The translations under genes were made by a program, and so were the position numbers. A stretch of 64,000 nucleotides of DNA from positions 483,662,001 to 483,726,000 of the forward strand of contig NC_067398.1 of NCBI RefSeq assembly GCF_016432865.1. Direction: 5' to 3'. The notes under the pieces were generated by a model, which did no database searches, was not told the origin of the DNA, and saw only the letters and a list, made by a program, of their open reading frames with translations. This DNA comes from Antechinus flavipes (Eukaryota). Positions 1-64,000 of the stretch are shown here, piece by piece (the first letter of the stretch is position 1; each line of letters opens with the position of its first letter).

Positions 1-2089
1 CCTTTTCTCTCCCTACTTCTTCAAAGAAAGGAGGAATTTGACTTATTATATCTTCTTTGGAACCAAACTTGGTCTTTATTATTTTATATTGTTCAGTTTT
101 AAATATTCTGTTATTGTTCAGTGTTTTGTAAATGTAGTTTGTAATACCTAGTGGATTTTTTTAGGTAATATAAATAATAATAGTTGCTTACAGTTAGTTG
201 TATAACACCTTAGTTTACAAAGCATTTTACATGCAGCATCCTATTTTATTTCTTTATTATATATCCTTACACATACACACACGCGCACATTATATATGTG
301 TGTGTGTGTATATATTTATAGATCTACTTCAAAAAACTGTGATTCCAAAATAATGCGAATCATAACATTTTAATTTTGACAGGGAACTTTAGAATGATTA
401 TATCTAACACCTTTCCCCCCACTCTCCTCCTTGGCCTTTTAAATAGATGAGGCCAGAAAGGTTGAGGGATGTGTTCAAATATGGTTTACCTTTGAAATCT
501 GCAGGGAAAAGTAAAATGCCTTAGACTTGGTTGATTTTAGGATACTTATTTCATCTTTGATGTCTTATTGTTGAACTAGTATTCTAAACTTTTAGTACTA
601 AATTGAGTATGATTGGTTGGAGCCACTTTATAAAAATCCTTTAAAGTAGATAAAAAAAATCATAGGTCCTTGAATCACTAAATATTTTGTCATACAAGTA
701 AAAATAGTGCTTAGTAGTAAATTAAATAATATATTATGAGCTTCAGTTTTAGATTTGCAGAAAAATAGAATTTCATCGAAGATTCTAAAGCTATACCTTA
801 TTGCAAGGTAGTAGAAAGATTTACAAATCTTTAATTGTTAAGATGAGAACAATTTTCTTAAAATTGTTAGATATAAACTATATGGTTTCCCTTTAGTTTA
901 TTTCTTGAAGTTAATTTTTTCCTTGTTATGCTCAGGACTAGTTAATGTTACTAGCGGGAAAATGCCACATTAATTGCCATTTAATTTTGGTAGGATTTAT
1001 AATTGAAAAGAAGTAGTATGCTTCCTGGTGCAAATCTACAATTTTTGATAAAGGAGAGTTCAATTCCTTTATACATTTTACTGTATTATTATTAGTAGTA
1101 AAATTCTAATATGAATTTTAAAGCAAATATTAGAATTTGAAATGTTCTACATTACTTCTTTCGAGTTCAAAGTTGCAACAATTATATTTTGTATATAATT
1201 GTATACATATGCTGTATCATGTATGAGAAGTTTCTGGTATTCAAAATACAGAGACTTATAAGCTGACAGTTTAGAAAATACATAATTTTTGTTTGTACTT
1301 TTTTTGCTAATCAAATATATGGTTAATTTTGGGGCTTAAATTATATTATCAGTAAAGTAAGATATATTCTTTACATTATTGGCCTTTGACAAAAATTTCT
1401 GGAAAAATTTTAGATTAACTGCAATGGGAATATACTCATTTAAATGAAGTTCAATACTCTGTAATAGGACTAAGTAAAGAATTTGAACTCTCAACTTTTC
1501 ATTTAGAATCATCATTGCTCCATGGATCCTTGCCTAAGCTTCTAGTTCTTTTTAACCATAAATATTTAGAATCTGATGAGCTGAATTTAATGACATAATT
1601 TCAAATATCTTAATTATTTACTTCAACCAGTATAATTGACTCTTTCTTTCCCATTAACTTTCTATGGTTGCTATATGCCTAGAAATAAAATGAAGAAACT
1701 GAATGCATTAAATCATTTTGAGCTACACTAAAAGGATATAAGATGGGAAGGAAAAATAATCAAAAATACAAGTAAATTAACCCTTTCTTCTTTGTCCGAT
1801 GTATTCAACCAGTTTTTGTTTAATTTTTATTGCCCTTTTTTACTTCGTTACTAAGAATACTACCTTTAAATGTGTACATGTTATGGACTTAGACTAATTT
1901 CTTAGGTTTATGTGCTATATGTATGTTGGTTGAAGAAAAAATTGCTATGTCATAATTACCAGTCTGCCATCTACTTTGTTATTTTTATTATCTTTTAAAA
2001 ATAAATTGAAGATGCTTATTTTTTCTGCTTTGTGATAATGTGCTATTGCTTAACTGTGCATAATTCTTTATAATTTACCAAAGATTTCC

Positions 2090-2260
2090 TCATCTATTAC
2101 TTCACATAAGTATCATAACAACTTTGTGAAGTAGTAGTAATGTCAATATTCCCATTTTACAGATGAAGAAACAAGGTCAGAGAAGAAAGTAACTTGTTCA
2201 AGGTTATACAATTTATAAATGATCAAATTTAGGTCTTTTGACTCCAAGGACATTGTTTAT
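2090..2260 (-). mobile_element. MIR (CORE-SINE) fragment
   Basis: cccattttacagatgaagaaacaaggtcagagaagaaagtaacttgttcaaggttatac resembles the MIR core on the reverse strand. Confidence 0.65.
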
Positions 2261-3251
2261 TATTTTTATTAGCAATTTTCCACACAGAATAATGGGTTTT
2301 ATATGCACAAAAGGGAAATTAGGGGAATTTAACCTAGTTTTAGTATTTTTGGTTATATTGCTCCTTGTTTCTTTTTGATAGCATATGTTTCCTAAATTTC
2401 TCTTTGTATTTTACCCACTCTTCTGCAAGAGGATCTGTACTTTATTTCTTATTAAGATATATTATTATTCAGCTATTTTGGAACCCCTTCCAGTATTTTA
2501 CATAGTACTTTTTAAGTTGTAAGAGGATATTCAACATGTTGTCACTGAGAAAAAATTGTTAGTTATTGATATATATATGTTATATGTATATAACAGTATA
2601 TTGTTAGATAAGACCAAATTCAATTTTAGTGAATGTTTTATATTGTTTATACAGAAAATCATGACCTTTTGTAGTTATGAGAACAAATTCAAATGAAAAA
2701 AAAATGTATAGTCAGTGTGCTTAATAATTCAGTGAGTTAATTTGATATGACTAAATACATATGTCCATACGAGCAAATATATTTCTTACTAATATATGCT
2801 CTGTTGTAGTATAATTCATTTTGAGATATATATTTACCTATAATTCTGTTCAATAGAGATTTTTTACCAAAATACTATAAGATTATTGTTAATAAAAGTC
2901 TCATTTATAATTTAGAATCATGGCATAGTACTCTGTTTTAAATGTGTAGTACCTTTTTTTTCTTATAGCTAAAATGTAGTGTTCTCTTATGTACTTACCC
3001 CAGGCAAGTTGAAAAAAATAAGAATTTATATAGGTTTCACACAGCTTAATTACCATTTTAATTTCTTAAGGCATGCTTTTTTTTTCTTTTAAGAAATTAT
3101 CTTTTGGGGGGAGGGAGGGAAACAATTATTTCCTTATTCTTTTCTGAAGGTTGAATTTTCATGTTTTCATTAAACTGTCTACATTTATTAGTTTTAATTT
3201 AAATGTTGCCTTATGGAGAATTTTACTTTGTAAATATTTTCTCAATTTCAG

Positions 3252-3341
3252 CTACTACTCCATGGTTTGAATCTTACCGAGAAAGTTTTCTTCAGTCCAT
3301 GCCAGCATCAGATCATGAATTTCTAAACCACTATTTGGCAT
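3252..3341 (+). CDS. TRAPPC8: TRAPPC8 window exon 1 (90 nt, phase 1-1)
   Basis: tttcag acceptor; encodes (A)TTPWFESYRESFLQSMPASDHEFLNHYLA; ends at the U12 donor GTATCCTTT. Confidence 0.95.
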
Positions 3342-6270
3342 GTATCCTTTAAATTTAAAAATATGTATTGTTAGTTTTGAAAGCATTTTTATGCAGAAAA
3401 ATTATGCAAATTGAATGAAAATGATCCTAATACTTTAATCTTTGATGATTATCTCAAGTGTCATTGCCACACTTGTCTAGGTTGTTATTAATCAAAGAGA
3501 AAACAAAAAGCACCTGTTAAAACGTTTACTATATGCTAGGCATTATGCTAAGTGCTGGGGATACAAAGAAGGGCAAAAAAGCAAAACCAGCCCCTGTGTT
3601 GGCGTTTCTGGGAGAAAACGTGCAAGTAAGTAAAGATATACAAGATAAATTGGAGATAATCTTAGGGGGGGAAATGCTAATAGCATTAAGGGATGGGAGG
3701 GTGCAAAATAGAAGTAAGAAAATTGCCACTCCTCAAGGAGCTCGAGTTCTAAATGGGGGGGGGCATATATTTAAATAACAGGTATGTGTCTAAGATAACA
3801 TAGAAAATAGATGGAAAATAATCTCAGAGAGGAAGGCATTATCAGCAAGAAAGGCCTCTTGCAAAAGGTGGAATTTGAGACTTAAAGGAAGCCAAGAAAC
3901 TGAGGTGAGGAGATAAAGTAGGCACAGGAATAGCCAGTGCAAAGGCACAAAAACAGGAAAGGGGGTGTCTTCTGCAAGCATTAGCAAATAGATTATCATA
4001 ATTTTGTCAGAGTGTGGGGAGGATAGAGAATAACGAATAGAGAAGTAAAAAGATCAGGTTTTGAAGAGAGCTTTAGATGCCAACCCTGAGGAGTTTATAG
4101 TTGTTTCTCAGAGAGATTCACTGGAGTTTAGTAAGGAGTAACATAGTCTGATTTTTGCTTTAGGAAAATCAATTTGACAGTTGAGTAAAAGATGAATTGG
4201 AGTAAGGGGAGACTTGAGACAAGGAGATAAATTAGAAGGTTCTATAGTAATCTAAATGATATATATTGAGGGTCTTACCTAGGGTGGTGGCTGTATAAGA
4301 AAAGGGAACTTATATGAAAGATGGATATGAGAAGAAAGCAAAGACAAGATTGGTAGTAGATATATTTATTGAAGTGAGAGAGAGAGAGAAGAAGCATGAC
4401 AAAGATTAGGACACTGGACAACTAGGATAATGATCATGCCCTTGACTGAAATAGGGACATTAAGGGGAAAATATTTGGAGGAGGGGGGAAAGATAAGCTA
4501 ATTTTTTTTATATTTTGATTTTAAAATACCCATGGGACAGTCACTTTGAGATGGCTGAAAGACATTTAGTGATGTAGGGGCTATAACTAAGGATCAAGAC
4601 TGGGCCTCACTATATAGATCTTGGGATCATCAATATAGAAAGGAGAACTGAATAAACTTAAAGGATATGATGAGATTACCAAGGGCCAGATAATGTAGAT
4701 GAGAAAAAAAGAAGTGAACCTAAGATAATCTTGGGGGTATACTCATGTTTAATGAGCATGATTTGGATGAAGACCTTCCAAAGAAAGACTGAGAAAGCAT
4801 TGTCTTGAAAATCTAGAGAGTATATTGTGTCATAGGTTGCAGAGAGGTCAAGAAAGGTAAGAATCGAAAAAAGATCATTAGATTTGGTAATTAAGAAATT
4901 TTTGTTAATATGGAGAGAGCAAGTTCATTTGAATGTTGAAATTGGAAGTCAAATTACAGAAGGTTTAGGAAATAGTAAGAAGAGGTGGAAATAGCTACTA
5001 TAATAGATGCATTTCTTAAAGTATCTAACTGAGAAGCAGAACAGAGTTACAGTATAAGAGTTTGTGGGGATAATTGGATTAAGTAAAGGTATTTTAAAGA
5101 TGAAGGAAGTATGAGCATGTTTGTAGGCAGCAAGGAAGGAGCCAAGAGATTGATAATGAGAATGAGAATGATAAAGGCAATTTGCTGGAAAGGACAATAG
5201 AGGATAGGATGAAGAAGACATTAAGATGTGTTGTCTTGGGCACAAGGTAAAAGGCTACCACTTCATGTGAGATGGGTTCAAAAGGAAATAGGTAAGTTCT
5301 CTGAATGACATGAGATGAGGCAGAAGAGAGAAGAGGCAGCCATTGGCAAATGGTCCTCATTTTTCAGTGAAGTTTGTGGTAAGGTCTCAGCCTACTGAGA
5401 GTGTCATAAAAGCCTTAAGGTTTAAGACACAAAGGTTGAAAATAGCTGTTGTGGAGAGTGAAATAATGAATTGGTTACAGAACACTTGAAAGTCAAAAGA
5501 GTTAAGGAAAAAGTTGTCCATTCACCTTCTCTTCAAATTAGATATAGTTTTCAGAAAGAAGAACCATAAATTCATAATAGTAATTGCCTTCTTGTTTTCT
5601 TATGATCCTAATACTTTAAAAATTAGGGATCCAAGAGAAATTATCCTTAGAATTAATCTCACGTTCTAGAGGAAGCTGTTTCATCCCCATGAATATGCTT
5701 ATTCTAAATTTAATGACAGAATATATATGCATTTATGTAGATTTATTTGTTTCTATAGATATACTTCTGTAGAGGTAGATATCTGTAAATTTAGATCTAG
5801 ATCGATATCTATATATCAGTACATTGGAAGTTAAGATTAGATTAAGTTCTTAAGAATTTTTTTTAATTGTTTATACAATATATTGTTTATATTGTATAGT
5901 TTTTTTTCATAGTTTTCTGTCTGCCTGCCTATCTTTGTACCCCTCTTGTCTATGTACAAATTTTGAAGTTGGTGTGTGTGGCCTTTGAGTTTTCTCTTGT
6001 GAGTAATAGGATCAGTATCCCAGCTTGAAAGTAATGGACTGCTAATTGGAAAAAATACCTTAACATTAAAATAGATTTACTTGGGTTATACTTTGGGTAT
6101 AAGGAAGTTAAATTTTGATTATTAGCTTTCAGGCAGTAAAAGAATAAATAGTTCTAATAAATGTCTTTGATCTCACTATGTTTATAGTTATATAAGGTTT
6201 GAACTTATTACACTGAAACCACTTATGTATCATTATGCATTTTGATAGTTCCCTTAATGTATTTTACAAG
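3342..6270 (+). other. U12-type (minor spliceosome) GT-AG intron
   Basis: 5' site GTATCCTTT; branch-like CCCTTAAT at 6251-6258, 12 nt before the exon; no polypyrimidine tract. Confidence 0.9.
3490..5470 (-). mobile_element. L2 LINE remnant (about 2 kb) inside the U12 intron
   Basis: Begins with the antisense L2 3' end (tactatatgctaggcattatgctaagtgctggggatacaaag) and continues as purine-rich antisense ORF2 sequence. Confidence 0.75.
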
Positions 6271-6445
6271 GTATGTTAGTAGCATCTTCTAGTGAACCTG
6301 AACCTGTGGAACAGTTTTTGAAATTGTCACAAGAGCAGCATCGAATTCAGCACAGCAGTGACTATTCCTACCCCAAATGGTTTATACCAAATACACTTAA
6401 GTATTACGTCTTGTTGCATGATGTAAGTGCAGGAGATGAACAAAG
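6271..6445 (+). CDS. TRAPPC8: TRAPPC8 window exon 2 (175 nt, phase 1-2)
   Basis: (C)MLVASSSEPEPVEQFLKLSQEQHRIQHSSDYSYPKWFIPNTLKYYVLLHDVSAGDEQ; donor AG|gtaggc. Confidence 0.95.
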
Positions 6446-7174
6446 GTAGGCTTCTTGTTATGTTAGTTAAAATGTTGTTGATCTGAATCTGTTGATTTAA
6501 GAAAGAAAATTTTTTTGATATCTTGAGTCTGTTAATAATCACAGCTTTTTACTCTTTTGCTCTGGTATTCTTCTAAATGTCTAAATTTTATCACATTGGC
6601 CAACTGAAATCATCCAAATCAGTCTCTTCTATACATAAAGATTTTACTGTTAATTAACATCTATTAGATTGTATTGATAGTTTATTTTTGAGGAAAAGTT
6701 TTTATTTATTTGTTGGTCAGTTACAGTAAAAAACAATTTTAGATCTTTTTATCTAATAGAATGGGATATTTATTTAATAAATTTGAGGTAGTCCATCATG
6801 CCATTCATTAAAGACTCTGCAACTGGAAAGAGAATATGTTAACATAATTCCCTCTGTGCTTTCAATTTCTTCTTTTCCTCTTTCTCCTTTCAAACTTTTT
6901 GAAAGGAATAGTAGTAATAAAGTTAACTGTAGCAGATGCTAACCTGCTATATTCTGCTAGTTTAGATTCTCACAAGATCTTCAAATTCAGACAAGTTTTT
7001 AGTCAAACTATTTTGAGTTTTAATTATGCATTGTTATTAGATAAATTGCAATATTAAAATTTTGGTCTGTCAGTTTACTTTTTCTGGATTTGTTTTAAAG
7101 ACATGAGTAATCTCTTAACATTGCATAAAGAATGCCATTTGACACATCTTTTTTTTCTGTTTTTAACATTTCAG

Positions 7175-7328
7175 AGCTGATTCAATTTATGAGGAAATGA
7201 AACAGAGATATGGAACTCAGGGTTGCTATTTGCTTAAAATTAATTCTCGAACATCAAATCGATCATCAGATGAACAGATACCAGATCCTTGGAGTCAGTA
7301 TCTTCAGAAAAATAGTATTCAAAACCAG
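7175..7328 (+). CDS. TRAPPC8: TRAPPC8 window exon 3 (154 nt, phase 2-0)
   Basis: (R)ADSIYEEMKQRYGTQGCYLLKINSRTSNRSSDEQIPDPWSQYLQKNSIQNQ; tttcag / gtatat. Confidence 0.95.
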
Positions 7329-8470
7329 GTATATGTAAAAATAAGCAAATAAAGTTCAAACACAAATTCTCCAAATCTTTATGATGGCTTTTGAATGACT
7401 TTTTTTCTCCCATACTGTAGGACTGACTGTAACTATAATGGTACTACAGTTTTAGTTTTTGGAATCTCACTAATTAAACAGAGTCATGAGCAAACTAGCA
7501 TTAGAACAAGTAGTTTGAGTTTATTTTAACCATCATTGACAAATCCTTCCTTACATAGCTATGCTTTTTTCTAGATAAGAAAAATGAGTTAGCTGATCAA
7601 GTAATTGAAAAATTATTTGCACAATTGAATTTGTATTATCTTCTAGGAGTGTAGAAGATAGAATTTATATTTTATAAATTTATTCTATGTGAATGTCTGT
7701 AGCAAACTTGATTAGTCACTTATTCTTGATATTAGTAGTCTCTTTCTCTGACAAACTCATCCATCATCCTGACACCTTTTCTACCTTATGTTATTTAGAT
7801 GCATGGAATTTTCTTTCTGACTTATAACTTCTTTATTCCTTATAAGACCTTCTTCATTTTTGTTTCCTACTCTCTTCCTTGTACTCACTTAATAAAAGAG
7901 CCATTTTGGCAGGAAAACACTGAGGTGGAGCAAATTCTTCCCTAATTTGTAAGATTTACATTCCATATTAGAATTTACCGATTAATGTGTTGTTTTTGGT
8001 GTGTTAACTGTTTTGGTATGTTGACTGTAACTTCCCTAATAAGAAAAGCTTCTTTTAAGGAAGTAAAAGATATTTTGATATATTATATAGAATAAAATCA
8101 TTAATGGTTTGGGTAGTGTTTTGCTTTTTTAATATACTAAATATGACCTAAAAATCTCAATTGTAAAGAATTTGCATTTTATTTCCTCTGGGTTTCTAAG
8201 ATGACTGTTAATGATTAATCTATATATTTCTTTTTATGTACAAATTTATCCATACATAGTGACTTTTTACTTACATAGAAATCATCCCAGAGCTGATATT
8301 TCACTTAACTTAAGAAATTGTTCCAGCTCTTGATTGCTAATGTTTCTTACATGGTGCTAAACGTTTGCAAAGACAATGCAATAAGAAATTAACCAGTTGG
8401 ATGCGAGAGAATTTAAAACTTAAGAAAAAAAATCAACTAAATAGTTCCCTTCAAGGCTACATTTATATAG

Positions 8471-8512
8471 GAATGCCCAGAGACTTTGAAAGTATTTGAG
8501 GTGGGACAGAAG
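8471..8512 (+). other. Candidate 42-nt in-frame cassette exon (ECPETLKVFEVGQK)
   Basis: tatag acceptor, AAG|GTAAGC donor, 14 sense codons, in a phase-0 intron. Confidence 0.5.
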
Positions 8513-9049
8513 GTAAGCTGGCCAGAGTGGAGAATTATGGCCGATAGTACTCTAGTAAGGATTAGCTAATATTCACACAAGCATATAGAATGCTGATGTA
8601 CATCTTATGTGAAATGCCCAGATGTATTTAATTCTCAAAATAGATACCACTATAATCTTTTAAAATACATCCATCTTAATCAAACACATATTGTTCAGTT
8701 TTCTGAGATACACTTTACTATGCCTAATTAGCTGTTTGACTGTTCTTTTTCTCCAACATCCTACTCTTTTATAGACAATGTGAATAAGTATCTTTAAATT
8801 TAAGGAATGCATGTATATTCAATGAATAAATATACTGATGAAATGAATTACATTTGAAACAATTAGCATAGCTGAATGGCAATGTAAATAGGTAAGTAGA
8901 TGAAGTTAATGGTTAGGAAATAAATATTGTTCTTTTAGAAAGTATACTTGTCAGATAGAATCAGCAAAGTAATCCTATTGTGATATTAGGTTTGGTGATT
9001 TTGTATTATTACCCAAGTATAGTTTCTAATCCATTTTTTCTTTTAATAG

Positions 9050-9143
9050 GAATCATATGAAGATGGTCCTTACACTATAGCTTCAAATAAAAATGCTGAT
9101 AATAGCATGCTTTCGTTGGATGGATTAGATAATGAAGTCAAAG
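9050..9143 (+). CDS. TRAPPC8: TRAPPC8 window exon 4 (94 nt, phase 0-1)
   Basis: ESYEDGPYTIASNKNADNSMLSLDGLDNEVK; taatag / gtcttt (weak donor). Confidence 0.9.
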
Positions 9144-9777
9144 GTCTTTATTTTTTTAATTAAAAAAATTTTTTTTGCCAGTTTTTCATTATGAAAAAGT
9201 TTGTTAAATTGCTAAAAATAGATCAACTTTTATACCCAAAGATGATTCCATTTTGACATGTTAATTTTTATTCTGGAGACTTGAGTTAAATTGATTATAG
9301 TTGTTTCATGTAAAAAATAATTCTTTTAAAATAGTTATATAAATGAATTTTTTAATTCTTAAGAAAGTAGTAAGGGTATTAAGAGTAACTTTAAATGCAA
9401 CTTGATATTTTTAATAATTTAAGAATTTCACTATTATATATTTAATATGTTTTGTTAAGAAATTAATTGTAATAGCTTCTTTTATATTTGATTTTTGACC
9501 TTTTAAAAAATATTCTAATTTTTCCCAAAACATTTCAGTTTTCTTTAGATTTCTTAATTAAGATGAATTTTTTGAGTCATACTGTATGAAGTAAGAATTA
9601 ATTTTTAGTTTTGCTCACAAAGTTTGGGATTTTAGGGGCATAAATCTTGTTATCTAAATTTTACCCATTAAGGTTAAATGCAAGTATAAATTTGATAATT
9701 ACAGTTTTCTGTCTAATCAGTACAGTAATTTTGTATTACATAATGTTAACAAAAGAAAACCTCCATTTTTTAAATAG

Positions 9778-10034
9778 ATGGTTTACCAAATAACTTCAAA
9801 GCTCACCCACTTCAATTGGACCAATCCAGTGACCCTGCCAGCAACTTTGATGGAACTGATCACATAAAATCTGCTGTGTCATTACATGAAACAAAAAAAA
9901 TGAACACAGGAATACTTCATGGTGCATGTTTAACCCTCACTGATCATGATCGAATTAGACAGTTCATACAAGAATTCACATTTCGAGGTCTTTTGCCACA
10001 TGTAGAGAAAACAATTCGGCAACTAAATGATCAG
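9778..10034 (+). CDS. TRAPPC8: TRAPPC8 window exon 5 (257 nt, phase 1-0)
   Basis: (D)GLPNNFKAHPLQLDQSSD...HGACLTLTDHDRIRQFIQEFTFRGLLPHVEKTIRQLNDQ; overlaps ORF 9816-10049. Confidence 0.95.
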
Positions 10035-10093
10035 GTAAAATTTCAGTAAATGATAAAAAATGAAAAAAAAATGTTCTAATTTGCTATTTGTCA

Positions 10094-10230
10094 AAGAGGC
10101 AGTATGGTATAATGGAATGGAGTCTGTAGTTAGGAGACTTGGGTTCTAGGTGTAGCTCTGGCACTTAACAGCCATGTGAACACAGTTAAGTCACTTAAAC
10201 TTTAAAATTTCACTTTTCATCATCAGTTGA
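10094..10230 (+). mobile_element. MIR
   Basis: gaggcagtatggtataatgg...ctgggttc-like segment...aagtcacttaa MIR head and core. Confidence 0.65.
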
Positions 10231-11129
10231 AAAAAAATCTATAATAATCTTTTTTATTGAATACCTGGATACTAAGTAAACTATTAAAGCACTACAGAAA
10301 AATAACTTATACTTAAAGACAGCTTAATGTTCTTTTAAAGTTAGTTCTACCTTAGTCTTTGTTAATAGTATATTAATATACTTGAAATAAGCCCACAAAT
10401 ATATGTGAATAAATATTCATGACATTTACATAAAATATTGTGCAAAGGTCTGAAATTGATGAGGTCTTATGCATTTTTAAACTTTAAATTTCATTATTGG
10501 CAGAAAAGTCTTTTCACATACAGATAATTCTTTATGAAAATCCACATTATGCAAATTCAACCTTATGTAAAGAATTCTGAAAGAAATTTGCATACCTCTG
10601 TTAATTTTACAGTACTGTGCATACTTTATCACTAATCTTTACTTTTCATTTCCTAATTCTGTTTATTATCTTGGTACAGTATTTAATGTCTACATTTTAG
10701 TACATTTTATGATATGAAATGATATTATTTTGTGTATGCCTTTGTTATATAGGGCAAATTTGTATTACATAGAAATCACTAATATAGAGATCTGTGGAAT
10801 GGTCCACTTAAAGCGAGAACTGTTTGTAATTATATACCCAAAGACAGTCTCCATGCATATGGAAGAAATAAAATCCTCAAAGGTACATGAACCTTTATGT
10901 ATAATTGGACATACTTCCACTAAACAGATTTTATTTTGAAATTTAGAAGTATTAAGCTATGAGCATAACTGTATACTTACTATCATTACAAACAGATTTC
11001 CCAAATTTGCTGTTTGAAAAATCTGATCAAAAATCAAATACTGGGAATACTTACTATTGGCTCTATTAGAACTCAAACTTTAATTAACTGAGATTTTGGG
11101 AGAAGAAAACTCATCAGATATAAGGTTTT

Positions 11130-11625
11130 TAATGGTGTATGAGCTGAATATGAGTTGTCAGTGTGACATGATAACCAAAAAAAGATATTAATATTTTATG
11201 TTCCCTTAAGAGGGATAGAATCCAGAATGAAGGTGGTGGTAATTCTATTCTACTTTATTCTCATCAAACCATATAAAATCATCTTGCTCAGTATATTTTT
11301 AATAAGATATTAACTCACAATGGTGAAGAGGCTAAAATCTATACCAGATAAAGATGGGATGGGAGAGGTGAGAGAAAGAAAGCAATGTACAGATGTCATC
11401 TTCAAGTATCTAGTTGTGTAAGGAGGATTGGATTTCAGTTTTGTGTTAAAAATCCAGATTGAGGTTATCAGGAAGGTTTAAAGTGGAATAGAAACCTATG
11501 TAAGTAATCTGTCTATTCAAAGATAGAAGCCTGAATGAGTACTAATCAGGGATGTTATAAACATGATATGTCAGGTTGGATTCTGTCCTCTGAAAGATCT
11601 CTTTTAGGGCTCAGATTCTGTTACA
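11130..11625 (+). mobile_element. L3/CR1 3' fragment
   Basis: atgagttgtcagtgtgacatgataaccaaaaaaag...atagaatccaga and a MIR3/L3-like tail. Confidence 0.55.
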
Positions 11626-12012
11626 GTGTGGAAAAGATTATCTTTCATTAAACCTGTACTTATAAAATTTTGTTAGCTTGAAGAACTTCCGGTATAAAAA
11701 CTCAATTTACAGGTGCAAATTAGCATCATGCCTATAATATATAGTATCAGACAAATGTTTAGGGTTTAGAGAAGTTAAGTGACCTCATAGTCACATTGCT
11801 AACTTAGAGGCAAAACTTGAATCTGTGTCTTCTGACTCTGCAACTGGCCTCTCTATGCATTATATACTCTATTGCTTTTAATTATTTAAATAAGACAGCT
11901 TTTAATACTGAACTGCTTGATTTGTCACTATTCTTCAAGCACCCTGTAACTATTCACTGAGTGACTGTCGTAGGTGACGTCTGATTGATAAATGCTTTCA
12001 TCAGTCATTTTT

Positions 12013-12361
12013 ATTTTTATTTTATTTTATTTTTTTTACAAAGATAGTTTTCAACATTCACCCTTGTAAAACCTGGTGTTCCCGATTTCTCTTCATCTCT
12101 CCCCACTTCCTCCCTTTCCTAATCAGCAAGTAATCCAATATAGATTAAACATTTGCAATTCAGGGCAGTTAGGTGGTGAAGTGGATAGAGCACCAGCCCT
12201 GAAGTTAGGAGGACCTGAGTTCAAATCTGTCCTCAAGACACTTAACATTTCCTGGCTGTGTGACCCTGGGCAAGTCACTTAACCCCAAATTGCCTCAGCC
12301 AAAAAAAAAAAAAGAAAAAAAAAAGCAATTCTCCTACACATTTTTCCACATTTATTATATC
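12013..12361 (-). mobile_element. 5'-truncated L1 3' end with 11-bp TSD, interrupted by a SINE
   Basis: CAGTCATTTTT at 12002-12012 and 12362-12372; similar to L1 3' ends at 17652 and 63845. Confidence 0.8.
12162..12324 (+). mobile_element. WSINE1-like short CORE-SINE with poly(A)
   Basis: gggcagttaggtggtgaagtggatagagcacc...gcctcagcc(A)n; TSD GCAATTC at 12155-12161 and 12325-12331. Confidence 0.85.
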
Positions 12362-12559
12362 CAGTCATTTTTCAAGGCAATATTTTTTACTAGTCACCCA
12401 CTTGGACCTCCCTGTGCTCTCCACCTTGTAGGTCTAGAACGATAATCAAATTATTTCTTTAATTTCTCCTAAAAAACATGTCAGGCTATTCTTTTGTAAT
12501 TCTGTGGTGTGTGCTTGTAATTTTTCAAACCAGAATACTGCTCTTCTATATATGTATTG

Positions 12560-13450
12560 TCTTCTCTGTTCTCTGAGTTCATTGAGGGCATGGGCTATAT
12601 TTTTCAGCACTTAGCACAATGCTTAACACATAATAAGTTCTTAAAATGTTTTTTTGTTTCATTCACTTACAGAATATACACAAAATGAATAAGAGGTAAT
12701 TTTTGGAGGGAGTAAATAAGAGGTGAGAGGTATTATAAAAGGCTTCATGTAGAACATAGTGCTTGAGCTGAGTTTTGAAAAATTCTGAGAAAGTCTCGTT
12801 AGAAGGCAGGAAGACTGTTGGTATAAAGTCATTGTTATGGAAGATAGAGTGTTGTGAATGAGAAACAAGAGGCCAGTATGGTCCATAAAGTAGGTGGAGG
12901 GGATAATGTCTTAAGAGGCATTATTAGAAGGGACCAGGTTATAAAGAACTTTAAATGGCGTAGGAGTTTACATTTGATTCCAGAAGTAAAATCACTGGAG
13001 TTTATTGGGAGAAAGATGTAATATAGTCAGACTTGTGCTTTTAGGCAAACCACTTTGGCAGTTGTGTGGAGGATGAAATAGAATGGGGAAAGACTTGACA
13101 CAAGGAGACTTTTTAGGTTCTGTTGCAGTAGTTCAAGTAATAAGGACCTGAACCCTAGAGTAGGGCCTGTGTGGATGAACATAAAGGTAAGATGTTGTGG
13201 AGATAGAACAAGATTTAACAATTGGTTGGATTGATAAGAGTAAATGAGAATGAGGAGTTGAGGACGGTAAAAAGGTTGTGAACCTGGGTAAACAATTAGA
13301 AGAATAGGAAATTTATAAGGTATGTTTAGGAGGAAAGTTAATGAGTTCTGTTTTGGACATGTGTTTCAGGTTCCATTTTAAAATGTTTAAAACACATTTG
13401 TTGTTGAGGAGCTCAGAAGACAGTGCAGGTGGATAAATGGATTTGGGAGT
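12560..13450. mobile_element. L2 fragments (3' end on +, then an antisense fragment)
   Basis: cagcacttagcacaatgcttaacacataataag L2 terminus, followed by purine-rich antisense L2. Confidence 0.6.
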
Positions 13451-13468
13451 CATTTTTGTAGTTTACTT

Positions 13469-16006
13469 TTTTCTGTTTAATTTAATTTATTTATTTAATA
13501 TTTTTCTTCAATTATATTCAAAATAAAGAAAAATTAAAATCCTCAAGAAAAATTAAATTTAAAAAAAAGAAAGAGAAAATGCTTCAATCTTATTCAGACA
13601 ATAATTTCCTTCTCTGGGTACAGACAGGATATTTCATCATAAGTCCTTCAGAATAGTCCTGGATGATTGTACTACTGAGAATAGCAAAGTCATTCATAGC
13701 TGGTTATTGCAGAACATTGCTATTATTTTGTATACAGCACATTTCACTTAGCTTGAGTTCATGAAGGACTTTTCAGATTTTTTTTTCTCCTGGGAGCATC
13801 CCACTCATCACCCATAGAACAGTAATATTCCATTGTAAATATACATTACAGTTTATTGAACCATTCCCTAATTGATAGGCATCCCTTCAATTTCTAATTT
13901 TGTTGCCCTGAGAAGAGAGCTGCTATAAATATTTTTTGTACAAATAGGTCATTTTACTTTTTTTTTTTTTTTAAATTTCGTATTCATGCCAAATAGTGGT
14001 GATATTAGGTCAAAGGATATAAGTGAATTTATAGCTCTTTGGGCACAGATCATATCTTGATTTTTTTGTCATTTGGAGCATGTCTCTTATTTTTTATAAA
14101 TTTGACTTGTTTTCCTCTGTATTTGAGAAATGAAGCCTTATCAAAGAAATTTGCTTCAAAATTCATTTTACAATTACTATTGCTAACTGTATTCGCCTCC
14201 CTCCCATTTATTCTTTTTCTCCTTTCACCCTATCCCTCCTCAAAAGTGTTTTGGTACTGATCACTACCCTCCCCTGATATATCCTCTCTTTTACCATCCT
14301 CTTTCCCCTCCCATATCTCATTCTCCTCCTATTTTCCTGCAGGATAAAATAGATTTTTATACTCTTATTGAGTATGTATATTATTTCCTCTTTGAACCAG
14401 TTCTAATAAGGGTAAAGTTCAGTTTTGCTGGGTAAGTGATTCTTGGTTGCAATCGTATTCCAAGTCTTCTGGTCCTTTAATATAGAAGCTGCTAAATTTT
14501 GTGTTATCCTGACTGTGGCGCCACTATACATAGTATGAATTGTTTCTTTCTGGATACTTGGCAATATTTTCTCCTTGACCTGGGAGTTCCAGAATTTGGC
14601 TATCGTATTCCTGGGAATTTTCATTTTGGGATCTCTTTCAGAAGATAATCAGTGGTTTCTTTCAATTTCTATTTTACCTTCTGGTTCCAGAATATCAGGA
14701 CACTTTTTTTTTTTTAATCATTTCTTGGGAAAATGATGCCCAGGCTCTTTTTTTGATCATGGCTTTCAGGTATGCCAATGATTTTAAAATTCTTTATCCT
14801 GGATCTTGTTTTTCTAGTGAGATATTTCACACTTTTTTCTGGTTTTTTCTTTTTTTGGTTTTGCTTTATTGGATCTTGATTTCTCATGAAGTCATTAGCT
14901 TCCATTTGCTCAATTCTATTTTTTTAAAGAATTATTTTCCTCAGGGGGTTTTTGTATCTTCTTTCTCAATTTGCTAATTTTGCTTTTTTAAGGCATTCTT
15001 CTCATTAACTTTTTGTATTTCCTTTTGCACCTCTCTCAATTCTTTCCCAAAGTTTTCCTTTGTCTCTCTTACTTGATTTTCAAAGTCCTTTTTGAGCTCT
15101 TTCATGGCCTGAGTACAATTCTTATTTTTTTTTTTGGAGGCTTTGATATAGGAGCTTTGACTTTGTTATTAGCTGAGTGTGTGCTCTTTGTCCCATAATA
15201 ACTTTTAGTGGTCAGAAACTTTGTTTTCCTTGACTTTTAACATTTTGATAAAGTAGGTTTCCAGGATGGAAGGTACATTGTTCCAAGCTTCAGGTATGTT
15301 GCGCAGCTGTTTTCAGAGATCCTTCTAGGAACCTGACCATAAGCCCTCTTTTCTGCTCTGGAGCTTTTAAAGTGATCTTGTACTATATTTTTAAGATCTA
15401 GTGTGTGAGCTCTGCTTTGCTCAGACTATGAGTGAGGCTGCACTGGAACAGCCTCCCTTGGATTACACAACAGACTCTCACTCCTCCTCTGTCTGATCCT
15501 CCCTCTCCACTGATCTTCTGAGTCCCTCTTGATATTCCTGGGCCAAGCAGTCCAGAAGCTTCTAGTCCTACTGCTGATTCAGAGGTTCTGCCTTGGTGTT
15601 GCTTCCGCTGGGCTGGGGCTGGGGCTGCACTGGCACAGCCTGTGCTGGGATAGTGTGCTAGGTTCCCACCCTGGTTCCATAGTCTTTTTCTGCTGAATTT
15701 CTAGGTCCTCTTTGGTGTCTCTGTGCTGAGAGACCTGGAAGCCATCAGTACTACAGTAGCTCATTGAGAGTTTGGGCTGGAGCTGGCCTGCACTGGGACT
15801 TGAAGGCTGGACTCCCCACACTGGTGTCACAGAGTTTTTCTGCTGACCTAAATTGCTTTCAGCAGGAAGATGCTCTACTGGGTCTTTTTGACTGTTTTGA
15901 TGCTCTAAAATTTGCTTAGAGACATTATTTAAAGGAATTTGGAGCAATTTTGGGGGAGAGGCTGGGAAAGTTCCTGCCTTTACTCCACCATTTTGACCTG
16001 GGTTCC
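13469..16006 (-). mobile_element. L1-derived element with 5'UTR, degraded ORF1 and 3' end but almost no ORF2 (HAL1-like architecture)
   Basis: TSD AGTTTACTT at 13460-13468 and 16007-16015; ORF1 remnants in ORFs 14403-14624 and 14714-14905 (KIIGIPESHDQKKSL); ORF2 C-terminal remnant about 13700-14160. Confidence 0.75.
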
Positions 16007-16632
16007 AGTTTACTTAATTTTTTAAAAGTCATTTGATAAGATTCCATTTAATTCTATTAAAATAATGGAGAAATATTAGGCTAGACAGTAGGTCTTGGTT
16101 AAAATGTTGAGGATTTTTAGTTTTTTTTTTTTTTAGCAGAGAAGAAACAGCTGCAAGCATTTGAAATAGCATTTTTAAATTTACTTTTTGAAAAAGTATT
16201 AATGTGAAACTTGGAAAAGTGGTTCCTAGGAGTGAGGTGAAAGATGTGTTTGAGATTCAGGAAAATTAACTAGTATTTAGAGTTATTTAAAGTAAAATTG
16301 GCTGCCTTGATATGAGTTTCCCCTCATTGCAAGATCTTCAGAGAGAATCTGATAGACCATTTCTTCAATATGTTGTAGAGTTGATTTTCTTTCATGTGTA
16401 TATTAGCTCCTGAGTTTTCTTCATACTCTAATTCTGGGAATGGGATTGTATTGCACAAAAGTGATGTCCTTAGTATTTTTTTCTCAGCATATTTATAATT
16501 CTGCATATTTTTCCTGCAAATGCTATGCTACTAATTGAATACTTAATAACTAATATTAGATTCCTTAAATATACAGGAAAAAAATTCTGGTTTTATTCTC
16601 AGATTTATCCATGTTTAAATTTTCCTTTCTAG

Positions 16633-16748
16633 CTGATATCAAGAAAAGGTTTGAGTCGATCACTATTTTCTGCAACTAAAAAATGGTTCAGTGGCAGTAA
16701 AGTTCCAGAAAAGAGCATCAATGAGCTAAAGAATACATCTGGGTTGCT
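16633..16748 (+). CDS. TRAPPC8: TRAPPC8 window exon 6 (116 nt, phase 0-2)
   Basis: LISRKGLSRSLFSATKKWFSGSKVPEKSINELKNTSGL; ttctag / gtgagt. Confidence 0.95.
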
Positions 16749-17651
16749 GTGAGTAAAATTTCAGTGTCTTATTGAATGAGTATGTATAACTTAATTGTCT
16801 TTTAAAAAATCCTAAAATTTTGTTAACAGATTTAAATTATTTCATTAACAATTAGCAACATGAATATTTAAAGTCATGGCATATTTCAGAAAGCTTTTAA
16901 GTGCATAAATATCTAAAAATAGTTAGTTATGTGATCTTAGGTAATTTGCATGCCATATTTGTTCCTATATTTGCTCCCCCCAATTTAATTTGTATGAAAT
17001 ACTGTGTTTCATAATTTTTCTGTGTGTGGATATGTATATGTGCGTGCGTGCACATGCATGTGCGTGCAATTTGATTTTAAAAAGATCTCATTATGGTCAG
17101 CCAGTAAATATTAAATATCTACTATGTATCAAGCACTGTGCTGCCCACTGGGGATACAAGAAAAGGCAAAATACAATCCCTTCTGTCAAGCAGGTCACAA
17201 GGTAATGGGGATGATGATGGACTGAGAGTGAGCATTTTTGTCCAGATCACCCAGCACATATTCTTCCAGAAAACATGTTGGACTGAATTCTGAATGGGAA
17301 GGCTAAGGAAAGTCACAGTGAGTCATTTCTCCAGCCCAGAACAGCTTAGGAAGGCAGCAAGGTGTGTAGATAAACTGAGGGTGGGAGCTGCCAGGAGTGT
17401 AACATGATATAAGCATAGATAGGATCTAGAGCATTTAGAACTAGGGAACTGAGGTAGAGCAGTGTAACAGGAAGCACTGGAGCAAAAAATGTTCCAACGG
17501 GATTTCTCATTAGGGACAAGAACAAATGATATCTGGTATTTTTGCCACCTATTTACTAGTTCTGTATCACAGATCTAGAGTGCAGAGGAGTAGTCTCAGC
17601 TAGTTGTAGGGTCCTAGCTGAGTACCAGCACAATACAAATTCCAGAAACTT

Positions 17652-17986
17652 TTTATTTTTTAAATAATAGCTTTTTATTTTTGAAATACATGCAAAGGTA
17701 ATTTTCAGCGTTTGCTCTTGCAAAACCTTGTGTTCCAAAATTTTCTCTCTCCCTTCCTCCCCACCTTCTTCCCTAGACAGCAAGTGATCCAATATGTTAA
17801 ACATGTGAAATTCTTCTATACATGTTTCCATATTTATCATGCTGCACAAGAAAAATCAGATCAAGAAAGAAAAAAATGAGGAAAAAAAAGTTGAAAATAC
17901 TATGTTGTGATCCACATTCAGTCCCCACAATCCTCTTTCAAGATGCAGATGGCTCTCTCCATCACAAGTCTTTTGGAATTGACTTG
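17652..17986 (-). mobile_element. L1 3' end with perfect 16-bp TSD
   Basis: CAAATTCCAGAAACTT at 17636-17651 and 17987-18002; T-rich tail. Confidence 0.88.
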
Positions 17987-19274
17987 CAAATTCCAGAAAC
18001 TTAACCACGTGTATCCAAGCCCAGGAGAAGAGTGGCAAATCAATTTTAACCTTTAGCCCAGCACATAAGTCCATAGTGGAAAAGTAGGACGGGAAAGAAG
18101 AAAGGAGAGCCAGTGATTCAATTGCTGTGAACTTGCAAAACCTCTCAGCAGGCTAACAATGGCTGAATTCAGCAATAGTTGAATACAACTCAACTATGTA
18201 TAAACCAACAGTCCCAAATCTGTATTAGGAACTTTGAAAGCTTGGACCAAGACAGCAGTGTACAAACTTTCTCTGAATCAAACCACTTTGAAAGCACTGG
18301 ACATTTTAAAGCTCTCAGAGCACACTATGAAAACAACAGAAGCTCGGGCTAGACTTCTGCCTCAGGAGTGAGCAAAATCCAACATTAACAAAGTACAAAG
18401 TCAAGAAATAGTGGAAGAATTAGTATATGTAAAAAGCAACTGATTATAAAGAGCTACAATGGTGATAGGGAAACTCAAGCAAACAGAAGAGGATAGTGAC
18501 TTAAAAACACCTCTACAAGCAAAACTCAAAGGAAAAATGCCATTGAACATAAGCACAAGAATTATCAGAAGAGCTAAAGAGATTTTAAAAAAGGAACAAA
18601 TAATTATTTTAGAAACTGTATAAGAATTGTATAGGGAAAAATGGGAAAAGAAATAGGAAGCATATAATAGTTATGAAAAAAGAATTAGCAAATAGCTGAG
18701 TTTTAAAAAAGTACAAAAACTTACTGACGAAAATAACTCATTAAAAACTAATGTAAACCAAATCAAGCTAGTGACTCCATAAGACATCAAGAAATAATAA
18801 AACAAAGTTAAAAGACTGAACAAAATAGAAGAAAATATGAAATATCTGATTGGAAGAACAATTGATTCGGAAAGTATATCAAAGAGATGATTTAAGAAAC
18901 ATTGGTTTCCTTAAAAGCTGTGAACAAAACAGGAGCTTAGCTATCATATTTCAAGAAATTGTAAAGGCAGACTGCCCGGATATCTTAGAACAAGAAAGTA
19001 AAGTGGAAATTGAAAAAATCCACTGATCACCACCTGAAAGATACCCCAAAATGGAAATTCCCAGGATTTAATTTAGCCAAAATCCATAACCCCCATGTTA
19101 AGGAATAAATAATATAAGCAGCCAGAAAAAAGAATTCAAGTGTCATGGACCAATACATATTAACAACTACCACTAGAAAAATAATGGAGGACTTGGAATG
19201 TCATATTCTAGAAGCCAAAAGATTAAGGATTGCAAACAAAAAGTAACAAATCCAGAAAAACTGAATATATTCTT

Positions 19275-19741
19275 TTTTTTTTTTAAATTTTTATTTAATA
19301 ATTACTTTATATTGACAGAATCCATGCCAGGGTAATTTTTTTACAACATTATCCCTTGCACTCATTTCTGTTCCGATTTTTCCCCTCCCTCCCTCCACCC
19401 CCTCCCCTAGATGGCAAGCAGTCCTATATATGTTGGATATGTTGCAGTATATCCTAGATACAATATATGTTTGCAGAACCGAACAGTTCTCTTGTTACGC
19501 AGGGAGAATTGGATTCAGAAGGTATAAATAACCCGGGAAGAAAAACAAAAATGCAGATAGTTCACATTCGTTTCCCAGTGTTCTTTCTTTGGGTGTAGCT
19601 GCTTCTGTCCGTCATTTATCAATTGAAACTCAGTTAGGTCTCTTTGTCAAAGAAATCCACTTCCATCAAAATATGTCCTCATACAATATCGTTGTCGAAG
19701 TGTATAATGATCTCCTGGTTCTGCTCATTTCACTTAGCATC
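19275..19741 (-). mobile_element. Young L1 3' end with 19-bp TSD (1 mismatch)
   Basis: AAAAACTG(A/C)ATATATTCTT at 19256-19274 and 19742-19760; same 3'UTR as 24399-25449. Confidence 0.9.
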
Positions 19742-22700
19742 AAAAACTGCATATATTCTTACGATGGGAAAAATAGACATTTGAGAAATTGAAATAATGT
19801 ACTAGGAGAGACAACAAATAAATAATTATACAGATAAGCTATATATATATATATTGTATAAAAAGGAAGTAATTAACAGGGAAGGCATTAGAATTAAGAG
19901 AGTTTGGGAAAGATTTCCTGTAAAGATGGAATTTTAGTTTGAACTTAAAGGAAATATGCAGAGTTGAAAAAGCAGAGCATTCCAGGCATGGGGGCTGTCA
20001 GAAAAAATGCTCTGAGAGGAAAAATGGAGTGCATTGTTCATGGAACATCAAGAAGGCCACTGTAATTGAATTTAAGATTATGTGGTAGGGAATAAGATTT
20101 ATCAGTATTTGGAAGATAGGTGACTAGATAGTGCCACTAAAACTATTTAGTATTTGATCCTGGATGTGATAGGGAGCCATTAGAGCTTATTTAATAGGAA
20201 GTGACGTAGCTTAACTTGTACTTTAGGAGAATCACTTTGGTGTCTTAATGAAGAATATATTGGAATGAGCAGAGATTTGAGGCAAGCCAGTCCACAAATT
20301 GTAATAGTTAAGACATAAAGTGATGGGAGCCTGTCCTATGGCAGTGTCATAGCAAAAGGGACATATTCAAGAATTTGCAAAAGTTAAATCCAGAGGGGGT
20401 GGAGCAGGGAAAGAAAGAGGGAGGGAAGAAGGAAGAGAAGAATCCAAGATGACTTCTACATTGTGAGTTTGAGAGACTGGGAGAATAACATTTCCCTCCC
20501 CCCCAAAAAACTTCCTCCTCCCCCTCCTCTCCAGGTAATAGGGACTGTAGAAAGACAGGATTTAGAGGACCAGATCAAAAGTTCAGTTTTGAATATTTAA
20601 GTTGTTTACTGAAATTCCAGTTTGAGGTGTCTGGAAAGACAATGGAGATGCTAGATTGGAAGAAAGCAGAAGTGTTACAGCACAATAGGTAGATTTGCAA
20701 ATTAATCAGTATAGAAATGAATGGAAATTAAATCTGTGGGAGCTGATAAGATCACCAAGTGAAATGTAAAAAAGGGGAAAGAGAAGAGAGTTATGAATAG
20801 AACTCTCTGGGGCTTCTATGGCAAGATGGTAGGGTACAGTAGGAGTATCTGGCGATGAGACTGAGAAGGAATTGCTTGATAGACAAGAATAAAATCAGAA
20901 GACAGTGGTGTTCTGGAAATGTAGAGAGAAGAGAATATCAAGGAGATCAACAGTTTCAGAAGATGTAGAGATGTTGAGAACGACGAAGATTGAGAAAAAG
21001 TCATCAATTAAGAGATCATTTGTAATTTTGGAGAGATCCATTGTAGTGGAATGATAAAGTTGGAAACTGGATTATAAAGGGTTAAGAATAGCATGAGAAG
21101 AAAGAAAATGGAGGTGCTTATGGTAGACATCCTTTTCAAGAAGAAAAAGGTAGGCTACCTTTTCAAAGGTAGAAGGGGTATTATATGACTGTTGGATAAA
21201 AGATTAAGTGAGGATTTTTCAAGAGCCATGGGAGTGTTAGAAGGTGGTAGGGAATGAATCAATAGAAAAAAATTTTTAAATGATAAAATGGGGGTGATAG
21301 GGTGCAGTCTATAAGAACAAATGGAATGGAATAAGATCTTTTGTGCAGTTGAAGGGTTAGTTTTTGTAAAGAGTAAGTCCACTACATGTGAGAGAATGGA
21401 AAAGCTAGAGATAGTAGCAGCAGGGATCTATATGATAGGAGATAAAGAAGAGGGGATAAGAGGCAACTCATAGTAAATGACCTCAATTTTTTTCCCCCCT
21501 GTAAAATAGGAGGCAAGGAGCTCAGCTGAGAGAGTAGGGCAAAGTGGAGACTTTGAGAGAGAAATGAAAACGTGTGAGAGAGCTTCTCTGGACAGTGGGA
21601 TAGGGAATTAATAAAGGAGGGTTACTTTGTGGTATGGAGGACACAGTTTAACTTGTACAACATAAATTTGTAGTAGATCCAGAACAGTTGTGCAATTTTT
21701 TTCACTTTGGTTCAGCAGCATTTATATAGGAGCTAAGGCAGAGGATTGTGGAATTGAGCCATGATTGAGGCTTGGGCATGGTGTGGTTGTCAGTATGATA
21801 AGAGGGCTAGGGAATAAAGAAGACAGTGTAGCGTTGAACTGGTTTTTCACCGAATCAAGATGGGTGAAGTATAGAGTGTGGCAAATACAGGAGAGATGAC
21901 CTAGAAGAGAACTGAAGAGTGGCCGAAGTAGAAGTGATAGATATAGATGAAGAGTACGTTTTGGTAAAGGGTAGGCAGATGGAGAGATGAAAAGTCAGGA
22001 GATTATAGTTAGCTAAAAGGATTTTAGAGTTCTTGAACATGGAATTGATACATTTGTGACTTGGTAAGAATGATATGATCATCTTGATGTATAACTGACA
22101 TCAGTTGGAGGAATAAGTCATGGGAAGTGAGTAGCTTAAAGAACTGAATGGTCACGGTGTTTGAGGGAGAGCCAGTGTATATGTTGAAGTTCTCAAGTTT
22201 GAACCAAGGAATTGAACAGAAGAGAAAAAATTGTGAGCCAGTTACTGAAGTTATTGAGAAGAAAAAAGAATGTCCTAGAGGTCTATAGACAATAACTATC
22301 AGGATTTGATTAGGTAGTAGATTGGAATTACATGAAACTCAAAGGAGGAAAGGATTCTGGGTGGTAAAGGTAAGGAGAGAACGTTTTAAACTAATCTACT
22401 GAAACAGAAGTTTATAATCACTGGAATGTATAGGATATGACTTAGTATGTGATACTCCTCTTCCCACAGGGAACTGGAAATTGGGGCTGTGTACAAGAGT
22501 AGCTTGAGATAGAAGGCACAGAGAATCAAATGTATTTTATTCTTGGTAGGATCCCATATTGGAGTAATGTCATGACTTTCCATAGTCTAAGAGTACGACT
22601 GCCTCTTTTTATAGATGACAAAAACTAAAGTACTTCAAGCACTAGGATGCTGTTATTCTATAGTAAAATTTCTTAAAACTGATTTTTGAACCTGGAAATT

Positions 22701-23146
22701 ATTTGATATTTTTATGCTTACTGTGAAAGTTTTTTGATTTAATATAAAGTGTATATGAATACATTAGTAATACATTTCAGTTTTATCAATTCAACTTATT
22801 TATATAAAAATATAATCCCTTCTGGCTTTTCTCTGCAGTGTTTAAGATTATATAAAACTTGAATGTTCCTGAATTAAGCCAAGATTCCCAGATGCTCATA
22901 ATTTGGCCACAGAGAAAATCCTCATGCTGTGGAGGAATTCCCATTGTGGGGCTATATACTAATTAAATATGGAAGCAACCTTCTGTTTCTAACTGTCTTG
23001 GAGAAATGAAACTATCTTTTTGGTGGTGGGTGCCTTGTGATAGGAAGCATTTTAATCAGAGTGATTCATATCAACATTTTGTAATGGTTTGTATTTTGAA
23101 GGGGAAAATGTAAATGGAAATATTTTTTCTTAATATATATTTGCAG

Positions 23147-23297
23147 ATATCCACCAGAAGCACCAGAACTACAAATCAGGAAAATGGCTGACTTGTGTTT
23201 TTTAGTGCAACATTATGACTTGGCATACAGTTGCTATCATACTGCGAAAAAGGATTTTCTGAATGATCAAGCAATGTTATATGCAGCTGGTGCTTTG
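23147..23297 (+). CDS. TRAPPC8: TRAPPC8 window exon 7 (151 nt, phase 2-0)
   Basis: (L)YPPEAPELQIRKMADLCFLVQHYDLAYSCYHTAKKDFLNDQAMLYAAGAL; ttgcag / gttggt. Confidence 0.95.
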
Positions 23298-23452
23298 GTT
23301 GGTATAGAACAATGATAAAATTTATGATCCTTAGATCATTTAAATTAAAAGCTTTGGTTATGAAGTATAACAGTACTTTAAGGGCAGCAAAAGAAAATTC
23401 CTTAGGACTATATAAGCATTAGTTAAGTGGCTTCTTTAATTTTTGCCCTTTA

Positions 23453-23698
23453 GCCTGACATGGTGGAGCATGCCTGTAGTTCTTGCTACTTGGGATGCTT
23501 AAGTTGGTGGATCACTTAAGCTCAGGTGTTTTCACCTTCAGTAGGAATAGAGCTAATCAGGCATTATTTCTAAGACTGACACAGATAGGTTGAATGAAGC
23601 TCTAGGGTTAAGGGTGAGGGAGGGGGGATTGGGTGGGTGATTGCTATGCTTCCAGCCTGAGTGAGAGATAGGGAGGACCAGTCTCTTTTTTAAAAAAA
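23453..23698 (+). mobile_element. 7SL (SRP RNA)-derived retroposon, internally deleted
   Basis: gcctgacatggtggagcatgcctgtagttcttgctacttggga matches the 7SL 5' Alu domain; ttccagcctgag...gatagggaggaccagtctc matches the 3' end; short A tail. Confidence 0.75.
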
Positions 23699-24227
23699 TG
23701 ATGTAATTGAACTTTATGGACTTAAAATTATCCAATGATAATTTGTAGTTAGGTGTTATACTTCTGAATTTAAAGTTGGTCAATATATTAGATTTGATTT
23801 CTTTTAAGTTTTTTGTTTATTTATCAAATACCTGCTGACTGTATTAATTTTAATGTTTAGTTGCTGAGTGCAAATAGAATCTCCTAATTTCTAAACCAGT
23901 ACTTTTTCTGTTGTAGCTTAAATTGAATGCTATTTACTTTCAACCCCTGTAGGAAATATTTCAAACATTTAATGTTTGAAAAATGAGATGCTTCCTTTTG
24001 CATTATATGCAAATTATATTCGTTTTTTAAGAATCATTAAAGGACTTGAATTGCTTGATATACTTTTTTTAAAAGTTTAGTTACATTAAATTTCAATGAA
24101 GTAGAAATTTGTGTAATTTCATAGATAATCTTTGTCTAATCCACTTGAACTATTTAAAGCTTCTGATTTAGTAAATAACATGGTATTTCTTCTGAAATAG
24201 CATAAATCATATTTTATTTCACTTCAG

Positions 24228-24328
24228 GAAATGGCAGCAGTGTCAGCTTTTCTTCAGCCTGGAGCACCCAGGCCTTACCCTGCTCATTACATGGATACAG
24301 CAATTCAGACATACAGAGATATATGCAA
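24228..24328 (+). CDS. TRAPPC8: TRAPPC8 window exon 8 (101 nt, phase 0-2)
   Basis: EMAAVSAFLQPGAPRPYPAHYMDTAIQTYRDIC; cttcag / gtaagt. Confidence 0.95.
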
Positions 24329-24398
24329 GTAAGTGATTTTGAACTTTCTTCTATACATTTTTAGATAAAGATTGCTTTCTATAAAGTTGCTGGATTTT

Positions 24399-25449
24399 CA
24401 AGCCATTCTCCAATTGATAAATGGTCAAAGGATATGAACAGACAATTTTCAGATGAAGAAATTGAAACTATTACCACTCACATGAAAGAGTGTTCCAAAT
24501 CACTATTGATCAGAGAAATGCAAATTAAGACAACTCTAAGATATCACTACACACCTGTCAGATTGGCTAAGATGACAGCAAAAAATAATGATGAATGTTG
24601 GAGGGGATGCGGGAAAACGGGGACACTGATGCATTGTTGGTGGAGTTGTGAACGAATCCAGCCATTCTGGAGAGCAATCTGGAATTATGCCCCAAAAGTT
24701 ATCAAACTGTGCATACCCTTTGATCCAGCAGTGTTTCTATTGGGCTTATACCCCAAAGAGATACTAAAAAAGGGAAAGGGACCTGTATGTGCCAAAATGT
24801 TTGTAGCAGCCCTGTTTGTAGTGGCTAGAAACTGGAAAATGAACGGATGCCCATCAATTGGAGAATGGCTGGGTAAATTGTGGTATATGAATGTTATGGA
24901 ATATTATTGCTCTGTAAGGAATGACCAGCAGGATGAATACAGAGAGGCTTGGAGAGACCTACATGTACTGATGCTAAGTGAGATGAGCAGAACCAGGAGA
25001 TCATTATACACTTCGACAACGATATTGTATGAGGATGTATTCTGATGGAAGTGGATTTCTCTGACAAAGAGACTTAACTGAGTTTCATTGGATAAATGAT
25101 GGACAGAAACAGCTACACCCAAAGAAGGAATACTGGGAAATGAATGTGAACTATTTGATTTTTGATTTTCTTCCTGAGTTATTTTTACCTTCTGAATCCA
25201 ATTCTCCCTGTACAGCGGGAGAACTGTTCGGTTCTGCAAATGTGTATTGTATCTAGGATATACTGCAACATAATTAACATATATAGGACTGCTTGCCATC
25301 TTGGGGGGGGGGGAGGGAGGGAGGGGAAAAAATGAAACATAAGTGATTTCAAGGGATAATGCTGTGTAAAAATTATCCTGGCATGGATTCTGTCAATACA
25401 AAGTTATTATTAAATAAAATTAAAAAAGAAAAAAAAAGAAGAAAAAAAA
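24399..25449 (+). mobile_element. Young 5'-truncated L1 (ORF2 C-terminus, 3'UTR, poly(A))
   Basis: Open frame 24401-25045 with CWRGCGKTGTLMHCWW motif; TSD ATAAAGTTGCTGGATTTT at 24381-24398 and 25450-25467. Confidence 0.95.
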
Positions 25450-26021
25450 ATAAAGTTGCTGGATTTTAAAATGAAATATCTAATTGTTTTTTCATACCTG
25501 GAAGACCTGAGGTAGTTACAATTTTAGGTCACCAGAATGAAGTTAGTTGAGTCAGATTTCTCACTAGTTTTAGATTTTAAATGAGGTAAAATTTGCCTAC
25601 CTAAGAAAATGATGGTATTTTAAAGAATTTACAACATTATAGTCAAATGAATGCTAAAATTCATGAAAAAAAAATTCATGAAAATAAGCTCTTTCACTAA
25701 TTTCCATTAGAACTCTATTTTTGGGTGGTTTCAAGATACAGTAGGTATTAAGAAATAATAAACTATACTTATTAAGAATTATTTAATAAAAAGTAGTGAA
25801 GTTTTTATAATTTTAAAATTATAGGATTCTTTCATGGTACTATTATAAAATTTTTGATGAAAATAAAAGAAAAATTTTTACTGCTCTTTTCATATAATAA
25901 AATTTTATTACAGTGAATCAGTACCATCAATACAAACTGTTCTATAGATAAAGTAAAGCTATTTCCTTATATTTTGTGTTTGAGTATTTCATCAAGTTGT
26001 ATTTTTTATATATCGATACTG

Positions 26022-26255
26022 AGGGGTAGTGTGGCACAGTTAATAAAAAGTTATCTTTAGACTCCAAAAGACTTGGTTTCAAATCTTGCCTCTATTATAC
26101 TATCTGTACTCTCCAGGCAATTCACTTTACTTTTTAGTACTATCAGCAGTTTTTTAGGCTACAAATTTCGAGAAGGTGCCAATCTGCATTGGTAAAAACA
26201 TTTCCTCATTTAAGTAGGTCTTCCTTATACTAATGAAATTGTAGATGCAGTCCTG
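26022..26255 (+). mobile_element. CORE-SINE with marsupial-type tail (family not assigned)
   Basis: MIR-like head, then gagaaggtgccaatctgcattggt...ccttatactaatgaaattgtagatgcagtcc; related antisense copy at 45775-45950. Confidence 0.6.
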
Positions 26256-26515
26256 AGTCAATGTTTTCGACAATAAATAATCCTATATAATGGTTTCTCT
26301 AATTTTAATTATGTAGTAATTCCACAAAATCTGATGACATACTGGTAACATTAGCAGTTCTTATTTCCTACTTTACTGTCAGTTAACTAAGGAGCATTTC
26401 ACTTTTAATGCCCTCTTTTCTAAGTTTACCTCAGAGTCCTAAACATACCTGTCAGGAGGAAAAAAATCATTCTTTTGAAATACTTAGTCAAAATCAGACA
26501 TACTACTTCTTTTTA

Positions 26516-26668
26516 AAATTTTTATTTTTTTTTTAATTGCAGCTTTTTATTTTCAAAACATGCATGAATAATTTTTCAACATTGAATCTTGCAAACCTTG
26601 TGTTCCAAATTTTTCCCTCCTTCTCTCTCCTCCTCTAGATGGCAACTAATCCAATATATGTTAAACAA
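26516..26668 (-). mobile_element. Short L1 3' end
   Basis: T-tail then cttgcaaaccttgtgttccaaatttttccctcc...agatggcaactaatccaatatatgttaaac. Confidence 0.75.
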
Positions 26669-27029
26669 AGAGCACTTTTTAGATAAAGAAAAAGAAACAT
26701 AAATGCATACAGATGATGCCAGTTTTCCTATTTACAACAATTTTTATTTCTTAATTAATTATTGACTTAGCTATTTGGACTTACCATCATATGCATATTG
26801 AAAGTATGATTTTTATCACTATCACTACAAGATCCTTTTCCAGCAAAACATTTGTTTTCTCTGTGCAGCTCTTTCTGATGTAATTTTTACTTATCTATAC
26901 TATAGGAAAGAGAAGGACATTAATGCCTATTAGAAAATGAGAATTTAAAGTTAAGTTAAATTTGTTTTATTGTAATTTGATGTATGATTTCCAAGAAATT
27001 TTTGTAATATTTCTTAATTTCTTCCTTAG

Positions 27030-27135
27030 GAATATGGTGTTAGCAGAAAGATGTGTATTGCTTAGTGCTGAAATATTAAAAAGCCAAAGCAAATATTCAG
27101 AAGCTGCTGCTCTTCTGATTCGGTTGACCAGTGAG
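27030..27135 (+). CDS. TRAPPC8: TRAPPC8 window exon 9 (106 nt, phase 2-0)
   Basis: (K)NMVLAERCVLLSAEILKSQSKYSEAAALLIRLTSE; ccttag / gtattg. Confidence 0.95.
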
Positions 27136-27912
27136 GTATTGACACTTTGACTTCTACTTGCTTTATTCTAACAGTTTTTAAAAGGAGCAATATATCTTTA
27201 TAGTGGTAATTTGGTGTACTCTATTTTATGCAAACATATTAAAATCTTATTATACAATATTATACAATTAAGTGATAGTTATTACAAAGAGAGTAACCAA
27301 TTATTTTTTAAGGAAATGTAACATATATGATTACTTAAGCTACTTATAAATTAAGATGATTTAGCTTACAATATTTGGATTTGTATTCAGCCTTTCTGGC
27401 TTTGATGCTTTCATCTTTGATACTTTGGACTTGTGATCTCATAAATATGGTTTCTTTCTCTACTTCTATAATTCAGATCCACCCATTCTTTCTAATCTTG
27501 GAATGATGCTTGTCTATGTCTTCTCAGAAATCTTTGTCTGATTTTGACAGAGAAATCTTTGACTCAGAAATGAGTGTCCACACATCTTGCAGGGGATTAC
27601 CTCATTCTCTTGATGTTTTGTGGGGACCAGTAGTCATGAAAATCATCTCTTGGTGACCCTTTGTTCTTCCTATATGATTGACTCATTTTCTTGTCTGGTA
27701 GTAGTAAATATCTTTGAAGACATTAAAACTTTTTTTCAAAAAAATTCTTAATTTAATGAATCCTCCTCCCCTTCCCCCATAACATTTCTACATAGGAACT
27801 AGAAGAAAAAAAGCATTATATGTGAAATTGAAAAGTTTTCTTATAGACAGTTTAAAAAAAAACCCAACGTATTACATACACACATATACATAATAATTCA
27901 ACATGTTACTTT

Positions 27913-28276
27913 ATTTTTTTTATTCTTTTTAAAAATTCTCTCCAGTTACATGTAAAAACAATTTAAGAAAAAAATTATACATGTCCGTATTTTTACATTT
28001 TCTCATATGAATCAAGTTCATCAGAACAAAGGGAAAAAACCATGAGAAAAAAAAAGATGAAAATAATATGTGTTCATCTACATTCAATCTCTATAGTTCT
28101 CTCTTTGGATACAGATGACACTTTTCATCCAAAATTTGTTGGGATAACCTAGAATCACTGAACCGCTAAGAACGTATCATAGAGAAAAGAAGTATCGTAG
28201 TTGTTCACATAATCCTGTTGTTCCTGTGTACAATGTTTTCTTGGTTCTGTTTGCTTCACTTAGCAGTATCAGTTCA
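27913..28276 (-). mobile_element. Older L1 3' end with degraded 14-bp TSD
   Basis: caacatgttacttt (27899-27912) versus cagcatattacttt (28277-28290). Confidence 0.65.
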
Positions 28277-29099
28277 CAGCATATTACTTTCAAGGTTGTC
28301 TTGATAATCTTTAGTTTCTTCTTAATTCCCTTCTGTTCTCTTCTGTGCGTTTTTTTAAAAAAATGTTTTAGTGATCATGTTTTGTATGTGGCAAATGTAT
28401 GAATTTATTTTGCCTGATTATACTTTGTTGCTTGGATTATTTTTTTTCTTCTTTTCATTGGGAAAGGGGAGAAGAAGCAAAAAAGAGAGAGAATTAAATT
28501 ACTGTTGAATAGTATTGAACACCCATGTTTTCACTGTATTCAATTTTAGAATTTAGACAAATTGGGCAAATATTTAACTTTTGATTCTTAAAAGCATATA
28601 TTCTTAACATTTCACTTCATACTTTTTAAAAATTATATGTTTGTGTTGATAGTCTATATAATAATGTCTAAATGTTCTAAGTTTACATTAATATAAGCTT
28701 TCTAAAGGCTCTGTTTCTCAAATCTTGTTTTTCTAATTTTCATACTTTTTTAATCAGTAGTTTACTTTCCTATTATATATAAACATTCTTAGATCTACCC
28801 TATCTTTTAAAAACTTTGACTTGACCTAACCATCCCCTCAAACAATCACCTTGCATTTCTCCTGTGTTTTGTACCAAAACTCCTAAGAAAAAAAACAAAA
28901 AGTTAGATTTTTTGTTGCCTGTTTTTCATTTCCCATTCACTTCACCTTGGAATCTGGGTTCTGGCTCCCTCACTCAAGTGAAACGGCTTTTTGGAAAAAG
29001 GTCAATGATGATCTCTATATTGTTCAAGCCAGTCATTTTTTTTTTCAAACTTTATCCATTTTGACTTCTCTGTAGCATTTGAACCCTTCCTTTTCAATA

Positions 29100-29500
29100 C
29101 CCTTGAAACATATGGGTATTATCATAGCACTTTATTTCGGGACTTCATTAATGTGATACCAAGTAATATACACAGTACTCTAGATGTGGTATAGTCAGAG
29201 AAGCTGTCACTTTTTTGTTTATTATTACACAATTTGAGGTTATATTAACTTTTTTGGATGCCATGATAAACTATTGATTCTTATTTGGTTTACAACCCAT
29301 GCAAAAAATTTATTTTTTAAGATAAATTTCTTATTCAGCAATGTCTTTTCTCTCTAATGTCTAGGAAGTTGAATTTTTTTAATCCAAGTATAAAACTTTA
29401 CATTTTATCTCTCTGAAATTTCATCTTAACTACATGCAGCTTAGTTTTCTAGCTTGTCAAGATCCTTCTGAATCCTGAATCTATTTCCCCTGTTTTTCTC
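29100..29500 (-). mobile_element. L3/CR1 fragment
   Basis: atatacacagtactctagatgtggtatagtcagag...cttgtcaagatccttctgaatcctga antisense CR1-like sequence. Confidence 0.55.
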
Positions 29501-30538
29501 ATCTGAAATAGTTTCAGTTCAAATTAATTCCTTCCAGTAAACAAATTTTAATAACTGCTCATTTTATTCCAGGAACTATGGTAGCCAGTAGAGAATCAGA
29601 GATTAAAAAAATATATATCTTTTCTTCTACCTTGCAACCTCAACCCCTTCATCTTCACCTCAATATTTAATCCCTCCATCTGTCAGGCCTCTCTCAGACC
29701 ATCACTCCTTTACTTGCTACAGTATCCTCCTTTCCCCATTTTGACCTTTTGGTGAACTACTTAAACTCCCCATTATTCTTTTGAGGCCCTTGCCTGTTCA
29801 TCCTATCAAAGATCTTGCTCATCCAGATTCCAGCCTTGTAGTTCCCCCATCATCCATTGCCTTACTTCTCTGTATTTTTTTTTTTTATTAAATGAAGCTA
29901 GAGGAAAATGATGAATTTGTGCTAATTGAATCCATTATAAGTTTATATTACATAATCTTAATTAAACCTTCAAAGTGACACTAACTGTGTTATTGCCATA
30001 GCAGTTTTTCCCAGACTTTTTCCGATTTCCCACATAATGCCTACCCCATCTGTTTCTGCGAAATTTGTCTCATGTTTCACTGAAAAAATTGAAACCATTC
30101 ACTGGGTGCTCATTCTGTTTTCCTTCACCTCATTTAATATCACTGAGATGTTTTCTGCCACTGTCTTTATCCTTGTTGTCTCTTTTTGAAGAGATATCTC
30201 TTTTTGTAAAGGCAAACCTCTTCATATACAAAAGATCCCATTACACTCCATCTTCTCAGGAAGTCTGTTCCTTCCACATCCCAACTTTACTTCTTCAGAC
30301 TCTCCTTATCTATTGTCTGCTTTCCTATTGCTTATAAACATATCCATGTCTTCTTCCTCTAGCTATATTCTGCCTTTTGTTGCTAAACTCCTTGAGAAGG
30401 CTATCCACTTCCTTTCCTTTTCCCTAGTAGTTAATTCTTTTTCACTCTGGTTTCTGACCCCTTCATTCAACTGGAGTTGATTTCTTGACCATTTGTTGAT
30501 AGTTATCTTTCTTGATCTCTGGGCAGCCTTGATACTGT

Positions 30539-30850
30539 AGCTCGCTGTCAAACTCAGAAATGCAAGGCCCTCATATTAACCTAGAAAACAAACATCATTT
30601 GTTGTATTATATTTTTATTTGTTTGTTTTTGCTGAGGCAGTTGGGCTTAAGTGACTTGTCCAGGATCACACACCTGGGAAGTGTTAAGTGTCTGAGACCA
30701 AACTTGAACTCAGTCTTCCTGACTTAAGGGCTGGTGCTCTATCCACTGTGCCACCTACCTGCCCCTTTTTATTTATTTATTTTTTAAATTTCCCAATTGA
30801 ATTTTAATCTGGTTGGGCCAAAAGTGGATTTGAGTTTTTTACCTTTGCTG
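30539..30850 (+). mobile_element. Putative non-autonomous DNA transposon (hAT-like MITE)
   Basis: ctgtcaaactc near the left end and gagttttttt near the right end; shares internal motifs with an inverted copy at 55370-55650. Confidence 0.45.
30612..30765 (-). mobile_element. WSINE1-like SINE
   Basis: Reverse complement of the 12162 element. Confidence 0.85.
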
Positions 30851-32141
30851 TGGATTACCCTCTTCACTTTGTAATTCTTTTCTCTCTAGGTTTTAATTAC
30901 ATTGCTCTCATCTGGTTTTCCTCCAGCTGTCTATTAGATATCTGAAACTTGATATTCTTATAGATATCTAAACTTAGCATCACTAAAATGAATTCATTAT
31001 CTTTTTCTCAAGACTTTCCTCTCTTCCTAATTTCCTGTTGCTATCAAAGGTACTATTATTGTACCAGCTACTTACATTCCGATCTAGGTGTTTTCCTTGA
31101 TCCCTCAGTCTGTTTCATCTTTCTCTTCCCCCTAGTATCCAAATAATTATCAAGTCCATTTGTTTCAACTTTCTGTATGCTCCCTTTTTTCTTCCCCTCA
31201 ATCTCTACCACCCTGACACAGGATTTAGCTTCTTAACCCCTAGTTATTTTTTAAGTCAAGGGATAAGTTTCAAATTTGTTGTTTTAGACAACCTGTTATT
31301 TTCAAGGTCAAGAAAAAATTATATATCAAAGCATATTTCATGCACAGATATATAATATATACCATATAATAATGATTTCCTGGGACAAAGACATGTAAAT
31401 AATGTGTGATATTTTTGTCAACATAGGGAACCTCTGGTGATATTCCAGCAACTGATTTAAGTTCATGTGTGACTTAGTAGATCAAGTCCTTAGGAAATGA
31501 TTAAAGTTCATAGAAGTTATCACTTGTCCAGAATTACATAACTATTACATATTCGAGGCAGTATTTCAGTATAGATTTTCTCGACTTCAAGCCCCTACAT
31601 TCCATCTATTTTGCCATACTAAACAAGTCAGTGAGGAATATTACTATTTTTGATGTTCAGTATTATGATGCAATGTTGGATTTGTTTTAGCATAGTTTGA
31701 ATCCTGTCCAATTAGTAAATGACCATCCTATGTCTTCTTTTAGATACTCTTTTTGACAGGGCATCTGTTTGAGCCACAGACAAGTGGATTAAAATATGTA
31801 AATTTGAAAAAATTAATTTTGCATATTTTTAGTCTTTCTAGTTCAGTTAATTTTCTGTACACACTTTGAACTACAACCTTATGTGTTCTACTTTATCTTT
31901 AGATATTTTGATTGTAGGAGATGGAAATATTAGTACTCTGAAATACTCATCTACACATTGCATTTCTCTTTTGTGAAAGAAAAAATTAATATAACAAGGT
32001 TTTTGTTTATAAAATATATGGCATGTATAGTACAGAAATGCACAAATAAATAAATATATAATAAATATAAATAATATATCACAAAAACCCAACAAATAAA
32101 AAAAGTATGGTTTGCCAAGCCTTAAATTCTTCAGAATAAAC

Positions 32142-32301
32142 TTTTTGTTGTTGTTGTTTGTTTGCTGTGAGGCAATTGGGGTTAAGTGACTTGCCCACAG
32201 TCACACAGCTAGGAAGTGTTAAGTGTCTGAGACCAGATTTGAACACATGTTCTCCTGACTTTGGGGCTGGTGCTCTATTTACTGTGCCACCTAGCTGCCC
32301 C
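32142..32301 (-). mobile_element. WSINE1-like SINE
   Basis: gaggcaattggggttaagtgacttgcc...gtgccacctagctgcccc. Confidence 0.85.
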
Positions 32302-33404
32302 GGTAGCCTCAAAATTCTTAACATATGTAAATATATACTCACCCAGGTTAAAATAATTGATGTTTAGCTTTGCTCTATAAAACGCATATTAGTTTAAGGT
32401 CCATCAACTTAGTGGCTTTAAAGTTGGCATTTTTCTGCTTCTAACAAGGGAGAAAATGTTGGCAGCAAAACAATTGGAAGGGTATGGGAAGTTCAGCTTA
32501 TGTAAAATTAAAAACTTAGAGAAAGTTTGAGAAGAAATTGCTGTTTCTTAACCAGCAACCTTTAGTGTTTTCTCAGAAACTATTAATATATGAGTGTTTC
32601 AGATGAAATGAATCTCCAAGGATATTAAATTCAGTTCTATTATTATTAAAGAAATATTATTCATATTGGGGTCTGTTCAAAGGACAAATAAATTTCAAGT
32701 TGTACTGCTTTTTTACTTATTATCCTAGCAGCAGACGAAAAAAACATTCCTTTATGATTTCACTTCTAAACTTTCTTAGATCTGATAATCATATCTGTCG
32801 TTTAAATGAGTACATTGGTTAATTTTCTTGAAAAATGTAAAAATTATAATGAAAATTTTCTAAGTGAAATGTTCAAATATCCAAGAGAGGAAAGCATTAC
32901 AGTATTTTTCAGCATTTTTAGTGGAATAGAAATGAATCTGGTAAATAATAGAAGGACAAATTATACCATCGTACAACCATCAGTTTCACTTCTCTTCTAA
33001 TTTAATTTTGGTGTTTACCCATCTACATACTAGATTTCTAGTCAAGGTAGTTATTTGCTCTATGCAAAAATGATTCATCTGATTTCTTTAAAAATTCATC
33101 ATTGGATCAAAAAGAAATCAGATCAGCTATTTCATTAGTCATAAAATATTTTTCATAGTCACATACTTTATATTAAATAACTTTAATTCAGAAAAATGCT
33201 TTCAAAATTTCCTAAGATTTGTTGTTAAGTTAACGCCTGAAACCACAAACAAGAAAAGATTTCCCTCTTCATCTCTGCCCAGTATAAACAGAGAGCTGTT
33301 AGTGCAGTATTTATTTTTAAAAAAAAATTATTATAACCAGTTCTCTTTTTTGTTTTAGATTGTGATGACACTAATATTTTTCTTTTTCTTTAAACATTAA
33401 ATAG

Positions 33405-33536
33405 GATTCTGATCTTCGAAGTGCTCTTCTGTTAGAACAGGCGGCACATTGCTTTATAAACATGAAGAGCCCCATGGTTAGAAAATTTGCCTTTCACATG
33501 ATATTGGCTGGCCATCGGTTTAGTAAAGCAGGACAG
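33405..33536 (+). CDS. TRAPPC8: TRAPPC8 window exon 10 (132 nt, phase 0-0)
   Basis: DSDLRSALLLEQAAHCFINMKSPMVRKFAFHMILAGHRFSKAGQ; aaatag / gtaagt. Confidence 0.95.
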
Positions 33537-34649
33537 GTAAGTGGATTTACTTTACTTAAAAATATAGATAGGCCAGATTATTTCAAGCATTATCAATTTC
33601 TGCATATAAGCTGTTATAACAAATTGATCAACTTATTAAAGTTTAAAGAGGCTATCTTAAATTGGAGTAAGTTTGCCTTCTGGTTATATCAGCATCTAAA
33701 TCTTTATACTCTTGGAATGTTACTCCTGTCAGTTTTTTGCATGTGGTGGCTACTCAGTAGGAATTTATCCTGTAATAAGCCTCATCCCTATTTCTATTTG
33801 AGGCTTTTGAACATCAGTGCTAGAGAAACACTATTTTAAGTAGAAGTGCCTAGGAGGAAAGTGTTGTGGTCTTCTGTCCTTCATTCACATTTTTAAACAT
33901 TAGGATGAAGGATGCTATCTTGAATTCCTGACAATGGCAGCATTCATCGGTTTAAATTTTAGTGAATATAAGTGAATTTTTATATAGAATAGTTTTATCA
34001 TGGACAGGTTCACTTGTTGAACCTTTTTTTCTTTCTTTTCACATAATTTCTTTATGAAGGATTTACCTGTTTTGAAGATTTTTAAAGATCTTACCTTATT
34101 AGTATAATGTTTGATTTGTTCATTGCTATCCTTTACTCTTGTAAGATCATATCTTCCAGTTAAATTTGATTTTTTTCTTTTATGTTACTTCTTGTAAACA
34201 TGCCATCTTTGCTTACTTACAGCTGTGTCTGTTAATATTGCCCTTTATATCACCACAATTTTGAGTCCTTGTATTTTGAGTTCATGGTACTCTATGATTC
34301 ATAGCCTTAAAACAGAGACTATTGTCATATACTTAAAATCTCCGATTAAGCAAAATTAGGATGTTATTTATATTGTGTATACATATTTGTATATCTGTGA
34401 CTTCATCCTTGTGGATATGCCTTCACAGGTAACATTTCCTTTCCTTCCCATTCTGCACTGTTTTTTACATATTCTCAGAGGATTCCAGTGATTACAGATG
34501 TTTGCTTAACATTAACGACTGGAAAGTCTTTTGAATAAATTACATCATTTTACTTTCATAATTTATGAGAGGTAGATCCATTTGTGAGAGGTCTATTTCT
34601 CTCTGCTTTAATCTGTCTTCTATAAAACTGACAAAATAGGCTTCCAGTG

Positions 34650-35170
34650 GTGCAAGAGTTACAATTTCATTCTTTCATTCTAAAACCTTCATTGGCTAGA
34701 TGTTTCAAGTATAGAGAAAATATAAACTTTTCAATTTGTAATTTAAAGCCTATCAGAATGTGGCTTTTGCTTAACTTTTCAGAATTATTGTACATTGCTT
34801 TATATACCTTTATGTACCAGCCACGCTGACCTACTTAGTGTTTTCCATCTCTCTTTTCTGTGCTTTTGTGCAAACTGTTCTCAATGTGTAAAATATATCT
34901 TTTTCTAAACTCTTTCAGTTGTCTCCTAATTAGTCTCCCTACTTTAAGTCTTTCCCCTTGCTAATCTCTACTACTCATCTGCTAGTGTTATTCCTGAAAT
35001 AGAAGGCTGTTTATACCATTCCCTTTTCACTAAACTCCAGTAAGATCCTCTGTTACTTCTGTGATCAAAAACATACTTATTTTCTTTGGAATTTTTCAGT
35101 CTTTCACAGTCTGGCTCTAGCCTATCTTTGCAGTTTTACTGTATATTATTGTCTTCCATGTATTCTTTGG
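34650..35170 (+). mobile_element. L2 3' fragments
   Basis: L2-like pyrimidine-rich sequence (aagatcctctgttacttctg...cagtctggctctagcctatctttgcag). Confidence 0.5.
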
Positions 35171-36099
35171 TCCTAGTCATAGAATTCTTCTCACTTCTAC
35201 TTACATACATATATACATACATACATACATACATTACTACATTACATACATACAACTAAATGGCTCTTAAAAAAACTTTTTAAAAAAATTGCTCTTAATT
35301 GAGTTTGTGCTCACAATAATGCTATTTCTACCAATTCTTTTTATTTGCCTCTAAGAAAAAAAGGAGAGCCATACTTTCATATGACTGCAACTTTTTTCAG
35401 TTTTTTTATAGCAAGATGTCAATATTGATATAATAAAGTTCTTTCAGTAATGAATTCTTTTGTCAATGGACTGAGATCTGTTATTTAGAACATTAGCTAT
35501 TAAATTCATGTTTATAAACTTTTTATAAATTTAGTGATTTGTAACATTCTTTGCTTCCTTTCATATCATGACTATGGAAGTAGTAAGGGACTGAATAGGA
35601 TTGAGGGTATATTTATTTTTCATTGTCTTAGTAGTCTTCATGGCCAAAAAATTCTTCACCTAATGTCTATATATTATCTACATACCTTTGTATATATTGT
35701 TAGTCTGATTGTTGGATAGTATTCTGTAACTAGGACAGTACCTGAATACTTAACTGCATAGTATAGAAGCTGCCTATAACTGTCTTTGAGTACTGAGGTT
35801 TATCATCCATACCATAATCAAGGTTTTGGAGTAGGACTTCTGTGGAGGTATAGAAATTAGACCCTGAAAAAAATTTCCTTTGTAATCCGAGTATTAATAG
35901 TATTAATTCACTAATACTTTGGGGGGTGGCAGACAGCAGCCTTTCAAATTGTTTTTATAAGCATGAGAGTTAATATGCAGTTTTTGTCTTTGAAAACCAG
36001 CTTTTACAAAGTTATAGATTTATTGATTGGATATCAATATTTGAATGCCTATATTGTTATATATTACCTTAATGATAATTTTTTCCTCCAATCTGTCAT

Positions 36100-36340
36100 T
36101 TACTGGTACTTTTTTGCTTTTCATGGATAAATATTATAATAAAAGGTAATCTAGTGGGAAAGAACATTGAATTTAAAATTGTAGAACCGAGATTCAGGCC
36201 CTGGTTCTGCCATTGACCATATGACAGAGTCAGTTTGCTAGTTAGGCCCATAGTTTTCTTATCTATAAAATGAAGGCATTTCATTGCCTTGTGAGTCCAT
36301 TTCATTGGACTTCTGAGGTCCCTGCATTCCTCAGGTTTAT
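36100..36340 (+). mobile_element. MIR
   Basis: gagattcaggccctggttctgccattgaccatatgacag...tctataaaatgaaggca MIR core. Confidence 0.55.
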
Positions 36341-36498
36341 AATTTTAATATCTTTTAAGATCCTTTCCTAGCCTAACATTATTATAACTTTATATTTTCC
36401 ACACTTAGTATTGATTTTAAATCTATTCTTTTAGATCATAGTAAATTTAGAAAAAAGATGATATTGTACTTGTAAAAATTCATGAAATTGTTTTTCAG

Positions 36499-36723
36499 AA
36501 AAAGCATGCTTTACGTTGCTATTGCCAAGCCATGCAAGTTTACAAAGGGAAAGGCTGGTCTCTTGCAGAGGATCACATTAACTTCACTATTGGTCGTCAA
36601 TCATTTACACTTCGACAGCTTGACAATGCAGTATCTGCCTTTAAGCACATTTTGATCAATGAGAGCAAACAACCTGCTGCCCAACAAGGAGCCTTCCTCA
36701 GAGAATATCTTTATGTTTACAAG
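36499..36723 (+). CDS. TRAPPC8: TRAPPC8 window exon 11 (225 nt, phase 0-0)
   Basis: KKHALRCYCQAMQVYKGKGWSLAEDHINFTIGRQ...AFLREYLYVYK; tttcag / gtgagt. Confidence 0.95.
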
Positions 36724-37799
36724 GTGAGTATTTCTTTCTTATAGTAGTTATTAAAAGTGTTCACAATTTGATTTAAGTTGAAATCAATTTTAATAACATA
36801 TCCAAATAAAAAATCCTTTATAACCATTTATAAGGTTAAATTTTAGATACAAGAAGGAATATTCATTGTTTTTCCTCACAATTGTATTTCTTAATCATTC
36901 AAGCTTTTATTTTATACATATGGAAAAGGAACTGGATTAGCCATGGGTGTGGGTTGGACTATTCCTGTTTTAAGTAGTTCATTATCTTTGCATAATTCTG
37001 GGTCTAATACCTGCAGAATATAAGCTTCTTGAGTAGTTTTTCTGATGAACATAGCTAACTATCATAACTTCTCCTACCTTGCTCTTGAGCTATCTACTTA
37101 CCTTACCTTCATTCTTTACTCACTCCTTTTCTCCCTTAATAACACTATTACTCAAAAGTGAGGGAAGGTAGATGGTTAGAAAAATGTAACCATTAGTTTG
37201 TCCTTATACTCTGCTTTGTGATGAGCTATAGAATAACTGACAAATATTTGTAAAGTGCAATAATTATGCTGATGTTAATTGGTAAGAAAGTTATAATTTA
37301 TTGTCATGCCTGAGTTATCAGTTTTTGAAAGTATGATAAATGAAATTAATAATTGTATAAATAGTCCGTGCTTTCATTTATACAGGCCTCTGTGTACTAA
37401 TACACTTTGAATCTTCTTAGTGTTTTAGTTTAATGGTATGATGTTGTTCAAAAGTGTCATTATCTGTTAAAAGCAGCTTTCAGATTTTAAGCCATATTAA
37501 ACTTAAGACAAGGTAATTTTCAGATAACACAACCTTTTTTTTTTTTTTTTTTTTTGATCTGCAATCAAAGTTTTTTCAGCTCAGTATGTATCTGCCAGAA
37601 ATTACATTCGGTTCATATGAAGACCCCTGTGTTGGCTTTCACACAGTGAGGCTTAGTATAAGATCTGAATGGCAGATTTATCTTACTAACCCTTTTTAAT
37701 GTATAGCTTTTCTTTAGTATTTCCAAAATAGTAATAGTAATGAGTAAACAAGTTTTCTTAAAAGTTCTTTTCCCCTTTTAAAATTTCTCCTTCTTTTAG

Positions 37800-37908
37800 A
37801 ATGTCAGTCAGTTATCTCCAGATGGCCCTTTACCACAGCTTCCTTTACCATACATCAATAGCTTAGCAACACGGGTTTTCTTTGGCCATGACAGACGACC
37901 AGCAGAAG
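37800..37908 (+). CDS. TRAPPC8: TRAPPC8 window exon 12 (109 nt, phase 0-1)
   Basis: NVSQLSPDGPLPQLPLPYINSLATRVFFGHDRRPAE; ttttag / gtaagt. Confidence 0.95.
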
Positions 37909-38168
37909 GTAAGTAAAATTATTATTATTATTATTATTGTTATTATATTGGATCATAGATACAACCTGATTATATAAGCATTTTGAACCAAATCTCACTT
38001 AATTAGGTTTTCCCTAATTGTCCTGTATAAACATATTAAAGTCAATAAAAAATCTCATAAAATGATGAAAAAATTTTAAAAACAAAATCACATCAGCATC
38101 AGTCAACATTCATTTGTTTAGAGTAGTCATGTTCATATGCTTAATTTGGGGTCTTTTTTTTTTTTTAG

Positions 38169-38363
38169 GTGAAAAACAAGCAGCTACTCATATAAGTCTT
38201 GATCAGGAATATGATTCTGAATCTTCTCAACAGTGGAGGGAACTTGAAGAGCAAGTTGTAGCTGTAATTAACAAAGGAATAATTCCATCAAATTTCCATC
38301 CAACACAATACTGTCTGAACAGCTATACAGACAATTCAAGATTTCCACTTGCTGTTGTAGAAG
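38169..38363 (+). CDS. TRAPPC8: TRAPPC8 window exon 13 (195 nt, phase 1-1)
   Basis: (G)EKQAATHISLDQEYDSESSQQWRELEEQVV...NSRFPLAVVE; ttttag / gtgaat. Confidence 0.95.
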
Positions 38364-38402
38364 GTGAATTTTGAAATTTTTTTTTTACTTTCTGTTAACA
38401 AG

Positions 38403-38407
<5 letters not shown>

Positions 38408-38452
<45 letters not shown>

Positions 38453-38470
38453 ACACACACAGATACACAC
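38408..38470. repeat. (CT)n followed by (CA)n microsatellite
   Basis: About 19 CT units then CA units, 45 nt after the exon 13 donor. Confidence 0.95.
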
Positions 38471-38608
38471 CCATGTGGGATTAGGAAACTAGCAATTTTG
38501 GGGGTAAAGTTATAGATTTATTTTAATAGTAAAGAATCGAACCAAATCAGGTTGGCAAACTATTCACTGTTTGTAAAATGTTCTTCAAAATTGATTTTTC
38601 TTTAATAG

Positions 38609-38739
38609 AGCCAATAACTGTGGAAGTGGCTTTTAGAAACCCCTTGAAGGTTCCGCTTTTGTTGACGGAATTATCTTTGCTTTGGAAATTTCAACCTAAA
38701 GGTTCAAATTCAAAGGATAATGAAGAAACAAAAGAACTA
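38609..38739 (+). CDS. TRAPPC8: TRAPPC8 window exon 14 (131 nt, phase 1-0)
   Basis: (E)PITVEVAFRNPLKVPLLLTELSLLWKFQPKGSNSKDNEETKEL; taatag / gtaagt. Confidence 0.95.
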
Positions 38740-38869
38740 GTAAGTTATTAAAAGGTATTTGCAGTGAATGTTTCCACAATTATAATTTATTAGTTAGTCT
38801 TATAATATTCAAACTTTGGATTGCTCATTGAATATAATACATACTTGTTCTTAAGGGATGTACTTAAAA

Positions 38870-39125
38870 TATGTTGTTGTTTTGGGTCTTTTTTCAATTG
38901 TGTCTGATTCTTTATGAATTTGGGATTTTCTTGATAAAGATACTACACTGGTTTACCATATCTTTCTCCTCATTTTTAAAGATAATGAATTGAGGCAAAT
39001 AAGATTAAATCACAGAACTATTAAGGGTCACAGAACTAATAAGTGTTTGAGGCCAAACTTGAACTCAGGAAAATGAGCCCTCTTGACTCTAGATTCAGTT
39101 TTATATCCATTGTGCCATGTAGGTA
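38870..39125 (-). mobile_element. MAR1-type CORE-SINE with RTE-derived tail
   Basis: gtgtctgattctttatga...ttttcttgataaagatactacactggtttaccat, followed by the CORE segment. Confidence 0.65.
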
Positions 39126-39519
39126 TACTTCAAATATATTTTCGAGAAAGGTATTGTTACAGTGGTTAGTCATTCAGATCTAAATGATTTACTTAAATTC
39201 TTTTGTTAACTAGTCTTTCAAATGTAAAATTTCACTCTATTCCACATGTAGATATATTAAACTAATGTAGTAGAAGAAATTAGTTTCAAGCTAAAAAGTA
39301 GCTCACTTTTGCAATCCTGCCAGTGTTTAAGAAAAGGTTGAATTATTTTCTATGTACTTCTCTTTAAATGTCTGTGAGTTACTAAATATTCTGAAATTTT
39401 TCTATAAAAATAGTTGAAATAAATATATTGGTGTTTTTTAGAAGATGAATTTAATTTAGTAGATCATTTATGTATGTGAAATTATTAATTCTTAATTAGC
39501 ATATATTAAGCATCATACA

Positions 39520-39940
39520 CTATACTAAACACTGAGAATACAAAGAAAAGTAAAAGACAGTTCCTGTTCTCAGAAAACTTGCTGTCCAGTGGGAGAGACT
39601 CCAGGTAAACAATTATGTACAAACAAGATATAAATCATTTCACATTAGGGGCAATTAGTAATGGCTTCCTGGGATTTTAGTTAGGAGTTGAAGGACACCT
39701 AGAAAGTTAATAAGCAAGGATGGTGAGGGTCCCAGACATATGGATCAGCCAGTTAAAAAACTCAGGAGATGGAGTGTCTTGTTCAAGAAATAGCAAGAAG
39801 GCCATTGTATCTTAGACCACATGGTGGCAGGAGTTGGAGCTGGGTGGTTGGGGAAGTGTAAAGTGTAAAGAAGATTAGAATGATACAGAGGCCGGATTAT
39901 GAAGGGCTTTAAAAAGTGCCCAAAAGAATTTTATGTTCAT
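39520..39940 (-). mobile_element. L2 fragment
   Basis: tactaaacactgagaatacaaagaaaagtaaaagacagttcctgttctcag antisense L2 end. Confidence 0.6.
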
Positions 39941-40204
39941 TCTGGGAGCCTCCTTCTCACTCTCTCTCTCTTCTTCCCTTCTCCCCTTCCCCTCACCCCC
40001 CATATTCTTGTCATACACTGACCACATTCTGAGAGACTAAGAAGGCAAGTTTGACAGTGTCAGTATCTTAATGTACATGTGATATTTTGTTTCATCAAAA
40101 TATTTCTATTAAATATTATGATTGTCATTCTGGACAGCATTTGGATTTAGGCCCAGAGAACTATCAAGCTCTGCATACTCAGCAATATCCTAATATTCTA
40201 AAGC

Positions 40205-40835
40205 TATTTTAAAGGGGTACAGTTAAAGGGTAAGGACCTATTTGTACAAAAAGTATTTATAGTAACTCAATTTTGTGGTGCCAAAGAATTAGAAATTGAA
40301 TAGATGCCCATTAATTGGAAATGACTGAACAAGTTGTGATATATGATTGTGATGAAATATTATTATGATATAAGAAATTAGGAGCAGGATGATTTCAGAA
40401 AAGCCTGGAAAAACATGAACTGATGCAAAGTGAATTGAGCATAACCAGGAGAACATTATACACAGGAACAGCATTATCGTTTGAAGATCAATTGTGAATG
40501 ACTTGGCTATTCTTAGCAATACAGAGAACCGAGAAAATCCGAAGGGCTTATAAAAAAACACTATTTACTTCCAGAGAAAGAATTGATGGTGTCTGAGTGC
40601 AGATTGAAATATAATTTGGGGGGGATGAGGAGTGAGGGTATGGGGGTCTGTTTTCTTTCACAATGTGACCGATATGGAAATATATTCTGCTTGGTCATAC
40701 ATATATAACTTATATCAAATTGCTTACTGTCTCAGGCAGAGAGAAGGAAGGGAAGGACAGAAAATTTGAAGTTCACTATTTTAAAATGGGAATGTTAAAA
40801 ATTGTTTTTATATAAAGTTGGGAAAAATAAAATGT
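40205..40835 (+). mobile_element. Older L1 3' end, sense to TRAPPC8
   Basis: ggacctatttgtacaaaaagtatttatag (GPICTK-like ORF2 tail) running to AATAAA at 40826-40831. Confidence 0.8.
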
Positions 40836-40865
40836 CACTAGAACATAAATATTGATTGTTTTTAG

Positions 40866-40940
40866 GTGACTTCTGGAAATGAAATGATTGGAACTGAAGT
40901 TATATCAGAATTCTTAATTAATAGTGAGGAAACAAAAATG
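40866..40940 (+). CDS. TRAPPC8: TRAPPC8 window exon 15 (75 nt, phase 0-0)
   Basis: VTSGNEMIGTEVISEFLINSEETKM; ttttag / gtaagt. Confidence 0.93.
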
Positions 40941-41269
40941 GTAAGTATTTGTCACATTGTTTTCTAGCATTTTACATTTAGTGTAAAATAAAAAATATAG
41001 AAAATAAAACTGGATATAAAAATAATCTGAATAGATTAGTTTTAATTATTTTAAATGGCTATCTTATATCCTGTATTATATTTTCCTTATTTATGCATTG
41101 CTTCTTACTATTATTCCTCATTGCATTATTGCTAAGCCACTAAAAATTATGTTTTTCTGTAGTAAAAATTCTTTGATCTTAGAATTTGTATTCTTTTTTG
41201 CTCTTCTTAAAATTAAACAGTCTGGCCTTGTATATTTGCAGCATGATTACATATTTATTTGGTTATTTT

Positions 41270-41316
41270 AACTAAGAAATTTTAAGAACATTAAACTAAG
41301 AAATTTAAGAACATTA
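41270..41316. repeat. Direct tandem duplication (24 + 23 bp)
   Basis: aactaagaaattttaagaacatta followed by aactaagaaatttaagaacatta. Confidence 0.9.
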
Positions 41317-41327
41317 CAAACAATAAT

Positions 41328-41360
41328 GATGATGATAATCATGATGATGATGATGATGAT
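41328..41360. repeat. (GAT)n microsatellite
   Basis: Imperfect GAT run 26 nt upstream of exon 16. Confidence 0.9.
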
Positions 41361-41386
41361 AGTAATAACTTGATATATCTCCACAG

Positions 41387-41513
41387 GCAAGGCTAAAGCT
41401 CTTTCCCCATCATATAGGGGAACTTCACATTCTGGGAGTTGTTTATAATCTTGGCACTATTCAAAGTTCGGTAGGGCTAGACGGCATTGGCTCTATTCCT
41501 GGATGTCATGCAG
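41387..41513 (+). CDS. TRAPPC8: TRAPPC8 window exon 16 (127 nt, phase 0-1)
   Basis: ARLKLFPHHIGELHILGVVYNLGTIQSSVGLDGIGSIPGCHA; ccacag / gtaata. Confidence 0.95.
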
Positions 41514-41569
41514 GTAATAAAATGTTATCCTAAGGAAAATTGTAAATTTTACAATTGAATTTTATTATA

Positions 41570-43960
41570 TTCCAATCTTTTTTAGGCTTGATTTTTTTTT
41601 TTTTAAGACACATCATCTCATTTTTTCCCCCTCCTTTCTGTTAGATTTAATGTATCTCTTCAGAATTCTCATAAATCTTTGTCTGCTTTTCTTTTATATT
41701 ATCAACTACAGGTAATTTCTACTGGACCTTATTGAGCATTTCCATTATTGTCAAATCAAATTTAGTCAATCCTGATTGAGATTTAAAACTTTTTATGGTT
41801 TACTCTTTTTAAGAAAAATAAAACATCCAATATAAAGGAGCAAATAGTTCTAGAAGTGATTGTTCTTCAGTATTTCAAACTATCTGATTTCATTTCACCA
41901 TGGTTATTCCTCTTGCTAACATCAGTTTTAACTGTTCTGTGCCTTAATACGTGATTTCATACGTTGTTGGGCATGTAATTTAACTTCAAAATAAACTTTG
42001 TTAATTTCTACTTATCTTTGCAGTCACAACCTTTTTATTAGCTTTGTGAGTCCTGCTAGGCTGGCACTCACTGGTGTGCTGCCTATTTACTTAGGGCTAT
42101 ACCAAAGCAATTTTTAGTTCCTAGAGCTGGAGTCTTCTGGTTCTCTTGGCTATGCTAAAGCACACAGGGGATCCTGGTGTAAATGTTTGCCCTCTCTAAT
42201 ACACTGGTGCTCAAGATCTCCTGCTAATTTGCTGAGGTGGGGCTTATTGCCAGCTTGCTAGGAAGCTTCCTGGCCTGGACTGTGCTGATTCTTGAAGTTC
42301 AATTATTTAGTTTCCAATTTCTTTTTAATCCTTTTTTCAATGTTTATTCCATTGTAATTAAAGGGTATGCTTAGTCCAGAATTTTTAAAAATCAGTTTTT
42401 ATGGAGATGACTTATAGCTAAGAAATATATAGATACTTTTATGTTTCCATTCATTATCAGTGAAATATTATTTCTAACTTTTGCAAAGTTCTAAAGGTCC
42501 TTATTTATGTTTTGTTACATATTTCTCTAAATAATTTGATTCCTTTTTTATACATGTGGTACTGTTTGATGAATACATATTGATACTGATTTATCATGTA
42601 TGATGCTTTTATACATAATACAGTTTTCTTACCTACTTCTTTTTTAGTACTATTTTTATTGTTGATTTCCCAAATGTAATAATTTACTATCCCTGTTTTT
42701 TTTGAGTTCACTTGAAGCATTATAGATTTTTACCTTGTTTCTTGTTGCTTTTCCCCTGATTAGATTATCCTAAATTTTGCTAGATAAGTTATTCTTAATT
42801 ATAAAATTTTATTTGTTTGCTATAGCATTATCGTATTTTAAGTTCTTCTAGAAGTCAGATGGTAGTTTATTGTGATCTTGAGTGTATATTCTGGATAGTT
42901 CTTGATGTTTCTGGGATCTTTTTTTTCCCCCCTCTTGTAGTTTCAGGAGGTGATCAATGGATTCTATTTTTATCTTTCACTTTGTTTCCAATGCATATGG
43001 GAATTTTTTGTTTATTAATTTTTGAAATGTGGTATCCAAATTCCTTTATTTGGAGGGAGGAGTTGTGATTTCAGTTGTTCAATGATGCTTATATTATGTC
43101 TTCTTGACCTGTTTTTCCTCCCCTACTATCTCCCCCATCTTTTTAGTTTTATTTTAATATGTCCTCTTGTTTCATGGAGTCATTGTTTTCTCTTTGGCCC
43201 ATTCTAATTTTCAGGGATTTCAATTATTCAATAAGCTTTACCATTGTATGTTAAGTGATCAATTTTATATGCCATTCTTACCTCCTTAGCTGTTATTTAC
43301 TTAACATTACATCATTTATCTCTTGTTTGTTCATCGATGTCATCTCTTTCTTCTCCTCCTCTGGTCTTGCATAAAATAGCAAAGATGACTAGACTTGATC
43401 TTTAGGAATTCCTGTTTTGGGGCTTTAGTTTTTCTGGTGACTTAGCTTACCAATTTCCTTCTAGTTTATTTCTCAGCCCAAGTTAGCTCTATCATTGCTG
43501 TGACCCTGATTATGCCTTCTCACCCTGCCCCCATTCCTGATACCTTCTTTGATGTTACTGATATAAGACCCCAGATGGTTTTACTTCTTGAATGTTTCCT
43601 TACTCTCTTATCCTGCTGTGATTCCTAGGGTGTGGACTGCCTAAACCTGGGCTTATCAGCTGTTCTGCCTGGGCCCTGCTTAGTCTTTCTCTCCCTTCTA
43701 TGCCTTGAATGTGGCTGCCCAAAGGTTTTTCTAGCCATGTCTTCTTTTTTGGGATCTCTGAAATGTTGCCTTTCTAAACTGGCTTGTCTTTGTTCAGTTT
43801 TTCCATCAGATTCTGAAGGTCTTTTTTGTGCAAAGTTGGACTATATGGAAGACTTTAAAGCTTTTTTCTCTTTTTTTTTTTTTTTTTTGCCTTGCTTTGT
43901 TTTAACATTGTCACTTCTCAGGTAATGAATTTTACTGTGGGGTGAGTGGGGATTCTGAGT
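41570..43960 (-). mobile_element. Fragmented old L1 (ORF1 and 5'UTR-like pieces)
   Basis: tttcaggaggtgatcaatggattct antisense ORF1 motif at about 42940; T-rich strand. Confidence 0.5.
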
Positions 43961-44752
43961 TCCCCTATCTTATCTTATCATGCTTCTATCTTCTTGCAGT
44001 TTCATGTAATTTACATTTTATTTTAGCAGAGTGGGTTTTTACTCCAAATGTGATTTCATAATTTTGATTGTACCCATTTTCCTCATACATAATTTTGATG
44101 GAAGGTTTTGCTTGTAGGGAATCTGAAAGTCATTCACTACTTCACCTCTTTCTTTGAAATCCTCTTCACAATAAGGATATATTTAAAGACTAACAATCAG
44201 AAAAAATAAAGACATATTTCCATATTGCTGTATATGCTTTGCAAAGATACTTTTTTTTCTGCTTAAGTATGATTAAATATGTGGTTATCAGAGGGCTTTT
44301 CATTATAAGCTTTAGGGAATCACAGGATAAGAGTTCAAATTCCTGTTCTGATACATAGATTTATGTTTGGAATTTCTCATTTGTAAAAATGAGGGCAGTT
44401 CAACTATATGACTGCTGACTTTCCTTGTAGCTCCATAGCTATCAAAAGTAATTGCAGAGCAGTTGTAAAATAATCTTTAAAATTTGTTTTCCTTAACATC
44501 CTTTTGCTTTGTTTCATATTTGTTTTGTATATCATTTCCCTTTGAGAAAAATACAGTTTACAAAACTGTCTTTGACTTTTCTATAGATCAGTTCTCTTCC
44601 ATTCTTCCCCTCCCCCCAATCCCCATGAAGGGGTATAAGACAATTAAGCAGCATACTATTATTGGTAATTGTAGCTTAAAAATATACTAAATGAATGCCA
44701 ACTAATCTATCCTCTTTGTTTTCAGAGTGTTGTGATTTTTTTTTTTTTCCAG

Positions 44753-44910
44753 GAAAGCATCCTGCTAGCATAATGTCAGTAAGAGGGCGGCAGGATTTAG
44801 AAATTCAAGGTCCTCGACTTAATAATACAAAAGAAGAAAAAACATCTATTAAATATGGTCCTGATCGCCGTTTAGATCCCATTATCACTGAGGAAATGCC
44901 ATTATTGGAG
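44753..44910 (+). CDS. TRAPPC8: TRAPPC8 window exon 17 (158 nt, phase 1-0)
   Basis: (G)KHPASIMSVRGRQDLEIQGPRLNNTKEEKTSIKYGPDRRLDPIITEEMPLLE; ttccag / gtatgg. Confidence 0.93.
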
Positions 44911-47429
44911 GTATGGATTAATCAAAAATGCAAAAAAGCAAAAATACTTACAAAGGCTTAATTTGTTAAAATAACTACACAAATGATCCTACTCATATCT
45001 GGGATCCAAAATGTTGCATTTGAAATTGAATATATGAGTAATGGTGCACTACTGATTTTCTTATCAAGTATATCATCTCTTTAAGACAGATAGGTATGAG
45101 TTGAAAATTTCCAGGTTGGTCAAAAAAATCAATAATGTATAGTATTTTTCTTTTAGCCTTCCCACTGATTGGTTAGGTTTCTCTGGTTTTGATCCTTATA
45201 TCCATCCATTCCTTTTACAATTTGTAAGTTGTTCATCTTAGTTTATAGATATGACCAATGTATCTTTCAGTGAGTGATGAATTCCCTTTTTAGATGAGTT
45301 GAGCTTTACTTTTGTTATCTATAAGACAGAATTTTATAGGCTAGCCACATATAATTTCCATGTTTTATATAACATAAGGATTGAAATTGGAATAGGTGAA
45401 CAATCTATCCTCTAAACTTTAATAATTTTGCTTTTAAATGTCAATTATAAATTGTTTTTATTTTTAACTGTGAAGACTTGAATTAATGGAGAATTTGTGA
45501 AAAATACCTTATATTAAAATAAGTATCCCAGTTATAAAAAAGAATTCTAAAATTTTTATCTATAATTCCTATTTAAGGAATTTAGTTCCTTACTTGGAAG
45601 TTCCTTATGTAAATGAAATTACAGATCTAGTCCTAATTGATTCCTTGTTAGGGTATAAAATATTCTAGGAAATTATATACTGTATTGTGATTTATTATTC
45701 TAGCAAGTTAGCTATGGTAAGATGTGCCTGATATATATAGAATATAGAAATTGGGATTATACCTTTGATTTCAAAGAGAATGCCTAAATTAGGAAACTCT
45801 TTGCTAATGCAGATTGGCAACTCTTCAACTTACAGTTTTAGAGTGATGCCTAAAGCATTAAAACGTTAAGTGAATTGTCCATAGTCATATAGCTGGTATA
45901 TGTCAGAGGCAAGACTTGAAATTAGGTTTTCCTGGTTTTCAGGTCCATGTCTTTCTAGAATGTTGCCCTGATTAGAACGAAAGGATATATATTTTTTCTA
46001 CATTTTTTCATTTAACTTGTAATCGAGAGAACAGCTGTTTTTTGGCAATGAATAGGGATCAAAAAGCTGTAACAATTAGAAAGCAATATAAAATATGGAA
46101 ATACTGATAAAAATAAAAGTGATTTTTGTACTAGAAACAAAATATGTTCTGCTAATGCCTCCCAATGTCTATCCCTACTCTGACTCCTTTGATAGATGGA
46201 TATAATGTTGATCTTTTCATCTCCATTTTAGTTTGGATATTAAAAATTTTTAGTATACTCTTTATAGTTCCCTTATTAAGAACATTAACAAACTTTGAAA
46301 AATTTTCAAAGCTAGGAAGATACAGGATATAGGAAAATATTCTTTTGTGTATTTAATTTTGAGTTTCATATCTATCAAGAAGATGGATTTTAAAATTTCT
46401 CATGTCTTATTAAATTTTAGTCATACAGATAGTACTGATAATAGAAGAGAAATTACTAAAACTGAAAGTTGTGTTATATCTGTGCGAAATGGTGGGGAGG
46501 AGTTTTCAATGCTTTATTTCTGTCCCTATTTCAAAATAATGAAAACTCAGATGACATTTCTGGATGGTGTTTGTTCCCCCAGAGATTAATATACATATTG
46601 ATCTTTGTTATTTTGTTAAATGATCCTAGACAGTGACTACACAGTAAACTCTCCAAGTTTGCAGTGATCATTAAGATATTGTAATGAAATGCCAAGCTAG
46701 TAGAAACAAACTAAGACAATCTAATAAAGCTTTGTGCATTTAATATCCCAAAAAAAGAAAGGGGGGGGCTGATTAACTAAGGTTAAGGAAATATGCTCAA
46801 AGAAAATATGAAATTATAATTTTATAATAATGGAATTTGTCTGAAAAAAAGGACTTATTCTCACAACTTTGGTAAGAGACATGAAAATATATAAAGACTT
46901 TAAAAGACATTGATTCAGTGATCATAAGGGTCAGATCTTGATTATAATGGACAACAAAATTCATATAAAATATATATTGCATCTGTATCTGAGATACTAT
47001 ATATGTTTCTAGTTATTTTACATTGTAAAAATTATAAAGCTATCCAAGTCCAGATAAAGATTACAAAAATAGTCAGTGAAGATACTCTAGTAGCAAACTC
47101 TAAATTCGTATTCAGGACATAAAAATAATATTACAGATGGAATAGAGATTAAAATTTATTATAAACATTATGAGGAGCTTAAGGAAGATAACACTGGTGC
47201 AACATCAAAAAGACCTGAGTATAAAAGCAAGTTATGTAATTTTTCTGTTACTCATCTTTATAGAAGACAATGCAGACATTTGTATCTGTGAAAAGTGCAT
47301 CCACATCAGAAAATTCTTAACACCAATGAAATCGTCAAACTAGACCATGTATGAAAAAGCAGTGAGTTAGGTTAAAAAAGTCTCATTCATCAAATCTTAA
47401 TATGTGAGATTTGAAAATTGGGAAAGGAA

Positions 47430-47693
47430 TTTGGGCTTGGGAACACATGTGGGTGATCCCAGCTTCCAGGAAGGCTGAGAGATTTCTTAAGCTTAGGAAT
47501 TTCTAACTGCATTGGGCTGCCCCAGGAAAGAAACGCTTATTGAATACCCACTCTAAATATTGCATTAATATGAGAAAGAAGCTTCTTAGGAACAGATTTT
47601 CTAGGGAGGGAACCAGGTCAAGTCAGAAATGAAAAAGATCAAAACAGTGACTCTTGCCTTCCCAGTATGGGCAGGATAGGCCAACTTCCTATT
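47430..47693 (+). mobile_element. Degraded near-full-length 7SL-derived retroposon
   Basis: gatcccagcttccaggaaggctgag; gcattaatatgag; ggtcaagtcagaaatgaaaaagatcaaaac (S-domain helix 8-like); purine-rich decayed tail. Confidence 0.65.
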
Positions 47694-48689
47694 GGAAGGA
47701 AGGAAAGAGGGAAAGAGAGGAAGGGGGAGAGAGAAAAAGTAAAAAAGGGAGAAAGGATAGAAGTAGTTATTTAGAACATCTCTTCCATCTGTAATGATGT
47801 TACTGAAAAGTCTCTAGAATATTTTGAAATGAATTACTTACTAATAAAGATGATGTAGTTAGTCTTTAAAAAGTAGCATTTCTTTAATTTGCTTTTCTGA
47901 TGACAGAGAGAATACTGAGGTGTTCATTTATCCATTTTGCTTGTTTTTTTTTTTTTTTTGTTTTGTTTTGTTTTTTTGCCCTGTAGAACAAATCTTGTGC
48001 CACACATGACAACAATTTTATAGGGAATTGATGACAAATATAAGGAAGGGAATGGAAATGAGCACCTAGCTGCTTATAATGGATTTAAGTCATTTGACTC
48101 AGATGAATTACAAAGTAATATATCTTGGATACTGAAAGATCTGGAAGATAGAATTGTGGAGTAACTTGCACTCACATTTGAAAGATTATGGAAAATGAGA
48201 GAGAAACCACAAGGTTGGAGAAGGGCAGATATTGTCCTGGTTTTCAAAAAAGAGAAGATAAATACTTCCCACTATAGATCAAGGAGCTTGACATCAGTAT
48301 CTGGGTAAATTTTCGAACTGATCAGATCAGTTCATTGATCAGATCATTAAAGAGATGCTAGGCAAACAATGAGAAAGTGGTGATTACAAAGGACGAGGAT
48401 GACTTAGTCCAAAACATAGAATGGCAGACTAACTTAATTTCCTTTTTTTGACAAGATTACTAAAAGAGAAGATGAATGAAATGTTGTGGTATAGTTTACT
48501 TAGATTTTAGGAAAGCTTTTTAATAAAATAGGACATATTACTTTTTTGGAGAAAGATATAGATTAGATAAAGATACAGTTAAGTCATTGAAGTACTGGAT
48601 AGATGGGCTCAAAAAATAGCTAATGGCTCAGTGTTAACCAGGCAGTTCTTTAGTACAGGAAACAATCTGTATGTGGCACTATGATCATC

Positions 48690-50170
48690 AACTTTTTAAA
48701 GCATTTAATTTATTTTGTATTCTAAACTTGACACTACATAAAATGGGCATTTCCATATACCTAGTATAACAACAGAAATGTTTGTGCTTAAAATTGCAGA
48801 TCTGTTACATATAGCTTGTTTCTCTTTTAAATTTGTGATAAATTCAGTATATAATTTTAAAAATTGTGTCACCTGTGATTTTCTTGTCTTCTTTGTCTCT
48901 TCTCCCCCTATTATTAAGCATTTTCTCTCTCTCTTTCCTTTCCCTATTCACTGAAAAGAAAAATTGAAAGAAAGAAGAAATACAGAATTCAAGGTTTATA
49001 AGTAACAAAATAAATTCTTGCTTTGGCCATGTCCAAAAGACATTTATAATTCTGCTTATTAGTCTATCATCTCTCTTTCATGAAGTAGGCAGCATTCTTT
49101 TCAGTTCTCTACAGTCATTGCATTGAACAAATTTACTTTTATAGTATTGATGTACTCTAGCATAAATTTTTCTTCTGGTTCTGCTTACTTTATACTACAT
49201 CAATTCTTAAAAATCATCCAGGTCTCTTTGAAAACAATTTTTCCCCATTTCTTACAGCATAATAATATTCTGTTATACACATGAACCGTAATTTGTTCAG
49301 CCATTCTCAAATTGGTGGGCACTTCTTTAGTTTCCAATTTTTTTTGCCATTACAAAAAGAGCTGTTATAAATAATATGTATAGGACATTTTCTTCTCTAT
49401 TTAACCCATTTGGGATATAAGCATAGCATTGGTTTTCTTCGATTAAAGGACTTAACACTGTTTAGGAACTTTGGTCATGTTTCCAAATTGTTTTCCAGAA
49501 TGTTTAGACTAATTGTAGCTAGTATACTATTGTGCTTTTTGTCCCTTATTTCTTCCAATATTTATTTTGGTTTTGTTTCTTTTTTTGGTGAGCATTGCTG
49601 ATTTGTGGGTGTGACATGGAACTTCAGAATTAGTTTAATTTGCATTTCTCCATTAGTGATTTAGAACTTTTTTATATGATTGTATATAGTTTGAATTTCT
49701 TTGCTTGAGAGCTATCTGTAGCTGTTCACTTCCTTTATCAAGTGGGAAATAGTTCTTACACATTTAAATCAATTCCTTATATATCTTAGAAATGAGACCT
49801 TTATCAGGTAAACTTGCTGGGAATATTTCCTAGTTAACTGTTTCCATTCTAATCTTAGCTATATTGAGATTTACATACACAAAACCTTTTAAATTGTATT
49901 TATTCAGTTTTGCACTGATTAAATTGGCTGTTTAGACTTCTGAGAGATGCTTTGTATTATTTGTTTGGTCATGAACTCCCCATTAAAAGATCTGAAAAGT
50001 AATTTCTTCTTTCTCTAATTTATTTATGCTGTAACTTTTTTATATCTAAGTGATGTATCTGTTTGGAAGTTATTTTGGAATAAACCTAATTTCAGCCATA
50101 CTACTTTCCAGTTTTCCTAGCAGAATTGATAAAAGTTTTTGCTTCAGTAATTGTATTCTTTTGGCTTATT
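48690..50170 (-). mobile_element. Older L1 3' portion
   Basis: ttgttcagccattctcaaattggtgggcac...gagacctttatcag antisense ORF2/3'UTR. Confidence 0.75.
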
Positions 50171-50789
50171 GACCATTAGGCCATCTGGATAAAGGTAGAG
50201 ATCGAATGCTCAACAATTTTTCAGGTGATAGACACAAAAATTGGAGTATCTAATAGATGGCATATTGTATGGTAGTCATGATCCAAAAATATCCTGACAG
50301 AATAGAACATTGGGTTGAATCTAAGAAGCAGAAATTCAGCAGAGATAAATGCAAAGTCCTACACTTGGGTACCAAAGAAAATTATCTTCACAGGCCTTAA
50401 TGTGAGACACATTAGACTTTAATTAGGAAAAAGATGGTGGGGATTCAGGTGATTTGGGAGCTTACTATTAGCAGTGTGATTTGTTGCCAAAACAAATTAT
50501 CATGTTTGGCTATATTAGAGGAATATCTTTTAGGAATAGGGAGGTTGAGGTGATTGTGCAACTGTACTTTACCCTTATCAGACATGTAGAATATTCTTTG
50601 CAGTTTTGGGCACCACATTTTAAGAAAGATTCTGATAAACTGGAGAATATCTAGAAAAGAGCAGTCATGCTGAAGGACATTGATTCTATATTACTGAGCA
50701 CCATTTGAAGGAACTGCACATATATTTAGCCTGAAGAAGAGAAGATGTAAGAGCTTGGAAGGAGGAAAGTAGAGAATATGAAAGCTAGG

Positions 50790-51050
50790 GCTATAAGGCA
50801 GCTAGCCAGTAGTATAGTAGACAGAGGCTTGGGCCTGGAGTCATATTCAGCCTTACTGTATAATGCTAAGTCACATAGTATCCTAGATAAGTCACTTGAT
50901 TTCATAATCTCAGTTTCCTCGATTATAAAATAAGGACAATGATAATAGTACCTAGTTCACAGGGTTATTATTGTGAAGATCAAGTGAGATAGTATTTATA
51001 TGAAGAACTTAATACAGAGCCTCACACCTAATAGTGCTATATAAATGTCT
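50790..51050 (+). mobile_element. MIR
   Basis: tctcagtttcctcgattataaaataaggacaatgataatagtacctagttcacagggttatt. Confidence 0.7.
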
Positions 51051-51349
51051 GTTCTTACCCATGTTCACTTATGTATATGAAAGGCTGTCATGTGTAAATG
51101 AGATTCCATTTTTTTCTGTTTGGCTGTAAAAGAATCAGAAGCACTGGGTAGAAATTGTAAAGAGGTCAATTTAGGCATGATAACAGGAAAAATTTTATCA
51201 CAATTAGAGCTGTCCAAAAGTGGGATATATACTGCCTTGAGAAGAAGTAGGTACCCCTCTTTGGTTATAAATTGGTATAGATTGGATGACCATTTGCTGG
51301 TTGTATTATAGTATGCATTCCTTATGTGTGTATTGGATTAGAGGCAGCT

Positions 51350-53464
51350 GTATGTTAAAAAGTGGGCAGCTTTCAGAGATGTGGTGTATAGCATTACATT
51401 TGCTTATCTGGATCAGAACACATTTTGACAAAAATAATGGGAATTCGGAAGATACTAAATGAAAAATGAAAACTCCACAGGTGTATCAGCAAGTTAATTC
51501 AGCTATTCTAAGAAGATAACAATTGAAACTTAGAGGCAGGATTTTTTGGCTCAGTAGGAAGGCAGATGAAATTCAGTTTTATTCTGATAATAACAATCCA
51601 AAGCACTTTTATGATATACTGAAAGTTAATTATGAGCCAAAGAGTTTAGTGCATCCTAACTACTCAGTGCTAATGGAGCCACATTGGAGAAAGGCTGAAA
51701 ACTTGCACAGTTTTCTCAACAGTCTTGTCATCAATACTGAAACCATTGACCTTTCACCTCAGATAGAAACCAACACTCTCTAGCTGAAGTTCCAGCTGAA
51801 GAAGAGGTTTTTGAATGCTTTTAGACTATTTTTATATGGCAAAATACTTGGTGCTGATTCTGTTCTGACTGAGATTTACAAAGTGGGGGTTCCATTGATC
51901 ATACAATAGCTGACTAAATTTTCTGGATTATATGGCAAGAGTTGGTTATGTCCAGGAGTTTAAGGATACCTTCATTGGCCAATTCTATAGAGATAAAGGG
52001 AATAGATTGTCCTGTGACAATTTAAGCCAGAGGAAGGAGTCTATCTATTAGTCATTGCTGGCAGGATTCTTGCCAGAGTCCTACTTAATAGGCTGATCCT
52101 GTAATTGGAAGAAGGTCATGTACCTGAAAGCCAGGGTGGCTTCAGAAGAGGCCAAGGAACAGTTGATGTGGTGTCTGCTCCCCAGCAATGCCAAGAAAAC
52201 TGCCAGAAGCAGAACAGAGGTCTGTATACAACATTTGTAGATCTCACCAAGACCTTATGAAAGTGATGTCAAAATTCAGTTACCAGAGAAATTCATCAGT
52301 ATAGTACGTCAGTTTCATGATGACACGCTTGCTTGATTCTGAACAGCATTCCCATGGAATGAAACAAGACTCTGTGCTTGTTTGCATGCTGTTTTCCGTC
52401 TTGTTTTCATATGCCTTCAATGAGAACAAATATGGCATCAAAGTCAGCACATACCGATTTCATCTTGAAAAGGATACAAGCCAAAACTAAAGGGAATGTG
52501 GATGCCTGACTTTTTTGTTTGCAGATGATTGTGTACTCAGTGCAGCCTCTGAAGCTAGATGCAACAAGGTATGGATCAATTCTTAGCTATTTGTGTTAAT
52601 TTTGGCCTAACAATTAACACCAAGAAAACACAGGTACTCCATCAGCCAGTATACAGCCATACAATCCATATGTAGAACCATCAGTTACAGCAAATGGTAA
52701 AGTTTTGAATGCCGTGGATAAATTCTCTTACCTTGTCAGTATACTTTCCAGAGTGTTCACATTGATAATGAGATTGATACTCAATTCTAGAGCTAGTTTA
52801 GTGTTTGGGAGGCTCCAAAGAAAAGTGTGGGAAAGGAGAAGTGTTAGACTGAGTACCAAGCTAAAGATCTGCAAAGCAGTTGTGCTGATCTCATTGTTGT
52901 ATGCCTATGAAACTGGACATCATGCCAGAACCATGCCATGCTTCCATTTGAATTGTCTTAGATTCTGAAGATCATCTGGCAGGATAAGGTAACAGATATT
53001 AAGGTCCTTTTTCAAACTAAACTACTAGGTATTTTAACTCTACTGCAGAAAGCACAACTCTGTTGGGCTGGCCACATTGTTTGAATGCCAAATGTATACT
53101 TGTCCAAAAGATTATTTTATGGAGAACTCACATAGGATAAGTGCTCACAAACTCAGAAAAAGCAACACAAGAACACTTTCAAAGTCTTTTAAGAACTTTA
53201 GAATTGACATGGGAGATACTGACACAGGACCACCTAGTATGGCATATCCTCATCAGAGGGTGCTGTGTACTCTGGGCAAAGTAGAACTGAAGTAGTTCAA
53301 AAGAAATGCAAGATGCATAAAATTACAAAATCCCTTACAAATGTTCATATGGATTATTTGTATCCATGCTCGTATTGGTCTGATCAGCCATAGTTGGATA
53401 CACTAGCTTGACTCTGACATAGTGATGTCATTTTGGTCTAACTCTAGAATAAAGGATCACAACA
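51350..53464 (+). mobile_element. RTE-clade LINE, 5'-truncated, degraded reverse transcriptase
   Basis: PESQGGFRRGQGTVD...YTTFVDLTK RT motifs at about 52120-52250; (CAA) tail; TSD AGAGGCAGCT at 51340-51349 and 53465-53474. Confidence 0.88.
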
Positions 53465-53710
53465 AGAGGCAGCTAAGGGTACAATTGATAGAACACTGGG
53501 CTTGATGTTCAAAAGACCTAGGCTCATATCCATCCTTAGACTTTTAATAGCGCAAGACTATGGGCAAGTCAATTAACTTGTCTCACTTTCCTTAATTATA
53601 AAAGAGATGGCATCCTTTAGAAAAATAATAGTACCTTCTTCATGTTGTCATTATAGGGAGCAAATGAGATAACTGTGCCTAGAACATAGTAAGCAATTAA
53701 AAAATGCTTA
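53465..53710 (+). mobile_element. MIR
   Basis: gaggcagctaagggtacaattgatagaacactggg...tatgggcaagtcaattaac. Confidence 0.7.
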
Positions 53711-53844
53711 TTTTCCCCCTTTCTCTCTTTGGAGTAGTTAACCACTGAAGCCTTTTACAACTCCTCAGATTATGATTCCATAATTTACTCACACATTCCC
53801 TGTCATTTCATCCTTTCATCTTTTGTCTAACAATCAATTTTCTT

Positions 53845-54500
53845 TTTTTTTTTTTTAAATAACTTTTTATTGACAGAACCCAAGCCAGGGTAATTTTTTA
53901 CAGCATTATCCCTTGCACTCACTTCTGTTCCGATTTTTCCCTTCCCTCCACCCCATTCCCCAGATGGCAAGCAGTCCTTTACATGTTAAATAGGTTACAG
54001 TATATCCTAGATACAATATATGTGTGCAGAACCGAACAGTTTTCTTGTTGCACAGGGAGAATTGGATTCAGAAGGTATAAATAACCCGGGAAGAAAAACA
54101 AAAATGCAAGCAGTTTATATTCATTTCCCAGTGTTCTTTCTTTGGATGTAGCTGCTTCTGTCCATCCTTGATCAATTGAAACTGAATTAGCTCTCTTTAT
54201 TGAAAAGATCCACTTTCATCAGAATACATCCTCAAACAGTGTCGTTGTTGAGGTATATAATGATCTCCTGGTTCTGCTCATTTCACTTAGCATCAGTTCA
54301 TGTAAGTCTCTCCAGTCCTCTCTGTATTCATCCTGCTGGTCATTTCTTACAGAACAATAATATTCCATAACATTCATACACCACAATTTACCCAACCATT
54401 CTCCAATTGATGGGCATCCATTCATTTTCCAGCTTCTAGCCACTACAAACAGGGCTGTCACAAACATTTTAGCACATACAGGTCCCTTTCCCTTTTTTAG
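53845..54500 (-). mobile_element. Young 5'-truncated L1 with 17-bp TSD
   Basis: TAACAATCAATTTTCTT at 53828-53844 and 54501-54517; open ORF2 tail (ORF 54219-54506). Confidence 0.95.
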
Positions 54501-55369
54501 TAACAATCAATTTTCTTAATGCTTGCCAAAGTATCTTTATTTCTGTGAGTTAATTTGAGCCATTTCCATTTTAGTTGGTACAGTTGATAGAACACCCATG
54601 CTGTTGAATTGAATGTTGGTTGATTGACAGGTTTATCTCTTTTGGAGACTGATGAGGAGAACCAGCTCTCTTGGAAGGAGCTTGATGATCTCACTTATAA
54701 TTGATTTTGTGATGAGATTATTGCATGAATCACTAGGGGGATTCTGGAACTTTAGTGTTATAAATCTCCAGAATGGCTTTTGAGTCACAGTTTGCATTAA
54801 ATTATTGCCTTAATGGGTTCTGTGATAATGCTGACCATTCCTTAATTTTAAAAATTCTTAATATGTATGTTTAACATTCATTCTCTTGATTTTTCTTACA
54901 AGTATATATTTCTCCATAGTGATATGCTCACAATGCAGTCCCAAACATAAAAGAATTTTTAAATTTCCAGGAATAATTTCACTGTAGTTTTCAGAAACCA
55001 TCCAAGTATAAGTATGAGCCTACAGGGGAATTTTATTAAAACTTTTTTCCTTCTACCTTTGTTCCTTTGCTAGTTTTCCTTATTGGTTCTCTGCCTTTCA
55101 CCACTATAACAGTTGTGTACCTTTTGAAAGTTCCTTTTAGGTCATTATGAAATTTGTGTGTGTATGTGTGTGTAATCACACTTTTCCTTTCTCTCTTGTA
55201 CTAAAAACAAAAGAAACATTATTTTGCCCACTATTCTTACCAATGTATAAATAAGTATTTGTAGTATTTTTTTCCAGTTGAGGTGTGATATGAGATGAGA
55301 AATTGAAAATTGTTAAGTTAATACATCACTAGTTTTTGCATACAATTGTAGAAACTATGTGCTTGCACC

Positions 55370-55650
55370 CTAGAGGCCAAGATATTCGTTGTAATTTATT
55401 AAGTTTCAAAAAAGATACATGGCCCATATGTGGGCTGCATACTGCCCACTGCACTCTGGAGGAAGTCTTGAACTAAATTAAAAGGCATGTGGGAAATATC
55501 TAAGAAACTAAATAAAAATATACTAAGATATAGATAATGTTAATATTTGGTTTTCTGAGATAATGTGCAACCCACAGGAATCTTTATATATGGGTTAGTG
55601 GCTATTTTTCCTGTTTGGGTTAGGCACCACCAACTGTAGTATTCCTTCTT
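55370..55650 (-). mobile_element. Putative DNA-transposon-like repeat, same family as 30539-30850
   Basis: Its reverse complement has atatttcccacatgccttttaatttagtt and cagaaaaccaaatattaacatt, similar to the 30539 copy. Confidence 0.45.
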
Positions 55651-55950
55651 ATTATCCCTTTTTCCCCAAGAAAATCTGTTTGACTGTGCCTGTTATTAGG
55701 TACTTGGAATTACCATTTTTCTTGAGATTTATTGCCAATCAAACTATTCTAAATATGCTGTAGATATGACTTTGTAATTGATTTACCTGCAAAGACAGTT
55801 TCCTTGTACATGTTTTGATTATGATTAATGAAGTATTTATAAAAATGTCTTGCTAAATGTATTTTTGTTAAAAAGTAGGAACTCAGTTGTAGAAAGAAAT
55901 TCATGTAGTATTTGTCAAAATAATAATTTTTTTTTCCTCCCTCAATGCAG

Positions 55951-56393
55951 GTGTTCTTTATAAATTTTCCTACGGGACTTCTTTGTGGGGAAATCAGAAA
56001 AGCATATGTTGAATTTGTCAACGTCAGCAAGTGTCCTCTTACTGGATTGAAGGTTGTTTCTAAACGTCCAGAGTTTTTTACTTTTGGTGGTAATACTGCT
56101 GTTTTAACACCTCTGAGTCCCTCAGCTTCTGAGAACTGTAGTGCTTATAAGACTGTTGTGGCAGATTCTACCTCTGGATCTACTGCCCTCACATCATCAG
56201 CTTCGTCAATAGACTTTGGCTTTGGCATAGGAAATCAGCCAGAGGTGATTCATGTGCCCCTTCCTGACTCTGTTCTTATGCCTGGGGCTTCAGTCCAGTT
56301 GCCTATGTGGTTACGTGGACCAGATGAAGAAGGTGTTCATGAAATAAACTTTTTGTTTTATTATGAAAGTATTAAAAAGCAGCCTAACATCTG
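55951..56393 (+). CDS. TRAPPC8: TRAPPC8 window exon 18 (443 nt, phase 0-2)
   Basis: VFFINFPTGLLCGEIRKAYVEFVNVSKCPLTGLKVV...LRGPDEEGVHEINFLFYYESIKKQPNI; atgcag / gtgagt; ORF 55945-56397. Confidence 0.96.
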
Positions 56394-57964
56394 GTGAGTA
56401 TTTTTTAATTTTTTTAAGATAAACTTCCATTTATAATGTGTTTTTAAAATATTCATATTATTAACATACTACCATTTTAAAAAGGAAAACAATCACCCTT
56501 CTTCTTTACTGTGCATAATGTTTATGCCTCAGGTTGTGCCTAATATCTCTGAACTGCCTGGCTGCAAGATTTGACAGAGGTGGACTCTAATCTCTAAGAC
56601 CACTTCAAGCTCCAAAATGCAATGATTCTGATATGGCCACAGGTTCCAAAATTTCCAGGTGACCACTGTGTCAACCCAGTGTAATTGGATATCGTTCATA
56701 CTTGAAGAAGCTATCTAACCCATCATCAGGAGGGTGTGTGCTTTGACATTATTTTCTTCCTTTAGTGGATTTAATTATATGCCTATCCATTTCTTCTTTC
56801 ACACAGGACCCTTTGTAACCAGTGTGTACATTTTCAAAATTGCTGGCTCGTGTGACAGTTTAATTTATGTCATTAGATAGAATAAAACTAATTAATTAGC
56901 TAACATGTAGAGAATTGCTTATCTTGGTCATAATTCAACATATAGCACAGCAGAATCCGATTTGTATAATTGTTTCAGGAAAATAGCTGGAAATAACTTT
57001 CTTTTTTTATGTTTACTTAAATAAAGCTATTGAAATATTTTATAGAGTTTCAGACCATTAAAAAAATCTGGTTTGTTTTAGTGAACACTGACAGTGAGAT
57101 GTCAAAAAAAATTTTATCAATGGACACTTTTTATCATTGCTCATCATAAACTACTTAGGAAATAAAGTCAAAGAATGTGTAATAATAACAGATTTGGGGC
57201 AAAATAATGGTCTGAATTTCAGGGCAATTCACAAAGCTAAATTAAAAATTGACTTTCCTCATCTACTTTGACTCATAGAATTAATTTTTCAGTAGAAATA
57301 TCTGATACATAAGTGGACTTTTGGAAGACTAAAAACCATACTTGAACAGTCTCTCCCTGAAATGATAGTCACTTTTACATTTTGCTAGTAAAAAATTTTT
57401 TTTGGTCAAGAGTGTAACCGTTTGAAAAAATTGGCTCATTTTTCCTTTTGGAAGTGAAGAAGTTTAAATGTTTAAAAATAATAATAATGTCAATCTATTT
57501 TTGTAATCTCCAAACTTCTATTTAAAGGCTAGTAGGATTATTATAACCTTTTAGTTAATATAATTTTTAATTAATTAGTTAATTTAGTTAATTAGTAATT
57601 TAGTTAATAAGCAGATTTGAGAATTAAGTCATAAACATATATTCCTCTAAAGTGTGCAAAACACTTTTACCTGAATTTCAGTTCTTCAGATAACACTGAA
57701 ATCAGTCCTATTAGTGTCCTTATTTTCTAAGGAGAAAACTCACAACAAGTAACTTGCTCAGAGATCACAAAGCTATTTAGAGTCTGAGGTGGATTTCAAA
57801 TCCAAGTCATTCTTCTCTGCTGTATCATATCAGTGTGCTTTTATTTATTTTAGGGTTTGGTGATTAAAAGGAATAGATTTTTAATTAGTAATCAAGATTT
57901 CATTTAAAAAAAGCTTATGTGTAAAATTAATTACTCAAAGGTTTAGTTAACCTATACATTTATT

Positions 57965-58098
57965 TTATTTTTGTTTGTTTTTTGAGTCAGTTGGGGTTAA
58001 CTGACTTGCCCAGGGTCACAGCTAGTTAAGTGTTAAATGTCTGAGGCCGAATTTGAACTCAAGGACTGATGCTCCCTTACTGTACCATCTAGCTGATA
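57965..58098 (-). mobile_element. WSINE1-like SINE, internally deleted
   Basis: gttggggttaactgacttgcccagggtcacagctagttaagtgttaaatgtctgaggcc. Confidence 0.75.
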
Positions 58099-60145
58099 TC
58101 AGATTCATTTCTACAAACATTTTTATGCTAGGCACTGTACTAGGTGCTGGGGATCCAGAGAACATTTTCTTCACTTAAGGAATTTTCGTTTTTTTTTTTA
58201 AATTTTTTTTAAGGGAGATAACATGTATATACGTAAGTATAAATACAAAATACAAGATATAATTGGGGAGGGAGAGAGATAGTAAGATGGAGATCAAGGC
58301 TGGTTTTATGTGGCACGTGGTACTTCAGCTGAGCCTTGAAGGAATTATAGACATTTCACTTGGGAAGCCATTAATTATGATGGATAAAGAGGATTGTAGT
58401 TTTATATGAAGGAGAAAATATAGGTCAAGAATTTCAAAAGGAGAGGACGATGTGTGTGAAATTATAAAACAATTGGCATTCTCCTAGCAAAAGGTAAATA
58501 ATTCATTTTACTTAGTTAAAAAGAGGGACATTTGATGTATAGGTCTTATTAAAAGCCATGCTTAGAAGTCTAAAGTTTAATGTGGAGGGGGGGAGGTATA
58601 GATGACACTAGATAATATAACTGAACAGATATATGTGGATACTAATTATGTATAGACTAGTTGTCTCAAACTAAAGGATTACAACATAGAAATAAGTAAA
58701 TATAAAAAGTTTTAAATGTATAGGGAGAAACTATTTCAGTCATCAAGTAGAGGGCTAGTTGTGAAAGGATATCATCAAGTGTAGTATCATAGATTTAGAA
58801 ATAGTGGAGACCTTAGAGGCCAGCATGTTTAACTCTCTTATTTTTTGGGATGGGGAAAGTGATAAGGGAATCAGAATGATTTCCTAAAGTTATACAGGTA
58901 GTTGTGGAGGTGAGATTCATGCTTGGCTTCTTACTGCAGAGTATAGCTTATATTAAGGGGACCTTTTTGGAATGAGTGAAGTCTTGGACACCTAGAAGCC
59001 TTCTGGTGATCTTCCATAGAACTCACTATGTTCACCATGCATTTGGCATTTATTACATGCTATTTTTATTTACGTTTTGTGTCACTACATCATAAGACCC
59101 TAGAGATAGAAGGGACCTCGGGTCATGTGGGACCCAGAAAAGGGACATGACTTGTACAAGTTCACACGATAATAAATAGCAAAGTCAGGAATGGGTCCCA
59201 GAATTCTATATCCTATATGAAATTATTTATTTCAAGCAGTATTGGTTACATGACTTTCATATTACAAAGTATTTCTATAGTAGGTTCCTCAAGGAACATT
59301 TTAGAACAGTAATAAATCAGACATTGTCTTATATATTTTATATACGTATATACAAGTACCATACAAATAGTAGAAACAGAGAACTATAGAAAAGAGAAGG
59401 AAGGATGATATGATGAGGAAGGGCTTCCTGGAGGTGATATTTAATCTGGACTCTTAAGACTGAGTAAAGTTTCTCTTTTTTAAAAGTTTTATTGATGTCT
59501 TTTGTTTTATTATCACAAACATATTTATTTTGCATATATATCACCATGAAACTCATACCCTCTTTAGTGAGCCTTCCGTGGTAACAAAGAAAAACAAGTC
59601 CAGCAAAACTAATTGCCCAGATAATCAAGTAGACTTTTAATATGTAAGGATGGATACAAATAAATGGCATTGTAGGTAGAGGCAAACATATGCAGCATAT
59701 GCCGAAACTTGATGAAAAAATCAGGGAAGTCTCCTGGTGCACTTCAGTACTGATGATTATAGAGTAGTGTTTAAAGAGGAAGGGATGGAACCTGGGGCCT
59801 GGGGCCTGCAGCTTGGGGCCTGGGATCTGTCAGGGAGGCAGACAGAACAACAGACAACTTTCAAGCCAGGCTATCAAATTTGAGTTTTATTTAGTAGGCA
59901 TTTGGTGATCTTTAGAGATTTTTTTTTGTTTGTTTAGCAGGGAAGTGGCATGATCAGAGCAGTGCGGTAGGAAAATGAATCTTGAGGTACTGCAATCAAA
60001 ATTGATCAGAAGTGAGAAAAACAGGTGACTAGGAGACTAGTTAGACTGTTAAAGCATTGTTATAATTTTCTAGGTACAAGGTAATAATAGTTAGCTCTTA
60101 TAGTATTTTAAGGTGTTGAAAATGCTTTATATAACATAAACATAC

Positions 60146-60190
60146 GTGTGTGTGTGTCTGTGTGTCTGTGTCTGTGTGTCTATGTGTGTC
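60146..60190. repeat. (TG)n/(TGTGTC)n microsatellite
   Basis: Direct reading. Confidence 0.9.
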
Positions 60191-60309
60191 TTTATCCCTT
60201 TCTGAGGAAGGTGCTATTTGTGTTTTAGAGGTGAGGAAATAGTATCTGAGGCAGGATTCAAGCATTTCTTTTTGATTCCACAATGCCATCTAGCTGCTTC
60301 TAGTAATCA

Positions 60310-61490
60310 GGGTCTGAACTTTTGATATTCAACATCTTAATAACCTATCTCCCCACACCTTTCCAGTCTTTTGTGCCTTATACTATTCTCTCTCCTTATT
60401 CCCTAGTACTCTTGTGTTTCAGTAACATTAGCCTTGGAATTCTTTGAGCAAGATATACTTCAACTGTCAGTTTGGGGCATTTTCACTGACCTTAAGGGCT
60501 CCTTCCTCATTTCTATTTCTTGATTCCTTCAGTTCTCTGCTAAAATCTCACTTTTTCCATGAAGCCTTTTTTGCTTCCTTGTAATTTAGTGTCTTCCCTC
60601 TATTAATTATCTTCAATTTATCCTGTATACATCTTGTTTGTACATAAATGTCTGCTCTTGTCTCCTCCATTATACTATGAGGGTGGTGACTGTCTTTGAC
60701 CTTTCTTTGTATCCCCTAGTAGTGCCTGGCTCATGGTAGGTACTTAATAAGTATATATGGACTCAGAAGAAAAAGACCAAAGGAACCAATTTGAGAGAGA
60801 CTTTGAAGGAATAAGGCATAGAAGTTGTAACTAGATATAAGTTATGAAAAAGGAATAGCCAGTAAAATCCTTGAAGTTTTAATCCAGAATGCCTGAGATT
60901 GGGGAAAGGAGGGCAGTGAGGGAGAGGGAGTGGATACCATTAACAAAAATGTAAAAATCAGAAGAAGGTACTCTTTTAAAAAAAGAGAAAAAAGGATGAG
61001 TACAGTATGACATGTTCATTTAGAAGTATTGGTAAATCCTTGTGAGCATTTTTAGTAGGTGGTAATAAATTCAGAACTGAGGTAGGGTGGTGATGGTGAT
61101 AAAGAGATTTGGGAATCATTCTCGAGGAGGATGATAGCTGAAACTGGGAATGAATGAGATCAATGAGGGCTAAGGCAAGAGATTTTAACTTTTAAATTTT
61201 CTTGTTCTTATCAATGAGGCTAAAATATTAAGGCCAATTTGTAAAGCTTTAAAAGCTATACGTAAAAGTTTCATCATATTTAATTTAATCTTTCATAGTT
61301 GATCCTAGAGACATGAGAGAACCACTTGGATTAAGAAAGTGATTGTTAGTTATGTGGATGAGAAGATCACTCTCAGCAGGATTTAGGGTAGACTGGAGTT
61401 GGGATAAGTCTTGAGGCTGTAAGCAGTAATCTAGTCAAGAGCTATTTGGGGCCTAAATTGTGGTTGTGCATATTGGCTGTTAGTCTGAAG
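60310..61490. mobile_element. L2 fragments (3' end on + to about 60760, then antisense)
   Basis: tgtatcccctagtagtgcctggctcatggtaggtacttaataag L2 terminus. Confidence 0.65.
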
Positions 61491-61769
61491 GATGGTGCTT
61501 TTAATTTTCTTGCTTGTATGAAATATTTTTATGTAGCTTATAGTGGATGAAACAATATTAGGCCTTTCAAATGATCAATCAGAATTGAACTAAACCAATA
61601 GAATTTTCTTTTGTTTCTATGGTATCAAGCCTCACTAGTCTAATTAAATATGAAATAATTGAATGAAGACTTTTGAATATCAAACTGAAGTATTAGAAAT
61701 ATTTTTTGTGGTATTCCAATTTTGATTATTATCAAATGGGTGTTATCTAATAATAACCAGCATTACAGT

Positions 61770-62111
61770 ATCATAGTTTTCATTTTTGAAATTTGTTTTG
61801 TTTTTATATGTGATTAATTTCCAAAGATATCCCTCCTTCCATTCCCAGAAAGCAATCCTTTGTAATAAAGAATAAGGAAGAAACTCAACACATTAACCAC
61901 ATTTCACAATATATGTAATATTTCACATTCATAATTTTCTACTGGAGGGAATGATTTCCTTAAGCTCTGGGCCCAAGCTTGTTCATTGTAATTATGTAGC
62001 ATTCAATTTGTTTTTTTATTCTTTCCATTTACATTGTTGTAGCCATTGCTTTTTTTTTCCCCCTTGCTTCTGCTTATTTCACTTTGCATCAGTTTGTGTG
62101 TTCCCATGCTT
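61770..62111 (-). mobile_element. Older L1 3' end abutting the exon 19 acceptor
   Basis: ttctgcttatttcactttgcatcagtt...ttcccatgct L1 3'UTR motif ends about 26 nt before the exon. Confidence 0.7.
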
Positions 62112-62137
62112 TAGAGTTTACATTTATTTTTCTTCAG

Positions 62138-62285
62138 TCACAGGGTATTAAGACATACAGCAGTTATTTGTACTAGCCGATCTTTGAATGTACGAGCTAC
62201 AGTCTGCAGAAGTAATACTCTTGAAGGTGAAGAAGGCAGAGGAGGCAATATGCTTGTCTTTGTGGATGTGGAAAATATCAATACT
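62138..62285 (+). CDS. TRAPPC8: TRAPPC8 window exon 19 (148 nt, phase 2-0)
   Basis: (C)HRVLRHTAVICTSRSLNVRATVCRSNTLEGEEGRGGNMLVFVDVENINT; cttcag / gtaagt. Confidence 0.95.
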
Positions 62286-63065
62286 GTAAGTTTTAGTTTT
62301 CTCTTGTAAAATTAGTTTCTTATTTTAACTGTGCACTTAACTGGTTTCAGTTGAGTAGATTTTTTTTCTTTTGTAAATTTTATACTCTGTTGATATAATT
62401 GCAGAAGTAATTATATAATAAATCATTTTTGTAACTATCCAATATAATATAGGATATGATTCACTTTCTGATTCCTGGGATTACACCCAGGTCTGCCTCA
62501 AAGCTCTTTTAGTCACTTAATGTTAATCAAGTGTTAATACCTTATTTACCTACATTAATTCGATCTTCAACAGTCTTATTTTTTGGGTAAATATATGGCA
62601 AGTTCATGTGTCATATAAATTATTAATCTAAACTAAAAAAACACATTAAATTTTGAAAAGGAAAACATAAAGATAAATGTATCAATTTCTCATTAAGGGC
62701 AAGTTATTAATGTTAAATTTATAGAATTCTTATAGGTTTTCAGTCACTTTCCAGTGTTTCAATATTATTCCATGCAACAGACCTCCATGAGTTCTGAGGA
62801 TATTGTCTTGACAGATTTATAGTAGTTTGACTTTCCATTCTTAAAACACTTCAGAATTTCGTGATACTGCAGTCCCATGATACACAGAAAATTCTCTTCA
62901 GGCAGATTGTGATTTTAATTATAAGACAGATAGGTTTTTAAAGGATGTATTCTTAGTTTAATCATTTATAATGTAAACTGGCTGTAACATTTGAGCATTC
63001 TACTTTGTGTAAGATTTTTTAAGCATTGATGCATTGATTTTTTTTTTTTAAGATTCTAAAATATG

Positions 63066-63377
63066 TAATGCTGTAAAATTACCCCTGCATATAACTTGTA
63101 AATAAAAAAGCTATTAATAAATATATATATATTTAAAAAAAAAGAAAATACAAAGCAGACATCATTAGATTAAGTAAACTGTACCAAAAGTTGAATGAAT
63201 ATTATAATGTTAAATAATGACATAGTCTATCTAGTCTGACATATGACTCATTTAAGGGTCACTAATGTACTGATGTAAAAAAATCAGGACCAGAAAATAT
63301 TGTGTTGGTTGAATAGATTAATCAGAGACAAGAAAACAATACCAGGAAAATACAATGTATAAACTTAAAAAAAAAAA
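63066..63377 (+). mobile_element. L1 3' tail plus transduced unique sequence plus second poly(A), with 16-bp TSD
   Basis: AAGATTCTAAAATATG at 63050-63065 and 63378-63393. Confidence 0.8.
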
Positions 63378-63399
63378 AAGATTCTAAAATATGGAATTT

Positions 63400-64000
63400 A
63401 TTTATTTATTTTTTTAAATTGGCAAAAATTAGTGTTTGCAATTCTCTCTTCCCTCTCATACCCCCAATCCTTATCAATTAAAAAAAGAAAGAAAAACAAA
63501 TTTCCTGTTGAAAGCAAATACAGTCAGGCAAAATAGATTCTCACATTGGCCACATTCCGACAGAATATGCCTTGGTTTGTATTGAGTATCACTTTTCTGT
63601 TAGAAAACCTGTTTTGTCATCTGAAATTGTGTTTGGTAATAATGTTGATTAGAGTTCTTCAGACTGCATCATTTCACGTAGATTTTTTGGCCTCTTTCCA
63701 AAATCATAACCTTCATCATTTCCTACAGTACAATAATATTCTTTTACATTCAAATACACCTTTGAATTGTTTTGCATAGGACTAAATCCTTTTCCTTAAT
63801 CTACCCTTGCGCATTCTCTCTCTTTCTCGCGCGCTCTCTCTCTTTAATTAAAGCTTTTTATTTTTCAAATCACATGCACAAACAATTCTTTAACATTAGC
63901 CTTTGCAAAATCTTGTGTTCCAATTTTCCCTCTTTTCCCTTACATTCTCCCCTAGATGGCAAGTAGCCTAATATGGCTAACTAATATGTTAAACATGGTA
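63400..64000 (-). mobile_element. Two L1 3'-end fragments (about 63400-63760 and 63845-64000) with a (CT)n spacer
   Basis: T-tails, and ctttgcaaaatcttgtgttccaattttccc...ccctagatggcaagtag. Confidence 0.7.

Follow-up and report, generated by a model that had tools for sequence, protein, structure and literature searches.

A Candidate In-Frame Exon in a Marsupial TRAPPC8 Intron Is Probably a Lineage-Variable Cryptic Exon

Introduction

Is a 42-nt open segment, set between an AG and a strong donor inside an intron of TRAPPC8, a regulated exon of this gene or a stretch that merely looks like one? TRAPPC8 is the TRAPPIII-specific subunit and is used in ER-Golgi traffic and autophagy; partner binding might in principle change if its linker carried an optional insert. 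An earlier note on this DNA had proposed a hidden tissue-specific cassette exon, the inclusion of which would add the 14 residues ECPETLKVFEVGQK to a linker of the protein. The sequence features on which that proposal was built (a weak AG, 14 sense codons, a strong donor and a ctaaat motif about 30 nt upstream) are all present. Insertion between SIQNQ and ESYEDGP would also be in frame as the note had it, since the host intron is in phase 0 and the segment has 42 nt and no stop. In this study, the segment was placed in the context of its host gene, of the splice sites of the window (the whole 64,000-nt stretch of DNA that was analysed), of TRAPPC8 proteins from other vertebrates and of an exon annotated at the same junction in the tammar wallaby.

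The Host Gene and the Insertion Site

The host gene is TRAPPC8 (Trs85). Two exons of the window match the Pfam family PF12739 (E values 1e-9 and 1.6e-13), the exon at 55927-56394 matches PF24544, the TRAPPC8 Ig-like domain (E 7.6e-56), and local tblastn placed 18-19 exons of the window collinear with vertebrate TRAPPC8, corresponding to about residues 145-1141 of the devil protein. These matches and the collinear exons bear out the gene assignment of the earlier note. In a protein comparison, the TRAPPC8 encoded here was nearest to those of the devil, antechinus and dunnart, with a few residue differences from each, which suggests a dasyurid-like marsupial, probably a further dasyuromorph. Gene length is 120-137 kb in the wallaby, the sugar glider, the wombat and the devil.

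The intron that holds the candidate and the two coding exons that flank it are given in Table 1. No second copy of this intron was found within the 64-kb window, and no Rfam family matched it. With respect to the PF12739 profile, exon 3 stops at position 245 and exon 5 restarts at 240, so that exon 4 and the beginning of exon 5 are extra to the profile. Because the residues that follow the insertion point have no counterpart in the family profile, the insertion site can be regarded as a variable linker, and the placement of the insert in a linker, as previously suggested, therefore holds.

Table 1. Features of the candidate segment, its host intron and the flanking exons. Positions are those of the window and a slash marks an exon boundary.
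Feature	Positions	Strand	Details
Upstream TRAPPC8 coding exon	7175..7328	+	Ends ..PDPWSQYLQKNSIQNQ (..SIQNQ); donor AACCAG/GTATAT at 7329; Pfam PF12739, E 1e-9, and tblastn
Phase-0 intron holding the candidate	7329..9049	+	1721 nt
Putative branch point, ctaaat	8437..8442	+	About 30 nt 5′ of AG 8469-8470; from the sequence only
Rival upstream AG	8454..8455	+	ttcccttcaAG/G; score -3.29; 15 nt 5′ of AG 8469-8470
Stretch homologous to the wallaby 66-nt cassette exon	8455..8512	+	58 nt; from end motifs and an anchored alignment
57-nt exon variant via AG 8454-8455	8456..8512	+	In frame; TAG at 8468-8470, a premature stop
Acceptor AG of the 42-nt segment	8469..8470	+	tatatAG/G; poor pyrimidine tract; score -3.46
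Candidate open segment	8471..8512	+	42 nt; 14 codons without a stop; translation ECPETLKVFEVGQK
Strong donor, AAG/GTAAGC	8513..8518	+	Context CAGAAG/GTAAGC; GT at 8513-8514; score 7.3
Downstream TRAPPC8 coding exon	9050..9143	+	ESYEDGPYTIASNKNADNSMLSLDGLDNEVK; starts ttttaatag/GAATCATATGAAGATGG (ESYEDGP..)

The Candidate Segment and the Strength of Its Splice Sites

The AG and GT flanks of the 42-nt segment, its length and its frame are compatible with the flanking exons, as would be needed for a cassette exon. The segment is one of two forms that the same donor could close. Between the two weak AGs, only that at 8469-8470 yields an open exon, of 42 nt. The AG at 8454-8455 is the one preceded by the sole real pyrimidine run (ttcccttc), and translation of the resulting 57-nt variant in frame f1 reads ..ATFI, a stop and then ECPETLKVFEVGQK. 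A donor at 8501 is a second option and would yield a 30-nt form.

Splice-site scores were taken from a crude position-weight matrix and are meant for ranking only. Ranked in this way, the donor at 8513 falls in the top quartile of the 16 real TRAPPC8 donors (mean 3.45, range -3.5 to 8.7) and is comparable to the best ones. The AG at 8469-8470 belongs to the best 20% of all AGs, yet lies at the low end of the 16 real acceptors (mean 1.7, range -4.4 to 10.8); both competing AGs are near the floor of that range. In this AT-rich gene, the scores of real acceptors reach down to -4.4, so that a weak acceptor does not in itself disqualify the candidate.

How often such an object arises by chance was estimated in two ways. 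The whole window holds nine GT sites on the plus strand and two on the minus strand that score at least 7.3, and Markov simulations gave 5.6 ± 2.5 GT sites per 64 kb at the donor's score. Over 52 kb of TRAPPC8 introns, five frame-preserving open segments between an AG and a GT were found at three loci with a donor of at least 5 and an acceptor of at least -3.5; the candidate at 8471-8512 alone among these five has a donor of at least 7, and the same segment search on the antisense strand returned none. The candidate is thus the best pseudo-exon of the window, though about one object of this kind in every few 64-kb windows would be expected from chance alone. Pseudo-exons in general have been reported to be about tenfold more numerous than real exons (PMC1935003).

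Search for the Insert in Vertebrate TRAPPC8 Proteins

The protein set was extended from one exon to full-length TRAPPC8, then by junction-limited word searches and then by one marsupial cluster. It spans coelacanth and sturgeon to mammals, with many X-numbered isoforms among its members. In about 190 vertebrate TRAPPC8 proteins, PDPWSQ and HPLQLD, which frame the junction, lie 54-59 residues apart, with a single exception of 78 residues. The exception is isoform X1 of the tammar wallaby (XP_072460580.1), which equals isoform X2 plus the 22 residues DYICIGRMPGTSKKLGWEGGQK, and this insert sits exactly between ..SIQNQ and ELYEDGP.., the junction at which the candidate would be spliced in.

None of seven dasyurid isoforms (devil X1, X2 and T3; antechinus X2 and X3; dunnart X2 and X3) carries an insert, with NQ/ESYEDGP running unbroken, and none was present in 13 isoforms of six other marsupials. 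The 42-nt exon is absent from the gene models of close relatives among those listed, which for the marsupial cluster means 15 of its 32 members, the remaining 17 presumably including antechinus X1 and dunnart X1. No 5-residue word of ECPETLKVFEVGQK, the peptide proposed in the earlier note, was found in 269 proteins, of which about 140 are full-length TRAPPC8. A literature search returned no published TRAPPC8 exon at the SIQNQ/ESYEDGP junction.

Nucleotide data were searched as well. The open frame of exon 3, used as the query of a word search, matched genomic fragments of placentals, sauropsids and fishes and none of marsupials. Among metagenome contigs, a degenerate pattern yielded 13 matches, about the number expected by chance, none of which resembled the intron. 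In the 24 RNA runs listed, some 0.2 of the sampled words were present, close to the fraction that the exons make up, a figure that carries no junction information.

Comparison With the Tammar Wallaby Exon

Conservation of splice sites and frame was assessed against the wallaby exon alone, as inferred from its protein. When the wallaby insert was compared with the whole window by a protein-to-DNA scan that tolerates frameshifts, glycine- and glutamate-rich chance matches dominated, and motifs from the two ends of the insert were searched for instead. The first of these, YI.IG.?MP from the 5′ half, has one occurrence in the two strands of the window together, at 8458 (YIYIGMP), and none in 150 simulated 64-kb sequences. 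The second, E.GQK from the 3′ end, has a single plus-strand occurrence, at 8498-8512, directly 5′ of the strong donor. When the back-translated wallaby exon was anchored on the donor GT, its start fell at 8455 and the alignment comprised 60 columns. At least 8 mismatches were forced, and gaps took up 8 columns.

The two ends of the wallaby insert do not share a frame in the window. The frame of 8455 fits the 5′ half and that of 8471 the 3′ half, and the wallaby frame, when read here, runs into a TGA at 8497-8499. A net 8 nt of indels breaks the frame between the wallaby exon and the window. The wallaby acceptor maps to 8453-8454, which is AA here, with the AG at 8454-8455 one base downstream. 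Judged from the aligned sequences, then, the stretch is orthologous and its donor is common to the wallaby and to this genome, and its coding content is not conserved. Homology spread over two frames, the indels and the AA at the acceptor position argue that there is no coding constraint on the stretch, and a divergence of 8 gap columns and at least 8 mismatches is like that of an unconstrained intron and incompatible with a conserved coding exon. Conservation of the open frame, which the earlier note had named as a check, was not what the wallaby exon showed: relative to it, the donor is kept, the acceptor is not and the frame is broken.

The wallaby X1 exon and the candidate are therefore alike in the junction that they occupy, in the homologous intronic stretch at 8455-8512 and in the donor (..GQK/GT). 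They differ in length, with 66 nt in the wallaby as against 58, 57 or 42 nt here, and in their peptides: the 5′ half of the wallaby insert lies in another frame than ECPETLKVFEVGQK, and just the last few residues are common to both.

Discussion

The reading that we favor, with a probability of roughly 0.6, is that the segment belongs to a lineage-variable cryptic exon in the TRAPPC8 intron, one that is annotated as included in the wallaby, is silent or spliced at noise level here and encodes no selected peptide. This reading draws on the chance rate of such segments and the abundance of pseudo-exons in general, on the strong donor and the weak acceptors available here, on wallaby X1 as the sole insert among about 190 proteins, on the unbroken junction of the seven dasyurid isoforms and on the discordant frames of the two species. 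Against it, the donor matches the best ones of the gene and its homologue is apparently used in the wallaby, and real acceptors go down to -4.4, so that a weak AG may be tolerable. The models also cover 15 of the 32 members of the marsupial cluster, and the splice matrix is a crude one.

A plausible course of events can be outlined. In it, a near-consensus U1-binding donor (AAG/GTAAGC, 8513) sits in an intron that otherwise drifts freely. In the wallaby, the same stretch would carry a good CAG/G acceptor; at 66 nt its length preserves the frame, and the annotation there lists it as a cassette exon. In the present genome, the position of that acceptor reads AA, and small indels would have shortened the stretch to 58 nt, which would leave the spliceosome with the two weak AGs at 8454-8455 and 8469-8470. 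Use of the former would give the 57-nt exon with its in-frame TAG, likely a target of nonsense-mediated decay, and use of the latter would give the open 42-nt exon of the earlier note. A mixture of the forms would be expected, provided that the donor supports exon definition here at all. The likeliest state here is probably skipping, with inclusion of both forms at noise level at most, and the 14-residue peptide would then have no selected function. RNA evidence behind the wallaby model is inferred, as is low use of the exon here.

The proposal of the earlier note, a genuine regulated cassette exon that adds ECPETLKVFEVGQK to the disordered linker in some tissue, is in our judgment unlikely. 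It is consistent with an AG, an open frame and a strong donor inside a phase-0 intron, with the rank of the segment as the best frame-preserving pseudo-exon over 52 kb of introns, with an insertion site in a linker missing from the Pfam profile and with the homologous donor, which terminates an annotated cassette exon in the wallaby. However, neither the peptide nor the frame is common to the wallaby exon, the weak acceptor has a rival 15 nt upstream, an AG with the better pyrimidine run that yields a stop, none of the seven dasyurid isoforms listed carries the insert, and 5-residue words of the peptide are absent from the 269 proteins. A broader version would make the segment part of a marsupial-wide alternative linker exon in which the donor is kept and the acceptor, length and peptide change from one order to the next, with a 66-nt form in macropods and a 42-nt form in dasyurids. 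We regard this version as rather improbable; if true, it would describe a fast-evolving, tissue-specifically included linker insert in a core autophagy and trafficking factor.

The competition between the AGs could also be read the other way round, with the donor at 8513 used together with the AG at 8454-8455, or with both AGs, so that the product would mainly be the 57-nt insert with its stop codon and part of the TRAPPC8 mRNA would go to nonsense-mediated decay. That AG follows the only real pyrimidine run and is the first at a workable distance from ctaaat, and the resulting exon does hold an in-frame TAG at 8468-8470. On the other hand, its -3 position is an A (AAG), which is disfavored for acceptors. 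Poison exons subject to nonsense-mediated decay are usually highly conserved, whereas the stretch shows many indels relative to the wallaby and no sign of the strong conservation that regulated poison exons typically display. We consider a poison exon at this site quite improbable. Least credible to us, and highly improbable, is pure coincidence, in which no species could splice the stretch as an exon and the wallaby insert arose as an artefact of annotation. The chance expectation of about one such object per few windows and the presence of the insert in one species model only speak for coincidence, but the wallaby insert fits the exact spot at both ends, through motifs found at no other place in 128 kb of sequence with both strands counted. 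In RefSeq models, moreover, clean cassette differences between isoforms, such as that between wallaby X1 and X2, normally come from transcript alignments.

The lineage-variable cryptic exon that we prefer can be set beside two known classes. Like the intronic pseudo-exons of ATM, CFTR and HPRT, the candidate is intronic and exon-sized and has AG and GT flanks and a good donor; pseudo-exons are absent from the normal mRNA models of their species, and the candidate is absent from the dasyurid models listed. Unlike the pseudo-exons, it has an orthologous stretch that the annotation of one other species includes, and it falls in a grey zone, with the pseudo-exon on one side and the newly born exon on the other. 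With neural and muscle micro-exons it shares its shortness, its preserved frame and its location in a linker. Micro-exons, however, typically show conservation of sequence, frame and flanking intron across vertebrates and have a usual limit of 27-30 nt, whereas the candidate has 42 nt and is not conserved even between two marsupial orders. The kind of phenomenon is an ordinary one, and what is new is that the orthologue of the candidate is an annotated wallaby cassette exon. The evidence points to a stray strong donor around which an exon formed in the wallaby lineage and decayed, or was never completed, in the other, a small case of exon birth and death among marsupials. Some caution is needed on the wallaby side as well, as its isoform X1 may itself be a low-level cryptic product.

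Other Observations on the Locus

The same intron contains a further near-consensus donor, TAG/GTAAGT at 8892, with a score of 6.1; upstream of it, no frame-preserving open segment with an acceptable AG was found. At the junction of exons 4 and 5 (9140-9146 and 9775-9780), TRAPPC8 isoforms across species vary by one residue, with NEVK/DGLP next to NEVKVDGLP, NEVKADGLP and NEVKAVDGLP. This variation looks like a choice between alternative splice sites that lie close together. The inferred donor of exon 4, AAG/GTCTTT at 9144, has a very low score of -3.5.

The main difference between isoforms X1 and X2 of marsupial TRAPPC8 is a 28-residue cassette (DRSIKASVPWYNNWKDTLMELKESTLYS in the devil, residues 118-145 of its X1), and the same difference is seen in a caecilian, with 1469 vs 1441 residues. 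Its position is just ahead of the first exon detected in the window, upstream of 3248, and no exact match to the devil cassette was found in the window.

The TRAPPC8 introns also carry interspersed repeats, at 24365-25042, 19316-19528 and 53863-54081 on the plus strand and at 25188-25403 on the minus strand. One intronic repeat is a 226-codon open frame that resembles a fragment of a LINE reverse transcriptase, and another element, present in at least three copies, has in common ..PRWQAVLYML..LQYILDTIYVCRTEQFS..GRIGFRRYK.
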